Shown here: positions 1-64,000 of the stretch, piece by piece | Numbering within the stretch: the stretch's first letter is position 1 | How the letters are laid out: every line of letters starts with the position of its first letter | NCBI GenBank assembly: GCA_964016885.1 | Contig: OZ024749.1 | Span: 7,812,001 to 7,876,000 of the forward strand | Direction: 5' to 3' | DNA from: Eledone cirrhosa | Lineage: Eukaryota | Length of the DNA: 64,000 bases | The notes under the pieces: model-generated | What the model was told of the DNA's origin: nothing | The model's input: the letters and a program-made list of their open reading frames with translations, nothing else | Databases searched by the model: none | Program-made: the position numbers and the translations under genes

Positions 1-268
1 CTGGAAACTTAGCTGAGAATAGACTTCCCTGATGACGAAAGGCTTCTCCGTACGTTTCTTCGGAAAGTATGTTTATTCCCTTTCAGAAACTAAATAGTTT
101 GAGTGAAATTTTAGTAAGTTATTTTTATAATTTTATTATTTTACGTCTCTCATATTATTGTTCTGCATCCCCATGCATTGAACCACAACGTTACTAAGAC
201 AAAACCTATATATTTGCTAGCATAAGTATGCATATGTGTGTATATATGTTACTAGATATACTAATTGT

Positions 269-269
269 T

Positions 270-308
<39 letters not shown>

Positions 309-316
309 ATACATAT

Positions 317-363
<47 letters not shown>

Positions 364-420
364 CATATATACATATATACATACATATATACATATATAC
401 ATACATATATACATATATAC

Positions 421-454
<34 letters not shown>

Positions 455-642
455 ACATACATATATATATATACATACATATATATATACATACATATAT
501 ATATATACATACATATATATATATACATACATATATATATATATATACATACATATATATATATACATACATATATATATATACATACATATATATATAT
601 ACATACATATATACATATACATACATATATATATATACATAC

Positions 643-691
<49 letters not shown>

Positions 692-744
692 CATACATAT
701 ATATATACATACATATATATATATACATACATATATATATATAC

Positions 745-781
<37 letters not shown>

Positions 782-796
782 CATACATATATATAC

Positions 797-891
<95 letters not shown>

Positions 892-936
892 AATATATAC
901 ATATATATATATAAATATATACATATATATATATAA

Positions 937-1015
<79 letters not shown>
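269..1015. repeat. (TA)n microsatellite with TACA interruptions
   Basis: Direct reading; the YI/HI-rich ORFs here are artefacts of the repeat. Confidence 0.98.
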
Positions 1016-3615
1016 GGTAGGATAGAAGAGGTCCTTGACAAACTGGACCAGGGTCTCAACATCCTACTGCTGGGAGACTTCAACCTACCAAAGGTCAAAT
1101 GGCCTGAGGGCCACCTCCTCCCTGGAATGACGTCAATAGAACAGAGACAGACGGAATCCCTGCTGGCCCTCACACACAGGCTGTTCATGGAGCAAGCAAT
1201 ACTCCTCCCAACAAGAGGCGAACATGTCCTGGACCTCTGTTTTACAAACAACGAAGTGCTCATCCACAATGTAAAGGTGACACCAACAATTCTCTCGGAT
1301 CATAACTTGGTAGAGCTAATGATATGTGGTCCAAGAGAACCAACAGAGACAAAACCACCAAGAAGCTCCGGGACGCTATCCAGCCTTAACTTCTACGGGG
1401 CTGACTGGAAGAAGATTAAGAGTGAAATCCGGAAGCAAACATGGAGTGCAAACATCGCCACACAAGACACTAACACACAATTTCAACACTTCATGACAAC
1501 GATACACACCATATGCAAAAAGTGTGTCCCGGAGAAAGAGGCAACAGACACAAAAATCTTATTCCCAGAGATAGGAAAATCCTTATGAGACGTAGAACTA
1601 AACTCTCAAACCAGTTGAATAGTCAACAAAACCAAAACAAGAAGGAATCCTATTTGAAACGTGCACTACTTGACACCGAGATTGCACTCAAGCTTTCACA
1701 TGAGAATGAGAGGGCAAGGAAAGCGAACAGGGCCATAGAAAACATTAAAACAAACCCTAAGGCCTTCTTTAAATTTGCAAAAGAAACTGCCTCAGTACAC
1801 TGCAAGATTGGACCACTCTTCCACACGGACGGTTCATTAACCGAAAATCCCCAAGAGATATGTGAAATACTGAACGAACAGTACAAAAGTGTCTTCACAT
1901 GTCCACTGAGGCACATGCAAATAACGAAGCCAGAGGAGTTCTTTGATGCCACAACACTACATCAAGAAATGGCAACCATCAACCACATAGACATAACGGA
2001 GGAGGATGTGGTGTACGCCATTGATGAAATTAGAACAGACTCGGCTGCTGGACCTGATGGATTCCCAGCAGTTCTCCTAAAAATATGTAAGCGGGCCTTA
2101 GCAACTCCACTGAAGATGCTCTTCAGAAGCTCCTTGGCTAGCGGTGTACTACCCAGGGAGCTGAAAGAAGGCACAATATGCCCTATCCATAAAGGAGGTA
2201 GTAGAGCGGAGGCCAAGAACTATAGGCCAGTCTCCCGGACGTCGCATATCAGTAAGGTCATGGAGCGAGTCGTCAGAAAGAAACTAATCACTTTGCTCGA
2301 AGAAAATGACCGCCTGACTAGCACGCAACATGGCTTCCGCCCAGGAAGAAGCTGCCTTACACAGCTGCTACATCACTACGACTGGGTACTGAGACAACTA
2401 CTAGACAGCTCACATGTAGACGTGATATATCTTGACTTTGCGAAGGCCTTTGACAAGCTCGACCACGGAATGATATGTCACAAACTACACGGACTCGGCA
2501 TAACTGGAAAAGTAGGTGAGTGGCTGTATGGCTTCCTAAGGGACAGAAGCCAGGCAGTCGCAGCAAATGGGGCCCTCTCGAGGGAAACACCGATAACAAG
2601 TGGGGTGCCTCAGGGGACAGTCCTGGGGCCACTACTGTTTTTGGTGGCTCTCTCGGACATGCCCTCTGTGGTGCATGCAACAACATCCCTCACTAGCTAT
2701 GCTGATGACACTAAGGTAGCACAGGCAATCAAAAACCCGGCTGACGCTGCCCTCTTACAGCAGGATCTGGATGCCATATACAGATGGGCCGAAGAAAACA
2801 ACATGCAGTTTAATGCTGGCAAATTCCAAGCCCTACAATACAAACCTGCAAACACAAACACAAATATAGCGGAACACAGCTACACAGGACCAGGAGGGAC
2901 CGATATCCCCGTGTCAAAATCGATACGAGACCTGGGCATAGACATGAGCGATGATGCATCTTTTTCTTCACACATCATGAAGGTGGCGACAGCATGTTGA
3001 CGATTCGCTGGCTGGATCTTGAGGACTTTCATTACAAGAGATCGAGACACCATGTTGACACTGTGGAGGACTTTTGTCCTAAGCCGCCTGGACTACTGCT
3101 CCCATCTGTGGTCACCCCATAGTGTCAAACTAACCACTGAGCTTGAGGCAATCCAGCGAAGCTACACGAAGAGGATTGCCAAGATGAGGGAGACAAGCTA
3201 CTGGGAGAGGCTGAAGGAACTGAACCTCTACTCCTTGGAGCGAAGACGGGAGAGATACGCAGTGATCTACATGTGGAAAATCCTGGAGGGACTAGCACCA
3301 AACTTTGGAATTGGGAGCTGGACCAACCGTCGAACAGGACGTCACTGTGTAGTGCCAAAGTTCCCGTCTTCCACATCTAGAATAAGGAGCAGGTATTGCA
3401 ATAGCCTGGGATTCAAGGGCCCTCAACTCTTCAACAGGCTACCGAGGCATCTGCGAGACTTGCATGACGTGGAGGTGGATGTCTTTAAGAAACATCTCGA
3501 CACCTTGTTATCCAGGATCCCGGATGAGCCCACAGCAAGACACGAGGGAAACCTAAGGGCAGCAGCAACAAACTCCCTCCTACACCAGTGGCCAACCTAT
3601 ACAGGCTGGAGATAA
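1016..3615 (+). pseudogene. Disrupted APE-RT ORF2 of LINE family 1
   Basis: ORFs 1127-1588, 1513-3000 and 3019-3615 are collinear. There is a frameshift near 1540 and an in-frame TGA at 2998-3000 (likely CGA>TGA). Confidence 0.9.
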
Positions 3616-3690
3616 AATGTGTAGCAACAAGGGCGGTGCCCCAGCATGGCCTCAGCCGGATGGCTGAAACAGGTAAAAGAGTAAAAGAGT
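1016..3690 (+). mobile_element. 5'-truncated CR1-group LINE (family 1): ORF2 from late APE endonuclease through RT, plus 3' UTR
   Basis: LLGDFNLP and LDLCFTN..SDHNLV (APE); [39 protein letters not shown] (RT); C-terminal LYSLERRRERY and PDEP. The tail is GTAAAAGA repeats running into (TA)n. Confidence 0.93.
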
Positions 3691-4023
3691 ATATATATGT
3701 ATGTTTATATATATATATGTATGTTTATATATATGTATGTATATATATAATATATGTATGTTTATATATATATATGTATGTTTATATATATATATGTATG
3801 TATATATATATATGTATGTATATATATATATGTATGTATATATATATATATGTATGTATATATATATATTTTTATGTGTATATATATATATGTATGTATA
3901 TATATATATACATACATATATATGTATATATATATACATACATACATAAATATATATGTATGTATGTATGTATATATATATGTGGATGTACATGTATACA
4001 TACATATATATATACATACATAA

Positions 4024-4054
<31 letters not shown>

Positions 4055-4128
4055 CATATATATATATATACATACATATATATATACATATATATATACC
4101 ATATATATATACATACATATATATATAC

Positions 4129-4159
<31 letters not shown>

Positions 4160-4333
4160 CATACATATATATATATACATACATATATATATATACATAC
4201 ATATATATATATACATACATATATATATACATATATATATATATATACATATATACATACATGCATATATATATACATACATATATATATATACATACAT
4301 ACATATATATATATACATATATATATATACATA

Positions 4334-4374
<41 letters not shown>

Positions 4375-4377
4375 ATA
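3690..4377. repeat. (TA)n array with TATG then TACA variants
   Basis: Direct reading. Confidence 0.97.
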
Positions 4378-4601
4378 CAATTCAGGATTTGGGCACCATG
4401 GCCATTCGAGAAGAGAATTACTGTTTGCGGAGACATATCCGGGTGTGGGTGGTTTGTCCGGGATTACTTGGAGGAATTTGTCCAAAGACTTCTTGAATTT
4501 TGTGTGGTCAGTTTCTGTTTTGACGTGTCCTGGTGTGATGTTGAAGAGAGCAGGGCCGATTGAGGTGAAATAATTGTGCCGTATTGTTGTTATGAGTTGC
4601 G
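4378..4601 (-). mobile_element. Fragment of the ORF2 C-terminus of CR1-group LINE family 2
   Basis: Near-identical to 18895-19120; encodes [29 protein letters not shown]. Confidence 0.92.
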
Positions 4602-6284
<1,683 letters not shown>

Positions 6285-6378
6285 TAGAGAATCGTAAAAG
6301 CACATAACGTTATATGCTTTTTCTATGAAAATTAGTAGTGGGCAGACTAATTTGCATAGAAAGGCCGGAAGATAGGTA

Positions 6379-6423
6379 AATATTGCTGATGAGATGTAAC
6401 AACATCGAAACTAGTTCAATATT
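6379..6423 (+). ncRNA. Type I hammerhead ribozyme (intact core)
   Basis: AATATTG-CTGATGA-GATGT-AACA-ACATC-GAA-ACTAGT-T-CAATATT: 7-bp helix I, 5-bp helix II, palindromic helix III, GUU site. Confidence 0.88.
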
Positions 6424-6657
6424 CCTTGTCTGGCTTTCTGGAGAATAGAGGAAATGTGTTTCCTCAAAAACCAGTATGACTCTAAAAACCGGTTTGTCTG
6501 TGTGTTTACATACAGAATAGCTGGACACTCACAGTAAAGTGACCAGTGAAAAACTCGGTACATCTACATATGTATACGTGTGTGTATTCATATGCATACT
6601 AGTATTTCAGTATACATATGTGGATGTACATTTTTAACTTAATTATATATATATACA

Positions 6658-6883
6658 TTTAGCAGTATTAGTTGTAGATGTTATCGAGATGCAAGTGACA
6701 TAATACCAGCAGAAATTAGAGATGAAATATACGTTTATTTTTTGTTGTAGCACAAACAATGGTGTTGTACAGAGGCTGGTATCTGGCGTGTGATCTGTCG
6801 GCTTTCCAGTGGCTGTCTGTCTTTTTTTTCTGTCGTGCTCAACCGGCGTTGTTCTATCAAAGAGCGTGAGGTGTCTTACTACA
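6658..6883 (-). repeat. 3' LTR
   Basis: Direct repeat of 11939-12164 with 9 substitutions by manual alignment. Confidence 0.95.
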
Positions 6884-7112
6884 GTACCTCGAGCCAGATT
6901 TTCAAATTATTGAAAATCGATGTCATTACTCACATGTGGAGTAAGATGGCGAACAATGCAACAAGGGGGAGCTATCCGCTCTAGCAAAAATTGAATCCAG
7001 AATAAGGATTTGAAAAATGTTAAAAAAAAAAACCGACATGCATGCATAAAAAAAACAAGACAAAGGAATAGCAGAAACACAGAGGCAAAAAAAAAGGTGC
7101 AGCTAACATAGT

Positions 7113-10100
7113 CTAAATATAGACGGTGCTGCACAGTTTTTTGGGCCAGTGGACCCTACGACCTGAACGGGTTGTGGTCTTGTAACGTGGCGATGGTGGT
7201 GGTGTAGGGACAGGCGATGATGGTGGATCAGGAACCGTCGTTCGCTCAACAGGCAAATACGAAGGGGTTCGTGGATCAGGAACCACAGCGTCCGTATCAA
7301 GGTGCGCCTGCTTAAGCCTGTCTAATGTAACTGTCACCCTGGACCCCTTAATATCTAACGTGAAATGCTTAGCCGTGCGCGCTAAGACACGGTAAGGTCC
7401 AGTGTAAGGCTGTGTGAGCGGGGGCTTCACCGTATCATTCCTTACAAAGACATGCGTCCACGAGGCAATATCCCTCGGGACAGCAGTCTTGACAGATTGT
7501 TTCCTAGTGTCCATTGGCGGCAAATCCTGGAAATAGGAGCACAAACGGGACACGTAGGAAGCGTGATCTTGGGCATCAAGATCGATAGGGGCAAGCATTT
7601 GCCCGGGCAACGTCAGAGGGGCACCGTACAGTACTTCGGCCGGTGAAAATCCAAAGTCGACCTTCACCGTTGACCGAATCCCTAGTAGCACAATAGGGAG
7701 GTACTCGCTCCAATGCGCCGAGTCCATTGAGGCCATTAAGGAGGCCTTCAGTTGGCGGTGAAAACGCTCCACCATACCATTCGAAGCGGGATGGTATGCC
7801 GTAGTTCGAATGCGTTTAGCACCAATTATTTTTGACAGCTCGAGGAAAAGGCTCAACTCGAACTGTCGTCCACGGTCGGTAGTTATTGTGGATGGAACTC
7901 CATAACGAGAGATCCATCCAGACACAAGAGCACGTGCTGTTGTCTCCGCGGTGATGTTTTTCAAGGGGATGGCCTCAGGCCATCTCGAAAAACGGTCAAT
8001 GACGGTAAGTAGATAAGAAAAACCATCGCTGACAGGCCAAGGTCCCACTATGTCAATATGAATATGCGAAAAACGCGCATCTGGGTTAGCAAAGGTACCC
8101 AGGGGAGCCTTGACGTGTCAATGGACCTTTGATCTCTGGCAAGCGACGCAGGAACGGCACCAAGCAGCAATTTCACGCCTCATATTTGGCCAGAAAAATC
8201 TAGCTGATATGAGCTTTGCTGTGGCAGAAGATCCTGGATGCGAGATACAATGTAATCCCAGAAACACGGTCCGACGATGATTCTCTGGAACGAAGGGCCT
8301 AGGCACGTCCAAAGAGACGTCGCAGAGAATTTGGCCAACTGCAGTCGACAGAGGCAAGTATTTCATCTCGCAATTCGCAAACTCAGGCGATGTGACATCC
8401 AATGACTCAAGGGGAGGCTGATCCGCAGCCAAACGAGTCAGATCTATGTCAGAGGGTGACGAGATCGCTGTCACGGGTAAGCGGGACAAAGCATCGGCCG
8501 CTGTATTTAGTGAAGCCGGAATGTGCTGGATATCACTCGTATATTGCGAGATGAAATCAAGGTGTCTCGTCTCTCTGGGCGAATATTTATCCGCCTTCGC
8601 TCTCAAAGCAAAAGTCAATGGTTTATGGTCAGTGAGGATAGTAAATTGTCTACCCTCTAGCACATGTGAAAAATGTTTCACGGCCAAATAGATGGCTAAA
8701 AGCTCTCTTCCAAAGGTGCTGTAGCGCGTCTCAGCAGGATTTAGCTTTTTGGAAAAAAACTCCAGCGGTTGCTGGTAACCATTGAAGTTTTGCTGTAGTA
8801 CTGCGCCCACAGCGATATCCGATGCATCAACACAAAGCGTTAGCTTTGCACCGGGTACCGGATGAGTCAGTAACGAAGCATTAGCCAAAACAGTTTTGGC
8901 GTGCTGAAAATCAGCAAGTTGAGTGTCTGTCAAAGAAATATCTTTGTTCTTCCTCCGACAATTTTTCAAAATTTCTGTCAGGGAGAAGAGCAACTTGGCA
9001 CAATTTGGCACGAAACGCCTATAAAAGTTAACCAGACCTAAGAACTGGCGTAACTGACGTAGTGAGGTCTGTGGAGGCAAATCCTCTATGACCTTAACTC
9101 GCTCAGGCCGGGGTCGAATTCCGTCAGCATCGATGACGTGACCCAAGAAAGTCAGTGACTCAGCGCCAAAAACACATTTGGGTGCATTAAGCTGCACGTT
9201 ATACGCCTTCAATCGGCGGAAAAGAAGATTCAAATGGTGCGTATGCTGCTCTGGAGAAGAACTAGCAATGAGCAGATCGTCAATATAGGTATAGACGAAA
9301 TCGAGGCCGCGAGTAACCTCATCCATAAACCGCTGAAAAGTACTAGCAGCATTCCTTAATCCGAACGGCATAGTCAAAAACTCGAAAGACCCAAATGGCG
9401 TAACTATAGCCGTTTTTGGAATGTCACTTTTATGGACAGGAATTTGATGGTACGCACGAATTAAATCCAGTTTGGAGAATATCTTGCATCCCTGCAACGA
9501 AGACGCAAAGTCTTGCAGATGAGGGATAGGATAACGGTCCGGTACCGTTATCGAATTCAGGCGTCGATAATCTCCAGTAGGTCTCCAATCGCCATTCGCT
9601 TTCGGTACCATGTGTAATGGGGACGCCCACGGGCTCGTGGACGGACGAATAATCCCCATTTGCAGCATATGATCAAATTCTGATCGTGCTGCTTTGAGTT
9701 TGTCCGGAGGCAAGCGACGAGGGCGAGAGAAAACGGGAGCACCAGTTGTAGATATGAAGTGCTCCGTGGTATGAGTAGGTTCATCAAATCGAAAATTCCC
9801 CTGTGTCAGTTGCGGGAACGAGTTCAACAACGCATGGAAAGGATCACCGGTGTTAGCAAGAAAAAATATCGGGCTAACCGTTGGGACTCCTGCTGCCTTG
9901 CCAACAACAGTTAATCCCGTGATGCCATCAATTAGGCGTTTACCACGAAGGTCCACCGTCAATGAAAAATGGTGGAGAAAATCCGCGCCTAGAATCGGAT
10001 ACGGCAAGGCAGCGACAGTAAATATCCATTTAAACTCGCGCCGCAGATTACGAAACTGCAAAGGTAACGAGATTTGTCCGAAAGTTCAAATCGGCGAACA

Positions 10101-10304
10101 ATTTACTGCTTGCAACTCAATAGGCGTCTCAGGGGGAGTCTCCTTCATACAACACACAGGCCATACGGAACAAGCTGCACCTGTGTCAACCAGAAAAGCT
10201 CTACCTGACAGCAGGTCCTCAATGAAAAAGTGGCGGTTAGATGTTTCGCAGAGCGCACTATCCGCCGTTAGTGACTCTGGTCGTCTTTTCCCTCGTAAGC
10301 ACAA
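7113..10304 (-). pseudogene. pol: pol: protease, RT, RNase H, integrase; two in-frame stops
   Basis: FLVDTGAA; [21 protein letters not shown]; DASD..RELLAI; HPG..C..C; [22 protein letters not shown]; GPY. TGA stops at 10086-10088 and 8118-8120. Confidence 0.95.
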
Positions 10305-11046
10305 GGAGGCCTACAACGGGCGGCTTTCTTACCATATCTTTCATGGTAATAACAATATGTTGTTCCTGGTGTGTTGGAAGGGCCACGGTGGCGAGAAGTT
10401 GAATAACGTCGAGAACGGCTCCTCTGCTGTCCAAAGGAACTGAATTCCGTGCACAACTCCGCCATTTGACGAGTCATGGCTTCCATAGTGGTGATTAATT
10501 TGTCATCAGACGCTGATGAGCGTGATTGAGGAAGAGAAGAGGAAGCAACGTACTTTGGCTTCGAAGTGTCTCTCTTCGTCACCTCTACAATTTTGTCAGC
10601 AGAGACAGCAATGTGATCCAGGGTATTCACCTCTAGCATATGGGCTAGGATCGCCTGTACCTCTTGAGGTAGGCGAGAGAAGAACAATTGCTTCAGTAAA
10701 GGGCTATCCTGATCTTGGGAGCGCTCAAATCCCGCAAATGCCGGAGAAAAGCGGTTGGGGTCCTGTCACCTAATCGTTCGTCCTCGATCAGTGACCGAAA
10801 ACGACTCTCTACCGACTTACAATTCCTCCTCAAAATCTCGCCCTTCAAAAACTCATACGTCAAGTCAAAGGGGGGGGGGTCTGTAATTAGGTATTGGACC
10901 GAATCTGCTAGATTAGGGGGAAGGCCGCTAATCAGTACAGCGAGGCGCTGGTCAGATTCGGTCTTACAGACCGTAAAATACGCCTGTAACTGGGCAAACC
11001 ACATTTTAGGTTTTCCAGTAAAGGCGGGCAAATGTGGTACATTCAT
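10268..11046 (-). pseudogene. gag: gag (frameshifted near 10720)
   Basis: LPAFTGKPKMWFAQLQAYF, LGDRTPTAFLRHLR, FFSRLPQEVQAIL, CYYHERYGKKAARCRPPC. Confidence 0.88.
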
Positions 11047-11922
11047 GTCAACTTTTAAAATCAAAACAAATATATACATATATATCGAAAGAGCAATTAA
11101 TGCACCCTTGTACAGTGAAAAGAGAACAGCCAATATTGAGAAAAAGTTAACGGGCAAAAAGAAACCGACATTCAAAACATAAGGAAATATTCAAAATACA
11201 TAAAATACAGATATATATCTTTTAAAAAAAAATGTTTCTTTCAACGTCTGTCCCCTCGCGTTGCTTCAACGAACCAGCCAAATCAAATAAGGTAAAAAAG
11301 AGGAAGAAAAAAAATGTTGTTTTTTTTTTTAAATATATCCGCGTTGGATATCAACAAAGGTAGCCAGTGGCTAAAAATCCCTTAGAAAAAGGTAAGGCAT
11401 GTATATCCCCATGCGGGGCAGTTATGTTCACAAAAAAAAGTTTAGTCTCTTCTCTCTTGATCAGTCATGGAACACACACGCAATTCAAAATATGTGTCCG
11501 TCACAAAACTGGGAAGGAACGCAACGCCACCTTGGAAAAATACACTTTTTCTTTTTTCTTCTGTAAGTTGCGAAAAAGTTGGCAACGGAAATGGAATATT
11601 CAAGTGAATAAAAAAAAGTTGCTCTAAATTATCGACACGAATGAATCGTTTTGATATTTCCGATGTGTGGTGGTTTGCGTCGGTAAGGATATGAAGCTGC
11701 CACTCACTATTCCCTGTTTTGGTCAGGGGTTAAACAATGTTGTCGCTGCTGATGCTGCTGTCGTTGTTGTTGTCGATTGTAGCAAAAAATCTTTTGAAAT
11801 ACTACTAACTTTTCGATAATTTTAAAAGGAATATTTTTTATTTTCACAAGTTGCAAAAAAAAAAGGCCGACAATGTGGCAATAAAAGTTCAATTGATGAA
11901 AAAGAAGGGCTGCGTTAAATTC

Positions 11923-11937
11923 TTACGTCGGTCGCCA
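11923..11937 (-). promoter_or_regulatory. Primer binding site TGGCGACCGACGTAA (degenerate tRNA-Trp-like, or tRNA-Arg-like)
   Basis: TGG starts 1 nt inside the 5' LTR boundary. Confidence 0.7.
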
Positions 11938-11938
11938 C

Positions 11939-12164
11939 TTTAGCAGTATTAGTTGTAGATGTTATCGAGATGCGAGTGACATAATAACAGCAGAAATTAG
12001 AGATGAAATATACGTTTATTTTTTGTTATAGCACAAACAATGGTGTTGTACAGAGGCTGGTATCTGGCGTGTGATCCGTCGGCTTTCCAGTGGCTGTCTG
12101 TCTTTTCTTTCTGGCGTTCTCAACCGGCGTTGTTCTATCAAGGAGCGTGAGGCGTCTTACTACA
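11939..12164 (-). repeat. 5' LTR
   Basis: Begins TGTAGTAAG on the minus strand, contains AATAAA and is followed by the PBS. Confidence 0.95.
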
Positions 12165-12211
12165 TACATATATATATATATATATATACATAAATATATA
12201 TATATATATAT

Positions 12212-16490
<4,279 letters not shown>

Positions 16491-16498
16491 CACATATA

Positions 16499-16910
16499 TA
16501 TGGTGGCTGCCAACTCGTTTTCGAGTATGGCCACTACTTTATATCCATGTAGGAGAACCCCTACCGATGCGCTGAACGACTGTGTCATTTTAGTCCAGCC
16601 AGCGACTTGAAAACTCTGGTACAAACACTACACTTGTGACAATTATTGACACATAGTGCTGGGCCCATGGTACCATGTGACGACAAGTGCAGAAAGATCT
16701 CCAGATATAAAGCAATGCCTGTGCCGTGAAGCTTTTATAGTGAGCAAAGGCACTGCACAAAGCCAGTCCCACTCTCTTAACCAAGATGATATTTACCAAA
16801 AAGAAGAACAAGTCAACATCATTGGATACCATCAGGGTTGCAGGTGTTATATCAGAGTTTTCCTTCTCCTAGAATTCTGCCTTGACAAAGGCTAAGGGGT
16901 CATCTCTCCC
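16499..16910 (-). mobile_element. Non-coding interspersed element with an RTE 5'-UTR-like motif (partial copy)
   Basis: Highly similar to 56106-56516; contains CTAGGAGAAGGAAAACTCTG on the minus strand. Confidence 0.75.
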
Positions 16911-17051
16911 ATATATATATATATATACATATATACACATACATACACATATATATATATATATACATACATACACATGCACACATATATATATATATAC
17001 ATACATATACATATAGATACATATATGTATATATATATATATATACAATAT

Positions 17052-17445
17052 CATGAGCAGGCTACTCTCAATTCCAGTTTATGACGGTGTCAGGGAAAAT
17101 CCGACAGAGTGTAATTACGGCGATGCCATGTATAAGAGACTATTGTTGATAAATGACGATGTTAAAATATATTGAATGATTTAGTCTCTGAACGTTTAAG
17201 ACTTCAGTATTTCGAGGATATTGCTTTTATTATTTCTCTTAAAAAATTTCTTTTAACTTTCTGATACTATTTCTAATGCAAAGGACAGATCGGTTTATGC
17301 TTGAAGTTTTCGAAATCGATTTTATATCTGTCTGTATGGTTCAGTAGTTATAGTTCAGATCTATTTATAATATTTACACTTCCAATCACAATATTGGCAA
17401 TCAGTTCACTCGTTGTTAATGCGGTCGGTCTTAGAGTTAAATATG
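17052..17445 (-). pseudogene. Possible decayed Penelope GIY-YIG C-terminal remnant
   Basis: Manual translation gives YKIDFENFK and NILEILKS, with stops. Confidence 0.3.
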
Positions 17446-17569
17446 TGTATACATACATATGTATATATGTGTATATATCCGTGTGTGCATGTGGGTGTAT
17501 GTGAATGTATATATCACTATATTATATACAGCCAGTATATGGTCAAGGATATATATATATATATATATA

Positions 17570-17961
17570 TCGGTTTTTAATTTGTTTTGCAAGATTTCAT
17601 CTCGGAAAACGTGTGTTGAAACAGATATTGTTATTCTTTGGGAGGGTTATGCTGCCAATACGAAACACAAGCACCTGTTGCTTTTCACTTCAATTTATTA
17701 TGAATTTCCAGTCGGTTGGTAGGCTGGATAACTGGATGGTTGTTTATATATTGTCAAACCTCCTTCGTCACACATTCTGTAACTTCCTCAGTGACTAGGT
17801 TTTTATTTTGTTTCCCTTTTGATCTGTCCCACAGCATCTTGATTTTGTGTCACGAAAGAGATTTGACAATATATAAACAATCATCTTGTTATCGAACCAA
17901 CCAAACTGAAACTTATAATATATTGAAGTGAAAATCAACGGGTGAGTTTGTTTTTATTGGC
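17570..17961 (-). mobile_element. Diverged family A fold-back copy with decayed HHR
   Basis: Homologous to 15311-15630, with an inverted arm at ~17850-17960. Confidence 0.75.
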
Positions 17962-17962
17962 G

Positions 17963-18050
17963 GTATGTATGTATGTATGTATGTATGTATGTATGTATGT
18001 ATGTATGTATGTATGTATGTATGTATGTATGTATGTATGTATGTATGTAT
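17963..18050. repeat. (TATG)n tetranucleotide; a second tract lies at ~18566-18726
   Basis: Direct reading. Confidence 0.95.
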
Positions 18051-18159
18051 GTATATGTATATGTATGTATATATATGTATATGTATGTATATATATATGT
18101 ATATATATATGTATATATATGTACATATATATGTATATATATTGTAGATATATGTATGT

Positions 18160-18485
18160 ATATTGTTATGCTTTGGGAGTGTCATGTTGCCAATAAGAAA
18201 CACACGCACCAGTTGTTTCACGTCAATTTATTATAATAAATTTATAAGTTTCTGGTTGGTTGGTTGATTCCACAACCAGATAGTTGTTTATATATAGTCA
18301 TAGTTCCACAACCAGATAGTTGTTTATATATAGTCATAGTTCTTTCGTCACACACTCTGTGACCTCTTCAGTGACTGGGGATTCCCTCTTTGTTTCTATG
18401 CCTCTCCTTTGTTCTATCCTACAATATCGGTTTCAACACACGATTTCAGATAAAGAATCTTGCTAAACAAATTCAGAAACGAAAT
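18160..18485 (-). mobile_element. Family A copy with internal duplication and inverted terminus
   Basis: Homologous to 15368-15620; 18420-18485 is the reverse complement of 15311-15374. Confidence 0.8.
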
Positions 18486-18525
18486 ATGTATGTATATATA
18501 TATGTATATATATTGTATATATATG

Positions 18526-18595
<70 letters not shown>

Positions 18596-18809
18596 TGTAT
18601 GTATGTATGTATGTATGTATGTATGTATGTATGTATGTATGTATGTATGTATGTATGTATGTATGTATGTATGTATGTATGTATGTATGTATGTATGTAT
18701 GTATGTATGTATGTATGTATGTATGTATATATATGTATGTATGTATGTATATATATATATATGTATGTATATATATATATATATGTATGTATGTATATAT
18801 ATATATGTA

Positions 18810-19925
18810 TATAACTTTGAATAACTTTGAAATGTTTTGGCCAGTATTGGCCCAGGCCATGTCTAACTTAATAGCACCACCTGGCGAAGTCTTTCAATTC
18901 AGGATTTGGGCACCATGGCCCATTCGAGAAGAGAATTACTGTTTGCGGAGACATATCCGGGTGTGGGTGGTTTGTCCGGGATTACTTGGAGGAATTTGTC
19001 CAAAGACTTCTTGAATTTTGTGTGGTCAGTTTCTGTTTTGACGTGTCCTGATGTGATGTTGAAGAGAGCAGGGCCGATTGAGGTGAAATAATTGTGCCGT
19101 ATTGTTGTTATGAGTTGCGATTTAGATTTTTGAATGGGACGGATAGCACGGGGCCCAAGCCTTGGGTGTATCTTGAAGGCGATGCCAACATCATTTGGGC
19201 AGTGATGATGGAACATTTTCCACATCATGCAGATAATATAACGCTCACGGCGACGTTGGAGTGAGTAAAGTTTCAGGTTTTCCAATCGACCCCAGTAGTC
19301 AAGGTCTGACATGCCATCTATCTTTTTCGTGATTGCCCTTTGAGGAGCTTCAAGTTTCATGATACTTTGTTTCGTGTTGGGGAGACCACAGTCGACAACA
19401 GTATTCAAGGTGTGGTCGGGCGAAAGTAGAGAAGAGAAGGATAATGGTGCGGGAATCTCTCGACTGGAAGGTTCTGAGGATCCAGGAACACATTCTGCGG
19501 GCCATGTCAACTTTGCTGTTTATATGCGTGGTCCAGCTTATGTTGCTGTCTACGGTTACTCCCAAGTCTCTGATGTTGTTAGATGCCACGAGAGTTTCCC
19601 CGGAGGGAAGGGAGTACGGGAGTTTCAGAGCATCCTCTTTTCCAAAGTGGATCAGTTCGAATTTGTCTTCGTTCAGTAACATGTTGTTCTTTTCTGCCCA
19701 TTGGGTAACAGCCATAGGTCTGACTGAAGGCTTATCCGGTTATCCACGCCATTGATGACCTTTTGGAGCTTGGAATCATCAGCGAAAATTTTAATGTTGT
19801 TGTGTTTGATGATGTCAGTGATGTCATTAATATAGATGATGAAGAGAAGTGGGCCCAACACAGTGCCTTGTGGGACCCCACTACTGACTTTGGCTGGGCT
19901 TGATTTGACTCCCTCAACTACAACA
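18810..19925 (-). mobile_element. 5'-truncated CR1-group LINE (family 2), RT C-terminus to 3' end, frameshifted
   Basis: [37 protein letters not shown]; (TTCAAAGTTA)2 tail. Confidence 0.92.
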
Positions 19926-19977
19926 TGTATATATATGTATATATGTATATATGTATATATGTATATATGTATATATG

Positions 19978-20015
<38 letters not shown>

Positions 20016-20121
20016 TATGTATGTATATATATATATTTATATATATATATGTATATATATATATGTATATATATATATGTATATATCTATATGTATATAT
20101 ATATATGTATATATATATATG

Positions 20122-20159
<38 letters not shown>

Positions 20160-20464
20160 TATGTATATATGTATATATATGTATATATGTATATATATGT
20201 ATGTGTATATATATATGTATGTATATATATATATGTATATATGTATATATATGTATGTATATATTTATGTATGTATATATATATGTATGTATATATTTAT
20301 GTATGTATATATATGTATATATGTATATATATGTATGTATATATATATGTATGTATATATATATGTATGTATATATTTATTGTATGTATATATATGTATG
20401 TATATATATATGTATGTATATATATATGTATGTATATATATATGTATGTATATATATATGTATG

Positions 20465-20525
<61 letters not shown>

Positions 20526-20692
20526 GTATATATATGTATGTATATATGTATGTATATATGTATGTATATATGTATGTATATATGTATGTATATATATATG
20601 TATATATATGTATATATGTATGTATATATATATGTATGTATATGTATATATGTATGTATATATATATGTATGTATATATATATGTATGTATG

Positions 20693-20725
<33 letters not shown>

Positions 20726-21130
20726 GTATATATATATGTATGTATGTATATATATATGTATATATGTATATATGTATATATATATGTATATATGTATATA
20801 TATATGTATATATGTATATGTATATATATGTATATATATGTATATATACGTATATATATATATATATGTATATATATGTATATATATANNNNNNNNNNNN
20901 NNNNNNNNNNNNNNNNNNNNNNNNNNNNNNNNNNNNNNNNNNNNNNNNNNNNNNNNNNNNNNNNNNNNNNNNNNNNNNNNNNNNNNNNNNNNNNNNNNNN
21001 NNNNNNNNNNNNNNNNNNNNNNNNNNNNNNNNNNNNNNNNNNNNNNNNNNNNNNNNNNNNNNNNNNNNNNNNNNNNNNNNNNNNNNNNTATATATTATAT
21101 ATATATATATATAATATATTATATATATAT

Positions 21131-21164
<34 letters not shown>

Positions 21165-21483
21165 ATATATATATATATATATAATATATATATATATATA
21201 TAATATATATATATATAATATATATATATATATATAATATATAATATATATATAATATATATAATATATAATATATATAATATATATATAATATATACAT
21301 ATAATATATACATATAATATACATAATATATATATATATAATAATATATAATATATATATATAATATATATATATATATAATATCTACATATAATATATA
21401 ATATATACATATAATACATAATATATATATATATAATATATAATATATATATAATATATATATATATATAATATATAATATAC

Positions 21484-21528
<45 letters not shown>

Positions 21529-21690
21529 ACGTATATATATAATATATATATATACATAAATTATATATATAATATAATATATCATATATATATACTATAT
21601 ATATATATGCATATATATGTGTGTGCCTATGTATGTACATATATATATATACACACAAATTATATATATATATATACATATATATTTGTA
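19926..21690. repeat. (TA)n arrays: TATG variant before the gap, TAA variant after it
   Basis: Direct reading. Confidence 0.95.
20889..21088. other. Assembly gap (200 N)
   Basis: Run of N. Confidence 1.
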
Positions 21691-21913
21691 TGTGTGTGTG
21701 TGTACGTGTGTGTGTGTGTGTTGTGCTGTGTGCGCATGTGCATGAATACGTGACAGGAAATGTTACATATATTTGTAAGTAATAATATATAATGTATATA
21801 TGCTTTTATATACATACATACTTACTTACATACATACATACATACATACTTACATACACACACATATATAAATACATACATACTTACATACACACATATA
21901 TAAATACATACAT

Positions 21914-21981
<68 letters not shown>

Positions 21982-22387
21982 CCTCCATCATAAATCTAAA
22001 TCTTAAAAAAACAGAGCTATTCAATGTATAAATTACTACATTAAGTAGAATAGTTATGACTTGGAAAAGTTGTCTGACACAAATTCCGTTTAATTCCATT
22101 ACATGGTGCCAACTTGTCAGATGGTTTATAAGTCCAACACTGAGAGCCTGGTTCTAACACTCTAAACCCAATGATACATAACTAATGCTATTTGTTTGCT
22201 TAATGCAGTCAATACGAAAATCTGATCGCTGAATTGTCTCCGACATCGTATCTATGTTCCTCTCTCCCACGCTAAGTTTCATTCTCTCACATACGAACAC
22301 CTCCTACACTCTAACTCATCACTCACTCACAAACACACTCACACACATACACACACTCTCATACAGTCTGATGTGCTCACTTACTTT

Positions 22388-22888
22388 CACAATTCAAGTG
22401 CTCACTCCCACAATTCAAGTGCTCACTCACTCAATTCAAGTGCTCACTCAGACAATTCAAGTGCTCACTCAGACAATTCAAGTGCTCACTCAGACAATTC
22501 AAGTGCTCACTCAGACAATTCAAGTGCTCACTCACACAATTCAAGTGCTCTCACACAATTCAAGTGCTCACTCACACAATTCAAGTGCTCACTCACACAA
22601 TTCAAGTGCTCACTCACACAATTCAAGTGCTCACTCACACAAATCATGTGCTCACTCACACAAATCATGTGCTCACTCAGACAATTCAAGTGCTCACTCA
22701 GACAATTCAAGTGCTCACTCACACAATTCAAGTGCTCACTCACACACTTCAAGTGCTCACTCACACACTTCAAGTGCTCACTCCCACACTTCAAGTGCTC
22801 ACTTCCACAATTCAAGTGCTCACTCCCACAATTCAAGTGCTCACTCCCACAATTCAAGTGCCCACTCACACAATTCAAGTGCCCACAC
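22388..22888. repeat. 21-bp minisatellite CAATTCAAGTGCTCACTCACA (~24 copies)
   Basis: Direct tandem repetition; translates as TIQVLTH repeats. Confidence 0.95.
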
Positions 22889-23134
22889 ATACAGTCAAAG
22901 TACTCACTCACATATTCTAAGTATTCCCTCATTCCCGTACTCAATTCCTTCACCTACTGACTCACACTCTAAGTACTCACTCATTCACACGATCTCAGTA
23001 CTCACTCAATCAGCTAAATATTCTAAACGTGTATTCCTTCATTCACTCACTCAAATTAAGAACTCTCTCATTCATTAAATCGTTTCCCCCATCCCTATCT
23101 CTCTCCCTCTTACTCCCTCTCTTTCTCACACTCC

Positions 23135-23166
<32 letters not shown>

Positions 23167-23385
23167 ATATCATCGCCTTATTTAAGTACCACTTCAGAAG
23201 GAAGGTGAGAGGGGAGAGAGAGGTGCTACACCCCAATATATTCGCTGAAAGGTGGGTGAATGTGGCGAAAATGGCCCGAGTGAATGGGTTTTCTCTGTAT
23301 ATAAACCTTTAGGTTGAGGAAGACGGGAACACCTACAAAACGTTCTCCTGGTGTTGTGGGTTGTTCTATCCACGGGTGTAAAACA

Positions 23386-23654
23386 AAAGAGAAGGAGGGG
23401 GTGCTGGTAGTGGTGGGAAGGTGAAGAGAAAAGGAGGGGGAGCTGGTAGTGGTGGGATGGTGAAGAGAGAAGGAGGGGTGCTGGTAGTGGTGGGAAGGTG
23501 AAGAGAAAAGGAGGGGGAGCTGGTAGTGGTGGGATGGTGAAGAGAGATGGGGGTCCTGGTAGTGGTGGGAGGGTGAAGAGAGAAGGGAGAAGGGCATGGT
23601 AGAGGTGGGAGGGTGAAGAGAGAAGGGAGGAGAGCATGGTAGAGGTGGGAGGGT
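23386..23654. repeat. Purine-rich ~39-42-bp minisatellite (GGTAGTGGTGGGAAGGTGAAGAGA...)
   Basis: About 6-7 imperfect tandem copies. Confidence 0.85.
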
Positions 23655-23707
23655 ACTACTACTACTGCTACTACTATTGCTGCTACCACCACCAACAACA
23701 ACAACAA

Positions 23708-23890
23708 CAATTGTTTCTATTTTTGGCACAAGGCCAGCAAATACCCCAGTACATTACTGGTACTTTATTTTATCGACCCCGTAAGGATGAAAGGCAAAGT
23801 TAACCTCGGCGGGATTTGAACTCAGATCGTAAAGGGACGTAACTCTGCTGGAAAGCATGGCGTCCGACCCTCTACCGATACTACCAATGA
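23708..23890 (-). mobile_element. tRNA-derived SINE (family S1)
   Basis: Minus-strand A box TGGTAGTATCGG and B box GAGTTCAAATCC; core CTTTCATCCTTACGGGGTCGATAAA; several copies in the window. Confidence 0.88.
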
Positions 23891-24041
23891 TACCAACAAC
23901 ATTTTTTACTAATCTAAGTTGATGTCAATTATGGCTCACGTGACATGTACGACAGCGATGACTAGCAATAAGTTTTAAAAGTGGTTATTCAGAAATTTTT
24001 CAGATTAGGAGTGCGATTGGTTTGACAATCGAAACAGAGAG

Positions 24042-24089
<48 letters not shown>

Positions 24090-24091
<2 letters not shown>

Positions 24092-24559
24092 TAAAGTTAG
24101 TCCTTCATCAGTGATCTTCCAACCATCATTGGTATTCCATCGCTTTAAAGACCATATACCTCCGGTTGGTGCGAGCAACGGCTAAAAAAAGTCGTTGGGA
24201 CACATAAATAAAGGGGACACGAGAGTGTAAACAAACAAAGATGGTGAAGCAACGAAAAGTGAGGAAGAAGGAGTCAAGTCCCAAATTTCCATGAATATAA
24301 GTTCGGTGAAATCGTGAACGAGAGAGAATAGAGACCATCAAACCTGGTTGGAATGTGAGCATGGAAGGAATTGACTCCTTCTTCCTCACTTTTCGCTGCT
24401 TCACCATCTTTGTTTGTTTACACTCTCGTGTCCCCTTTATTTATGTGTCCCAACGACTTTTTTTAGCCGTTGCTCGCACCAACCGGAGGTATATGATCTT
24501 TAAAGCGATGAAATACCAATGATGGTTGGAAGATCACTGATGAAGGACTAACTTTATTT
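24090..24559. mobile_element. Fold-back element (family B) with ~185-bp inverted arms, each ending in CTGATGA-AGGAC
   Basis: 24090-24275 is the reverse complement of 24372-24559; homologous to 30303-30580 and 32115-32392. Confidence 0.85.
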
Positions 24560-24599
24560 ATATGTAACCTATTAGCAACCACGCAGCACGTTTATTCTC

Positions 24600-24638
<39 letters not shown>

Positions 24639-25164
24639 ATAAGGGTTGACGGACCCAGCATATTGATCAATGCCAGTACCGGTTGTATCTCAGCGCACTC
24701 AATGGGCAATGTAAGATACATTACCAGAGTATACACATAGTTATTTGGCTCAACACAACACACGTAAAACGGGTGCCTATAAGGTTCCCGGACTCGAGTT
24801 TCTGCTGCACTAATGTAGCAGTAAGGTACACTGCACCCTCTGTCTGCATATATTATGCAACAATGCACAATCGGCTTATATATATATAAGAAAGGAAATA
24901 ATAGAAAACCAAATAGAAAATACTCAGCCTTCTATTATTCAAGAGGAGACTCACCTATATTTACCAAACATAGGCATAGCTTTGATGGTTCTTTGTAATA
25001 TCTGTAAGAATGGTCTGATACATATATGTATATGTATATGTGAGTACATATATGTATACATATATGTATATGTGAGTACACACACACATACATACATACA
25101 CACACATATATATGTGTGTGTGTGTGCGTATGTGTATGTGGATATATCTATCTATATGTATCTA

Positions 25165-25496
25165 TCTATCTATCTAGGGCGAGTAAAATTGCCGAGATCC
25201 ATGAACAAGTTCTCTCAAGCGGTCTCTGACCTCTCATCATCGTTGCCAAGTCCTGCGTCTCCAACAGACCAGCGTCTGTCCTTAGGGCATCAATATACGT
25301 TAACCTTGGTCTTCCTCTTCTAGTGTGTCCATGCAGGAGCTCACACAGGAGCACTGAGTGCAGTGTCAACTCTGGATGTCGGTGAGCATGGAATTAGTTG
25401 AGGACTTCCTGTATTTGGGAGAAAAGATTGGGAATACGGAAGATGATGTGGTTGAGAGGAAAAGCAAAGCCTGGGCCGCGTGTCACAGTTTGAGAT
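25165..25496 (-). mobile_element. RTE-like 3' end with (TAGA)n tail and inverted 5' segment
   Basis: Minus strand encodes HGHTRRGRPRLTYIDALRTD; plus strand 25390-25496 encodes ELVEDFLYLGEKIGNTEDDVVERKSKAWAACHSLR. Confidence 0.8.
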
Positions 25497-26401
25497 CTCT
25501 CTCTCTATATATATATATATAGTAATAATAATAAATTTGAAGACTAAAATCCAAAGAGGGCTCGATAAGAATAATATATAAGAACCGTAAAGAAAATATT
25601 TATTAAAATAACAGATTAAAGTTTAAGCAAAGAATCCCTGCTTTCACCCTTAACGGGATCTTCTGAAACTAAAAAAATCATTATATATATAATTAGGTAG
25701 TAACATGTGCTTACGCCGTATTTGACTAAAGAGAATTAGTCTGTTAGTTAGGATTTAAAAAACCCTGTCAATGGAAAAAAGGATAAATATTGAAGTACAT
25801 GTGACACGTATTTAGTCAAATACGGCATAAGAACATGTTACTACTTAATTTTCAAATTCGCTAGCTGTTTGTAAACAAAGCCTGCTTTCTGTCTCCCTAT
25901 TTATAGACACTAGCTGTTGAAACGGCAGGAGCTCAGCCGCTGTGATCCCAACTCCTTCATATTACCTCCCTCTACTACCTCAAGTACTCTGGTGAAATGG
26001 TCGAACAGTTTTACTTTCCCCGCCTAAAAGTTTGTAGCGAAAGAAGAAGAAAGATAAAACGTACTATAAACAGTATATATATATTCCTTTCCCTTTTTTA
26101 TAGATATCAGTTATTGGACTTTTGCCAAGCTGGAGCACAGAATTCGATATATTAGTTTCGATTATACCGTCCTTATATTTTGTCTAGATCTTAATTCATT
26201 CTTCTCGTAAAGATACAATTGAAAGCTTGGTATTAGCATAAGAAAAGATAACGTAGACCTAACATAGACATAATTATATCCGCTGTCTCTGTTCTAATGG
26301 AATGTTTTTCGCGCAACAATCGTATATATATACACATATATATAAACACATATATATATACACATATATATAAACACATTATATATATATATATATATAT
26401 A

Positions 26402-26907
26402 TAGAGTGGTGGACTGGGTCTAGAAATGTTAGTAGCCAGAAGATGAAGGGGGCCCACCTACATATAGAATGCCATCAGTTAATTTTTATAATGAATAAAT
26501 AACATTTTCAAAATATACATAAGTAGATTCAAAACAGTGCAATCACATTTTTGCGGAAGAATATCTTACCTTCTCCAATAAAAAATATTATGTATTTTGC
26601 GTAATTCAGAGTCTTTCAATAATGACCTTTGGTCTTCGACTCTCACTCATATATATATATATATATATATACTATGAATAACGAGTTCTAAACTCAAACA
26701 GTCCTTTACAATGAAATAGCTCAAAGAAAGAAGTATTTCTGAGCCGTGTAATACAAGTTAATATAAATTAATATATATGATAAACACAAATACCAACATA
26801 TAAGTGTTTGTATTGTAAATGACTAAGTTAGCTAGATTGAAAAATACTAATACAAACACTTATATGTTGGTATTTGTGTTTATCATATATAGTAATTTAT
26901 ATTAACT

Positions 26908-26963
<56 letters not shown>

Positions 26964-27265
26964 TGTGTGTGTATATCTATATATGTATGTTTGCATGAAT
27001 GAATACACTAAGCTAGATAGATTTAGTAGAATGTACAACCACTGATTCCAGCTATTTCCCTTATCATATATTTTGGTTTCTATTAATTCCCTAGGGAATT
27101 GTTTGACCAAATGCTTTGCTTAATTGTTTTGTTTATTTAGAGAAAAAAAATGTATTCTTTCTCTTAGACTTCAGGTATTTTTTTAAAGTTAAGCATTAGC
27201 CCCTAAAATACCATAGCGGGCCCTGCATTGATACCGTAGACCCTCTAGCAACCCGGCCAGTATGC

Positions 27266-27270
<5 letters not shown>
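26402..27270. mobile_element. Possible decayed non-autonomous TIR DNA transposon; a related right end lies at 29240-29568
   Basis: Left end AGTGGTGGACTGG versus right ends CCAGTATGCCATT and CCAGTCCCCCACTG; 26990-27230 is homologous to 29262-29500. Confidence 0.5.
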
Positions 27271-27306
<36 letters not shown>

Positions 27307-27531
27307 CATACATACATATTATTTGTTTGTTAAAATAATTAAATTAAATTAATTCAACGTTTAAACACACATAGGAATAATGAGGTTGTTACCAAAGAGC
27401 CCGAAGATTGACAAGACGAACCTAAATATAACTAGTAGCTCTAGGAAAGCCATGAACGGCACCACATCTTTTAAACTTTGATTTTGAAAGTAGGTTCATA
27501 ATTATTAATTTTCCTTATACCTTTGTAGCTG

Positions 27532-27600
27532 TCTCGGCGGCCTAGTGGGAAGAATCATAAACGGTGGTGATCCTGTCCTGAAGTTCGATCCTGGTCGGGA
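27532..27600 (+). mobile_element. Degenerate tRNA-like/SINE head
   Basis: A-box-like CGGCCTAGTGG, B-box-like AGTTCGATCC, acceptor-like stem TCTCGGC/GTCGGGA; no valid anticodon arm. Confidence 0.5.
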
Positions 27601-28128
27601 AGTAAAATATAAACAGTAAAAGACTCTATGTATCTCTCGACTAGGATTGAATCCAATGCCAGGATCTCCACCGTCTCTAGTACCTACCGCTCGGTCACAT
27701 AAACAACTGCGAAACTCTGCTGAAAATTCATACATATAAACCTATTTAAGGTCGACTTCTAAATCATTTAGGTGTTCCATAAACTACATCCTCGTTTTGT
27801 TTCTCCTCTATCTAGACTATATTTTAACCTGTAATCCATGTTGCATTTCTGTTACACCTCACCCCCTCACTCTTTCTTTCTGTGATATTTGAATCTATTT
27901 GTGCTTACCTTACTCATATATATATATGTTTTGCATATCAGTCAGATTTAGGCTTACAATGATTGTCATTACAATGATAAACAGTGATTGCCAGAAAAAT
28001 TAACTATGGAGATATAAAAGACACAGAAGCCAAAACAAACCCAAACCAAACAGTGAGTGTGTTCTGTTATTGTTTCTGGCAATATTATAACAATATGACC
28101 CTCCCCGAGTATTTATATATATAGATTT

Positions 28129-29187
28129 TACATGTGGCCGGTGCTCTGGTGCAATAAGTAGCAGCAAGTGCCCACAAAATACTAGCTCTTTCAATTGCGC
28201 AGAGGGTTCTATAGAAATAGTGGACAGCTTCCGTTACCTGGGCGATAAAATCAGCAGTGGGGGAGGGTGCTCTGAAAGTACTGTAGCTAGAGTCAGAACT
28301 GGTTGGAAAAAGTTCAGAGAGCTTATACCACTATTAGCTGCTAAAGGGTTCTCACTAAAAATGAAAGGCAGGTTGTACGATGCCTGCATACGAACAGCAA
28401 TGCTGCATGGCAGTGAGACCTGGGCATTGTGTGCAGAGGATATACGCAGACTAGAGAGGAACGAAGCTTGCATGCTCCGCTGGATGTGTAACAGTAATAT
28501 ACGTGAACGGTAAAGCATAAACGAACTAAGGAAAAAATTAGAGATAAGAGGGATCAGATGTTGTTTACTCGAGAGAAGGCTACGTTGGTATGGACACGTG
28601 ATGCGCATGAAAGTCGATAGCTGTATAACAAAGTGCAGGGCAATAAAGATAGACGGTAGTCACGGAATAGGCAGACCTAGAAAAACCTGGGACGAGCTGA
28701 TAAACTCCGACATCACACACTTACACCTCTCCAAGACAATGTCACTGGACCGAGACCTTTGGCGGTACTCAGTAACAGAGAAGACCCGCCTTACCTAAAT
28801 ATATAGTAAAACCTACTCCAGCCAGTAGGCATCTCTAACAAAATACACCCCGTCCCACCACCCCCACCCCATCCACACCACCCCGTTCTATGTAAAGTTA
28901 TGTTGGTGCCGCGCCATCGAGGCCGAAACAAATGAGATCGTGTAGGTGTCACGACAAAAAAACACACAGTCCACGCTGTAATGTGGCCGTGTAGGCAACA
29001 CGGTAAAAACCTCCCAGACCCACACTGTAAATGCGGTTGGTGTTAGGAAGGGCATCCAACTGTAGAAAACCTGCCAGACAGTCCTATGCGAGCAAGACAA
29101 TCACTCTTGCCTCAAGTGGGACTACCCCCGTCCAAACCCATGCAAGCGTGGAACACGGACGTTAAACGTTGATGATGATGATGATGA

Positions 29188-29191
<4 letters not shown>
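28129..29191 (+). mobile_element. 5'-truncated RTE-clade LINE with 3' UTR and (GAT)n tail
   Basis: FRYLGDKIS, GWKKFREL, MLHGSETW, RLRWYGHVMRM, GRPRKTW; stop at 28511-28513; (GAT)n tail. Confidence 0.92.
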
Positions 29192-29236
<45 letters not shown>

Positions 29237-29657
29237 CTTTAATGTGTCTATATATGTATATTTGCATGCATGAATGAATACGGTAAGGTTTAGAATTAGT
29301 AGAATGTATAATCACAGATTCCATCTATTTGTACTATCGTATATTTTGGTTTTTAGTAATTTCCTGGGGAATTGGTTGACCAAATGCTTTACTCAATTGT
29401 TTTATTTATGAAAAAGAAAAATATTATTCTTTCTCTTAGATCTCAGGTATTTTTTTAAAGCAAAGCATTGGCCCCTAAAATACTACAGTGGGCCCTGCAA
29501 TGCTACAGTGGGCCCCCTGGGGCCCACTTGCTAATGGGAAACCTGGCACAGTGGCCAGTCCCCCACTGTATATATATATATATATATACTTTCTATACAC
29601 ACATATATAAATGTATGTGTATGTGTATATATGTATATATATATTTGCGTGTGTGTG

Positions 29658-29772
<115 letters not shown>

Positions 29773-29792
29773 CTATTTTATTTCTTATTCTT

Positions 29793-29828
29793 TCTTCTGA
29801 AGAAAGACTAGCGTCCGAAACGTTAAGA
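29793..29828 (+). ncRNA. Minimal type I hammerhead motif
   Basis: TCTT-CTGAAGA-AAGAC-TAGC-GTCC-GAA-ACGT-T-AAGA; a relative on the minus strand at 34545-34580 has GAAA changed to AAAA. Confidence 0.65.
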
Positions 29829-30261
29829 CCCTCTTCCTGCCATATCAAGCGTTATCCTAATATATCCCTTCCATATGCTGTACCGATTGTGTTGTTATTT
29901 CTGTTTACCTTTTACGTACATACATATATATATATATGATCTGGTTAAGCTAACAACGTATTTAAAATTGAGTGGCACAGCTCCAAGTGTTCAGCAATTT
30001 TTATACAACTTAATCAGTGAAACAATTGTTAGACAGTAAATAAAAGCCTTTTTTTACTGTTGATCATGTTATTCTTCCTTCTTTCAATATTATTACTCCA
30101 AGATAAACTTACATAGGAATGCAAGAGAACTCACAAACTCGCCACCTATGTAAACCCCTTGTTGAGTCAAACAACGCCGTACGCTAAAACTATCCATAAT
30201 ACGAAGTATTCATAACCTCTAACAAGATTACCTATAACGATATTTTGTTATCCCTTATATA

Positions 30262-30302
<41 letters not shown>

Positions 30303-30308
<6 letters not shown>

Positions 30309-31217
30309 AAGTGAGTCCTTCATCAGTGACCCTCCAACCGTCCCAGGCATTTCATCGCTTTAAGGGCCATATACCTCAGGTTGGTGCGAACAACGGCTAA
30401 AAAAAGTCGTTGGGACACGTAAATAAAGAGAACGTTAGGGTGAACAAACAAAATGGTTTAAGCAACAGAAAGTGAGAAGAAAGAGACAAGTCCCAGATTT
30501 CTATGAATATAAACTCGATAAAATCGTGAACTAGAGAATAAAGACCATCAAACCTGGTTGAAATGTGAGCAAGGAAGGAATTTCGCACAGGTCTAACGGG
30601 GGGAAGAAGAAGGGGTCTGGTCTGCGAATTCGGTAAACATAAGTTCTGTGAAGACGCAGACGAGAGAGAGAGAGAAAACAAATTTCATACCGGCTTGGCC
30701 AATAGTGCGCGAGAAAAGAAATCGGACAGGTCAAGCGGGAAGAAATAGGAGAGGAGGAGAGGCAGTGACAGGGTATGAGTGAGTGAAGGTTGAGGAAGAG
30801 GCTAACAGAGAGAGAGACTGCTAGAAAGGGTAAAGATACAAGGAAAGAAACAGACGGGTGGCAGCAGAGGAAAAAAATATATGTGTAAATATGATAATAA
30901 TGGAGCTGCGGCGTTGCAAATGGGATACATATGAAAAAGTGAGTCCTTCATCAGTGACCCTCCAACCGTCCCAGGCATTTCATCGCTTTAAGGGCCATAT
31001 ACCTCAGGTTGGTGCGAACAACGGCTAAAAAAAGTCGTTGGGACACGTAAATAAAGAGAACGTTAGGGTGAACAAACAAAATGGTTTAAGCAACAGAAAG
31101 TGAGAAGAAAGAGACAAGTCCCAGATTTCTATGAATATAAACTCGATAAAATAGCCGTTGTTCGCACCAACCTGAGGTATATGGCCCTTAAAGCGATGAA
31201 ATGCCTGGGACGGTTGT
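30303..31217 (-). mobile_element. Family B element with partial tandem duplication and short fold-back
   Basis: 30929-31152 repeats 30301-30524; 31153-31216 is inverted. Confidence 0.8.
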
Positions 31218-31220
31218 TCA

Positions 31221-31250
<30 letters not shown>

Positions 31251-31251
<1 letters not shown>

Positions 31252-31398
31252 AGTGGTTACACAACAGTTAGTTCACCATACCGAAAACAATTGTTTCACC
31301 TTAGCGGATCCTCAGCTCATAATCGATTACGAGCAGAGGATCCGCTAAGGTGAAACAATTGTTCTCGGTATGGTGAACTAAATGTTGTGTAACCACTT
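31251..31398. repeat. Spacerless ~148-bp palindrome with a hammerhead motif in each arm
   Basis: Centre TAATCGATTA; the arms carry C(T/A)GAGGA-TCCGCTAAGGT-GAA-ACAATTGT-T. Confidence 0.85.
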
Positions 31399-31462
31399 CT
31401 ACCTAACTCGTCCCATGGACTGAGTGCTCTACCACTACGGATATTACCTTCCAGTGTTCTAC

Positions 31463-31501
<39 letters not shown>

Positions 31502-31919
31502 AAATTAAATTAAGGGTGTCATTTCGGAGAGACATGCGCCATACCCACTGTACAATATGGTAAAAGATTCCAATGAATAGATCCGAGCATATTATATCAA
31601 CTATAAATATATTGACATATATATATATATATATATAGCCTCCCCCCTCCCCCGGGAAATCCCCCAGTTGATGGATATGAATCCGACATATAGGGACAAT
31701 TAAATCACTCCCAAGGTAACTATCTCGTGTTATTATTTTTATTTTTTACGCTCTTTCTTACGTTCTTCTACACACTATACATCTCATTCTACATTCACTT
31801 ACATCTCTCTCTCTCTCCACCGGATCTTGTTACCCGGAGAATTTCTATCTGCATTGTTGAGGCTTCCAAAACGACATAAAGAAAATATATCTTATTATTC
31901 CACAATCCTTCAAGCAAAC

Positions 31920-32392
31920 TTCAATACACTCACATTCTGTCACTACCTCTCCTCCTCCTCTTTCTTCCCGTTTGACCTGTGAGTAATTCTTTTCTCTCAC
32001 ATTCTCGGCCAAGCTGGTCGGAACTTTTTCTCTCTCGTCTACGATTTCACAGAACTTATGTTTACCGAATTCGCAGACCAGACCCCTTCTTCCTCCCGTT
32101 AGACCTGTGCGAAATTCCTTCCTTGCTCACATTTCAACCAGGTTTGATGGTCTTTATTCTCTCGTTCACGATTTCACCGAACTTAAATTCATAGAAATCT
32201 GGGACTTGTCTCCTTCTTCCTCACTTTCTGTTGCTTCACCATTTTGTTTGTTTACCCTCGTGTCCCCTTTATTTACGTGTCCCAACGACTTTTTTTAGCC
32301 GTTGCTCGCATCAACCGAAGGTATATGGTCTTTAAAGCGATGAAATGCCTATGATAGTTGGAAGATCACTGATGAAGGACAAACGTTTTTCA
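31920..32392 (+). mobile_element. Family B element (plus orientation)
   Basis: Reverse-complement homolog of 30303-30790. Confidence 0.8.
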
Positions 32393-32411
32393 TATATATA
32401 TATATATATAT

Positions 32412-34100
32412 ACGATATTAAACAAATGGAAACTATATTTATATTTATAAAACCATATTTATTTCGTTATATATATTTCTGGGATATCATATTAAAAATA
32501 TGTTATGCCTTCCTCAGACAAAATACAATACATAAGCTGTTTTATAAATAATTGGTGACATACCTTGTGATAATGCAACTTCCTTTTAAAAAGTTGATTT
32601 GGTAGTGAAACTGTTATGATAGTTATATAGAAAGAAAACGAAGATGAGAAGAAGAAGATGAAGAGATGTATGCAAATAAAAAAAGAAGAAGATGAAGAGA
32701 TGTATGCAAAGAAAAACAACGGAGCGAGATAGAGAGACAAGGAGAGAGAGAAATACATTGATGGTGAAAAAACATAGTAGGCTGCTTTTTGACAGATGAT
32801 CATCGTATATGTGAGAGGTTAAGGGAAGGGATACAGTTAAATTAGTGTATAGGAGAAAAAGAAAGAAAGATGATATATTTAAAATATATTGAAAATATAT
32901 TATGTCTCATCCATTTGAATTATCAATTTTTATGAATTAGGTATTATAATGTAAATATCAGTATTCATGAATGAGACACATATCCATAATGTGTGAAAAA
33001 AAAAAAATTGACCACATGCTCAGTTAAAAATGTTTAGGTCTATAAGCAAAATCTGAGATAAAACTTCAAACATAAGTATATATGCATTCTCGTGAAGAAA
33101 GAGAAAAGCGAAGGTTATCTCAAATTCAAGTTGATAAATATAGACGCACATGTGAACCTACGTGATACGCTGCACTGATTCTTATATTTCATGAAAAACT
33201 TCAATGCGTTAGAAAAGATTCCACCCTACATACATTTACATACATATATACATATATATAGACACAAAACATATAAGATATACATTAACATCTAAAATAA
33301 CATTCCAGCCTCACTTGCATGATCATCGATCAAGCATAGAGTAGACAACAGATATCAATATTAAAATTAAAAACGCCAAGAATATCTTCGTCACTCCACA
33401 GAGTATCTAGGGACGCAAGAGAACATAGTATGCCACGCATATCGGTCATAGAATCAGAGTCAAAAGCAAACAAAACCAAAATTGTTCATCAAGCCTTATT
33501 TAGCAGAAATCATTCAAAACTTATTCTACAAATGCTCTTATATTTATTATAGAAGTTTATCCAGCTTAAAAAATGTATTCAAAAGATTGGGGACAACGCC
33601 AATTATAGGGTAGTTTATTTAATCTCATTAATTATATATTCATGCAGAAAGGTTTTAAAAAAAAAAATTTAAGGAATCGAAAGATTTATCGCCAAGTATC
33701 ACAAATAGTCAAATACCTTAAGTAAATATACTACATTTTATATTACATTTTAAATTTATATTTATATTTAAATGTTGAGTTCAATCTAAGTCTGCAACAG
33801 CTGAATAAATTGGTTCGTAAATTAAGGGAATTTTTAGAAGGAAGTTGCATTATCACAAGGTATGTCACTAATTATTTATAAAACAGCTTATGTATTGTAT
33901 TTTGTCTGAGGAAGGCATAACATATTTTTAATATGATATCCCAGAAATATATATAACGAAATAAATATGGTTTTATAAATATAAATATAGTTTCCATTTG
34001 TTTAATATCGTAAACCTACTCCAGAAACTGTTGAGTGCTTTTATATCAGTTATAAAATATTTACTCGTTGTAACCCAACAATCTTAAATAAAACTTTTGC
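32412..34100 (+). mobile_element. Decayed Penelope-like element (family C) with inverted 5' copy of the terminal repeat
   Basis: Inverted arms ~32412-32585 and ~33838-34011; CTGAGGA...GAAATATA hammerhead-like core at 33906-33951; faint GIY-YIG-like remnant (RQEYLR, ISRDAREH) at ~33340-33570. Confidence 0.6.
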
Positions 34101-34266
34101 ATATATATATATATATATATATCAGATAGGGTCTGGTAAAAACCAGTTAGGCCATAACCCACCCACGAGAGTGCTTGATAGTTGTGGTAGTAAAATGGGT
34201 AAATCTCAGTTCGGATCTAGCCGTGGAAACGACCGGAGCTCAGCCGTCGGGGTCATGAATATTTTC

Positions 34267-34300
<34 letters not shown>

Positions 34301-34865
34301 CTGTGTGTGTGCGTGTGTGTACTCGTATATCAGGACTTAACCAGTATTAGATTAGTATAACCATTATTCACAGTGCACTCAATATTTGCGATAGTAGAGT
34401 TGATATATAATAGAAAGACATATTAGCTGTCAAATGAACTCAGCCATCGGACCCCGATGCAAAAAAGGAACGGAAACCAAAGAGGAAACGACATATTGCT
34501 GGAAGAAATATATTACTTTGATGCTTGATATAGTATAAACAGTGTCTTGACGTTTTGGACACTAGTCTCTCATCAGAAGATATAATGAGAAACGAAACCT
34601 GGTACAGAAAGATAGAGTCTAAGATGAAATGACGGAACAGTTTTCTTTATAGGAAAAGGATGTGTGTAGCAAGTCAGCTACACATACACACATACGTGTA
34701 CATATATATACATATATACATATATACATACATTCATATATAAAATATTAAGTTAAGTAAACTAATCAAAGGTGAGAGGAGTCAAATATTTGTTGTTGTT
34801 TGCTCAGACATGTAATACATACGTTTATATATATTCATATATATGTGTATATACCTATATATATG

Positions 34866-34883
34866 GAGAGAGAGAGAGATGGA

Positions 34884-34915
<32 letters not shown>

Positions 34916-35137
34916 AAGAAAGAGAGAGAGTGAGGGAGAGAAAGATAGAGAGAGTGAGGGAGAGACAGATAGAGAGAGAGAGTGAGGGAGAGAAAGAGAT
35001 AGAGAGAGTGAGGGAGAGAAAGAGATAGAGAGAGTGAGGGACAGAAAGAGATAGAGAGAGTGAGGGACAGAAAGAGATAGAGAGAGTGAGGGAGAGAAAG
35101 AGATAGAGAGAGTAAGAGAGAGAAAGAGATAGAGAGA

Positions 35138-35200
<63 letters not shown>
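34866..35200. repeat. (GA)n with a ~26-bp higher-order unit
   Basis: Direct reading. Confidence 0.95.
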
Positions 35201-35204
<4 letters not shown>

Positions 35205-35489
35205 ATTTCTTTAGAGGAAATCGAAGACTACATCAACATGCAATGCTTTTTGACTCGAGAGGTGAAAGGTTGAGCAAGTGTTGCCATGCTGATTAACCGT
35301 GGGTACAATGAAGGTAATTCTAGGAGTGTTTATATATAATTATTTCATTTATTAGCCACAAGGGCCGACATGTAGGGGAAAATACAAAGACAGGGACAGT
35401 GGGTGTTTACAATAAGGTCGAGTAAAAGTGCACAATGGCAAGACTAATATAACAAGGAAGATATAAAAAATATAAAATATATATATAAT

Positions 35490-35865
35490 AATATTGTTAT
35501 ACTTTGGGATGTTGCCAATAAGAAACACACGCGCCAATTGCTTTCACTTCAATTTATTATAAATTTCCGGTTGTTTTTCACACACAAAACCAAGATGGCG
35601 TAGGACAGAACAATGGAGAGGCACAAAACAAAGAAAAGAATCCACAGTCACTGAAGAGGTCACAGAATGTGTGACGAAAGAACTTTGACAATATATGAAC
35701 AACCATCCGGTTGTGAAACCAACCAACCAACCGGAAATTTATAATAAATTGAAGTGAAAGCAATTGGCGCGTGTGTTTCTTATTGGCAACATGACCCTCT
35801 CAAAGTATAACAATATCGGTTTCAACACACGTTTTCAGATAAAGTATCTTGCTAAACAAATTCGA
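35490..35865 (+). mobile_element. Family A fold-back copy with an HHR at 35647-35689
   Basis: GTCA-CTGAAGA-G-GTCACA-GAATG-TGTGAC-GAA-AGAACT-T-TGAC; inverted 5' arm at 35490-35574. Confidence 0.82.
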
Positions 35866-36021
35866 TATAAGTTACATGAATATGACAACATCACAGTTAG
35901 AGGATCAGCACTTATTATGTCATTGACACGTGTTTCGGGATATCACAAATGAAAAATATCTAGAAACGCTAGTCCAATTAGATTTATCACAAAATTTCAG
36001 TTCCTACAATTTTGTATTATT

Positions 36022-36212
36022 GGGATTGGCAGTATCGGTAGAGGGTCGGAAGCCATGTGTTTATAGCAAAGAGTTATGTCCCTTTATGGTCTGAGTTCAA
36101 ACCCGGCCGCGGTTAACTTTGCCTTTCACCCTTACGGGGTCGATAAATTAAAGTACCAGTAATGCACTGGGAAAATTGCTGGCCTTGTGCCAAAATTGCT
36201 GGCCTTGTGCCA
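36022..36212 (+). mobile_element. tRNA-derived SINE (family S1)
   Basis: A box TGGCAGTATCGG, B box GAGTTCAAACCC, shared core. Confidence 0.88.
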
Positions 36213-36419
36213 ATGTTTATATTTATGCAAGGTGATAATGTCCGAACACACACAGACGTGTGTGTGTGTGCGTTGGAATGTATTTCTAAAGAAACACGAT
36301 ATGTTTATATATAAACATTTAGAAAGCCATAGCTATGCAAAAAAAAACACCCGGGCTATCGCCCTCTGGTGGTGTCCAGCGGAAGCATGGGAGACAATCG
36401 TCGATCCATTTTGAACTGA

Positions 36420-37052
36420 ACTGGATCTCATCAGGACGAACCCTCACACTCTTGCGCCTGTGAGACGTGGGACCGGTTGGGACTTAGCCCAGTAGACGTC
36501 CCTCCTCCTTCACCCCCAGCTGACGTCCAGTCCCCCCCAAAACACTTGGGGTGCCATCCAGTGCAGCCTGGCCTCAGACAGGCTCACGCGCCAGCTCGAC
36601 CAGCACCGCCTTACCTGTTTTCGCGCGGCCTCCAAACTCCACAGTGGTACCTGGCTCCATGCCCTGCCCTCCTTCTCCACTGGCACCCAGCTAGCCAACA
36701 ATAGCCTGCGCATCGACGTTTCCTTGAGGCTCGGCCTCCAGATCTGCGAGCCACACCAATGTCGCTGCGGATCCACCGTGGACTCTTTCAGCCTCCTCCC
36801 GCTTTCCTGTCGTCACAGTACCGGCCGCCATCCACGCCATGCTGCCCTCAACGAGGTCATAAAGCATGGCTTGGACGCTGCAGGCTTCCGTTCCCAGCTC
36901 GAACCGGTGTGGATGAACCCAAGGGACGGCAAAACACCAGATGCCACGTGGCATGACCATCTTCCCGTTCCGCGGTAGAAAAACCATCATCTGGGATGCC
37001 ACTTGCACCGACACTTTCTGCAGGCGCAAGCTGGTGCAGTCTGCGACTAACC
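36420..37052 (+). mobile_element. Fragment of a CRE-like non-LTR retrotransposon (zinc knuckle and RLE endonuclease region)
   Basis: SGTWLHALP..LRIDVSLRLG..HQCRCG..SC..RHAALNEVIK..EP..DGKTPD, then a frameshift, then GMTIFPF..IWDATCTDT. Confidence 0.8.
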
Positions 37053-37072
37053 ATATATATATATATATATAT

Positions 37073-37126
37073 ACTCTTTTACCTGCTTCAGCCATCCGGC
37101 TGAGGCCATGCTAGGGCACCGCCCTT
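37073..37126 (-). mobile_element. Solo 3' terminus of LINE family 1
   Basis: Reverse complement of 3629-3682 with 2 mismatches. Confidence 0.9.
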
Positions 37127-37140
37127 ATATATATATATAT

Positions 37141-37198
37141 ATGGTGGCTGCCAACTCGTTTTCGAGTACGGTCACTACTTTATATACATACATACATA

Positions 37199-37229
<31 letters not shown>

Positions 37230-37525
37230 GGTGGCTGCCAACTCGTTTTCGAGTACAGCCCCCACTTTATATCCATGTAGGAGAACCCCTACCAATGCGC
37301 TGAACGGCTAAGGAGTCATCTCTTCCGGTGATTTTGGATGGCCATTGATTCTTAAGAGCGCCTTTGCCCTTTGACAGGTTTTGTTTTTAGTCCTGCAGGA
37401 TGTCCAAAGCCACCCTCCTCACCAAGAAACCTTGGTGGGGTTGCCAGTTTAGTCGCCAACGACCCGACCATGAGACAGGTTGTACTGGGATACATGTTAC
37501 CAGTAGCACCAACTGGTGACCTGAC
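37141..37525 (-). mobile_element. Internally deleted copy of the ~600-bp RTE-5'-UTR-like element
   Basis: Matches both ends of 56106-56708; the terminal ~40 bp is duplicated at 37141-37181. Confidence 0.82.
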
Positions 37526-37544
37526 ACACACACACATATATATA

Positions 37545-38040
37545 TATATCAACTAGAAATTGATTGACATATATATATATATTTAAATTAAACACATGAA
37601 ACAATCACAGGGGATAATTTGTAAAGTGTGTAATCACACATAGCTACGTAGGTAACTAATTAAAGTTTAACTAGAGTCACTCGCAGATTTCTATTTGATG
37701 TGTAAACACAGATAGTTATTTCTTCCCCCTTGCTGACGATGGAAGATTTAACTTCTGTGAGTTTACGGATTATTGGTGAAATATATTTCTTTAATGAAAT
37801 ATATACAAGGAGGATTAATCATTTTTTTAAAAGGTAATATTTGAAGCTCTAGTTAAACTTTAATTAGTTACCTACCTAGCTGTGTGTGATTACACACTTT
37901 ACAAATTATCCCCTGTGATTGTTTCATGTGTTTATTTTAAATATGTCAATCAATTTCTAGTTGATATAAAATGCTCGGATCTATTCATTGGAATCTTTGT
38001 GCTTCGGACATGACTCCTTTAATTTAATTTAATTTAATTT
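37545..38040 (+). mobile_element. Fold-back element (family D) with a hammerhead-like motif in the spacer (37728-37810)
   Basis: Arms ~37545-37677 and ~37847-37967; CCTTG-CTGACGA...GAA-ATATAT-A-CAAGG; relatives at 31500-31620 and 58150-58295. Confidence 0.7.
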
Positions 38041-38171
38041 ATTTCGGATATATTTATATATATATATATATATATATAAGCAAAGGGATATTTAATTTGT
38101 TGGTAATTCAGCAAATATATATATTTATATCTGATTCGAAGCACTCGACAGATTTTCTGTAGTATAATATC

Positions 38172-38537
38172 AATGATATTAATAAATGGAAACTATATTT
38201 ATAAAACCATATTTATTCTATTATATATTTCAAGGGTACCAAAACTTTGGTACGCTCTCATCAGATAAAATACAAAGTTTGTTTTATAAACATTGACATA
38301 TCCAGGAACGAGATCTTAACGGTTCAAATTTTAACTGGATAGTCTATCAAGTTTTACCTGGATAGACTATCCAGGTAAAACTTGAACCAATAAGATCTCG
38401 TCCCTGGATATGTCAATATTTATAAAACAAATTTTGTATTTTATCTGATGAGACCGCACCAACGTGTCGGTACTCTTGAAATATATATAATAGAATAAAT
38501 ATGGTTTTATAAATATAGTTTCCATTTATTTAATATC

Positions 38538-38540
<3 letters not shown>
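38172..38540. mobile_element. Family C-related palindrome with diverged arms, each with an HHR-like core
   Basis: CTGATGA-GAGCGTACCAAAGTTTTGGTACCCTT-GAAATATA (minus, ~38220-38272) and a variant at 38445-38490; central hairpin at 38348-38385. Confidence 0.75.
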
Positions 38541-38574
<34 letters not shown>

Positions 38575-38732
38575 GTGTTTAAGTGTGTGTGTGTATGTGT
38601 GTGTGTTCGTATACACATATACTCGAGTGTATTTGTGTGTCTGTGTCTACGAATATATGTATATATATATGTATGAAATATTACCAACGCTTGTATACCT
38701 GTAGCTACTTATTAAGACGATATTCTTAAGAC

Positions 38733-39045
38733 GATGGTTGGTGGTGGTGGTGTTGTTATTGTTGTTATTGATGTTATTGTTGCTGTTGTTATTGATGTTA
38801 TTGTTGTTGTTGTTATTGTTGTTATTGATGTTGTTATTGTTGTTGTTGTTATTGATGTTATTGTTGTTGCTGCTGCTACTGTTGTTGTCGTTGCAACTGT
38901 TAGTGTTGTTGTTGTTGTTGTTGTAGTTGTCGTTGCTGCTGCAACTGTTAGTGTTGTTGTTGCTGGTGCTGTTACTGTTGTCGTTATTGTTGTTGTCGTT
39001 ATTGTTGCTGTCGTTATTGTTGTTGCTGCTGCTGCTACTACTGTT
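38733..39045. repeat. Compound trinucleotide repeat (GTT/ATT/GCT)
   Basis: Direct reading. Confidence 0.92.
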
Positions 39046-39139
39046 TTGATCATATAGATTCTGTCTCCCATCAGCTCCATTTCATTGAGTTGAGAATTTC
39101 ATATCTAATCTTTCGTGACATATTAAGAGCACCTTGATA

Positions 39140-40915
<1,776 letters not shown>

Positions 40916-40917
<2 letters not shown>

Positions 40918-41797
40918 ATTGTTATACTTGGGGACGGTCATATTTGCGTAATATTGCCAGAATTAATAACAGAACACACTCACTGTTTGGTTGGTTTTCG
41001 CTTCTCGCTGTCTTTTATATCTGCGATCTAACTTACTCGGTAACATAGACAACATAGAAATTAGAATAATATCTAAACATAGGAATGACCCAGCAGATAG
41101 GCAAATCAGAGAGGCCAGTGAAATAGAAATTTAGAGACCAAAGCTAAACAGAATGAATGAGTGGAACAACAACAACACCCAAACAAAAAACACTGACCTA
41201 AGAGAAGTATAAAAAAGTAAATAAAATAAAATAAAATAAGATAAATAAATACATACACAAGCACAATAACAACAAGCACATAAACACACACTAGTCACCC
41301 AGCAGACACAACACTATACACACTAGTCACACAGCACACATAACACTATGCACACACGCAAACGCATGCGCAAAGAAGACAAAATAAAATAAGATAAACA
41401 AACAAGCAAATAAATAAATAAATATATAGACAGACTGAATAAAAAATGGCGTAAACATACAACACAACAGGAGGAACAAAGAATATAACACCACTGACGA
41501 TGTTGCAGATGTGCAACGAAAGATTTATGTAAATTATGTAAACTATATATATGTGTTTGTGTCTATATTGTATCTGTATTATTTTAGACCGTCGGTCAGT
41601 CAATGGCAACATTGAGGACCGAGTGAGTTAGATCGCAGATATAAAAGACAGCGAGAAGCGAAAACCAACCAAACAGTGAGTGTGTTCTGTTATTAATTCT
41701 GGCAATATTACGTAAATATGACCCTCCCCAAGTATAACAATATCTGTTTCGACACACGATTTCACATAAAAAACCTCGGTAAACTAATTCATCGCCG
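40916..41797 (+). mobile_element. Fold-back element related to family A, with an HHR at 41491-41530
   Basis: Arms ~40916-41041 and ~41618-41743; CTGACGA-T-GTTGCA-GATG-TGCAAC-GAA-AGATTT-A; shares its 3' terminus with family A; partial copy at 28005-28112. Confidence 0.8.
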
Positions 41798-41798
41798 C

Positions 41799-42827
<1,029 letters not shown>

Positions 42828-45800
42828 TTAGAAATTGGAATAAATGCTCTGAAATAGCGATATATATGTGAATATAGACATAGAATATTCGAAAATATTC
42901 TGTATGTTTATAATAAACATTTTGAAGACCTAATCGCTATAGAATAGAATACGTCACGTATTACAATTAGATTCTCGATAAAAGCAAGGGAAGTAATCTA
43001 CGCGTTTCATTCTTGTTAGAAATCGTCAGGACTACATATCCAGTGCTTTTATCGAGAATGACACAGCTAGAGACTTATAGAATACTTAGCTGTGTACAGG
43101 AACTGGTTTGAAAGAGCGGTTGCCGGTCCGGCAGAAATTAGAAATTGGAATAAATGCTCTGAAATAGCGATATATATGTGAATATAGACATAGAATATTC
43201 GAAAATATTCTGTATATTTATAATAAACATTTTGAAGACCTAATCGCTATAGAATAGAATACGTCACGTATTACAATTAGATTCTCGATAAAAGCAAGGG
43301 AAGTAATCTACGCGTTTCATTCTTGTTAGAAATCATCAGGACTACATATCCAGTGCTTTTATCGAGAATGACACAGCTAGAGACTTATAGAATACTTAGC
43401 TGTGTACAGAAACTGGTTTGAAAGAGCGGTTGCCGGTCCGGCAGAAATTAGAAATTGGAATAAATGCTCTGAAATAGCGATATATATGTGAATATAGACA
43501 TAGAATATTCGAAAATATTCTGTATGTTTATAATAAACATTTTGAAGACCTAATCGCTATAGAATAGAATACGTCACGTATTACAATTAGATTCTCGATA
43601 AAAGCAAGGGAAGTAATCTACGCGTTTGATTCTTGTTAGAAATCATCAGGACTACATATCCAGTGCTTTTATCGAGAATGACACAGCTAGAGACTTATAG
43701 AATACTTAGCTGTGTACAGGAACTGGTTTGAAAGAGCGGTTGCCGGTCCGGCAGAAATTAGAAATTGGAATAAATGCTCTGAAATAGCGATATATATGTG
43801 AATATAGACATAGAATATTCGAAAATATTCTGTATGTTTATAATAAACATTTTGAAGACCTAATCGCTATAGAATAGAATACGTCACGTATTACAATTAG
43901 ATTCTCGATAAAAGCAAGGGAAGTAATCTACGCGTTTCATTCTTGTTAGAAATCATCAGGACTACATATCCAGTGCTTTTATCGAGAATGACACAGCTAG
44001 AGACTTATAGAATACTTAGTTCTAACAAGAATGAAACGCGTAGATTACTTCCCTTGCTTTTATCGAGAATCTAATTGTAATACGTGACGTATTCTATTCT
44101 ATAGCGATTAGGTCTTCAAAATGTTTATTATAAACATACAGAATATTTTCGAATATTCTATGTCTATATTCACATATATATCGCTATTTCAGAGCATTTA
44201 TTCCAATTTCTAATTTCTGCCGGACCGGCAACCGCTCTTTCAAACCAGTTCCTGTACACAGCTAAGTATTCTATAAGTCTCTAGCTGTGTCATTCTCGAT
44301 AAAAGCACTGGATATGTAGTCCTGATGATTTCTAACAAGAATGAACGCGTAGATTACTTCCTTGCTTTTATCGAGAATCTAATTGTAATACGTGACGTAT
44401 TCTATTCTATAGCGATTAGGTCTTCAAAATGTTTATTATAAACATACAGAATATTTTCGAATATTCTATGTCTATATTCACATATATATCGCTATTTCAG
44501 AGCATTTATTCCAATTTCTAATTTCTGCCGGACCGGCAACCGCTCTTTCAAACCAGTTCCTGTACACAGCTAAGTATTCTATAAGTCTCTAGCTGTGTCA
44601 TTCTCGATAAAAGCACTGGATATGTAGTCCTGATGATTTCTAACAAGAATGAAACGCGTAGATTACTTCCCTTGCTTTTATCGAGAATCTAATTGTAATA
44701 CGTGACGTATTCTATTCTATAGCGATTAGGTCTTCAAAATGTTTATTATAAACATACAGAATATTTTCGAATATTCTATGTCTATATTCACATATATATC
44801 GCTATTTCAGAGCATTTATTCCAATTTCTAATTTCTGCCGGACCGGCAACCGCTCTTTCAAACCAGTTCCTGTACACAGCTAAGTATTCTATAAGTCTCT
44901 AGCTGTGTCATTCTCGATAAAAGCACTGGATATGTAGTCCTGATGATTTCTAACAAGAATGAAACGCGTAGATTACTTCCTTGCTTTTATCGAGAATCTA
45001 ATTGTAATACGTGACGTATTCTATTCTATAGCGATTAGGTCTTCAAAATGTTTATTATAAACATACAGAATATTTTCGAATATTCTATGTCTATATTCAC
45101 ATATATATCGCTATTTCAGAGCATTTATTCCAATTTCTAATTTCTGCCGGACCGGCAACCGCTCTTTCAAACCAGTTCCTGTACACAGCTAAGTATTCTA
45201 TAAGTCTCTAGCTGTGTCATTCTCGATAAAAGCACTGGATATGTAGTCCTGATGATTTCTAACAAGAATGAAACGCGTAGATTACTTCCCTTGCTTTTAT
45301 CGAGAATCTAATTGTAATACGTGACGTATTCTATTCTATAGCGATTAGGTCTTCAAAATGTTTATTATAAACATACAGAATATTTTCGAATATTCTATGT
45401 CTATATTCACATATATATCGCTATTTCAGAGCATTTATTCCAATTTCTAATTTCTGCCGGACCGGCAACCGCTCTTTCAAACCAGTTCCTGTACACAGCT
45501 AAGTATTCTATAAGTCTCTAGCTGTGTCATTCTCGATAAAAGCACTGGATATGTAGTCCTGATGATTTCTAACAAGAATGAAACGCGTAGATTACTTCCC
45601 TTGCTTTTATCGAGAATCTAATTGTAATACGTGACGTATTCTATTCTATAGCGATTAGGTCTTCAAAATGTTTATTATAAACATACAGAATATTTTCGAA
45701 TATTCTATGTCTATATTCACATATATATCGCTATTTCAGAGCATTTATTCCAATTTCTAATTTCTGCCGGACCGGCAACCGCTCTTTCAAACCAGTTCCT

Positions 45801-46028
45801 GTACACAGCTAAGTATTCTATAAGTCTCTAGCTGTGTCATTCTCGATAAAAGCACTGGATATGTAGTCCTGATGATTTCTAACAAGAATGAAACGCGTAG
45901 ATTACTTCCCTTGCTTTTATCGAGAATCTAATTGTAATACGTGACGTATTCTATTCTATAGCGATTAGGTCTTCAAAATGTTTATTATAAACATACAGAA
46001 TATTTTCGAATATTCTATGTCTATATTT
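42828..46028. repeat. Inverted tandem array of a 310-bp hammerhead-containing unit (retrozyme-like)
   Basis: Period 310 (42831, 43141, 43451, 43761); inversion at 44019/44020; then ~6.5 copies in the opposite orientation (period 308-310). Confidence 0.95.
44624..44666 (+). ncRNA. Type I hammerhead in the 310-bp unit; also at 44316, 44934, 45243, 45553, 45863 (+) and 42993, 43303, 43613, 43923 (-)
   Basis: GTAGTC-CTGATGA-TTTCT-AACA-AGAAT-GAA-ACGCGT-A-GATTAC, with helix I extended by ATTCTCGATAAAAGCA/TGCTTTTATCGAGAAT. Confidence 0.87.
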
Positions 46029-47412
<1,384 letters not shown>

Positions 47413-47782
47413 GAATTGGTGCTCTATATATACATTCATATATATATATAGATATATATATATATATATATACATATATCTATCTGTCACAATAAATTAA
47501 CGGAGCCATAGACTTTCGTTATTCCGTGTCAATAATGTATATATATAACACAATGGCGTTAGAAGTAAAGTATCGAAAATTTATAGTGTAGTCATCAGTA
47601 CGCAAGTGACCAGAATAATGATCAATCAATAGAATTAATAGAGGAGATTCTTTTAATTATAATTTATGGTGATTGGTAAATATTGTGGTCATTTGCATTA
47701 GGTTGACAGCATTTTAAATTTAAATATATATATTCAGGTGATATATTTATGTGAATATATATATATAGAGAGACAAACATAC

Positions 47783-47826
<44 letters not shown>

Positions 47827-47899
47827 TGCAAACTAAAAGAATTATTTCATAAAATATATACAGTATATAAAATATATAAATATCTATCTGTGTGTGCGT

Positions 47900-47916
47900 A
47901 TATGTATACATATATG

Positions 47917-47999
<83 letters not shown>

Positions 48000-48027
48000 A
48001 CATACATATATATATATATATGTATAC

Positions 48028-48059
<32 letters not shown>

Positions 48060-48089
48060 GTATACATACATATATATATATATATATGT

Positions 48090-48129
<40 letters not shown>

Positions 48130-48151
48130 ACATATATATATATATATATGT

Positions 48152-48189
<38 letters not shown>

Positions 48190-49450
48190 ACATATATATA
48201 TATGTATACATATATATACATATGTATACATATATATACATATATATGTATACATATATATATATATATATATATATGTATACATATATATATATATATA
48301 TGTATACATATATATATATGTATACATATATATACATATGTATACATATATATACATATGTATACATATATATACATATGTATACATATATATACATATG
48401 TATATATGTACATATGTATATATACATATATATGTATACATATATATATACATATGTATATATACATATATATGTATACATATATATATATAGATATATA
48501 TATATATGTATATGTATACATACATATATGTATACATATATATATATATATGTATACATATATAAATATATGTATACATATATATATATACATATATATA
48601 TATGTATACATACATATATGTATACATATATATATATATATATGTATACATATATAAATATATGTATACATATATATATATATACATATATATATATACA
48701 TATATATATATATAGATATATACATATATATATATACATATATATATATACATATATATATATATGTATACATATATATATATATATATATGTATACATA
48801 TATATATATATATATATATGTATACACATATTCATATATATGTATACACATATATATATATACATATAAATATATATATATATACATATATATGTATACA
48901 TATATATATATATATATATGTATACACATATATATATATATGTATACATATATATATATCTATGTATACATATATATATATATCTATGTATACACATATA
49001 TATATATATATATATATGTATACATATATATATGTATACATATATATATATGTATACACATATATATATCTATGTATACATATCTATATATATATGTATA
49101 CACATATATATATATATATATATATATGTATACACTTATATATATATGTATACATATATATATATATTCATATATATATATATGTATACATATAAATATA
49201 TATGTATACATATATATATATATATATGTATACATATAAATATATATGTATACATATATATATATATATATATATATGTATACATATAAATATATATATA
49301 TGTAAACATATAAATATATATATATATGTATACATATAAATATATATATATATGTATACATATATATATATATATGTATACATATATATATATGTATACA
49401 TATATATATATGTGTACATATATATATATATGTATTCATATATATATATA
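47900..49450. repeat. (TA)n array with TGTATACA variant
   Basis: Direct reading. Confidence 0.96.
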
Positions 49451-52400
49451 TGAATGAAAATCATGCTACTCAATTGCACACATCAGCTGTAACAAACCCA
49501 AACTCGCAGAAATTCGATACAGTAATGAATGAAAGCAGTTTTTTAGGCATAATCTACCAACTACAACAACAGCTGTACTCCATACAGATGACTCAGCAAA
49601 ACCAGGCAACATTGATACAAAGCCTGACACCTGGACTTACAGGGCACATACAACAAATACAGACAGCCCAGCAGACCGAATATCCAGTCAGCACAGTCCC
49701 AGCAACTACAACAGTCTTGCCATCAATAGGGCAGATGTATCCGGTACAACAAGCATAATAACAGCAAATATCCAGGGTCTTTATCCAAAAACAAAACAGT
49801 GTAAAGTCCCTTTCTTGGAAGAATTAGCAACAGAAAACAACTCCAAAATAATTGGAATTACTGAAAGTCATCTCAACGAAAACATCCGCAACAGCGAAAT
49901 CACAATCAATGGATTCAACATCTTCAGATGTGATAGACAAGGCAGATCCCATGGGGGCGTTATCATGTATATCCATGATACCTATGCATGCATAGAACTT
50001 GTCAATGAATCAAATGCCTACTGGAACCTGCTGTGCATAAAAAATCATCCAACTTAATTCAGTTGTAACAATAATGTACAGACTGCCAAACAGCCCAACA
50101 TTATCCTTCACAGAGCCACTGACAAAGCTCCAACAAATTCTGGGAAACATGGCGAGTCCAATGCCAGACATTATCTTCCTTGGTGACTTCAACTTCCCTA
50201 ACATCATCTGGCCACATGGACACATACTAAAACTGGGGACAAAAGCTGAACAAATACAGGCAGCCAAACTGTTGGAAGTCACAGAGAAATTATACCTCAA
50301 ACAAATGATGACAGAAGCAACTAGAAATAATAATACGATCGACTTGGTTTTCACCAACAACGAGGACACGCTATTTGACATTCACTCAACCCCAACAATC
50401 CTTTCAGACCACAATATTTTTGAAATGCATTTACACATTGGTAATGAGCCCAATGCCACAACTCTTAAACAAAAGGACATGCCAAAGCTATGCAGGTATG
50501 ATTATCACCAGGCAAATTGGGAAACTATTAACAACCAGTTACAAATCATTGACTGGGATCTCTACCTTACTGGGCCAGATAAACACAAGAAATTCTTAAA
50601 CAAGATCGAAGAAATATGTGCAAAAAATATTCCTCTTAAGAAAACCAAATCCACAAAAAAACCTGTACCACCGGAGCGAAAGATCCTGATGCGCAAAAGG
50701 TCAAGACTAAGAAACAAAACATCTAAGCTGGCATCAAAACATGAACTACAGAAAGTCCTTGACCAAATATACAGATTAGAAGACAATCTAAAACAACACT
50801 ATGATGAAGAACGTAACAATGCAGAAAAGAGAGCCATAGAAAACATCAAGAAAAATCCAAAATGTTTCTACAGTTTTGCAAAGAAATACTCGAATACCAA
50901 GTCAACAATAGGATCTCTCCAGAGACAAAATGGGGATGTAGTGAATAACCCTATTGAAATGGCAGAAATGTTGGGTCAACAGTATAAAAGTGTCTTCAGT
51001 GAGCCATCTAAAACCATGAAGATCCATGACCCAGGAGAATTCTTCAAGGATATCGACCATACTAAACCTACCCTATCCGACATTGATTTCAACCCAGAAG
51101 ACATAGAAAGAGCCATAGACAAGCTCTCCATGCACTCGGCTGCGGGGCCTGATGGTTTCAATGCCATGATACTTAAAAACTGCAAGGTACAATTGTTGAA
51201 ACCCCTTTACATGATATGGAGGGAATCTATGGAGAATGGCAAAATATCAAATACATATAAAGAAGCACACATAACTCCAATACATAAAGGGGACAGCAAA
51301 TCAAAACCAAAGAACTACCGACCAATCTCACTGACATCACACATTATCAAGGTCTTCGAAAGAATAGTTCGTGGAAAACTGGTTGAGTTCCTGGAATCCA
51401 ACAATCTGATGAATTGCAACCAGCATGGATTCAGGTTAGGTAGATCATGTCTTTCCCAACTACTGGCACACCATGACCAAATCCTAGAAAATCTAGAGAA
51501 TGGATACGACACAGATGTTATTTACCTTGACTTTGCCAAGGCATTTGACAAGGTAGATCATGGCATCCTGGGACACAAACTTCGAAAGCTAGGAGTAGGA
51601 GGAAAAGTTGGTACATGGATACAAGAGTTCCTTACAAATAGAACTCAAACAGTCACTGTGAATGGAACCCATTCAACACCATCACCTGTAACCAGCAGTG
51701 TTCCTCAGGGTACAGTACTCGGCCCAATCCTGTTTCTCATCCTCATCTCTGACATAGATGAAGATACAACCAGCAACGTCTCATCCTTTGCTGATGACAC
51801 CAGGGTCATAAGACAAATCAAAGACGAGGTGGATACAGAGGCCTTACAAAAGGACCTGACCACCATATACAAATGGCAGGAAACAAACAACATGTTGTTC
51901 AATGATAAGAAGTTTTAACTAATTCGCTACGGAACAGATCAAGATCTGAAAAATACAACAAACTACAGAAACCCATCCGGACAACAAATAATGGAAAAAC
52001 AGTGTGTGAAAGATTTAGGCATCCACATGGGAACCAGCCTAAAATTCAGAGAACACCTTGACTCAATCTGTCTTACTGCAAGAAAGTACAGCGGGTGGAT
52101 CTTGCGCACCTTCAAATCAAGAGATACCTCAACAATGAAAACCCTCTGGAACAGTATGATACTTCCGAGGATTGACTACTGTTCTCAGTTGTGGTCACCA
52201 ACAACAAAGTGCCAACTATCTAAGATGGAATCGCTCCAAAGAAATTTTACCTCATACTTCTCAGAAACGAGGGACCTGGATTATTGGCAAAGACTCAAAA
52301 CCTTGAAGATGTACTCAATAGAAAGAAGATTTGAGCGATACCGAATTATATACATTTGGAATATGATAGAGCAAAAGGTGCCAAACTTTGGTATCAAAAG

Positions 52401-52782
52401 CTACCATTCACTGCGCCACGGAAGACGCTGCCAGCTACAACCAATCAACAGAAAGGCTGGCCAGGCAGCAAAAACCCTGCGAGAGTCAAGTCTGTTGGTT
52501 CGAGGAGCACAACTATTCAACTCCATTCCGGTACATGTCAGAAATCTATCAGGATGCAGTGTGGAATCATTCAAATTGCAGCTGGATAGATACTTAAGCA
52601 CCATTAGAGATGAATCCCATCTCCCAGGATATACATAACGAGCACAAACTGACTCAAACTCGCTCCTACACATGTCAAAATTAAACAGAGAATACAACCT
52701 GGCAACCACACCAGACTCTGAGGGTGGAGTCTTCGACTTGGCCTGAGCATGGACTCAAACTCAAATGAAATGAAATGAAATG
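49450..52782 (+). mobile_element. CR1-group LINE (family 3): end of ORF1, whole ORF2, 3' UTR, (GAAAT)n tail
   Basis: Q-rich ORF1 tail at 49450-49758; APE motifs ANIQGL, GITESHL, RCDR..HGGV, GDFNFP, SDHN; RT motifs [24 protein letters not shown]; MYSIERRFERY. Confidence 0.95.
49735..52638 (+). pseudogene. APE-RT ORF2 with one frameshift (~50030) and one stop (51916-51918)
   Basis: ORFs 49815-50057, 50074-51918 and 51991-52638 are collinear. Confidence 0.9.
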
Positions 52783-52921
52783 TATACATATATATATGTA
52801 TACATATATATATATATATAAACATATATATATATATAAACATATATATATATATATATATATACATATATATATGTATACATATATATATATATATATG
52901 TATACATATAAATATATATGT

Positions 52922-52971
<50 letters not shown>

Positions 52972-53170
52972 ACATATAAATATATATATGTATATATATA
53001 TATATATATATGTATACATATAAATATATATATGTATATATATATATATATATGTATACATATAAATATATATATGTAAACATATAAATATATATATGTA
53101 TATATATATATATATATATGTATACATATAAATATATATATGTATACATATAAATATATATATGTAAACG

Positions 53171-53209
<39 letters not shown>

Positions 53210-53529
53210 ACATATAAATATATATATGTATATATATATATATATATATGTATACATATAAATATATATATGTATATATATATATATATATATGTATACA
53301 TATAAATATATATATGTAAACATATAAATATATATATGTATATATATATATATATATATATGTATACATATAAATATATATATGTATACATATAAATATA
53401 TATATGTAAACGTATAAATATATATATATATGTAAACATATAAATATATATATATATGTATACATATATATATATGTATACATATATATATATATATATA
53501 TGTATACATATATATATATATATATATGT

Positions 53530-53587
<58 letters not shown>

Positions 53588-53609
53588 GTATACATATATA
53601 TATGTATTC

Positions 53610-53659
<50 letters not shown>

Positions 53660-54644
53660 GTATACATATATATATATGTATTCATATATATATATATGTA
53701 TACATATATATATGTATACATATATATATATGTATTCATATATATATATATGTATTCATATATATATATATATATATGTATACATATATATATGTATACA
53801 TATATATATATATACATATATATGTATACATATATATATATACATATATATATATTTACATATATATATGTACATATATATATATGTACATATATATATA
53901 TATGTATACATATATATATGTATACATATATATATGTATACATATATATATGTATACATATATATATGTATACATATATATATATACATATATATATGTA
54001 TACATATATATATATATACATATATATATATACATATATATATGTATACATATATATACATATATATATATACATATACATATATATATATATACATATA
54101 TATATATACATATATATATATACATATAGATATGTATACATATATAAACATACATATATATATACATACATATATATATATACATACATATATATATATA
54201 CATACATATATATATACATACATATATATATATACATACATATATATACATATATACATACATATATATACATACATACATCTATATACATATATACATA
54301 CATATATATACATACATACATATATATACATATATACATACATATATACATACATATATATACATACATACATATATATACATATATACATACATAAATA
54401 TACATACATACATATATATACATATATACATACATATATATACATATATACATACATATATACATATATACATATACACATATATATACATATATATACA
54501 TACATATATATACATATACATACACATATATACATATACATACATATATATACATATACATACATATATATACATATACATACATAATATATACATATAT
54601 ATATACATACATACATACATACATACATACATACATACATACAT
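52783..54644. repeat. (TA)n/(TACA)n arrays
   Basis: Direct reading. Confidence 0.96.
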
Positions 54645-55488
54645 AAGTTGTGCATGGATACTTGAGGCGTAAAACACAGACCATAAAGGGGATAAACCAC
54701 TCAAAAAGCCTGGCATGGAGTTCCGACAAGTTTATGACATCACACCTTGAGGGATATATCTATGCAATACAGGAACAAGAACTCCCTACCAAATATCTGC
54801 TGCACAAAAGAGGAGGGCCAGCAGCTGACAATAAATGTAGGCTATGTAAAACAAAGATCGAGGATGTAAGCCACATTGTTGCCAGCTGCGAAAGAATGTC
54901 ATCTCGCTACTACCTCCCCATGAGACACGATGGGATAGCTAGAACCATCTGGAACGCACTTCGGAAAACAAAATCAACAACAAACGAGGAAGAATATATT
55001 GAGACAGATGGCACTAAGGAATACTGGTGGAACCTGAAAATAAAAACTGCCACCAAATTAAAGCACAACCGGCCTGATATTGTAGTTTGGGACCACACAT
55101 TGAAAACGTGTTCTGTTGTGGAGATCAGCTGCCCACTTGATGTAAACGTTGTCAGAAAAATACAGGAGAAGGAGGACATCTACGGACCATTGATGAGGAG
55201 TTTACAAATCCAGTATCCAAGATACACCTTTAGCTTCATACCCATCATTATTGGTGCTACGGGTTATATACCAACCCGCTTGGACCAAAGTATGACTGAA
55301 CTTGGATTTGCGGACAAAAAGCGCAGCTCCCTAATTCATAGTCTACAAATGGCTGCGATAGCTGGCACCTTCAAAATTTGCAAAACATTCTTGCGATTCA
55401 AGGGATGACAATTTCTTTTCTTTTACAACCTTGCCACCAGGAAGGTGGCCGGTCAAAAAATATACTCAAAATTAAGAGAAAGAGAAAA
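54645..55488 (+). mobile_element. 5'-truncated R4/Dong-like non-LTR retrotransposon (CCHC plus RLE endonuclease and 3' UTR)
   Basis: Open frame 54650-55408: AIQEQ, CRLC..E.VSHIVASC, RHD, HNRPDIVV..VEISCP..EKEDIY, PIIIGATG. Confidence 0.88.
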
Positions 55489-55659
55489 CATATATACATA
55501 CATACATATATACATACATATATATATATACTTACATATATATACTTACATATATATACATACATATATATACATACACATATATATATATATACATACA
55601 CATATATATATATACATACACATATATATATATGCATACACATATATATATATGCATAC

Positions 55660-55758
<99 letters not shown>

Positions 55759-55875
55759 TACATACATATATATATATATATATATACATATATACATACA
55801 TATATATATATATATATATACATATATACATACATATATATATATATATATATACATATATACATATACACATAT

Positions 55876-55913
<38 letters not shown>

Positions 55914-56105
55914 ACATATATACATATATATATACACATATACATATATACATATACATATATATACATACATACATATATATATATATACATACATATA
56001 TATATATATACATACATACATATATATATACATACACATATATATACATACACATATATATATATATATATATACATACATATATATGTATATATACATA
56101 CATAT

Positions 56106-56708
56106 ATGGTGGCTGCCAACTCGTTTTCGAGTACGGCCACTACTTTATATCCATGTAGGAGAACCCCTACCGATGTGCTGAATGAGTGTGACTTTTTAGT
56201 CCCGACAGCGACTTGAAAACTCTGGTACAAACACCACACCTGTGACAATTATTGACACATAGTGCTGGGCCCACGGTACTATGTGACGACAAGTGCAGAG
56301 AGATCTCCAGACATAAAGCAATGCCTGTGCTGTGAAGCTTTTATAGTGAGCAAAGGCACTGCACAAAGCCAGTACCACTCTCTTAACCAAGATGATATTT
56401 ACCAAAAAGAAGAACAAGTCAACATCATTGGATACCATCAGGGTTGCAGGTGTTATATCAGAGTTTTCCTTCTCCTAGAATTCTGCCCTGACAAAGGCTA
56501 AGGGGTCATCTCTCCTGGTGATTTTGGATGGCCATTGGCTCTTAAGAGCTCCTTTGACAGGTTTTGTTTTTAGTCCTGCAGGATGTCCAAAGTCACCCTC
56601 CTCGCCAAGAAACCTTGGTGGGGTTGCCAGTTTAGTCCCCAACGACCCGACCATGAGACAGGTTGTACTGGGATACATGTTAGCAGTAGCACCAACTGGT
56701 GACCTGAC
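56106..56708 (-). mobile_element. ~600-bp non-coding element with an RTE 5'-UTR-like motif, longest copy
   Basis: Related copies at 16499, 37141 and, diverged, at 58430-58815; no credible ORF. Confidence 0.75.
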
Positions 56709-57282
56709 ATGTATATATACATATATATATATACATACATATATATATATGTATATATATATGCATATATATATATGTATATATACATATATACATATAT
56801 ATATGTATATATACATATATATATGTATATATACATATATATATGTATATTTGTATATATACACACATATATATATATACATACATGTATATGTATACAT
56901 ACATATATATGTATATATACATATATATGTATATATACATACATATATATGTATATATACACACATATATATGTATATATACATACATATATATGTATAT
57001 ATACATGCATATATATGTATATATACATACATATATATGTATATATACATACATATATATGTATATATACATACATATATATGTATATATACATACATAT
57101 ATATGTATATATACATACATATATATTATATATATTTATATGTATACATACATATATAAATATATATATTTTAATTTAAAGAAATATAAATATATATATG
57201 AGCGTGAAACTAATAAACATTTGTTCGTACTGCCCCTGTTTTGTACCCGTTACATTTTTCACTATATATATATAGATATATG

Positions 57283-57314
<32 letters not shown>

Positions 57315-57318
57315 TGTG

Positions 57319-57356
<38 letters not shown>

Positions 57357-57472
57357 GAGGTTATATTTAATTTGTTGGGATTAAGCTTAAAAATGGTATA
57401 ACATATTTTATTACTTACTTTATAACTTTATATTATAAATTATATAAACATATATATATATGATTAAACATG

Positions 57473-57514
<42 letters not shown>

Positions 57515-57534
57515 CATATCTAGATGTATAAGTT

Positions 57535-58130
57535 TTGTGTGTGTGTTTATGTGTGTGTCTATGTGTGTGTATGTGTATGTGTGTGAGTATGCGTGTTTAT
57601 GTGTGTGTGTGTATGTGTGAGTGTGTGTGTGTTTATGTGTGAGTGTGTGTATGTGTATGTCTGCGTTTTGTGAGTGTGTGTGTGTATGTGTTTATGTATG
57701 TGTGTGTGCATGTGTGTATGTGTGTGTATGTGTATATGTGTGTGTATGTGTATATGTGTGTGTTTGCCCACCAGGCAAGAAATTCAGATGATATTACGAT
57801 ATAGTTGTGAATAATTCATTTTGATTTTATCTTTCGAACACGATATAAAATATGTCAGAGTACACACACACACACACACACGTGTACACACACACATACA
57901 TACATATAGTCACACACACACACACATTTACATAAACACACGCATAGTCAGACACACACAAACACACATGCGCATACACACACACACGCATACAGTCACA
58001 CAACACACATGTATATACACACACACAGTCACATACACACACACATGTACATACACACACACACACACAAGTGTACTGTCTGTTACACACACGTACACAC
58101 TCAAATGCACATGTATATATGTATGAATAT
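57535..58130. repeat. Degenerate (TG)n followed by (CA)n tracts
   Basis: Direct reading. Confidence 0.9.
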
Positions 58131-58429
58131 ATATGTATGTATACATATATAAAAAGGTATCTTTAATTGAAGTTCTAGTTAAACTTTAATTAGTTACCTA
58201 CCAATGTGTGCTTACATTCTTTACAAATTATTCCCTATGATTGTTTCATGTATTTATTTCATATATATATATGTCAATCTATTTCTAGTTGATACATATA
58301 TACATGCATGTATATATGTATATATACATACATATATATTCATACATATATACATGTGCATTTGAGTGTGTACGTGTGTGTAACAGACAGTACACTTGTG
58401 TGAGTGTGACCGTATTGCGCGTGCCTGTG

Positions 58430-58815
58430 TGTTTGTTGTCGGCTCGTCGGCGACTAAACGGGCAACCCCACTAAGTTTACTTGCTGGTGATTTTAGACAA
58501 AACCTGACAAAGGGCGGAAGAACTCATAAGAGTCAACGGCTATCCAAAAGTGTGTAAATATGTATATACACATGTACCGCGTGGTTAAACCACTGGGAGT
58601 GAAGGACCCCTAGCCTTTGCATGGCATTCTTCTAGGAGAAGGCAACTCAGGAAACTGGGATAACCCCGATATAAAATCTGCGGCTCAGTAGTTACCGATG
58701 ATGTTGATCTGTTCTTCTTTTCGGGTTACAGCTACTGTCGCCCAGAGAGTGGGATTGGCTCAGTGCACAGTCTTTGCTCGCTTTAAAAAATATCTTCACG
58801 CACAGGCATTGCACG
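58430..58815 (+). mobile_element. Diverged relative of the ~600-bp element
   Basis: GGCGACTAAAC.GGCAACCCCAC, CTAGGAGAAGG.AACTC, GAGAGTGGGA.TGGCT and GCACAGGCATTGC occur in the same order. Confidence 0.7.
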
Positions 58816-58827
58816 ATAGAATTAATT

Positions 58828-59017
58828 AATTGTTTCGACGTTAGGCACAAGGCCAGCAATTACCCAGTGCATTACTGGTACTTTATTTTATCGACCCCGT
58901 AAGGTTGAAAGGCAAAAATCAACCTCGGCGGTATTTAAACTCAGATCGTAAAGGGACGTAACTATTCTGGAAAGCATGGCGTCCGACCCTCTACCGTTAC
59001 TGCCAATCTACCGCCCT
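58828..59017 (-). mobile_element. tRNA-derived SINE (family S1)
   Basis: Homology to 23708-23890. Confidence 0.9.
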
Positions 59018-59289
59018 ATAGCACTATAGAATTAATTAATAATTATTAATAATATATATATATTCATATGCATATATGTGTACGCGTGTGTCAGTATATA
59101 TCCATAAATATATGTATATATATTCGTACAAACTTGCGTATAAATATACGACTGTTTATCTATGTATATGTATGTGTTTGTATATGTGTATGCGTTAGTG
59201 TCAGTACATGCTCATAATTATATATACACATATATACACACAAATATATATGTGTATATACATGTGTGTGTATATTAAATGTACATAAA

Positions 59290-59334
<45 letters not shown>

Positions 59335-59784
59335 GTATTCTCGTGTGTGTATATACACATATATAAGTATACTCATGTGTATATATACATGCGTGTGTGT
59401 AAGTGTGTATGTATATGTATGTTTGTGTATATGAAGTCCAATGTATATCATTTGCTTCAACAAACGAGAATGGAGTTGGTCACATGTTCTATAAGATCTT
59501 TGTATTTATCAGGCGAGATTTTTGTTGTATGCTTATTAATAAATAACTTCACTTTAAATTTTACATTATCCAAAACCGCTAAAAGATACACCATGGATGT
59601 GTGTACAGCAACATATGCGTATGTTTGGGTGCGTGTATATATATATATATATGTTTATGTATGTGTATATATACACAACATGTATACATATATATATACA
59701 CAATAATATATACAAATTTGAATAAGTTTAAAAGCCCTACAATGCGTAGAAGATTAAATGTGCCTTGGTAATATATATATATAA

Positions 59785-59825
<41 letters not shown>

Positions 59826-60347
59826 GAAACTGGGAGCTGTGTGGTTACTTGATAAAGTGTATTTAGAAATGAGAGGGAAGCACAAACGGGGGACATTTCC
59901 CATCATCAGTTGTCTGCTGGAGATCACGGACATTTCTAAGCATTAAATACACAATGTCTAGTTCCAGTGCGTCTCTAACTACAGGAAGTTATTGAGGAAA
60001 AAAGGAGAGAGAAAAATATAACAGAAGGGGAAAAAGAGAGAAAAAAAAAGGATAGAACACAGAGAACATACTGAAAAGGGAAAACCGAAAAGCACATACA
60101 TGTAAGCAACTGAAGAGAGTGTGTGGCAAGTCAAAACCAGCTACTGGACTTATGCACACACACACATATATATATACAGTATATATATACAGTATATATA
60201 TGTGTGTGTGTGTATTACATGTCAATTTCCTGGTTCCTGCTTCACATATGTAACAATGCTATAGCAAGAGTTCCCTATTGATAGAGACATATATCTATTT
60301 ATCTCCTAAGGAGGAGGAGACAAATATTACTGAAATGTATAAAAGTG

Positions 60348-60642
60348 ATATATATATATATATATATATATATAATGATAATATATATATATATAATAAT
60401 AATGATAATATATATATATATATAATAATAATGATAATATATATATATATATAATAATAATGATAATATATATATATATATATATAATAATGATAATATA
60501 TATATATATATATATAATAATAATGATAATATATATATATATATAATAATAATTGTAATATATATATATATATAATAATATTTGTAATATATATATATAT
60601 ATAATAATAATTGTAATATATATATATATATAATAATAATTG

Positions 60643-60688
<46 letters not shown>

Positions 60689-60696
60689 ATTGTAAT
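60348..60696. repeat. Composite (TA)n-(TAA)n minisatellite
   Basis: Direct reading. Confidence 0.9.
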
Positions 60697-61181
60697 AGTT
60701 GAAAAAAATGAAAACGAAATTTCATTTCTCACTCTTAGTATGGCACTTACTTAAATGTAAGTATGTATGTATACGTACATACATATATGTATACGGACGT
60801 ACAGTAGCATGCATATATATATATATATATACATACAGGTACACATACATATATGCACGCATCAGTTTAGCGGACGCTTATTATAACGCCGCTTTGTTCG
60901 TTTGTCAACAAACTGAATAGCCTGAATTTATGCCATACGGTGTTAAGGCAACCACGTCACCTTTTTGTTCAACACTGACACAGGAACGATGTACTAGTTT
61001 CAAGCTTGTTAGCTATCATCAGCACCGTTTACCCATCTGCCAGATAGTTGAACGTTCGAAAGAATATACTTTCCTTATGAAAATTAACGGCTGAGCAGCC
61101 TAATTTGCATATTGAGTGAGTTAAATCGGTCAGGCATACCGAAATCGATAAGTTGAAAAAAATGAAAACGAAATTTCATTT
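60697..61181 (-). mobile_element. 454-bp monomer plus 31-bp terminal redundancy, HHR-bearing (retrozyme-like)
   Basis: AGTTGAAAAAAATGAAAACGAAATTTCATTT occurs at 60697-60727 and 61151-61181; internal HHR. Confidence 0.78.
60985..61029 (-). ncRNA. Type I hammerhead ribozyme
   Basis: Minus strand: AACGGTG-CTGATGA-TAGCT-AACA-AGCTT-GAA-ACTAGT-A-CATCGTT. Confidence 0.87.
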
Positions 61182-61188
61182 ATAATTG

Positions 61189-61226
<38 letters not shown>

Positions 61227-61257
61227 GTAATATATATATATATATATATATAATAAT

Positions 61258-61443
61258 AATTGTTTCTACTTTAGGCACAAGGCCAGCAATTACCCAGTGT
61301 ATTACTGGTACTTTACTTTATCGACCCCGTAAGGATGAAAGGCAAAGTTAACATCGGCGGGATTTGAACTCAGACCGTAAAGGGACGTAACTATGCTGGA
61401 AAGCATGTCCGACCCTCTACCGATACTGCCATTTCACCGCCCT
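61258..61443 (-). mobile_element. tRNA-derived SINE (family S1)
   Basis: Homology to the other copies. Confidence 0.9.
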
Positions 61444-61699
61444 ATATATATATATAATAATAATAATAATAATATATATATAATAATAATAATATATATA
61501 TATATTCAGAAATATCCACAGTTAGTTTCGGGGTCTAATGTGCATAAAGAACTCAATGTAATCCATATGTTGACAATGTTGTAGGTTAAAATAAATCCCG
61601 GAAAACAAAAAAATCATCAAAAGGAAAGCAGAGTCATGATATAAGTTAAAACAATGAAACAAAAAACAATGAAATAAAAATTCAAGTCCTTATATTAAC

Positions 61700-61730
<31 letters not shown>

Positions 61731-61742
61731 AGTAATAATAAT

Positions 61743-61922
61743 AATTGTTTCTACTTTCGGCACAAGGCCAGCAATTACCCAGTGCATTACTGGTACTTTA
61801 TTTTATCGACCCCGTAAGGATGAAAGGCAAAGTTAACCTCGGCGGGATTTGAACTCAGAATGGCAAGGGCCGTAACTCTATGCGTCAAAGCATGGCGTCC
61901 GACCCTCTAACGATACTGCCAA
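61743..61922 (-). mobile_element. tRNA-derived SINE (family S1)
   Basis: Homology to the other copies. Confidence 0.9.
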
Positions 61923-62435
61923 ATAATAACAATAATATATATATCTTAAAAAACACTTTTCACATATGCGAGATATATCTTATAACTCAATTGAAATAAC
62001 GTTTATGTAGAGCGTATTTTCTGAATATCGAAAACCAGAGTATAGAGCACTCACCTCATTTCTTATTTAAGGTATCTTGCGTTCCTTGAAATCTGTAAAA
62101 AATAAGGTATTCATTATTTCGTATGTTGCTTAAAGTGACTGACGGTGATAGATATGAAAAATGTCATATAACAGCTACCATTTCCCCATCCAAAATATAG
62201 CCCTGCAGAAATATTGCCCTGCAAGACACTATCAAAGGTAAAAGTATCTTAACTCTTGATGAAGTCGTTGGGGTACCTTCCGAGACCCTGCATCCCTGGT
62301 ACATTTAAAACCTTGCACAGCCTAACTCTCCCCTATTAAGTATATATATATATATATAACGAAGGAAATGTGGTAAGGAACCAGGTGGACCATAACGCAC
62401 CAAAGTACTCAATACTTGGGGTAGTAGAGTGGGTA

Positions 62436-62566
62436 ATAGGAACCAGTAAGACCCCGACGGCTGAGCTCAAGCCGTTTCGACGGCTAATTCTGGACCGAAT
62501 TCTGGAGTCCAGAATTAGCCGTCGAAACGGCTTGAGCTCAGCCGTCGGGGTCTTACTGGTTCCTAT
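62436..62566. repeat. Perfect 60-bp-arm inverted repeat with 11-nt spacer, containing the 3' half of a hammerhead
   Basis: The right arm reads GAA-ACGGCT-TGAGCTC-AGCCGT-C-GGGGTC. Confidence 0.9.
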
Positions 62567-62767
62567 ATATATATATATATATATACACAGAACGACATCT
62601 ATTATGAAATTGATATTATAGGGCGGTGGTTGGCAGTATCGGTGGAGCATCGGACACCTTGCTTTGTGGCATAGAGTTATGTACCTTTATGTTCATCATC
62701 ATCAACATCATCGTCATTAATATGTGTTATTTTCATTGCGTGTTGTTGTCACTACATTACCTAATTG

Positions 62768-62995
62768 ACAAGGGTGCTGGTTTGGCAGAATCGGTAGAGC
62801 GTCAGAAATTATTATTTTCGGCATATAGTTATGGCGCTTTACGTTCTGAGTTCAGACACTGGCGTGGTTAGCTTTGCTTTTCATCCTTACCAGGTCGATA
62901 CAATAAAGCACCAGTGATGCACTGGAGTCTATTAAATCAAATCCACTTTATCCATACATTCCAATTCCTGGCATTGTTCCAAAAGTAGAAACAAT
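62768..62995 (+). mobile_element. Older S1-related SINE; an isolated head also lies at 62620-62685
   Basis: TGGCAGAATCGG, GAGTTCAGAC, CTTTTCATCCTTACCAGGTCGATA. Confidence 0.75.
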
Positions 62996-63007
62996 TATTT
63001 TATATTA

Positions 63008-63197
63008 ATTATTTCTACGTTAGGCACAAGTCCAGCAAATACCCAGTGTATTACTGGTACTTTATTTTATCGACCCCGTAAGGATGAAAGGCAAAGCTAA
63101 CCACGGCGGGATTTGAACTCAGAATGGCAAGGGCCGTAACTCTATGCGTCAAAGCATGGCGTGCGACCCTCTACCAATACTGCCAATCCACCGCCAT
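63008..63197 (-). mobile_element. tRNA-derived SINE (family S1)
   Basis: Homology to the other copies. Confidence 0.9.
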
Positions 63198-63631
63198 TAT
63201 TTTATATTAATGTTTAATAATCTTCCATCACCTAAAAATCTATTTTTCCGCCCTCATTGTCACATATTTCTGACATATATCTGTAGCTCTCTTTCTCTCC
63301 TGGACAAATATCTTTAATTATAGTTATGGTTGTATGAGTAAATGATGCTGATGTTTTCATAAGATAAAAGAGCGAATAATTGTGAATATCCAGCTATTTC
63401 ATAGCTCGAGGATAACAGTAATGTAATTGTGTTAAAGAATTGTAGTTCAGCTAAAATAGCACCATTCATTCATCTTTTAATCCGCACCTTCGTATTTCTT
63501 CTTCGCTTTATAGTTCTGAGAAGAGCCTAGATTAATATATCGACAGTCGATCGACTTTCGTCAAATCGGACCGAGGAAACACTGTTTCCATTGGTCATTC
63601 CAATTGCTAATACTCTCTATTGGTCGCAACT

Positions 63632-63764
63632 CCAGGTAGACGGAGCAACGTGAAATAAAGTGTCTTGCTCAAGGACATAACGCATCCCCTACTCCGGGAA
63701 ATCGAACTCACAACCTCACGATTGCGAATCTAATTCTCTAACCACGCAGCCACGTGCCTTCACT
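63632..63764 (-). mobile_element. Second tRNA-derived SINE family (5' part)
   Basis: Minus strand A box TGGCTGCGTGG, B box GAGTTCGATTTC, then GTCCTTGAGCAAGACACTT. Confidence 0.8.
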
Positions 63765-64000
63765 TATATACAGAGATATATATATATAAAGTTTGGTATG
63801 ACCCTAAACGACATGCGACATGCGGTCTCGAATTGTGCGTACGAAAAGGCTTGCTGGACATACAAGCTGAAACTGCTTGGTTTCTCGGGCGGGATTATAT
63901 CTATCTCAACACACTCACCATCTCAACATTCATTGAGGATTCCCATAATATGTGGTCTCCTCAGTTTCAACGCCGCAGACTCAACCCCCTTTTTCTCTGT

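Follow-up and report, generated by a model that had tools for sequence, protein, structure and literature searches.

A truncated, partly inverted copy of a putative non-LTR retrozyme family carrying an octamer hairpin in Eledone cirrhosa

Introduction

A hammerhead ribozyme core in a short non-coding island next to (TA)n tracts raises the question of whether the island is a ribozyme in its own right or a fragment of a larger element, and of what the hairpin beside the core might be for. Such an island lies in a 64,000-nt stretch of the Eledone cirrhosa genome (assembly GCA_964016885.1, contig OZ024749.1, positions 7,812,001 to 7,876,000), which was analysed at full length and is called the window here. 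Judged by its sequence, the island belongs to a non-LTR retrozyme family, named family A in the following, of which it is a young copy, truncated and in part inverted. The evidence for this assignment, the way in which the family appears to insert, and the possible roles of its hairpin are presented below. Published work is cited by PMC number or DOI.

The window insert

The features of the insert are as follows, with unit positions numbered from the cleavage site; E1 is one of the two fixed 3' ends of the family.

3690-6286: (TA)n tract of 2.6 kb, ending at the left duplication copy
6271-6285, + strand: left copy of a probable 15-bp target-site duplication, with the identical 15 letters at 6644-6658
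6285-6644: truncated family A copy (L001), made of a forward arm and an inverted piece
6285-6360, − strand: inverted arm, unit positions 333-408, containing the octamer hairpin and a TATA-like stem-loop
6323-6359, − strand: inverted-repeat octamer hairpin, with ATTTGCAT at 6350-6357 on the + strand (ATGCAAAT in unit sense)
6357-6644, + strand: forward arm, unit positions 407-466 followed by 1-228, stopping at E1
6358-6439, + strand: type I hammerhead with an extended helix I (6358-6366 with 6432-6439; 6379-6385 with 6417-6423)
6386-6416, + strand: catalytic core with helix II, minimal palindromic helix III (ACUAGU) and GUU triplet; predicted cleavage at 6416/6417
6644-6658, + strand: right copy of the probable 15-bp target-site duplication, with the letters of 6271-6285

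The letters of 6285-6570 are as an earlier note on this DNA had described them, but the element, which that note ended at 6570, actually reaches 6644. Neither is the insert isolated, as had been claimed: at least 89 genome matches were listed, many of them in tandem arrays with a period of 465-467 bp, and in most of these matches bases 1-76 and 73-286 of the island fall on opposite strands, as the similarity search of the genome places them in normal units. The two arms, of 288 nt (forward, ending at E1) and 76 nt (inverted), are joined via a 3-4-letter overlap, where the inverted outer end at unit position 408 meets the forward start at 407. The copy is 99% identical to the array units. The flanking duplication is graded as probable only, since its letters are of low complexity. 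The short arm could alternatively be due to a later deletion. No frame of 100 aa lies wholly within the copy, and the island 6285-6570 folds more stably than any of 200 shuffles (z = -5.19). The copy is a fragment of less than one monomer, and there is no second ribozyme next to it.

Frames of an LTR-type retroelement (RT, RNase H, integrase, DUF7041) lie at 7113-11190 on the minus strand, starting about 470 bp to the right of the insert, and no link between the two was seen. LINE endonuclease-RT frames are found at 977-3000 and 50041-51918. In a scan of the whole window with Rfam, the 150 listed of 687 matches were all to microRNA models and under their cut-offs.

Family A in the genome

The exact family A ribozyme core occurs in 9,269 copies in the 3.0-Gb genome, while the control gave 0. 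In the array loci the 465-467-bp unit carries one core each, and arrays of more than 30 units occur. The unit is low in GC (164 of 458 called positions, 36%), and its predicted circular form is highly structured, with 66% of the bases paired and an energy of -150.8 kcal/mol. No tRNA was found in the three array loci considered (3/3), and, as judged from their anatomy, the insertions lack LTR-like direct repeats at their ends. A search for the pattern of hairpin plus core returned 0 stretches in metagenome and 0 in viral contigs, and allowing wider hairpin spacers (15-30 nt) gave 18 matches, all of them variants of family A or of its sister family B. One family A copy (L205) sits inside a U1 gene array locus.

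By the tested features, family A appears to be a previously undescribed animal non-LTR retrozyme, an assignment made from sequence. The family was not found in the literature covered, on octopus and cephalopod hammerheads, Penelope ribozymes, octamer pLTR promoters and retrozyme editing and mostly from outside subscription journals; supplements (for example the motif tables of PMC4209133, PMC7229834 and 10.64898/2026.07.22.740005) or repeat libraries may contain it. The window locus itself is ordinary, and it is the family that is useful.

Two fixed ends

Family A was mapped at 98 non-redundant loci, 10 of them cut by the locus edge. As these were picked by similarity or motif searches, insertions without the hairpin are under-sampled. 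Head-to-head arrangements make up 62 of the 88 complete loci, and their outer ends follow a simple rule: 53 of the 62 have one end called E1 at one side and the other, E2, at the opposite side, against a single E1/E1 and no E2/E2 locus. In the remaining eight, which include the window copy, one end lies elsewhere. E1 falls at unit positions 223-235 (mostly 228 or 233) and E2 at 297-303 (mostly 302), so that a tail of 69-74 nt lies between them, with a distinct 13-bp hairpin inside it that the two fixed ends flank. At least four TA units follow 126 of the 149 3' ends. The 149 inner 5' ends are scattered round the unit and do not clearly pile up at the cleavage site (5 within about 4 nt, where about 3 are expected), so the genome bears no trace of cleavage in vivo.

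The arms of one insertion diverge by a median of 0.85% (59 loci) and units in the same orientation by 0.6%, while different insertions diverge by 3.5%. Among 61 head-to-head insertions, 19 have target duplications with non-TA letters (the clearest of 12-15 bp), 34 have pure TA duplications and 8 have none. In family B the ends lie at aligned positions: 12 of 40 loci have the E1/E2 combination and no locus is a clean E1/E1 or E2/E2, with one recognised end in 13, none in another 13, and 2 ambiguous loci. The paired-end rule (53/62, with both arms from one template lineage) matters in that it names exact candidate RT start sites for retrozyme mobilisation.

A probable Penelope-like link

Penelope-like elements are described as leaving inverted truncated copies with a tail at one end and a bias towards microsatellites (PMC8557442, where it is towards (TA)n; PMC3846280), the usual tail being 30-40 bp (PMC8557442). 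For the anole element, two internal RT start sites that give rise to a tail have been reported in vitro (PMC11167929). The E1/E2 insertions resemble this "tail" signature, and point to a Penelope-type reverse transcription of circular or multimeric RNA.

Frames for a Penelope-like RT-endonuclease are abundant in the genome, with more than 10,000 first-look GIY-YIG candidates genome-wide. The longest, up to about 900 aa, are of what we take from their motifs to be the Neptune type, and a fragment presumably of the Hydra type is also present. A partner for the family was sought in 41 loci, namely the 30 best GIY-YIG loci, 10 long-frame loci and the Hydra-type one; none of these, most of which lack a full pLTR, had a pLTR homologous to families A, B or C. 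A single strong match turned up, L123, and proved to be a separate family C insertion. A likeness between the family A tail and the Hydra-type pLTR end was weak, AT-rich and picked post hoc, with 1 of 1,000 shuffles as good; it would put E2 on the inner end of that element, and was set aside. The Hydra-type fragment (L300:140-3990) is itself a head-to-head insertion with a tail of about 100 nt at one end, and at least 40 near-identical copies of its pLTR suggest recent activity.

The octamer hairpin

A second hairpin of the same kind lies near 61 kb in the window, in a copy of family B.

60697-61181, − strand: single family B copy, unit of about 474 bp, GUA triplet; outer limits approximate
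61022-60992, − strand: hammerhead core
about 61076-61111: hairpin, with ATTTGCAT at 61103-61110

Near 61270 there is what we presume to be a SINE. Family B, with 721 first-look candidates, is about 85% identical to a third family, C, with a unit of 422-430 bp. Families A and B align end to end over the unit, with 68% of the aligned columns identical and a score of 324 against 109 +/- 14 for 100 shuffles, and all three families are homologous end to end. The hairpin common to the insert and the 61-kb copy is therefore explained by the descent of A and B from a common ancestor. In B and C (e.g. at 61015-61002 of the window) a U-U mismatch replaces the G-C pair that closes helix II, as likewise described for axolotl HHR_Amex2 (PMC7229834).

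On the core-sense strand of a normal unit the sequence is TATGCAAATTAG..TAATTTTCATA, and the hairpin stands before the core in all three families as TATGCAAATT(A/G)G..TAAT(T/A)T(T/G)CATA, whereas in the insert it is flipped. The claim of a hairpin with an octamer that recurs near 61 kb holds as far as both copies are present, but in the insert the hairpin is upstream of the core only because the piece is inverted. The exact motif occurs 17,392 times in the A and B form and 11,955 times in the C form, with 0 in the controls. Between A and B, no stretch of identity is longer than its arms (12 and 11 nt): all 23 arm letters are shared, against a background of 68%, while the spacer varies in length and sequence. 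The conservation that the earlier note had proposed to check was thus found, the arms being conserved in three families (12 sequences). Within family A, 86 loci that had been chosen without regard to the right arm show 2 minor calls in 1,105 for it, an invariance equalled by 10 of 445 stretches compared. The invariance of the left arm is inflated, because this arm formed part of most search patterns.

In the 12 sequences, none of the 13 hairpin pairs changed on both sides, two changed on one side and 3 are broken in some families; both recurrent one-sided changes yield G-U pairs. Such a pattern is better explained by a sequence-specific binding site than by structure alone, although the sample is small and related. 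Most likely, the hairpin is an inherited cis-element retained in sequence, a putative protein-binding site. The earlier note had suggested an RT-recognition or a promoter element. The first of these is less favoured, because E1 and E2 flank the tail hairpin and the octamer hairpin starts 31 nt beyond E2, outside the tail.

One possible reading, which we would not yet call probable, is that the hairpin is a DNA promoter or enhancer in which inverted POU-type sites drive the transcription of each unit. The sites ATGCAAAT and ATGAAAAT or ATGCATAT lie 13-14 bp apart, immediately ahead of a TATA-like stretch and of the point where helix I starts, and the octamer variants are all confined to ATG(A/C)A(A/T)AT, which we take to match POU sites. 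The long identical arms, the invariant right arm and the contrast between 0 of 13 hairpin pairs and 6 of 14 ribozyme pairs changing on both sides would agree with this, with the reservation on the left arm given above. A precedent would be newt satellite 2, in which an octamer is reported to drive transcription of the repeat. An snRNA-type internal promoter is cited for this satellite in PMC2220036. Against a promoter of this kind, an octamer lies within 420 nt in only 1 of the 10 distinct U1/U2 promoters of the genome. A profile of the U1/U2 proximal element built from these 10 promoters scored at best -15.7 on units A, B and C, no higher than shuffles (mean best -20.8, 95th percentile -12.2), so that an snRNA-type promoter of the host U1/U2 kind was not found in the three units. 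The U1/U2 promoters (L159-L209) have TCA(G/A)T at -56 to -58, AATTA near -90, a TA-rich stretch near -28 and a TTA(C/T)(C/T)TCCCTT-like motif near -240, and are mostly without an octamer.

A rather unlikely alternative has the hairpin acting as an RNA stem that, on the circular RNA, is recognised sequence-specifically by the RT, by a ligase or by a host protein. The sense strand folds at -8.5 kcal/mol alone and the stem also forms in the circular unit, the one-sided changes keep G-U pairing, and 31 nt from E2 would be within reach of an RT bound to the circle. Nevertheless, compensatory changes are absent, the mismatches shift between families, and the fixed ends flank the other hairpin, that of 13 bp in the tail. 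It is similarly unlikely that the hairpin has no present function and is merely inherited, its apparent conservation coming from chance or from gene conversion between the arms. Here it counts that the homology between A, B and C extends over the whole unit, that only three related families were compared and that A has other short stretches just as invariant; set against this are the 23 of 23 arm letters that A and B share despite a divergent spacer.

The hammerhead ribozyme

The earlier note had claimed every core nucleotide and a G-C pair closing helix II. Both were confirmed, with CUGAUGA at 6386-6392, GAAA at 6407-6410, U16.1 at 6415 and U17 at 6416, and with helix II at 6393-6406 closed by G6393-C6406. 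From these core letters and the alignment to Rfam Hammerhead_HH9 (RF02275), the call of a hammerhead and the predicted cleavage site after U6416 are judged to be right. The HH9 match at 6368-6439 has 36.5 bits (E 9.5e-8 in a search of 421 bases), which is below the gathering score of 52. The term "fully canonical" passes over helix III, in which a single A-U pair carries a palindromic CUAG loop, and over the GUU triplet. As a cleavage triplet GUU is weaker than GUC; it was the commonest one in the family A sample (56 of 63 segments). Likewise, the extended helix I stands in its 7-bp proximal part, while the distal CCGGAA/UUCUGG register loses one pair in 34 of 97 loci; an alternative distal register, AGAAAGGCC with GGCUUUCU, keeps a variable pair in 98 of 98. 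The UA bulge of helix I and the UAACAA loop are common to the families.

Over the 98 loci, the CUGAUGA letters show 1 minor call in 686, helix II of family A covaries (49 A-U, 49 U-A), and in helices I and II the 6 of 14 pairs changed on both sides come from the comparison of 12 sequences across families. This covariation bears on the origin of the arrays. They could be satellite DNA that arose from a stranded pLTR and expanded by unequal crossing-over, with the ribozyme as a passenger, a route discussed in 10.64898/2026.07.22.740005. Arrays of more than 30 units do exist, and local expansion may contribute to the long ones, but short insertions are dispersed in their thousands, with fixed outer ends, arms placed head to head and target duplications. 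Together with the covarying ribozyme helices and a parent pLTR that was not found in the 41 Penelope-like loci, they make this origin very unlikely.

As for activity, the computed energies of helix III are +5.3 kcal/mol for the hairpin and -4.8 kcal/mol for the ACUAGU duplex between two copies, and in the computed fold helix III is not stable enough for monomer activity. A helix III of this type is reported to cleave well only as a dimer (PMC7229834; PMC4209133), and an axolotl ribozyme of the same build was 6% cleaved in one hour as a monomer and efficient as a dimer (PMC7229834). A head-to-tail dimer of the intact unit would probably cleave in vitro, an expectation that is kept at this cautious level because 8 of 9 predicted frog retrozyme dimers failed to do so (10.64898/2026.07.22.740005). 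The window copy by itself should cleave weakly. It had been put forward as the best candidate for a first activity test; being a rearranged fragment with no adjacent ribozyme and a helix III of the dimer-dependent type, it is instead a poor one. That the locus is a stand-alone, efficient monomeric hammerhead working with its upstream hairpin is highly improbable, for in spite of the intact core, the G-C closing pair, the 7-bp helix I, the UA bulge, the UAACAA loop and possible cleavage via intermolecular dimers at high concentration, helix III is computed to be unstable inside a single copy, the axolotl monomer is inefficient (PMC7229834), and the hairpin is inverted at this locus.

Other hammerheads were seen in the window. 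At 42827-46038 there is a head-to-head array with a 310-bp unit and a type I hammerhead (palindromic ACGCGU helix III, GUA triplet), with 8 cores listed; this retrozyme-like family is unrelated to A, and the array is a ready-made substrate for a dimer test. A tandem array with a 252-bp unit (15458-16214) and single copies (18337-18371, 35651-35685) have CUGAAGA-type hammerhead cores and are pLTR-like. A perfect 35-bp hairpin of the 252-bp array attracts the top microRNA-model matches.

A proposed life cycle

Taken as a whole, we consider it very probable that the locus is explained by a family A retrozyme mobilised by Penelope-like elements, of which the window contains a truncated, partly inverted copy with its inherited octamer hairpin. 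Under this explanation, the tandem arrays would be transcribed, and two hammerheads in a multimer would pair via the palindromic ACUAGU and release unit-length RNA, by analogy with the axolotl, which may then circularise. A Penelope-like RT/GIY-YIG protein, acting in trans, would nick both strands of a (TA)n target, and each nick would prime reverse transcription at one internal site, E1 (228/233) or E2 (302), on either side of the tail hairpin. Both cDNAs would copy the same template over a variable distance before being joined head to head; this template would have to be circular or an uncleaved multimer, because the arms cross the cleavage site repeatedly. The window copy would be a short, atypical product with a junction like those of twin priming.

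A closed-loop contig of unit length was found once in each of the runs X4 and X5 (which carry other organism labels), among 4 runs examined, at a depth of 5-10 and 95-99% like family A; a circle, a uniform tandem array or carry-over would all fit these contigs, the kind of run being unrecorded. A-to-I editing of the hairpin (A>G in a UAG context in X4, X5 and X6) was rejected, as 605 of 3,798 genomic copies already have G, and the symmetric genomic spectrum (38 A>G and 35 T>C sites) lends it no support either.

The movement of animal retrozymes is described as unresolved in 10.64898/2026.07.22.740005. A more specific picture, which is tentative and on balance improbable, is that of a self-promoting circular-RNA parasite, with a POU-site promoter in each unit, a circle made by the dimeric hammerhead, a dimeric Penelope-like protein and one fixed start per strand. 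The octamer pair, with its 17,392 and 11,955 exact matches, is a candidate internal promoter. If true, the picture of such a parasite would offer direct genomic evidence on retrozyme mobilisation and would mean that some 30,000 paired POU-type sites are scattered through the genome, with a POU-site promoter tying transcription to particular cells, e.g. neural or germline ones.

Comparison with known systems

Family A shares with newt satellite 2 an octamer in the repeat. It differs in that its octamer-like sites are two in number, inverted, and fold into a hairpin, and in that the proximal element of the host U1/U2 genes was not found in the unit. The core, the helix I bulge and the layout of loop II align with Rfam HH9 over the full model, while helix III of the insert is without five of the model positions and the score is 36.5 bits against the gathering score of 52.

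Family A is most readily compared with the animal non-LTR retrozymes (Cervera & de la Pena 2020, PMC7229834; Li, Clavereau & Pollet 2026, 10.64898/2026.07.22.740005). In both, the tandem units are non-coding, carry a single type I hammerhead and are low in GC (36% here); copies run into the thousands, target duplications exceed 4 bp, the predicted circle is highly paired, and Penelope-like elements are present in the same genome. At 465-467 bp its unit exceeds the 150-450 bp given in PMC7229834 and lies within the 51-972 bp of 10.64898/2026.07.22.740005. It differs from these retrozymes in that a parent pLTR was not found (41 loci), and in its fixed paired ends and octamer hairpin, which the accessible parts of these sources do not describe. 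The one-pair helix III with a palindromic tetraloop is also that of the newt satellite 2 and axolotl HHR_Amex1 type of hammerhead, a poor monomer and an efficient dimer (PMC7229834).

As regards insertion, the head-to-head truncated arms, the two internal 3' ends, the one-end tail, the AT-rich or (TA)n targets and the type I hammerhead are shared with endonuclease-bearing Penelope-like elements (Poseidon_Ac, PMC11167929; the Neptune, Hydra and Naiad clades, PMC8557442). Unlike the Penelope-like elements, family A has no reading frame, a tail of 69-74 nt and multiple rounds of a short unit. Finally, 53 of 62 insertions have E1 and E2 once each, whereas in the in vitro work described in PMC11167929 the two strands were not seen to differ in start site.

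Follow-up and report, generated by a model that had tools for sequence, protein, structure and literature searches.

A dispersed 310-bp family of probable hammerhead retrozymes in Eledone cirrhosa, whose head-to-head insertions in (TA)n tracts point to copying by a Penelope-like element

A double-hammerhead model exists for newt satellite 2 and for viroids. Metazoan non-LTR retrozymes, as described in PMC7229834, are built from tandem units of 150–450 bp, each with a type I hammerhead, a GC content below 50% and no open reading frame (ORF); they reach thousands of copies and co-occur with Penelope-like elements, or PLEs (PMC7229834; 10.64898/2026.07.22.740005). The return of animal retrozyme circles to the genome is a stated open point in both papers: PMC7229834 proposes reverse transcription on circles to give tandem cDNA, with PLEs as candidates and the primer left open (a DNA target or a small RNA), and Li et al. 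2026 (10.64898/2026.07.22.740005), who report phylogenetic co-occurrence with PLEs, describe the mechanism as still to be elucidated. EN+ PLEs, those of the Hydra clade above all, resemble the present elements: they include (TA)n-preferring families (Hydra and cephalopod Naiad) and are found with an inverted, 5'-truncated copy and a tail of 30–40 bp, often at one end only (PMC8557442; the one-ended tail and inverted copy are described likewise in PMC3846280); they too carry a type I hammerhead, and show larger target duplications where these are visible. For an Anolis PLE studied in vitro, PMC11167929 reports cutting of AT-rich DNA, with both strands cut and extended, and a tail bounded by two internal RNA start sites of the reverse transcriptase (RT).

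The 310-bp family described here, first seen as an array in the window (the whole 64,000-nucleotide stretch of DNA that was analysed), shows at the level of sequence every feature by which non-LTR retrozymes are recognised: tandem 310-bp units of 34% GC, no ORF, intact consecutive hammerheads and dispersed copies. This supports the retrozyme reading proposed earlier from the sequence alone (hereafter the sequence-only reading). Unlike the retrozymes of PMC7229834, it forms head-to-head, two-armed arrays with fixed ‘long’ and ‘short’ 3' ends targeted to (TA)n—the main text of that paper has 0 occurrences of ‘inverted’, ‘microsatellite’ or ‘target site’—and it is known here from DNA alone, whereas theirs are known with RNA. 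It differs from EN+ PLEs in lacking an ORF and in having two arms that are both multimers of the 310-nt unit, and no sequence parent was found for it. Nor does it match the LTR retrozymes of plants, which have a type III hammerhead in each of their two LTRs and duplicate 4 bp of the target, since its topology is type I and its units are tandem. The accessible literature yielded neither a retrozyme from a cephalopod nor any retrozyme array with two arms, although the supplements of 10.64898/2026.07.22.740005 and PMC7229834 may list cephalopod repeats.

Tandem Repeats Finder reports a 310-bp period with 3.8 copies at 42827–44019 and 6.5 copies at 44020–46038 (99% matches), the same copy numbers that the sequence-only reading had given for its near-identical minus and plus units. 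The two arms are reverse complements of each other, their units are more than 99% alike, and arrays of the family pass straight into (TA)n with no LTR; the location within a (TA)n array with TAAA variants was also read correctly, tracts of this kind flanking both arms. TAAA polarity is identical to the left and right of the array, as expected if the insertion split one tract. No frame of at least 120 amino acids lies within the array, in agreement with the unit having been called non-coding, and the frames listed at its edges are read-through of the TA repeats.

Table 1. Coordinates of the array, its flanking tracts and its reference unit (unit positions numbered from 44661, the start of the reference monomer).
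Feature	Position	Strand	Remarks
Left (TA)n/TAAA tract, target site	41799..42826	.	+ strand: 47 TAAA, 1 TTTA
Left arm	42827..44019	-	3.8 units, reading leftward; inner (5') end at unit position 220
Left arm outer (3') end	unit position 170-172	-	‘long’ end, carries tail
Head-to-head junction	44010..44030	.	arms abut at 44019/44020, 5' to 5'; zero overlap, zero added bases
Right arm	44020..46027	+	6.5 units, with unit position 288 at the inner end
Right arm outer (3') end	unit position 128	+	‘short’ end
Right (TA)n/TAAA tract	46028..47406	.	+ strand: 89 TAAA, 2 TTTA
Reference monomer	44661..44970	+	310 nt, 34% GC; spans the stretch between two predicted cuts
Tail interval	44790..44832, unit positions about 130-172	+	bounded by the two 3' end sites, short and long; given for the reference unit
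Intact type I hammerhead	44934..44976	+	helices I, II, core, palindromic helix III; predicted cut after 44970
16-bp stem extending helix I, 5' strand	44910..44925	+	pairs with unit positions 13-28

The hammerhead consists of helix I (GUAGUC/GAUUAC), the core elements CUGAUGA and GAAA, a helix II of UUCU-AACA-AGAA closed by a U.U pair at 10.1-11.1 and a palindromic ACGCGU, with the predicted cut at GUA^G. This is the anatomy given by the sequence-only reading, which had assigned one hammerhead to each copy. Eight of the ten complete cores are in fact intact, five of them consecutive (a non-LTR retrozyme calls for at least two complete motifs in succession), and one further copy is cut off. The predicted cuts of the intact cores fall after 44660, 44970, 45279, 45589 and 45899 on the plus strand and after 43929, 43309 and 42999 on the minus strand; in the copy at 44351 GAAA is short of one A, the copy at 43619 carries G12>C, and the copy at 44042, the first on the plus strand, is truncated ahead of CUGAUGA. 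A Rfam search, proposed earlier as a check, returned solely sub-threshold matches to Hammerhead_HH9 on seven copies (19 bits against a gathering score of 52, E about 0.5), so that identification of the hammerhead rests on its anatomy together with covariation.

Folding of the monomer gives -72.5 kcal/mol (z -4.4; 0 of 100 shuffles equally stable). The 16-bp extension of helix I is present in the predicted fold, as had been claimed, and across related families 93% of its cells are paired, with 9 of the 16 pairs changed on both sides; two of the hairpins previously listed with 1-nt loops fold with 3-nt loops instead. When two genomic units are folded without constraint, the minimum-energy structure, at -109.9 kcal/mol, is a double hammerhead with every core base unpaired, some 18 kcal/mol better than a pair of single hammerheads (-92.0 kcal/mol), supporting in silico the earlier suggestion that the palindromic helix III may act in dimers. 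On this modelling the unit looks dimer-dependent for cleavage, whereas most invertebrate retrozymes are described as cleaving efficiently as monomers (PMC7229834). The single base pair plus palindromic tetraloop of helix III is shared with newt satellite 2 and with axolotl retrozymes (HHR_Amex1 having a palindromic 1-bp helix III and HHR_Amex2 the U.U at the base of helix II; PMC7229834), for which better cleavage would by analogy also be expected from the dimer; the present family differs in its mollusc host, and in having relatives in the host genome with a helix III of 4–5 bp. Li et al. report that 8 of 9 predicted Xenopus retrozyme dimers failed to cleave in vitro (10.64898/2026.07.22.740005). 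A simple pattern search turned up neither an A box nor a B box of Pol III.

Older relatives, families B, C and C2, are 69–82% alike to the 310-bp family over parts of the unit, and have the 3' module and the TA junction in common with it. In an alignment of 28 related hammerheads, picked from 54 distinct ones, 89% of cells pair and 22 of 33 pairs are changed on both sides, a score matched by 0 of 500 shuffles—counts that are inflated by relatedness, the shuffles taking no account of kinship; controls in which the alignment was slid drop to 39–52% paired. The tertiary pair 3-8 is C-G in 16 of the 28 and U-A in 11, and helix II is only 76% paired. Natural U3-A8 cores occur in abundant relatives of the C3-G8 family (L061, L085 and L206-L230; families B and C2). 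Because the close relatives keep 4–5 bp in helix III, against one pair and a palindromic loop in the 310-bp family, the minimal form looks derived. Within the family itself, none of 12 inherited hammerhead variants changes the core or helix III, whereas 9 of 23 changes confined to single units do so (p=0.015). Helix II is hit by one of the 12, and the inherited variants fall at N7, in loop 2 or at 10.1 (U.U to A-U), or retain helix I through wobble.

The genome encodes a molluscan hemocyanin, one unit of which scores 497–498 bits against single units of the squid and octopus chains 6r83 and 1js8 and 385 bits against the best unit of the gastropod protein 3j32, in keeping with a cephalopod host. 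Across the assembly (2,996 Mb in 1,796 contigs) the exact 32-nt hammerhead core occurs 5,507 times, against 0 for the control; this is a lower bound, since common haplotypes vary within those 32 nt. Joins to (TA)n, counted on the plus strand alone as the reverse-strand counts are redundant, number 798 for long ends and 942 for short ends (a few of the short-end matches being internal variants), and doubling them leads to an estimate of about 1,600–1,900 insertions genome-wide. Full-length matches, 31 in number, are spread over many contigs at 96–100% identity. Both the dispersal that had been predicted, as opposed to a single locus, and the recent origin are thereby supported, and on this sequence evidence we regard the retrozyme family as real, young and dispersed. 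At one locus, L085, an array lies at a non-TA site with an 11-bp target duplication. Runs X1, X5 and X6 each yield one 340-nt contig (310+30) that forms a closed cycle at a depth of 10–15, with no flanks. We do not count these as an RNA circle, a tandem DNA array yielding the same cycle; nor were they counted as horizontal transfer, although the runs carry three organism labels differing from that of X2 (summed depth near 2e5), low-level carry-over of a very abundant repeat appearing to be the simpler explanation.

The outer ends of the arrays obey a rule. There are two classes of 3' end: short, at unit position about 128–139 (a position blurred by the unit's own CATATATAT), and long, at 165–172; over the resolved two-armed arrays they span 124–140 and 158–173, respectively. 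We fetched 115 arrays, of which 96 are two-armed (91 resolved, with 5 running into a gap or off the stretch) and 19 single-armed or truncated; every one of the 91 resolved arrays combines a long outer end with a short one, the array in the window having its long end to the left and its short end to the right, and 14 of the 19 single-armed or truncated arrays are short-ended. When ends on C1:1-97.5 Mb were paired by position, blind to their class, 39 of 39 head-to-head pairs proved to be long with short (p=1.8e-12; 24 ends unpaired), these arrays being largely contained in the 91. Junctions between the arms overlap by 1–5 nt in 48 of 97 cases, with 1–2 nt overlaps partly due to chance alignment; a few junctions lie at long stems, and some have short insertions. 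One of them, at L088:2599-2870, holds an unrelated 272-bp sequence caught between the two arms, with no match in the PLE loci examined. The sequence-only reading saw the inverted array in the window, and missed that inversion is a rule of the family and comes with the tail signature of PLEs.

A PLE enzyme is suggested above all by the resemblance of these ends to that signature, in which the interval separating the two end classes is likened to the two-start-site tail described for Anolis; the argument is one from anatomy. Whereas the tail is called ‘optional’ in EN+ PLEs, no resolved two-armed array here has it on both arms or on neither, which sharpens its description to one per two-armed insertion. 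More broadly, the anatomy of the insertions points to target-primed, probably rolling-circle, copying from both strands by a PLE. We give next to no credence to the inversion being an assembly fold-back artefact or the outcome of LINE-type twin priming: the junction in the window is not bridged in short-read contigs of X2–X4 (a weak point, as such contigs fragment in repeats), yet neither process accords with the invariable pairing of one long and one short end, with arms of unequal length, with junction positions that are not mirrored or with the lack of a poly(A) end.

Sequence variants within the arrays bear upon the form of the template. Of 95 arrays with at least three units, 73 have variants that 85% or more of their units share, and in 61 of 62 testable arrays these fixed variants are common to both arms; 23 substitutions are private to a single array, the haplotypes are nested, and the longest arm, of 45 units, is clonal. 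The inner ends are spread evenly across the unit (chi-square p=0.25), with 5 of 192 lying within 5 nt of the predicted cut against 6.2 expected. A linear monomer as template would allow no multimers, and from a linear multimer that had been cut one would expect run-off at position 1. A linear multimer left uncut accounts for the ends, yet provides no means by which a new variant could become fixed in every unit. Multimers, inner ends and the fixation of variants are all compatible with a circular monomer, and the clonality across both arms of multimeric arrays supports the earlier proposal of rolling-circle cDNA insertion.

The strongest competitor to a circle keeps the same PLE enzyme and has it copy an uncut, linear, multimeric transcript of a source array, the ribozyme being a passenger derived from a PLE terminal repeat. 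It explains the tail, the TA target and the uniform inner ends equally well, and the Anolis PLE, for which hammerhead cleavage was dispensable in vitro, used unprocessed RNA (PMC11167929). Mosaics of two haplotypes in unit order also occur, in at least three arrays: 276G is present in two of six units and in seven of seven units of L247, L096 contains a two-unit block of another haplotype, and L273 has a single odd unit; one template per array is thus not absolute. Set against this reading are the private fixed substitutions and nested haplotypes, for which it offers no step fixing variants across both arms, the 45-unit clonal arm, the avoidance of the core by inherited variants, and the covariation at 3-8 and in helix II among relatives. 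We consider it unlikely.

Considerably less likely still is that short PLE-type insertions were later expanded at the DNA level, through unequal crossover, slippage or extrachromosomal rolling circles. Tandem arrays are able to homogenise via DNA recombination, Li et al. (10.64898/2026.07.22.740005) have put forward local amplification for retrozyme satellites, and the two-unit mosaic blocks could be gene conversion. Private variants are nevertheless the same in both inverted arms, though many of the parts next to the junction have no sequence overlap, and the arrays are more than 99% homogeneous and very young, with ends and a junction typical of a single insertion event. The spectrum of changes also speaks against expansion as DNA: A:T>G:C transitions make up 12 of the 23 inherited private changes, compared with 37 of 169 single-unit changes (p=0.004), an enrichment which suggests passage outside DNA replication.

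Among the private changes A>G (7) and T>C (5) do not differ significantly (p=0.26); with two recurrent sites included, the counts become 15 and 5 (p=0.007). These sites, unit positions 20 and 276, are stem positions with a 5' U (276 lying in UAG), and A>G recurs there on at least four haplotype backgrounds. In L247 the A>G switches within an arm, with L273 and L306 likewise among the loci of recurrent A>G. Such changes may be A-to-I editing written into DNA or tolerated G.U wobble; as tolerance of G.U in stems predicts an identical bias, write-back of editing stays a lead.

As to the enzyme itself, we found 10,595 candidate GIY-YIG PLEs, of which 150 were scored, and 3,821 matches to a Hydra-clade RT motif, with about ten families among the first 30; four ORFs that were checked have the Hydra-clade motifs RW[KR], DK[TS], CxCx5C and a C-terminal YIG. 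In one Hydra-like family (L161) a hammerhead lies directly upstream of the ORF, 184 nt before the first Met, and the terminal repeat copies match the 310-bp family at 26 of 28 nt across the core and helix II; they too have TA-flanked long and short head-to-head ends, but with a tail of 72 nt against about 35. The 3' module of the 310-bp family is on no ORF-bearing locus among 50 GIY-YIG, 70 Hydra-motif (these including repeats of the same element), 30 family C and 13 variant loci—a small sample of the motif matches and GIY-YIG candidates—so that a Hydra-like enzyme is a lead only; insertion into (TA)n is listed both for Hydra and for cephalopod Naiad families (PMC8557442). A loose-end motif from X2 has 0 matches in the assembly, the 13 examined of 44 matches to a divergent-continuation pattern are older non-coding relatives, and the 5' flanks of 16 single-armed arrays together with one 272-bp insert gave no consistent partner. 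The array as an autonomous PLE is ruled out, there being no RT/GIY-YIG ORF in the unit or the arrays.

Taken as a whole, we think it probable that the family is a non-LTR retrozyme copied in trans, from a circular 310-nt RNA, by a TA-targeting PLE. An array would be transcribed into a multimer, within which adjacent hammerheads are predicted by folding to pair through their ACGCGU palindromes as a double hammerhead, releasing 310-nt monomers. By the example of other retrozymes, a host ligase would then circularise the monomer, and the circle would be left largely uncut, since a lone helix III has 1 bp. The ends of the insertions suggest that the endonuclease of the PLE would cleave a (TA)n tract on both strands, with RT priming on each 3'-OH at two fixed RNA sites about 35 nt apart; from the clonality and the length of the arms, each cDNA may circle the template a variable number of times before, in a last putative step, the two cDNA ends are joined, mostly by microhomology of 1–5 nt. 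The ends of the family suggest that priming takes place on the (TA)n DNA target, and they pinpoint two positions in the RNA as the expected starts of synthesis, making a direct and short in vitro test possible and offering PLE biochemistry a 310-nt cis-element.

A more specific version, which we put forward tentatively and hold to be somewhat less than an even prospect, is that each array records one event: a PLE dimer cuts both strands of (TA)n and two RTs roll round one 310-nt circle from the two fixed sites, with no conventional second-strand step and with A-to-I edits sometimes written into the genome. If this were true, some 1,700 events of PLE priming on a circle would be preserved in the genome, each as the record of a single molecule, and PLE integration would have a minimal substrate in the 310-nt circle.

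Further elements lie in the window. At the far end of the TA tract that bounds the array on its right there is a minimal head-to-head insertion of about 40 bp (47407-47450) of the related family B, consisting solely of a long end (minus) and a short end (plus). The left TA tract is adjoined by the 3' end of a relative of another hammerhead family, E (41720-41798), so that the tract as a whole has been targeted at least three times. Family E itself is found at 15311-16390, TA-flanked, with the long end at left (minus strand) and the short end at right (plus strand); its 252-bp x3 repeat is a fold-back chain (cores at 15566, 15818 and 16070, minus; 15695, 15947 and 16199, plus), and its tail contains a possible ORF start. 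Two LINE-like RT elements and an LTR retrotransposon-like pol/integrase region, recognised from their frames, occupy 977-3615, 49533-52638 and 7113-11190, and a non-LTR 3' end bearing zf-RVT lies at 54647-55408. Type I hammerheads are also present as an inverted, TA-flanked pair at 38078-38540, and, with a palindromic ACUAGU helix III, at 6386 and 60989-61022, the latter forming tandem units of about 480–510 bp in L071.

Follow-up and report, generated by a model that had tools for sequence, protein, structure and literature searches.

The window, by which we mean the whole 64,000-nucleotide stretch of Eledone cirrhosa DNA analyzed here (contig OZ024749.1, positions 7,812,001 to 7,876,000), harbors one copy of a 454-bp repeat unit embedded in a TA-rich minisatellite (Table 1). 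A repeat search of 60601–61300 returns a 31-nt sequence, found at 60697–60727 and 61151–61181 with a spacing of 454, as the longest exact non-microsatellite repeat in this region, which confirms the exact 31-bp direct repeats, 454 bp apart, of the original prediction. The same TA minisatellite does border both 31-mers, both flanks being (TA)n/TAATAATTGTAA, and the intact internal hammerhead that had been read on the minus strand is located here as a type I motif with a predicted cleavage site 295 nt from the left end. The minus strand is the ribozyme-sense strand of the unit.

Table 1. Coordinates of the window copy, its internal features, and its flanks
Feature	Position	Strand	Basis
One 454-bp unit, non-autonomous element	60697..61150	-	Copies at 98-99% identity, head-to-tail arrays
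Start of a second round, unit positions 1-31; the insertion's variable (RNA 5′) end	61151..61181	-	Exact repeat and arm mapping
"Tail" between start site A (unit position 452 to 1, window ~60697) and start site B (unit position ~56, window ~60752)	60697..60752	-	Arm starts
Predicted 8-bp hairpin within the tail	60706..60727	-	Folding
Internal TA/TACA microsatellite; pattern usable as array fingerprint	60758..60856	.	Array comparison
Minimal type I hammerhead, palindromic helix III, predicted cleavage 60992/60991	60985..61029	-	Motif scan and folding
Imperfect inverted repeat with two (presumably) octamer-like words, upstream of the ribozyme	61076..61111	.	Also in second family at 6325-6360
Candidate target-site duplication, left copy, 11 bp	60686..60696	+	Direct repeat just outside 31-mer
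Candidate target-site duplication, right copy, 11 bp	61182..61192	+	Direct repeat just outside 31-mer
TA-rich minisatellite target, left flank; right continuation 61182-61255	60348..60696	.	Sequence

In arm mapping, the window copy (L001) extends from unit position 1 through one full round to position 31, corresponding to 1.07 units; it is a single arm from start site A that stopped 31 nt into round two and is an ordinary member of its family. This second round halts at the edge of the predicted tail hairpin, and similar stops are found in other arms at unit positions 29, 29, and 32. The ribozyme strand of the unit is predicted to be strongly structured (z of −8.1), partly because of the TA microsatellite.

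Hammerhead motif and neighboring repeats

Stem I of the hammerhead pairs 61029–61023 with 60991–60985 and is followed by the core CUGAUGA (61022–61016), a 4-bp stem II, and GAAA from 61001; helix III is palindromic and minimal, and the predicted cleavage site corresponds to unit position 295. An Rfam scan at gathering thresholds found nothing, and below threshold a weak Hammerhead_HH9 match spans 60974–61036 (18.5 bits, E of 0.071). A monomer fold that retains stems I and II is predicted at −8.1 kcal/mol versus a minimum of −10.2 kcal/mol, and the dimer cofold at −23.1 kcal/mol; passages of PMC4209133 on minimal hammerheads of Penelope-like elements (PLEs) describe poor cleavage. The ribozyme is the least variable region of the unit (1.7% versus 2.6–4.4%), the cleavage junction hardly varies from copy to copy, and two-sided changes in stem I are found in a sister family that is 80% identical. 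With the motif intact and conserved, self-cleavage of the transcript is predicted.

Further repeats of related layout are found in the window. A hammerhead family with a 310-bp unit occupies 42827–46038 as two head-to-head blocks of 3.8 and 6.5 copies flanked by TA runs, of which one extends ≈40 nt farther at its outer end; another, with a 252-bp period and long internal hairpins, lies at 15311–16394 and ≈18270–18400, inverted such that one outer end is long and the other short. Further PLE-like families are represented at 12214–12570, 32400–34050, and 38170–38540 by short inverted 3′ ends that stand head to head, with hammerheads at 32517/33906 and 38264/38445, and that are related to the 3′ end in L124. 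At 62341–62570, a long and a short 3′ end of the L121 coding family form an inverted pair; ≈7 further inverted pairs of this kind are present in the analyzed loci, and a motif scan of the L121 family found no hammerhead. A distant sister family at 6290–6650 carries a hammerhead at 6386 and, upstream, the same inverted repeat as the window copy, whose words we take to be octamer-like and which is possibly a promoter or protein-binding site. On the minus strand, ≈6658–12163 resembles an LTR retrotransposon with direct repeats near 6658–6880 and 11940–12163, and contains frames interrupted by stops that are presumably gag-, RT-, and integrase-like. Finally, several copies of a ≈185-bp repeat, which we assume to be SINE-like, lie in TA runs at 61253–61437, 61738–61922, and 62770–63198.

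Family size, start sites, and class of the element

Across the 3.0-Gb animal genome, a 40-nt ribozyme core has 10,122 exact matches (control, 0), the 454-bp unit forms 7,498 seamless head-to-tail junctions, and end A is joined to (TA)n in 1,408 forward matches and in 2,721 reverse matches, the latter inflated by duplicate rows. These counts bear on the 31-mer, for which a long target-site duplication had been held out as the alternative, to be preferred if the 31-mer were present once at the empty site and absent from other copies. The repeats are indeed exact, direct, and terminal; however, the 31-mer is present in other copies genome-wide, internal to thousands of head-to-tail junctions and at the fixed end of insertions, and the TA minisatellite flanks bear an 11-bp repeat of their own. 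The 31-mer represents unit positions 1–31 and is therefore no target duplication; to the duplication reading we assign a vanishingly small probability. As originally proposed, the 31-mer is element sequence, likely left by copying that continued beyond one unit and across the cleavage site. The 11-bp repeat just outside the 31-mers, unmentioned in the original prediction, is the likelier target-site duplication because other occurrences of its motif in the flanking minisatellite are invariably spaced by long TA runs; it is itself ambiguous because the target is a minisatellite. Contigs of four sequencing runs (3,164 matching contigs in X1, 16 in X6, 1 in X5, and 0 in X4) yielded nothing on circles or an empty site.

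We mapped arms in 120 loci that comprise three groups, namely the best matches to the window copy with extensions, the first ribozyme-core matches on contig C1, and 40 loci chosen for having end A, plus five chosen because they carry rare deletions. We excluded L014, L023, and L030 as overlapping, L083 as empty, and L132 as a coding stretch, and merged four adjacent stretches. L171 gave no arm; the 212 arms counted are those uncut by a locus edge. Arm starts fall at site A (106; unit position 446 to 6), at site B (68; 49–62, ≈56), in the internal TA run (18), or elsewhere (20), such that 174 of the 212 arms start at two fixed sites ≈57 nt apart, an interval corresponding to the Penelope "tail." Both fixed starts usually adjoin (TA)n directly, and the far ends are scattered along the entire unit. 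Almost all inverted copies stand head to head, their fixed ends facing outward (72 pairs, versus two tail-to-tail neighbors). Both starts lie at A or B in 50 of these 72 pairs, the other 22 having a start elsewhere, and the 50 divide into 49 A+B, one A+A, and no B+B, where selection of 40 loci for an A end biases against B+B and not against A+A.

The variable permutation points that the original prediction expected of a circular template are not observed: copying begins at either of two fixed sites within the unit, and variation is confined to the far end. Random permutation of copies is rejected on the same arm starts, and classic twin priming, in which an A arm would end at site B, is rejected as a rule by stops that spread over the unit. 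No pile-up of stops after exactly one round is evident, the density at unit positions 436–60 being like that elsewhere, and the lengths of 38 A arms decay steadily, with 17, 12, 8, 5, 4, 3, and 1 exceeding one to seven units, respectively.

Taken together, a short unit that is repeated in tandem, bears a type I hammerhead in every repeat, and lacks an ORF of at least 120 aa apart from microsatellite frames corresponds to a non-LTR retrozyme. Fixed 3′ ends with variable 5′ truncation, tandem and inverted copies, and an optional tail between two starts, present at one end only (49 of 50 pairs), are Penelope-like, as is the bias for microsatellites, with only 19 A ends matching a pattern that excludes both (TA)n and the internal junction, most of them junction variants. 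A plant LTR retrozyme, with type III hammerheads in LTRs, a PBS, a PPT, and a 4-bp target-site duplication, is rejected on the type I motif, the tandem units, and the lack of an LTR pair. We therefore assign the element with high confidence to the non-LTR retrozymes, as a non-autonomous Penelope-like element. The kind of element is already known and the family itself is new; neither the family nor the A+B count was found in literature searches that covered the main text of openly accessible papers. One array, L129 (G000:C7:36783500-36793499), is old and contains at least 20 diverged units with higher-order repeats, a retrozyme element turning into a satellite, and a larger segmental repeat at G000:C14:25017138-25319465 contains one deletion variant in at least 18 copies, spaced 4–9 kb apart.

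Coding PLEs with RT and GIY-YIG domains are found in the same genome, GIY-YIG ORFs being abundant (150 scored matches among 10,595 candidates). The L120 ORF resembles Atlas clusters with HTH_animal, RVT_1, and GIY-YIG at scores of 0.95–0.98; Pfam gave no match for four candidate ORFs, and a PDB search with one ORF was blank. We take the local PLE ORFs to be Neptune-like. The family of the L120 ORF has two 3′ ends ≈70 nt apart, some coding PLEs have a hammerhead near the 3′ end that joins (TA)n, and two coding PLEs have long and short ends, the same two ends as the retrozyme. In L040 and L061, the L121 family abuts a retrozyme A arm by its short 3′ end in head-to-head orientation; these junctions point to machinery common to both, and such retrozyme/PLE chimeras imply that two arms can derive from different RNAs. 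In L050 (1881–2915), a retrozyme arm is joined at unit position ≈93 to the middle of a PLE RT frame, which suggests a template switch or a nested insertion. Blast against a small sample of 30 GIY-YIG loci and 12 extended loci revealed no coding parent with homology to the unit, the only exception being a nearby 81% sister copy in L108/L125, nor did a pattern search for a non-TA continuation after end A reveal one.

Template for copying beyond one unit

The reading that we consider probable overall is that the window copy is a 1.07-unit retrozyme copied by a PLE enzyme past one round, probably around a circular RNA. Tandem arrays would be transcribed, the transcript would cleave itself in a dimer-dependent manner, and the cleaved unit RNA would be ligated into circles; both target strands would then be nicked, with priming at site A by one strand and at site B by its partner, and the PLE enzyme would start reverse transcription at a fixed internal site and proceed, here, 31 bases into a second round, with insertion into the TA minisatellite and an 11-bp duplication at this locus. 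Circular templates for more-than-unit reverse transcription, and a circular-template model for retrozymes, are already proposed in passages of PMC4209133 and PMC7229834, respectively.

The original prediction left the choice between a circle and a multimer open, and one copy of 1.07 units indeed cannot separate the two; the family-level data lean to the circle, a template that we favor by a narrow measure. Arms stop at unit positions 291–300 in one of 173 cases despite ≈259 passes, and in none of 59 in a set not chosen by the ribozyme, and genome-wide breaks number 68 at the cleavage site versus 113 at a control site 13 nt away, with no excess. This absence of run-off at the cleavage site favors a circle, and conservation of the ribozyme and the steady decay of A-arm lengths count in the same direction. 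So does the mostly clonal makeup of the arrays: compared at 14 subfamily sites, the 82 multi-segment insertions divide into 73 homogeneous and nine mixed ones, paired arms diverge by 1.3% versus 3.2% for unpaired arms, and private variants are fixed in all segments covering the site in 11 insertions, in five of them across both arms. In L126 and L128, which were selected for their deletions, the two arms share them; in a third selected pair (L127, L129) the deletion is not fixed. The nine mixed insertions and the variants confined to some units (L082, L127, L129, L020, and L028) count against a circle because one monomeric circle cannot produce such arrays, and homogeneous donor arrays would also yield homogeneous daughters, which weakens the argument from homogeneity. 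The retrozyme/PLE chimeras, the use of uncleaved RNA by the anole element in vitro, the monomer ribozyme fold lying above the minimum, and the poor cleavage of minimal PLE hammerheads also speak against this reading, as do the failure to find a coding parent and the blank Pfam result. DNA-level turnover is probable as well in large arrays.

With the same element and enzyme, the template might instead be a linear multimer read from a tandem array and left uncleaved, in which case the adjoining upstream unit supplied the 31 nt. The scarcity of stops at the cleavage site fits this template too; long donor arrays of 15–20 units are present, heterogeneous arrays show recurring unit patterns (L082 and L127), and the portions of PMC11167929 on the anole PLE describe use of unprocessed RNA in vitro. 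Against this stand private variants and microsatellite fingerprints fixed in all units of both arms, the conserved ribozyme, and the lack of a stop peak marking a transcript start, and linear copying alone would only shorten arrays, so that we regard this template as rather unlikely. Still less probable, and in our estimation doubtful, is repeated template jumping among cleaved linear monomers, possibly ribozyme dimers, in which the two arms represent two RNAs on a dimeric enzyme. The palindromic helix III and the dimer cofold of −23.1 kcal/mol, the chimeric retrozyme/PLE arms, and a subfamily switch inside one arm in L007 and L028 fit this scheme, but copies show almost no variation at the cleavage junction, breaks are not in excess at the cleavage site, and both arms usually represent one haplotype.

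Returning to the circular template, a more specific form of the model, in which a single PLE ribonucleoprotein primes two nicked strands at different, fixed sides of the tail hairpin (A for one strand, B for the other) on one ribozyme-made circle and rolls in both arms, is offered tentatively, as somewhat short of an even chance. If true, thousands of insertions across the genome would be fossils of rolling-circle target-primed reverse transcription, and PLE tail asymmetry would become a strand-pairing rule and no longer an optional feature. A young family of ≈10^4 units provides countable rules, namely two start sites, the use of both in each inverted insertion, absence of run-off where the ribozyme cleaves, and arrays that are for the most part clonal, which any in vitro or in vivo model of PLE insertion must reproduce. 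The family statistics offer a handle on tandem and inverted PLE insertion and on retrozyme circles as templates, both proposed in print, and the near-strict two-start rule could help to test copying from circular RNA.

Comparison with known systems

Metazoan non-LTR retrozymes, as described in sections of Cervera and de la Pena 2020 (PMC7229834) and Li, Clavereau and Pollet 2026 (bioRxiv 10.64898/2026.07.22.740005), likewise consist of non-coding units a few hundred bp long in tandem, each bearing a type I hammerhead; they are low in GC, range from monomers to long multimers, and co-occur with PLEs, and circular RNA is proposed there as the template for tandem cDNA. The Eledone ribozyme differs in being of the minimal PLE type; the fixed double starts and the A+B rule do not appear in those sections. 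EN+ PLEs, in the parts of Craig et al. 2021 (PMC8557442) on pseudo-LTR/tail architecture, also show truncated 5′ ends, copies that are inverted or partly tandem, insertion into microsatellites, and a tail that is often at only one end, whereas here there is no ORF, the tail is ≈57 nt (theirs, 30–40), and arrays reach at least 15 units. MRC1 and other non-autonomous Chlamys elements, in the same account, are likewise non-autonomous PLEs with multicopy head-to-tail insertions; members of the MRC1 clade are described as lacking canonical hammerheads, in contrast to the Eledone unit, and as resembling autonomous partners at the 3′ end, and no such partner was found here.

A further parallel concerns Anolis Poseidon PAc, for which passages of Frangieh et al. 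2024 (PMC11167929) describe two adjacent internal RT starts that bound the tail downstream of the hammerhead, AT-rich targets, and cutting and extension of both strands, as in Eledone, where both strands would likewise be cut and extended. In that in vitro system uncleaved RNA was inserted, and ribozyme mutants had no effect on insertion. For PAc, the two strands showed no difference in start site, whereas in the Eledone family the two arms almost always use different sites.
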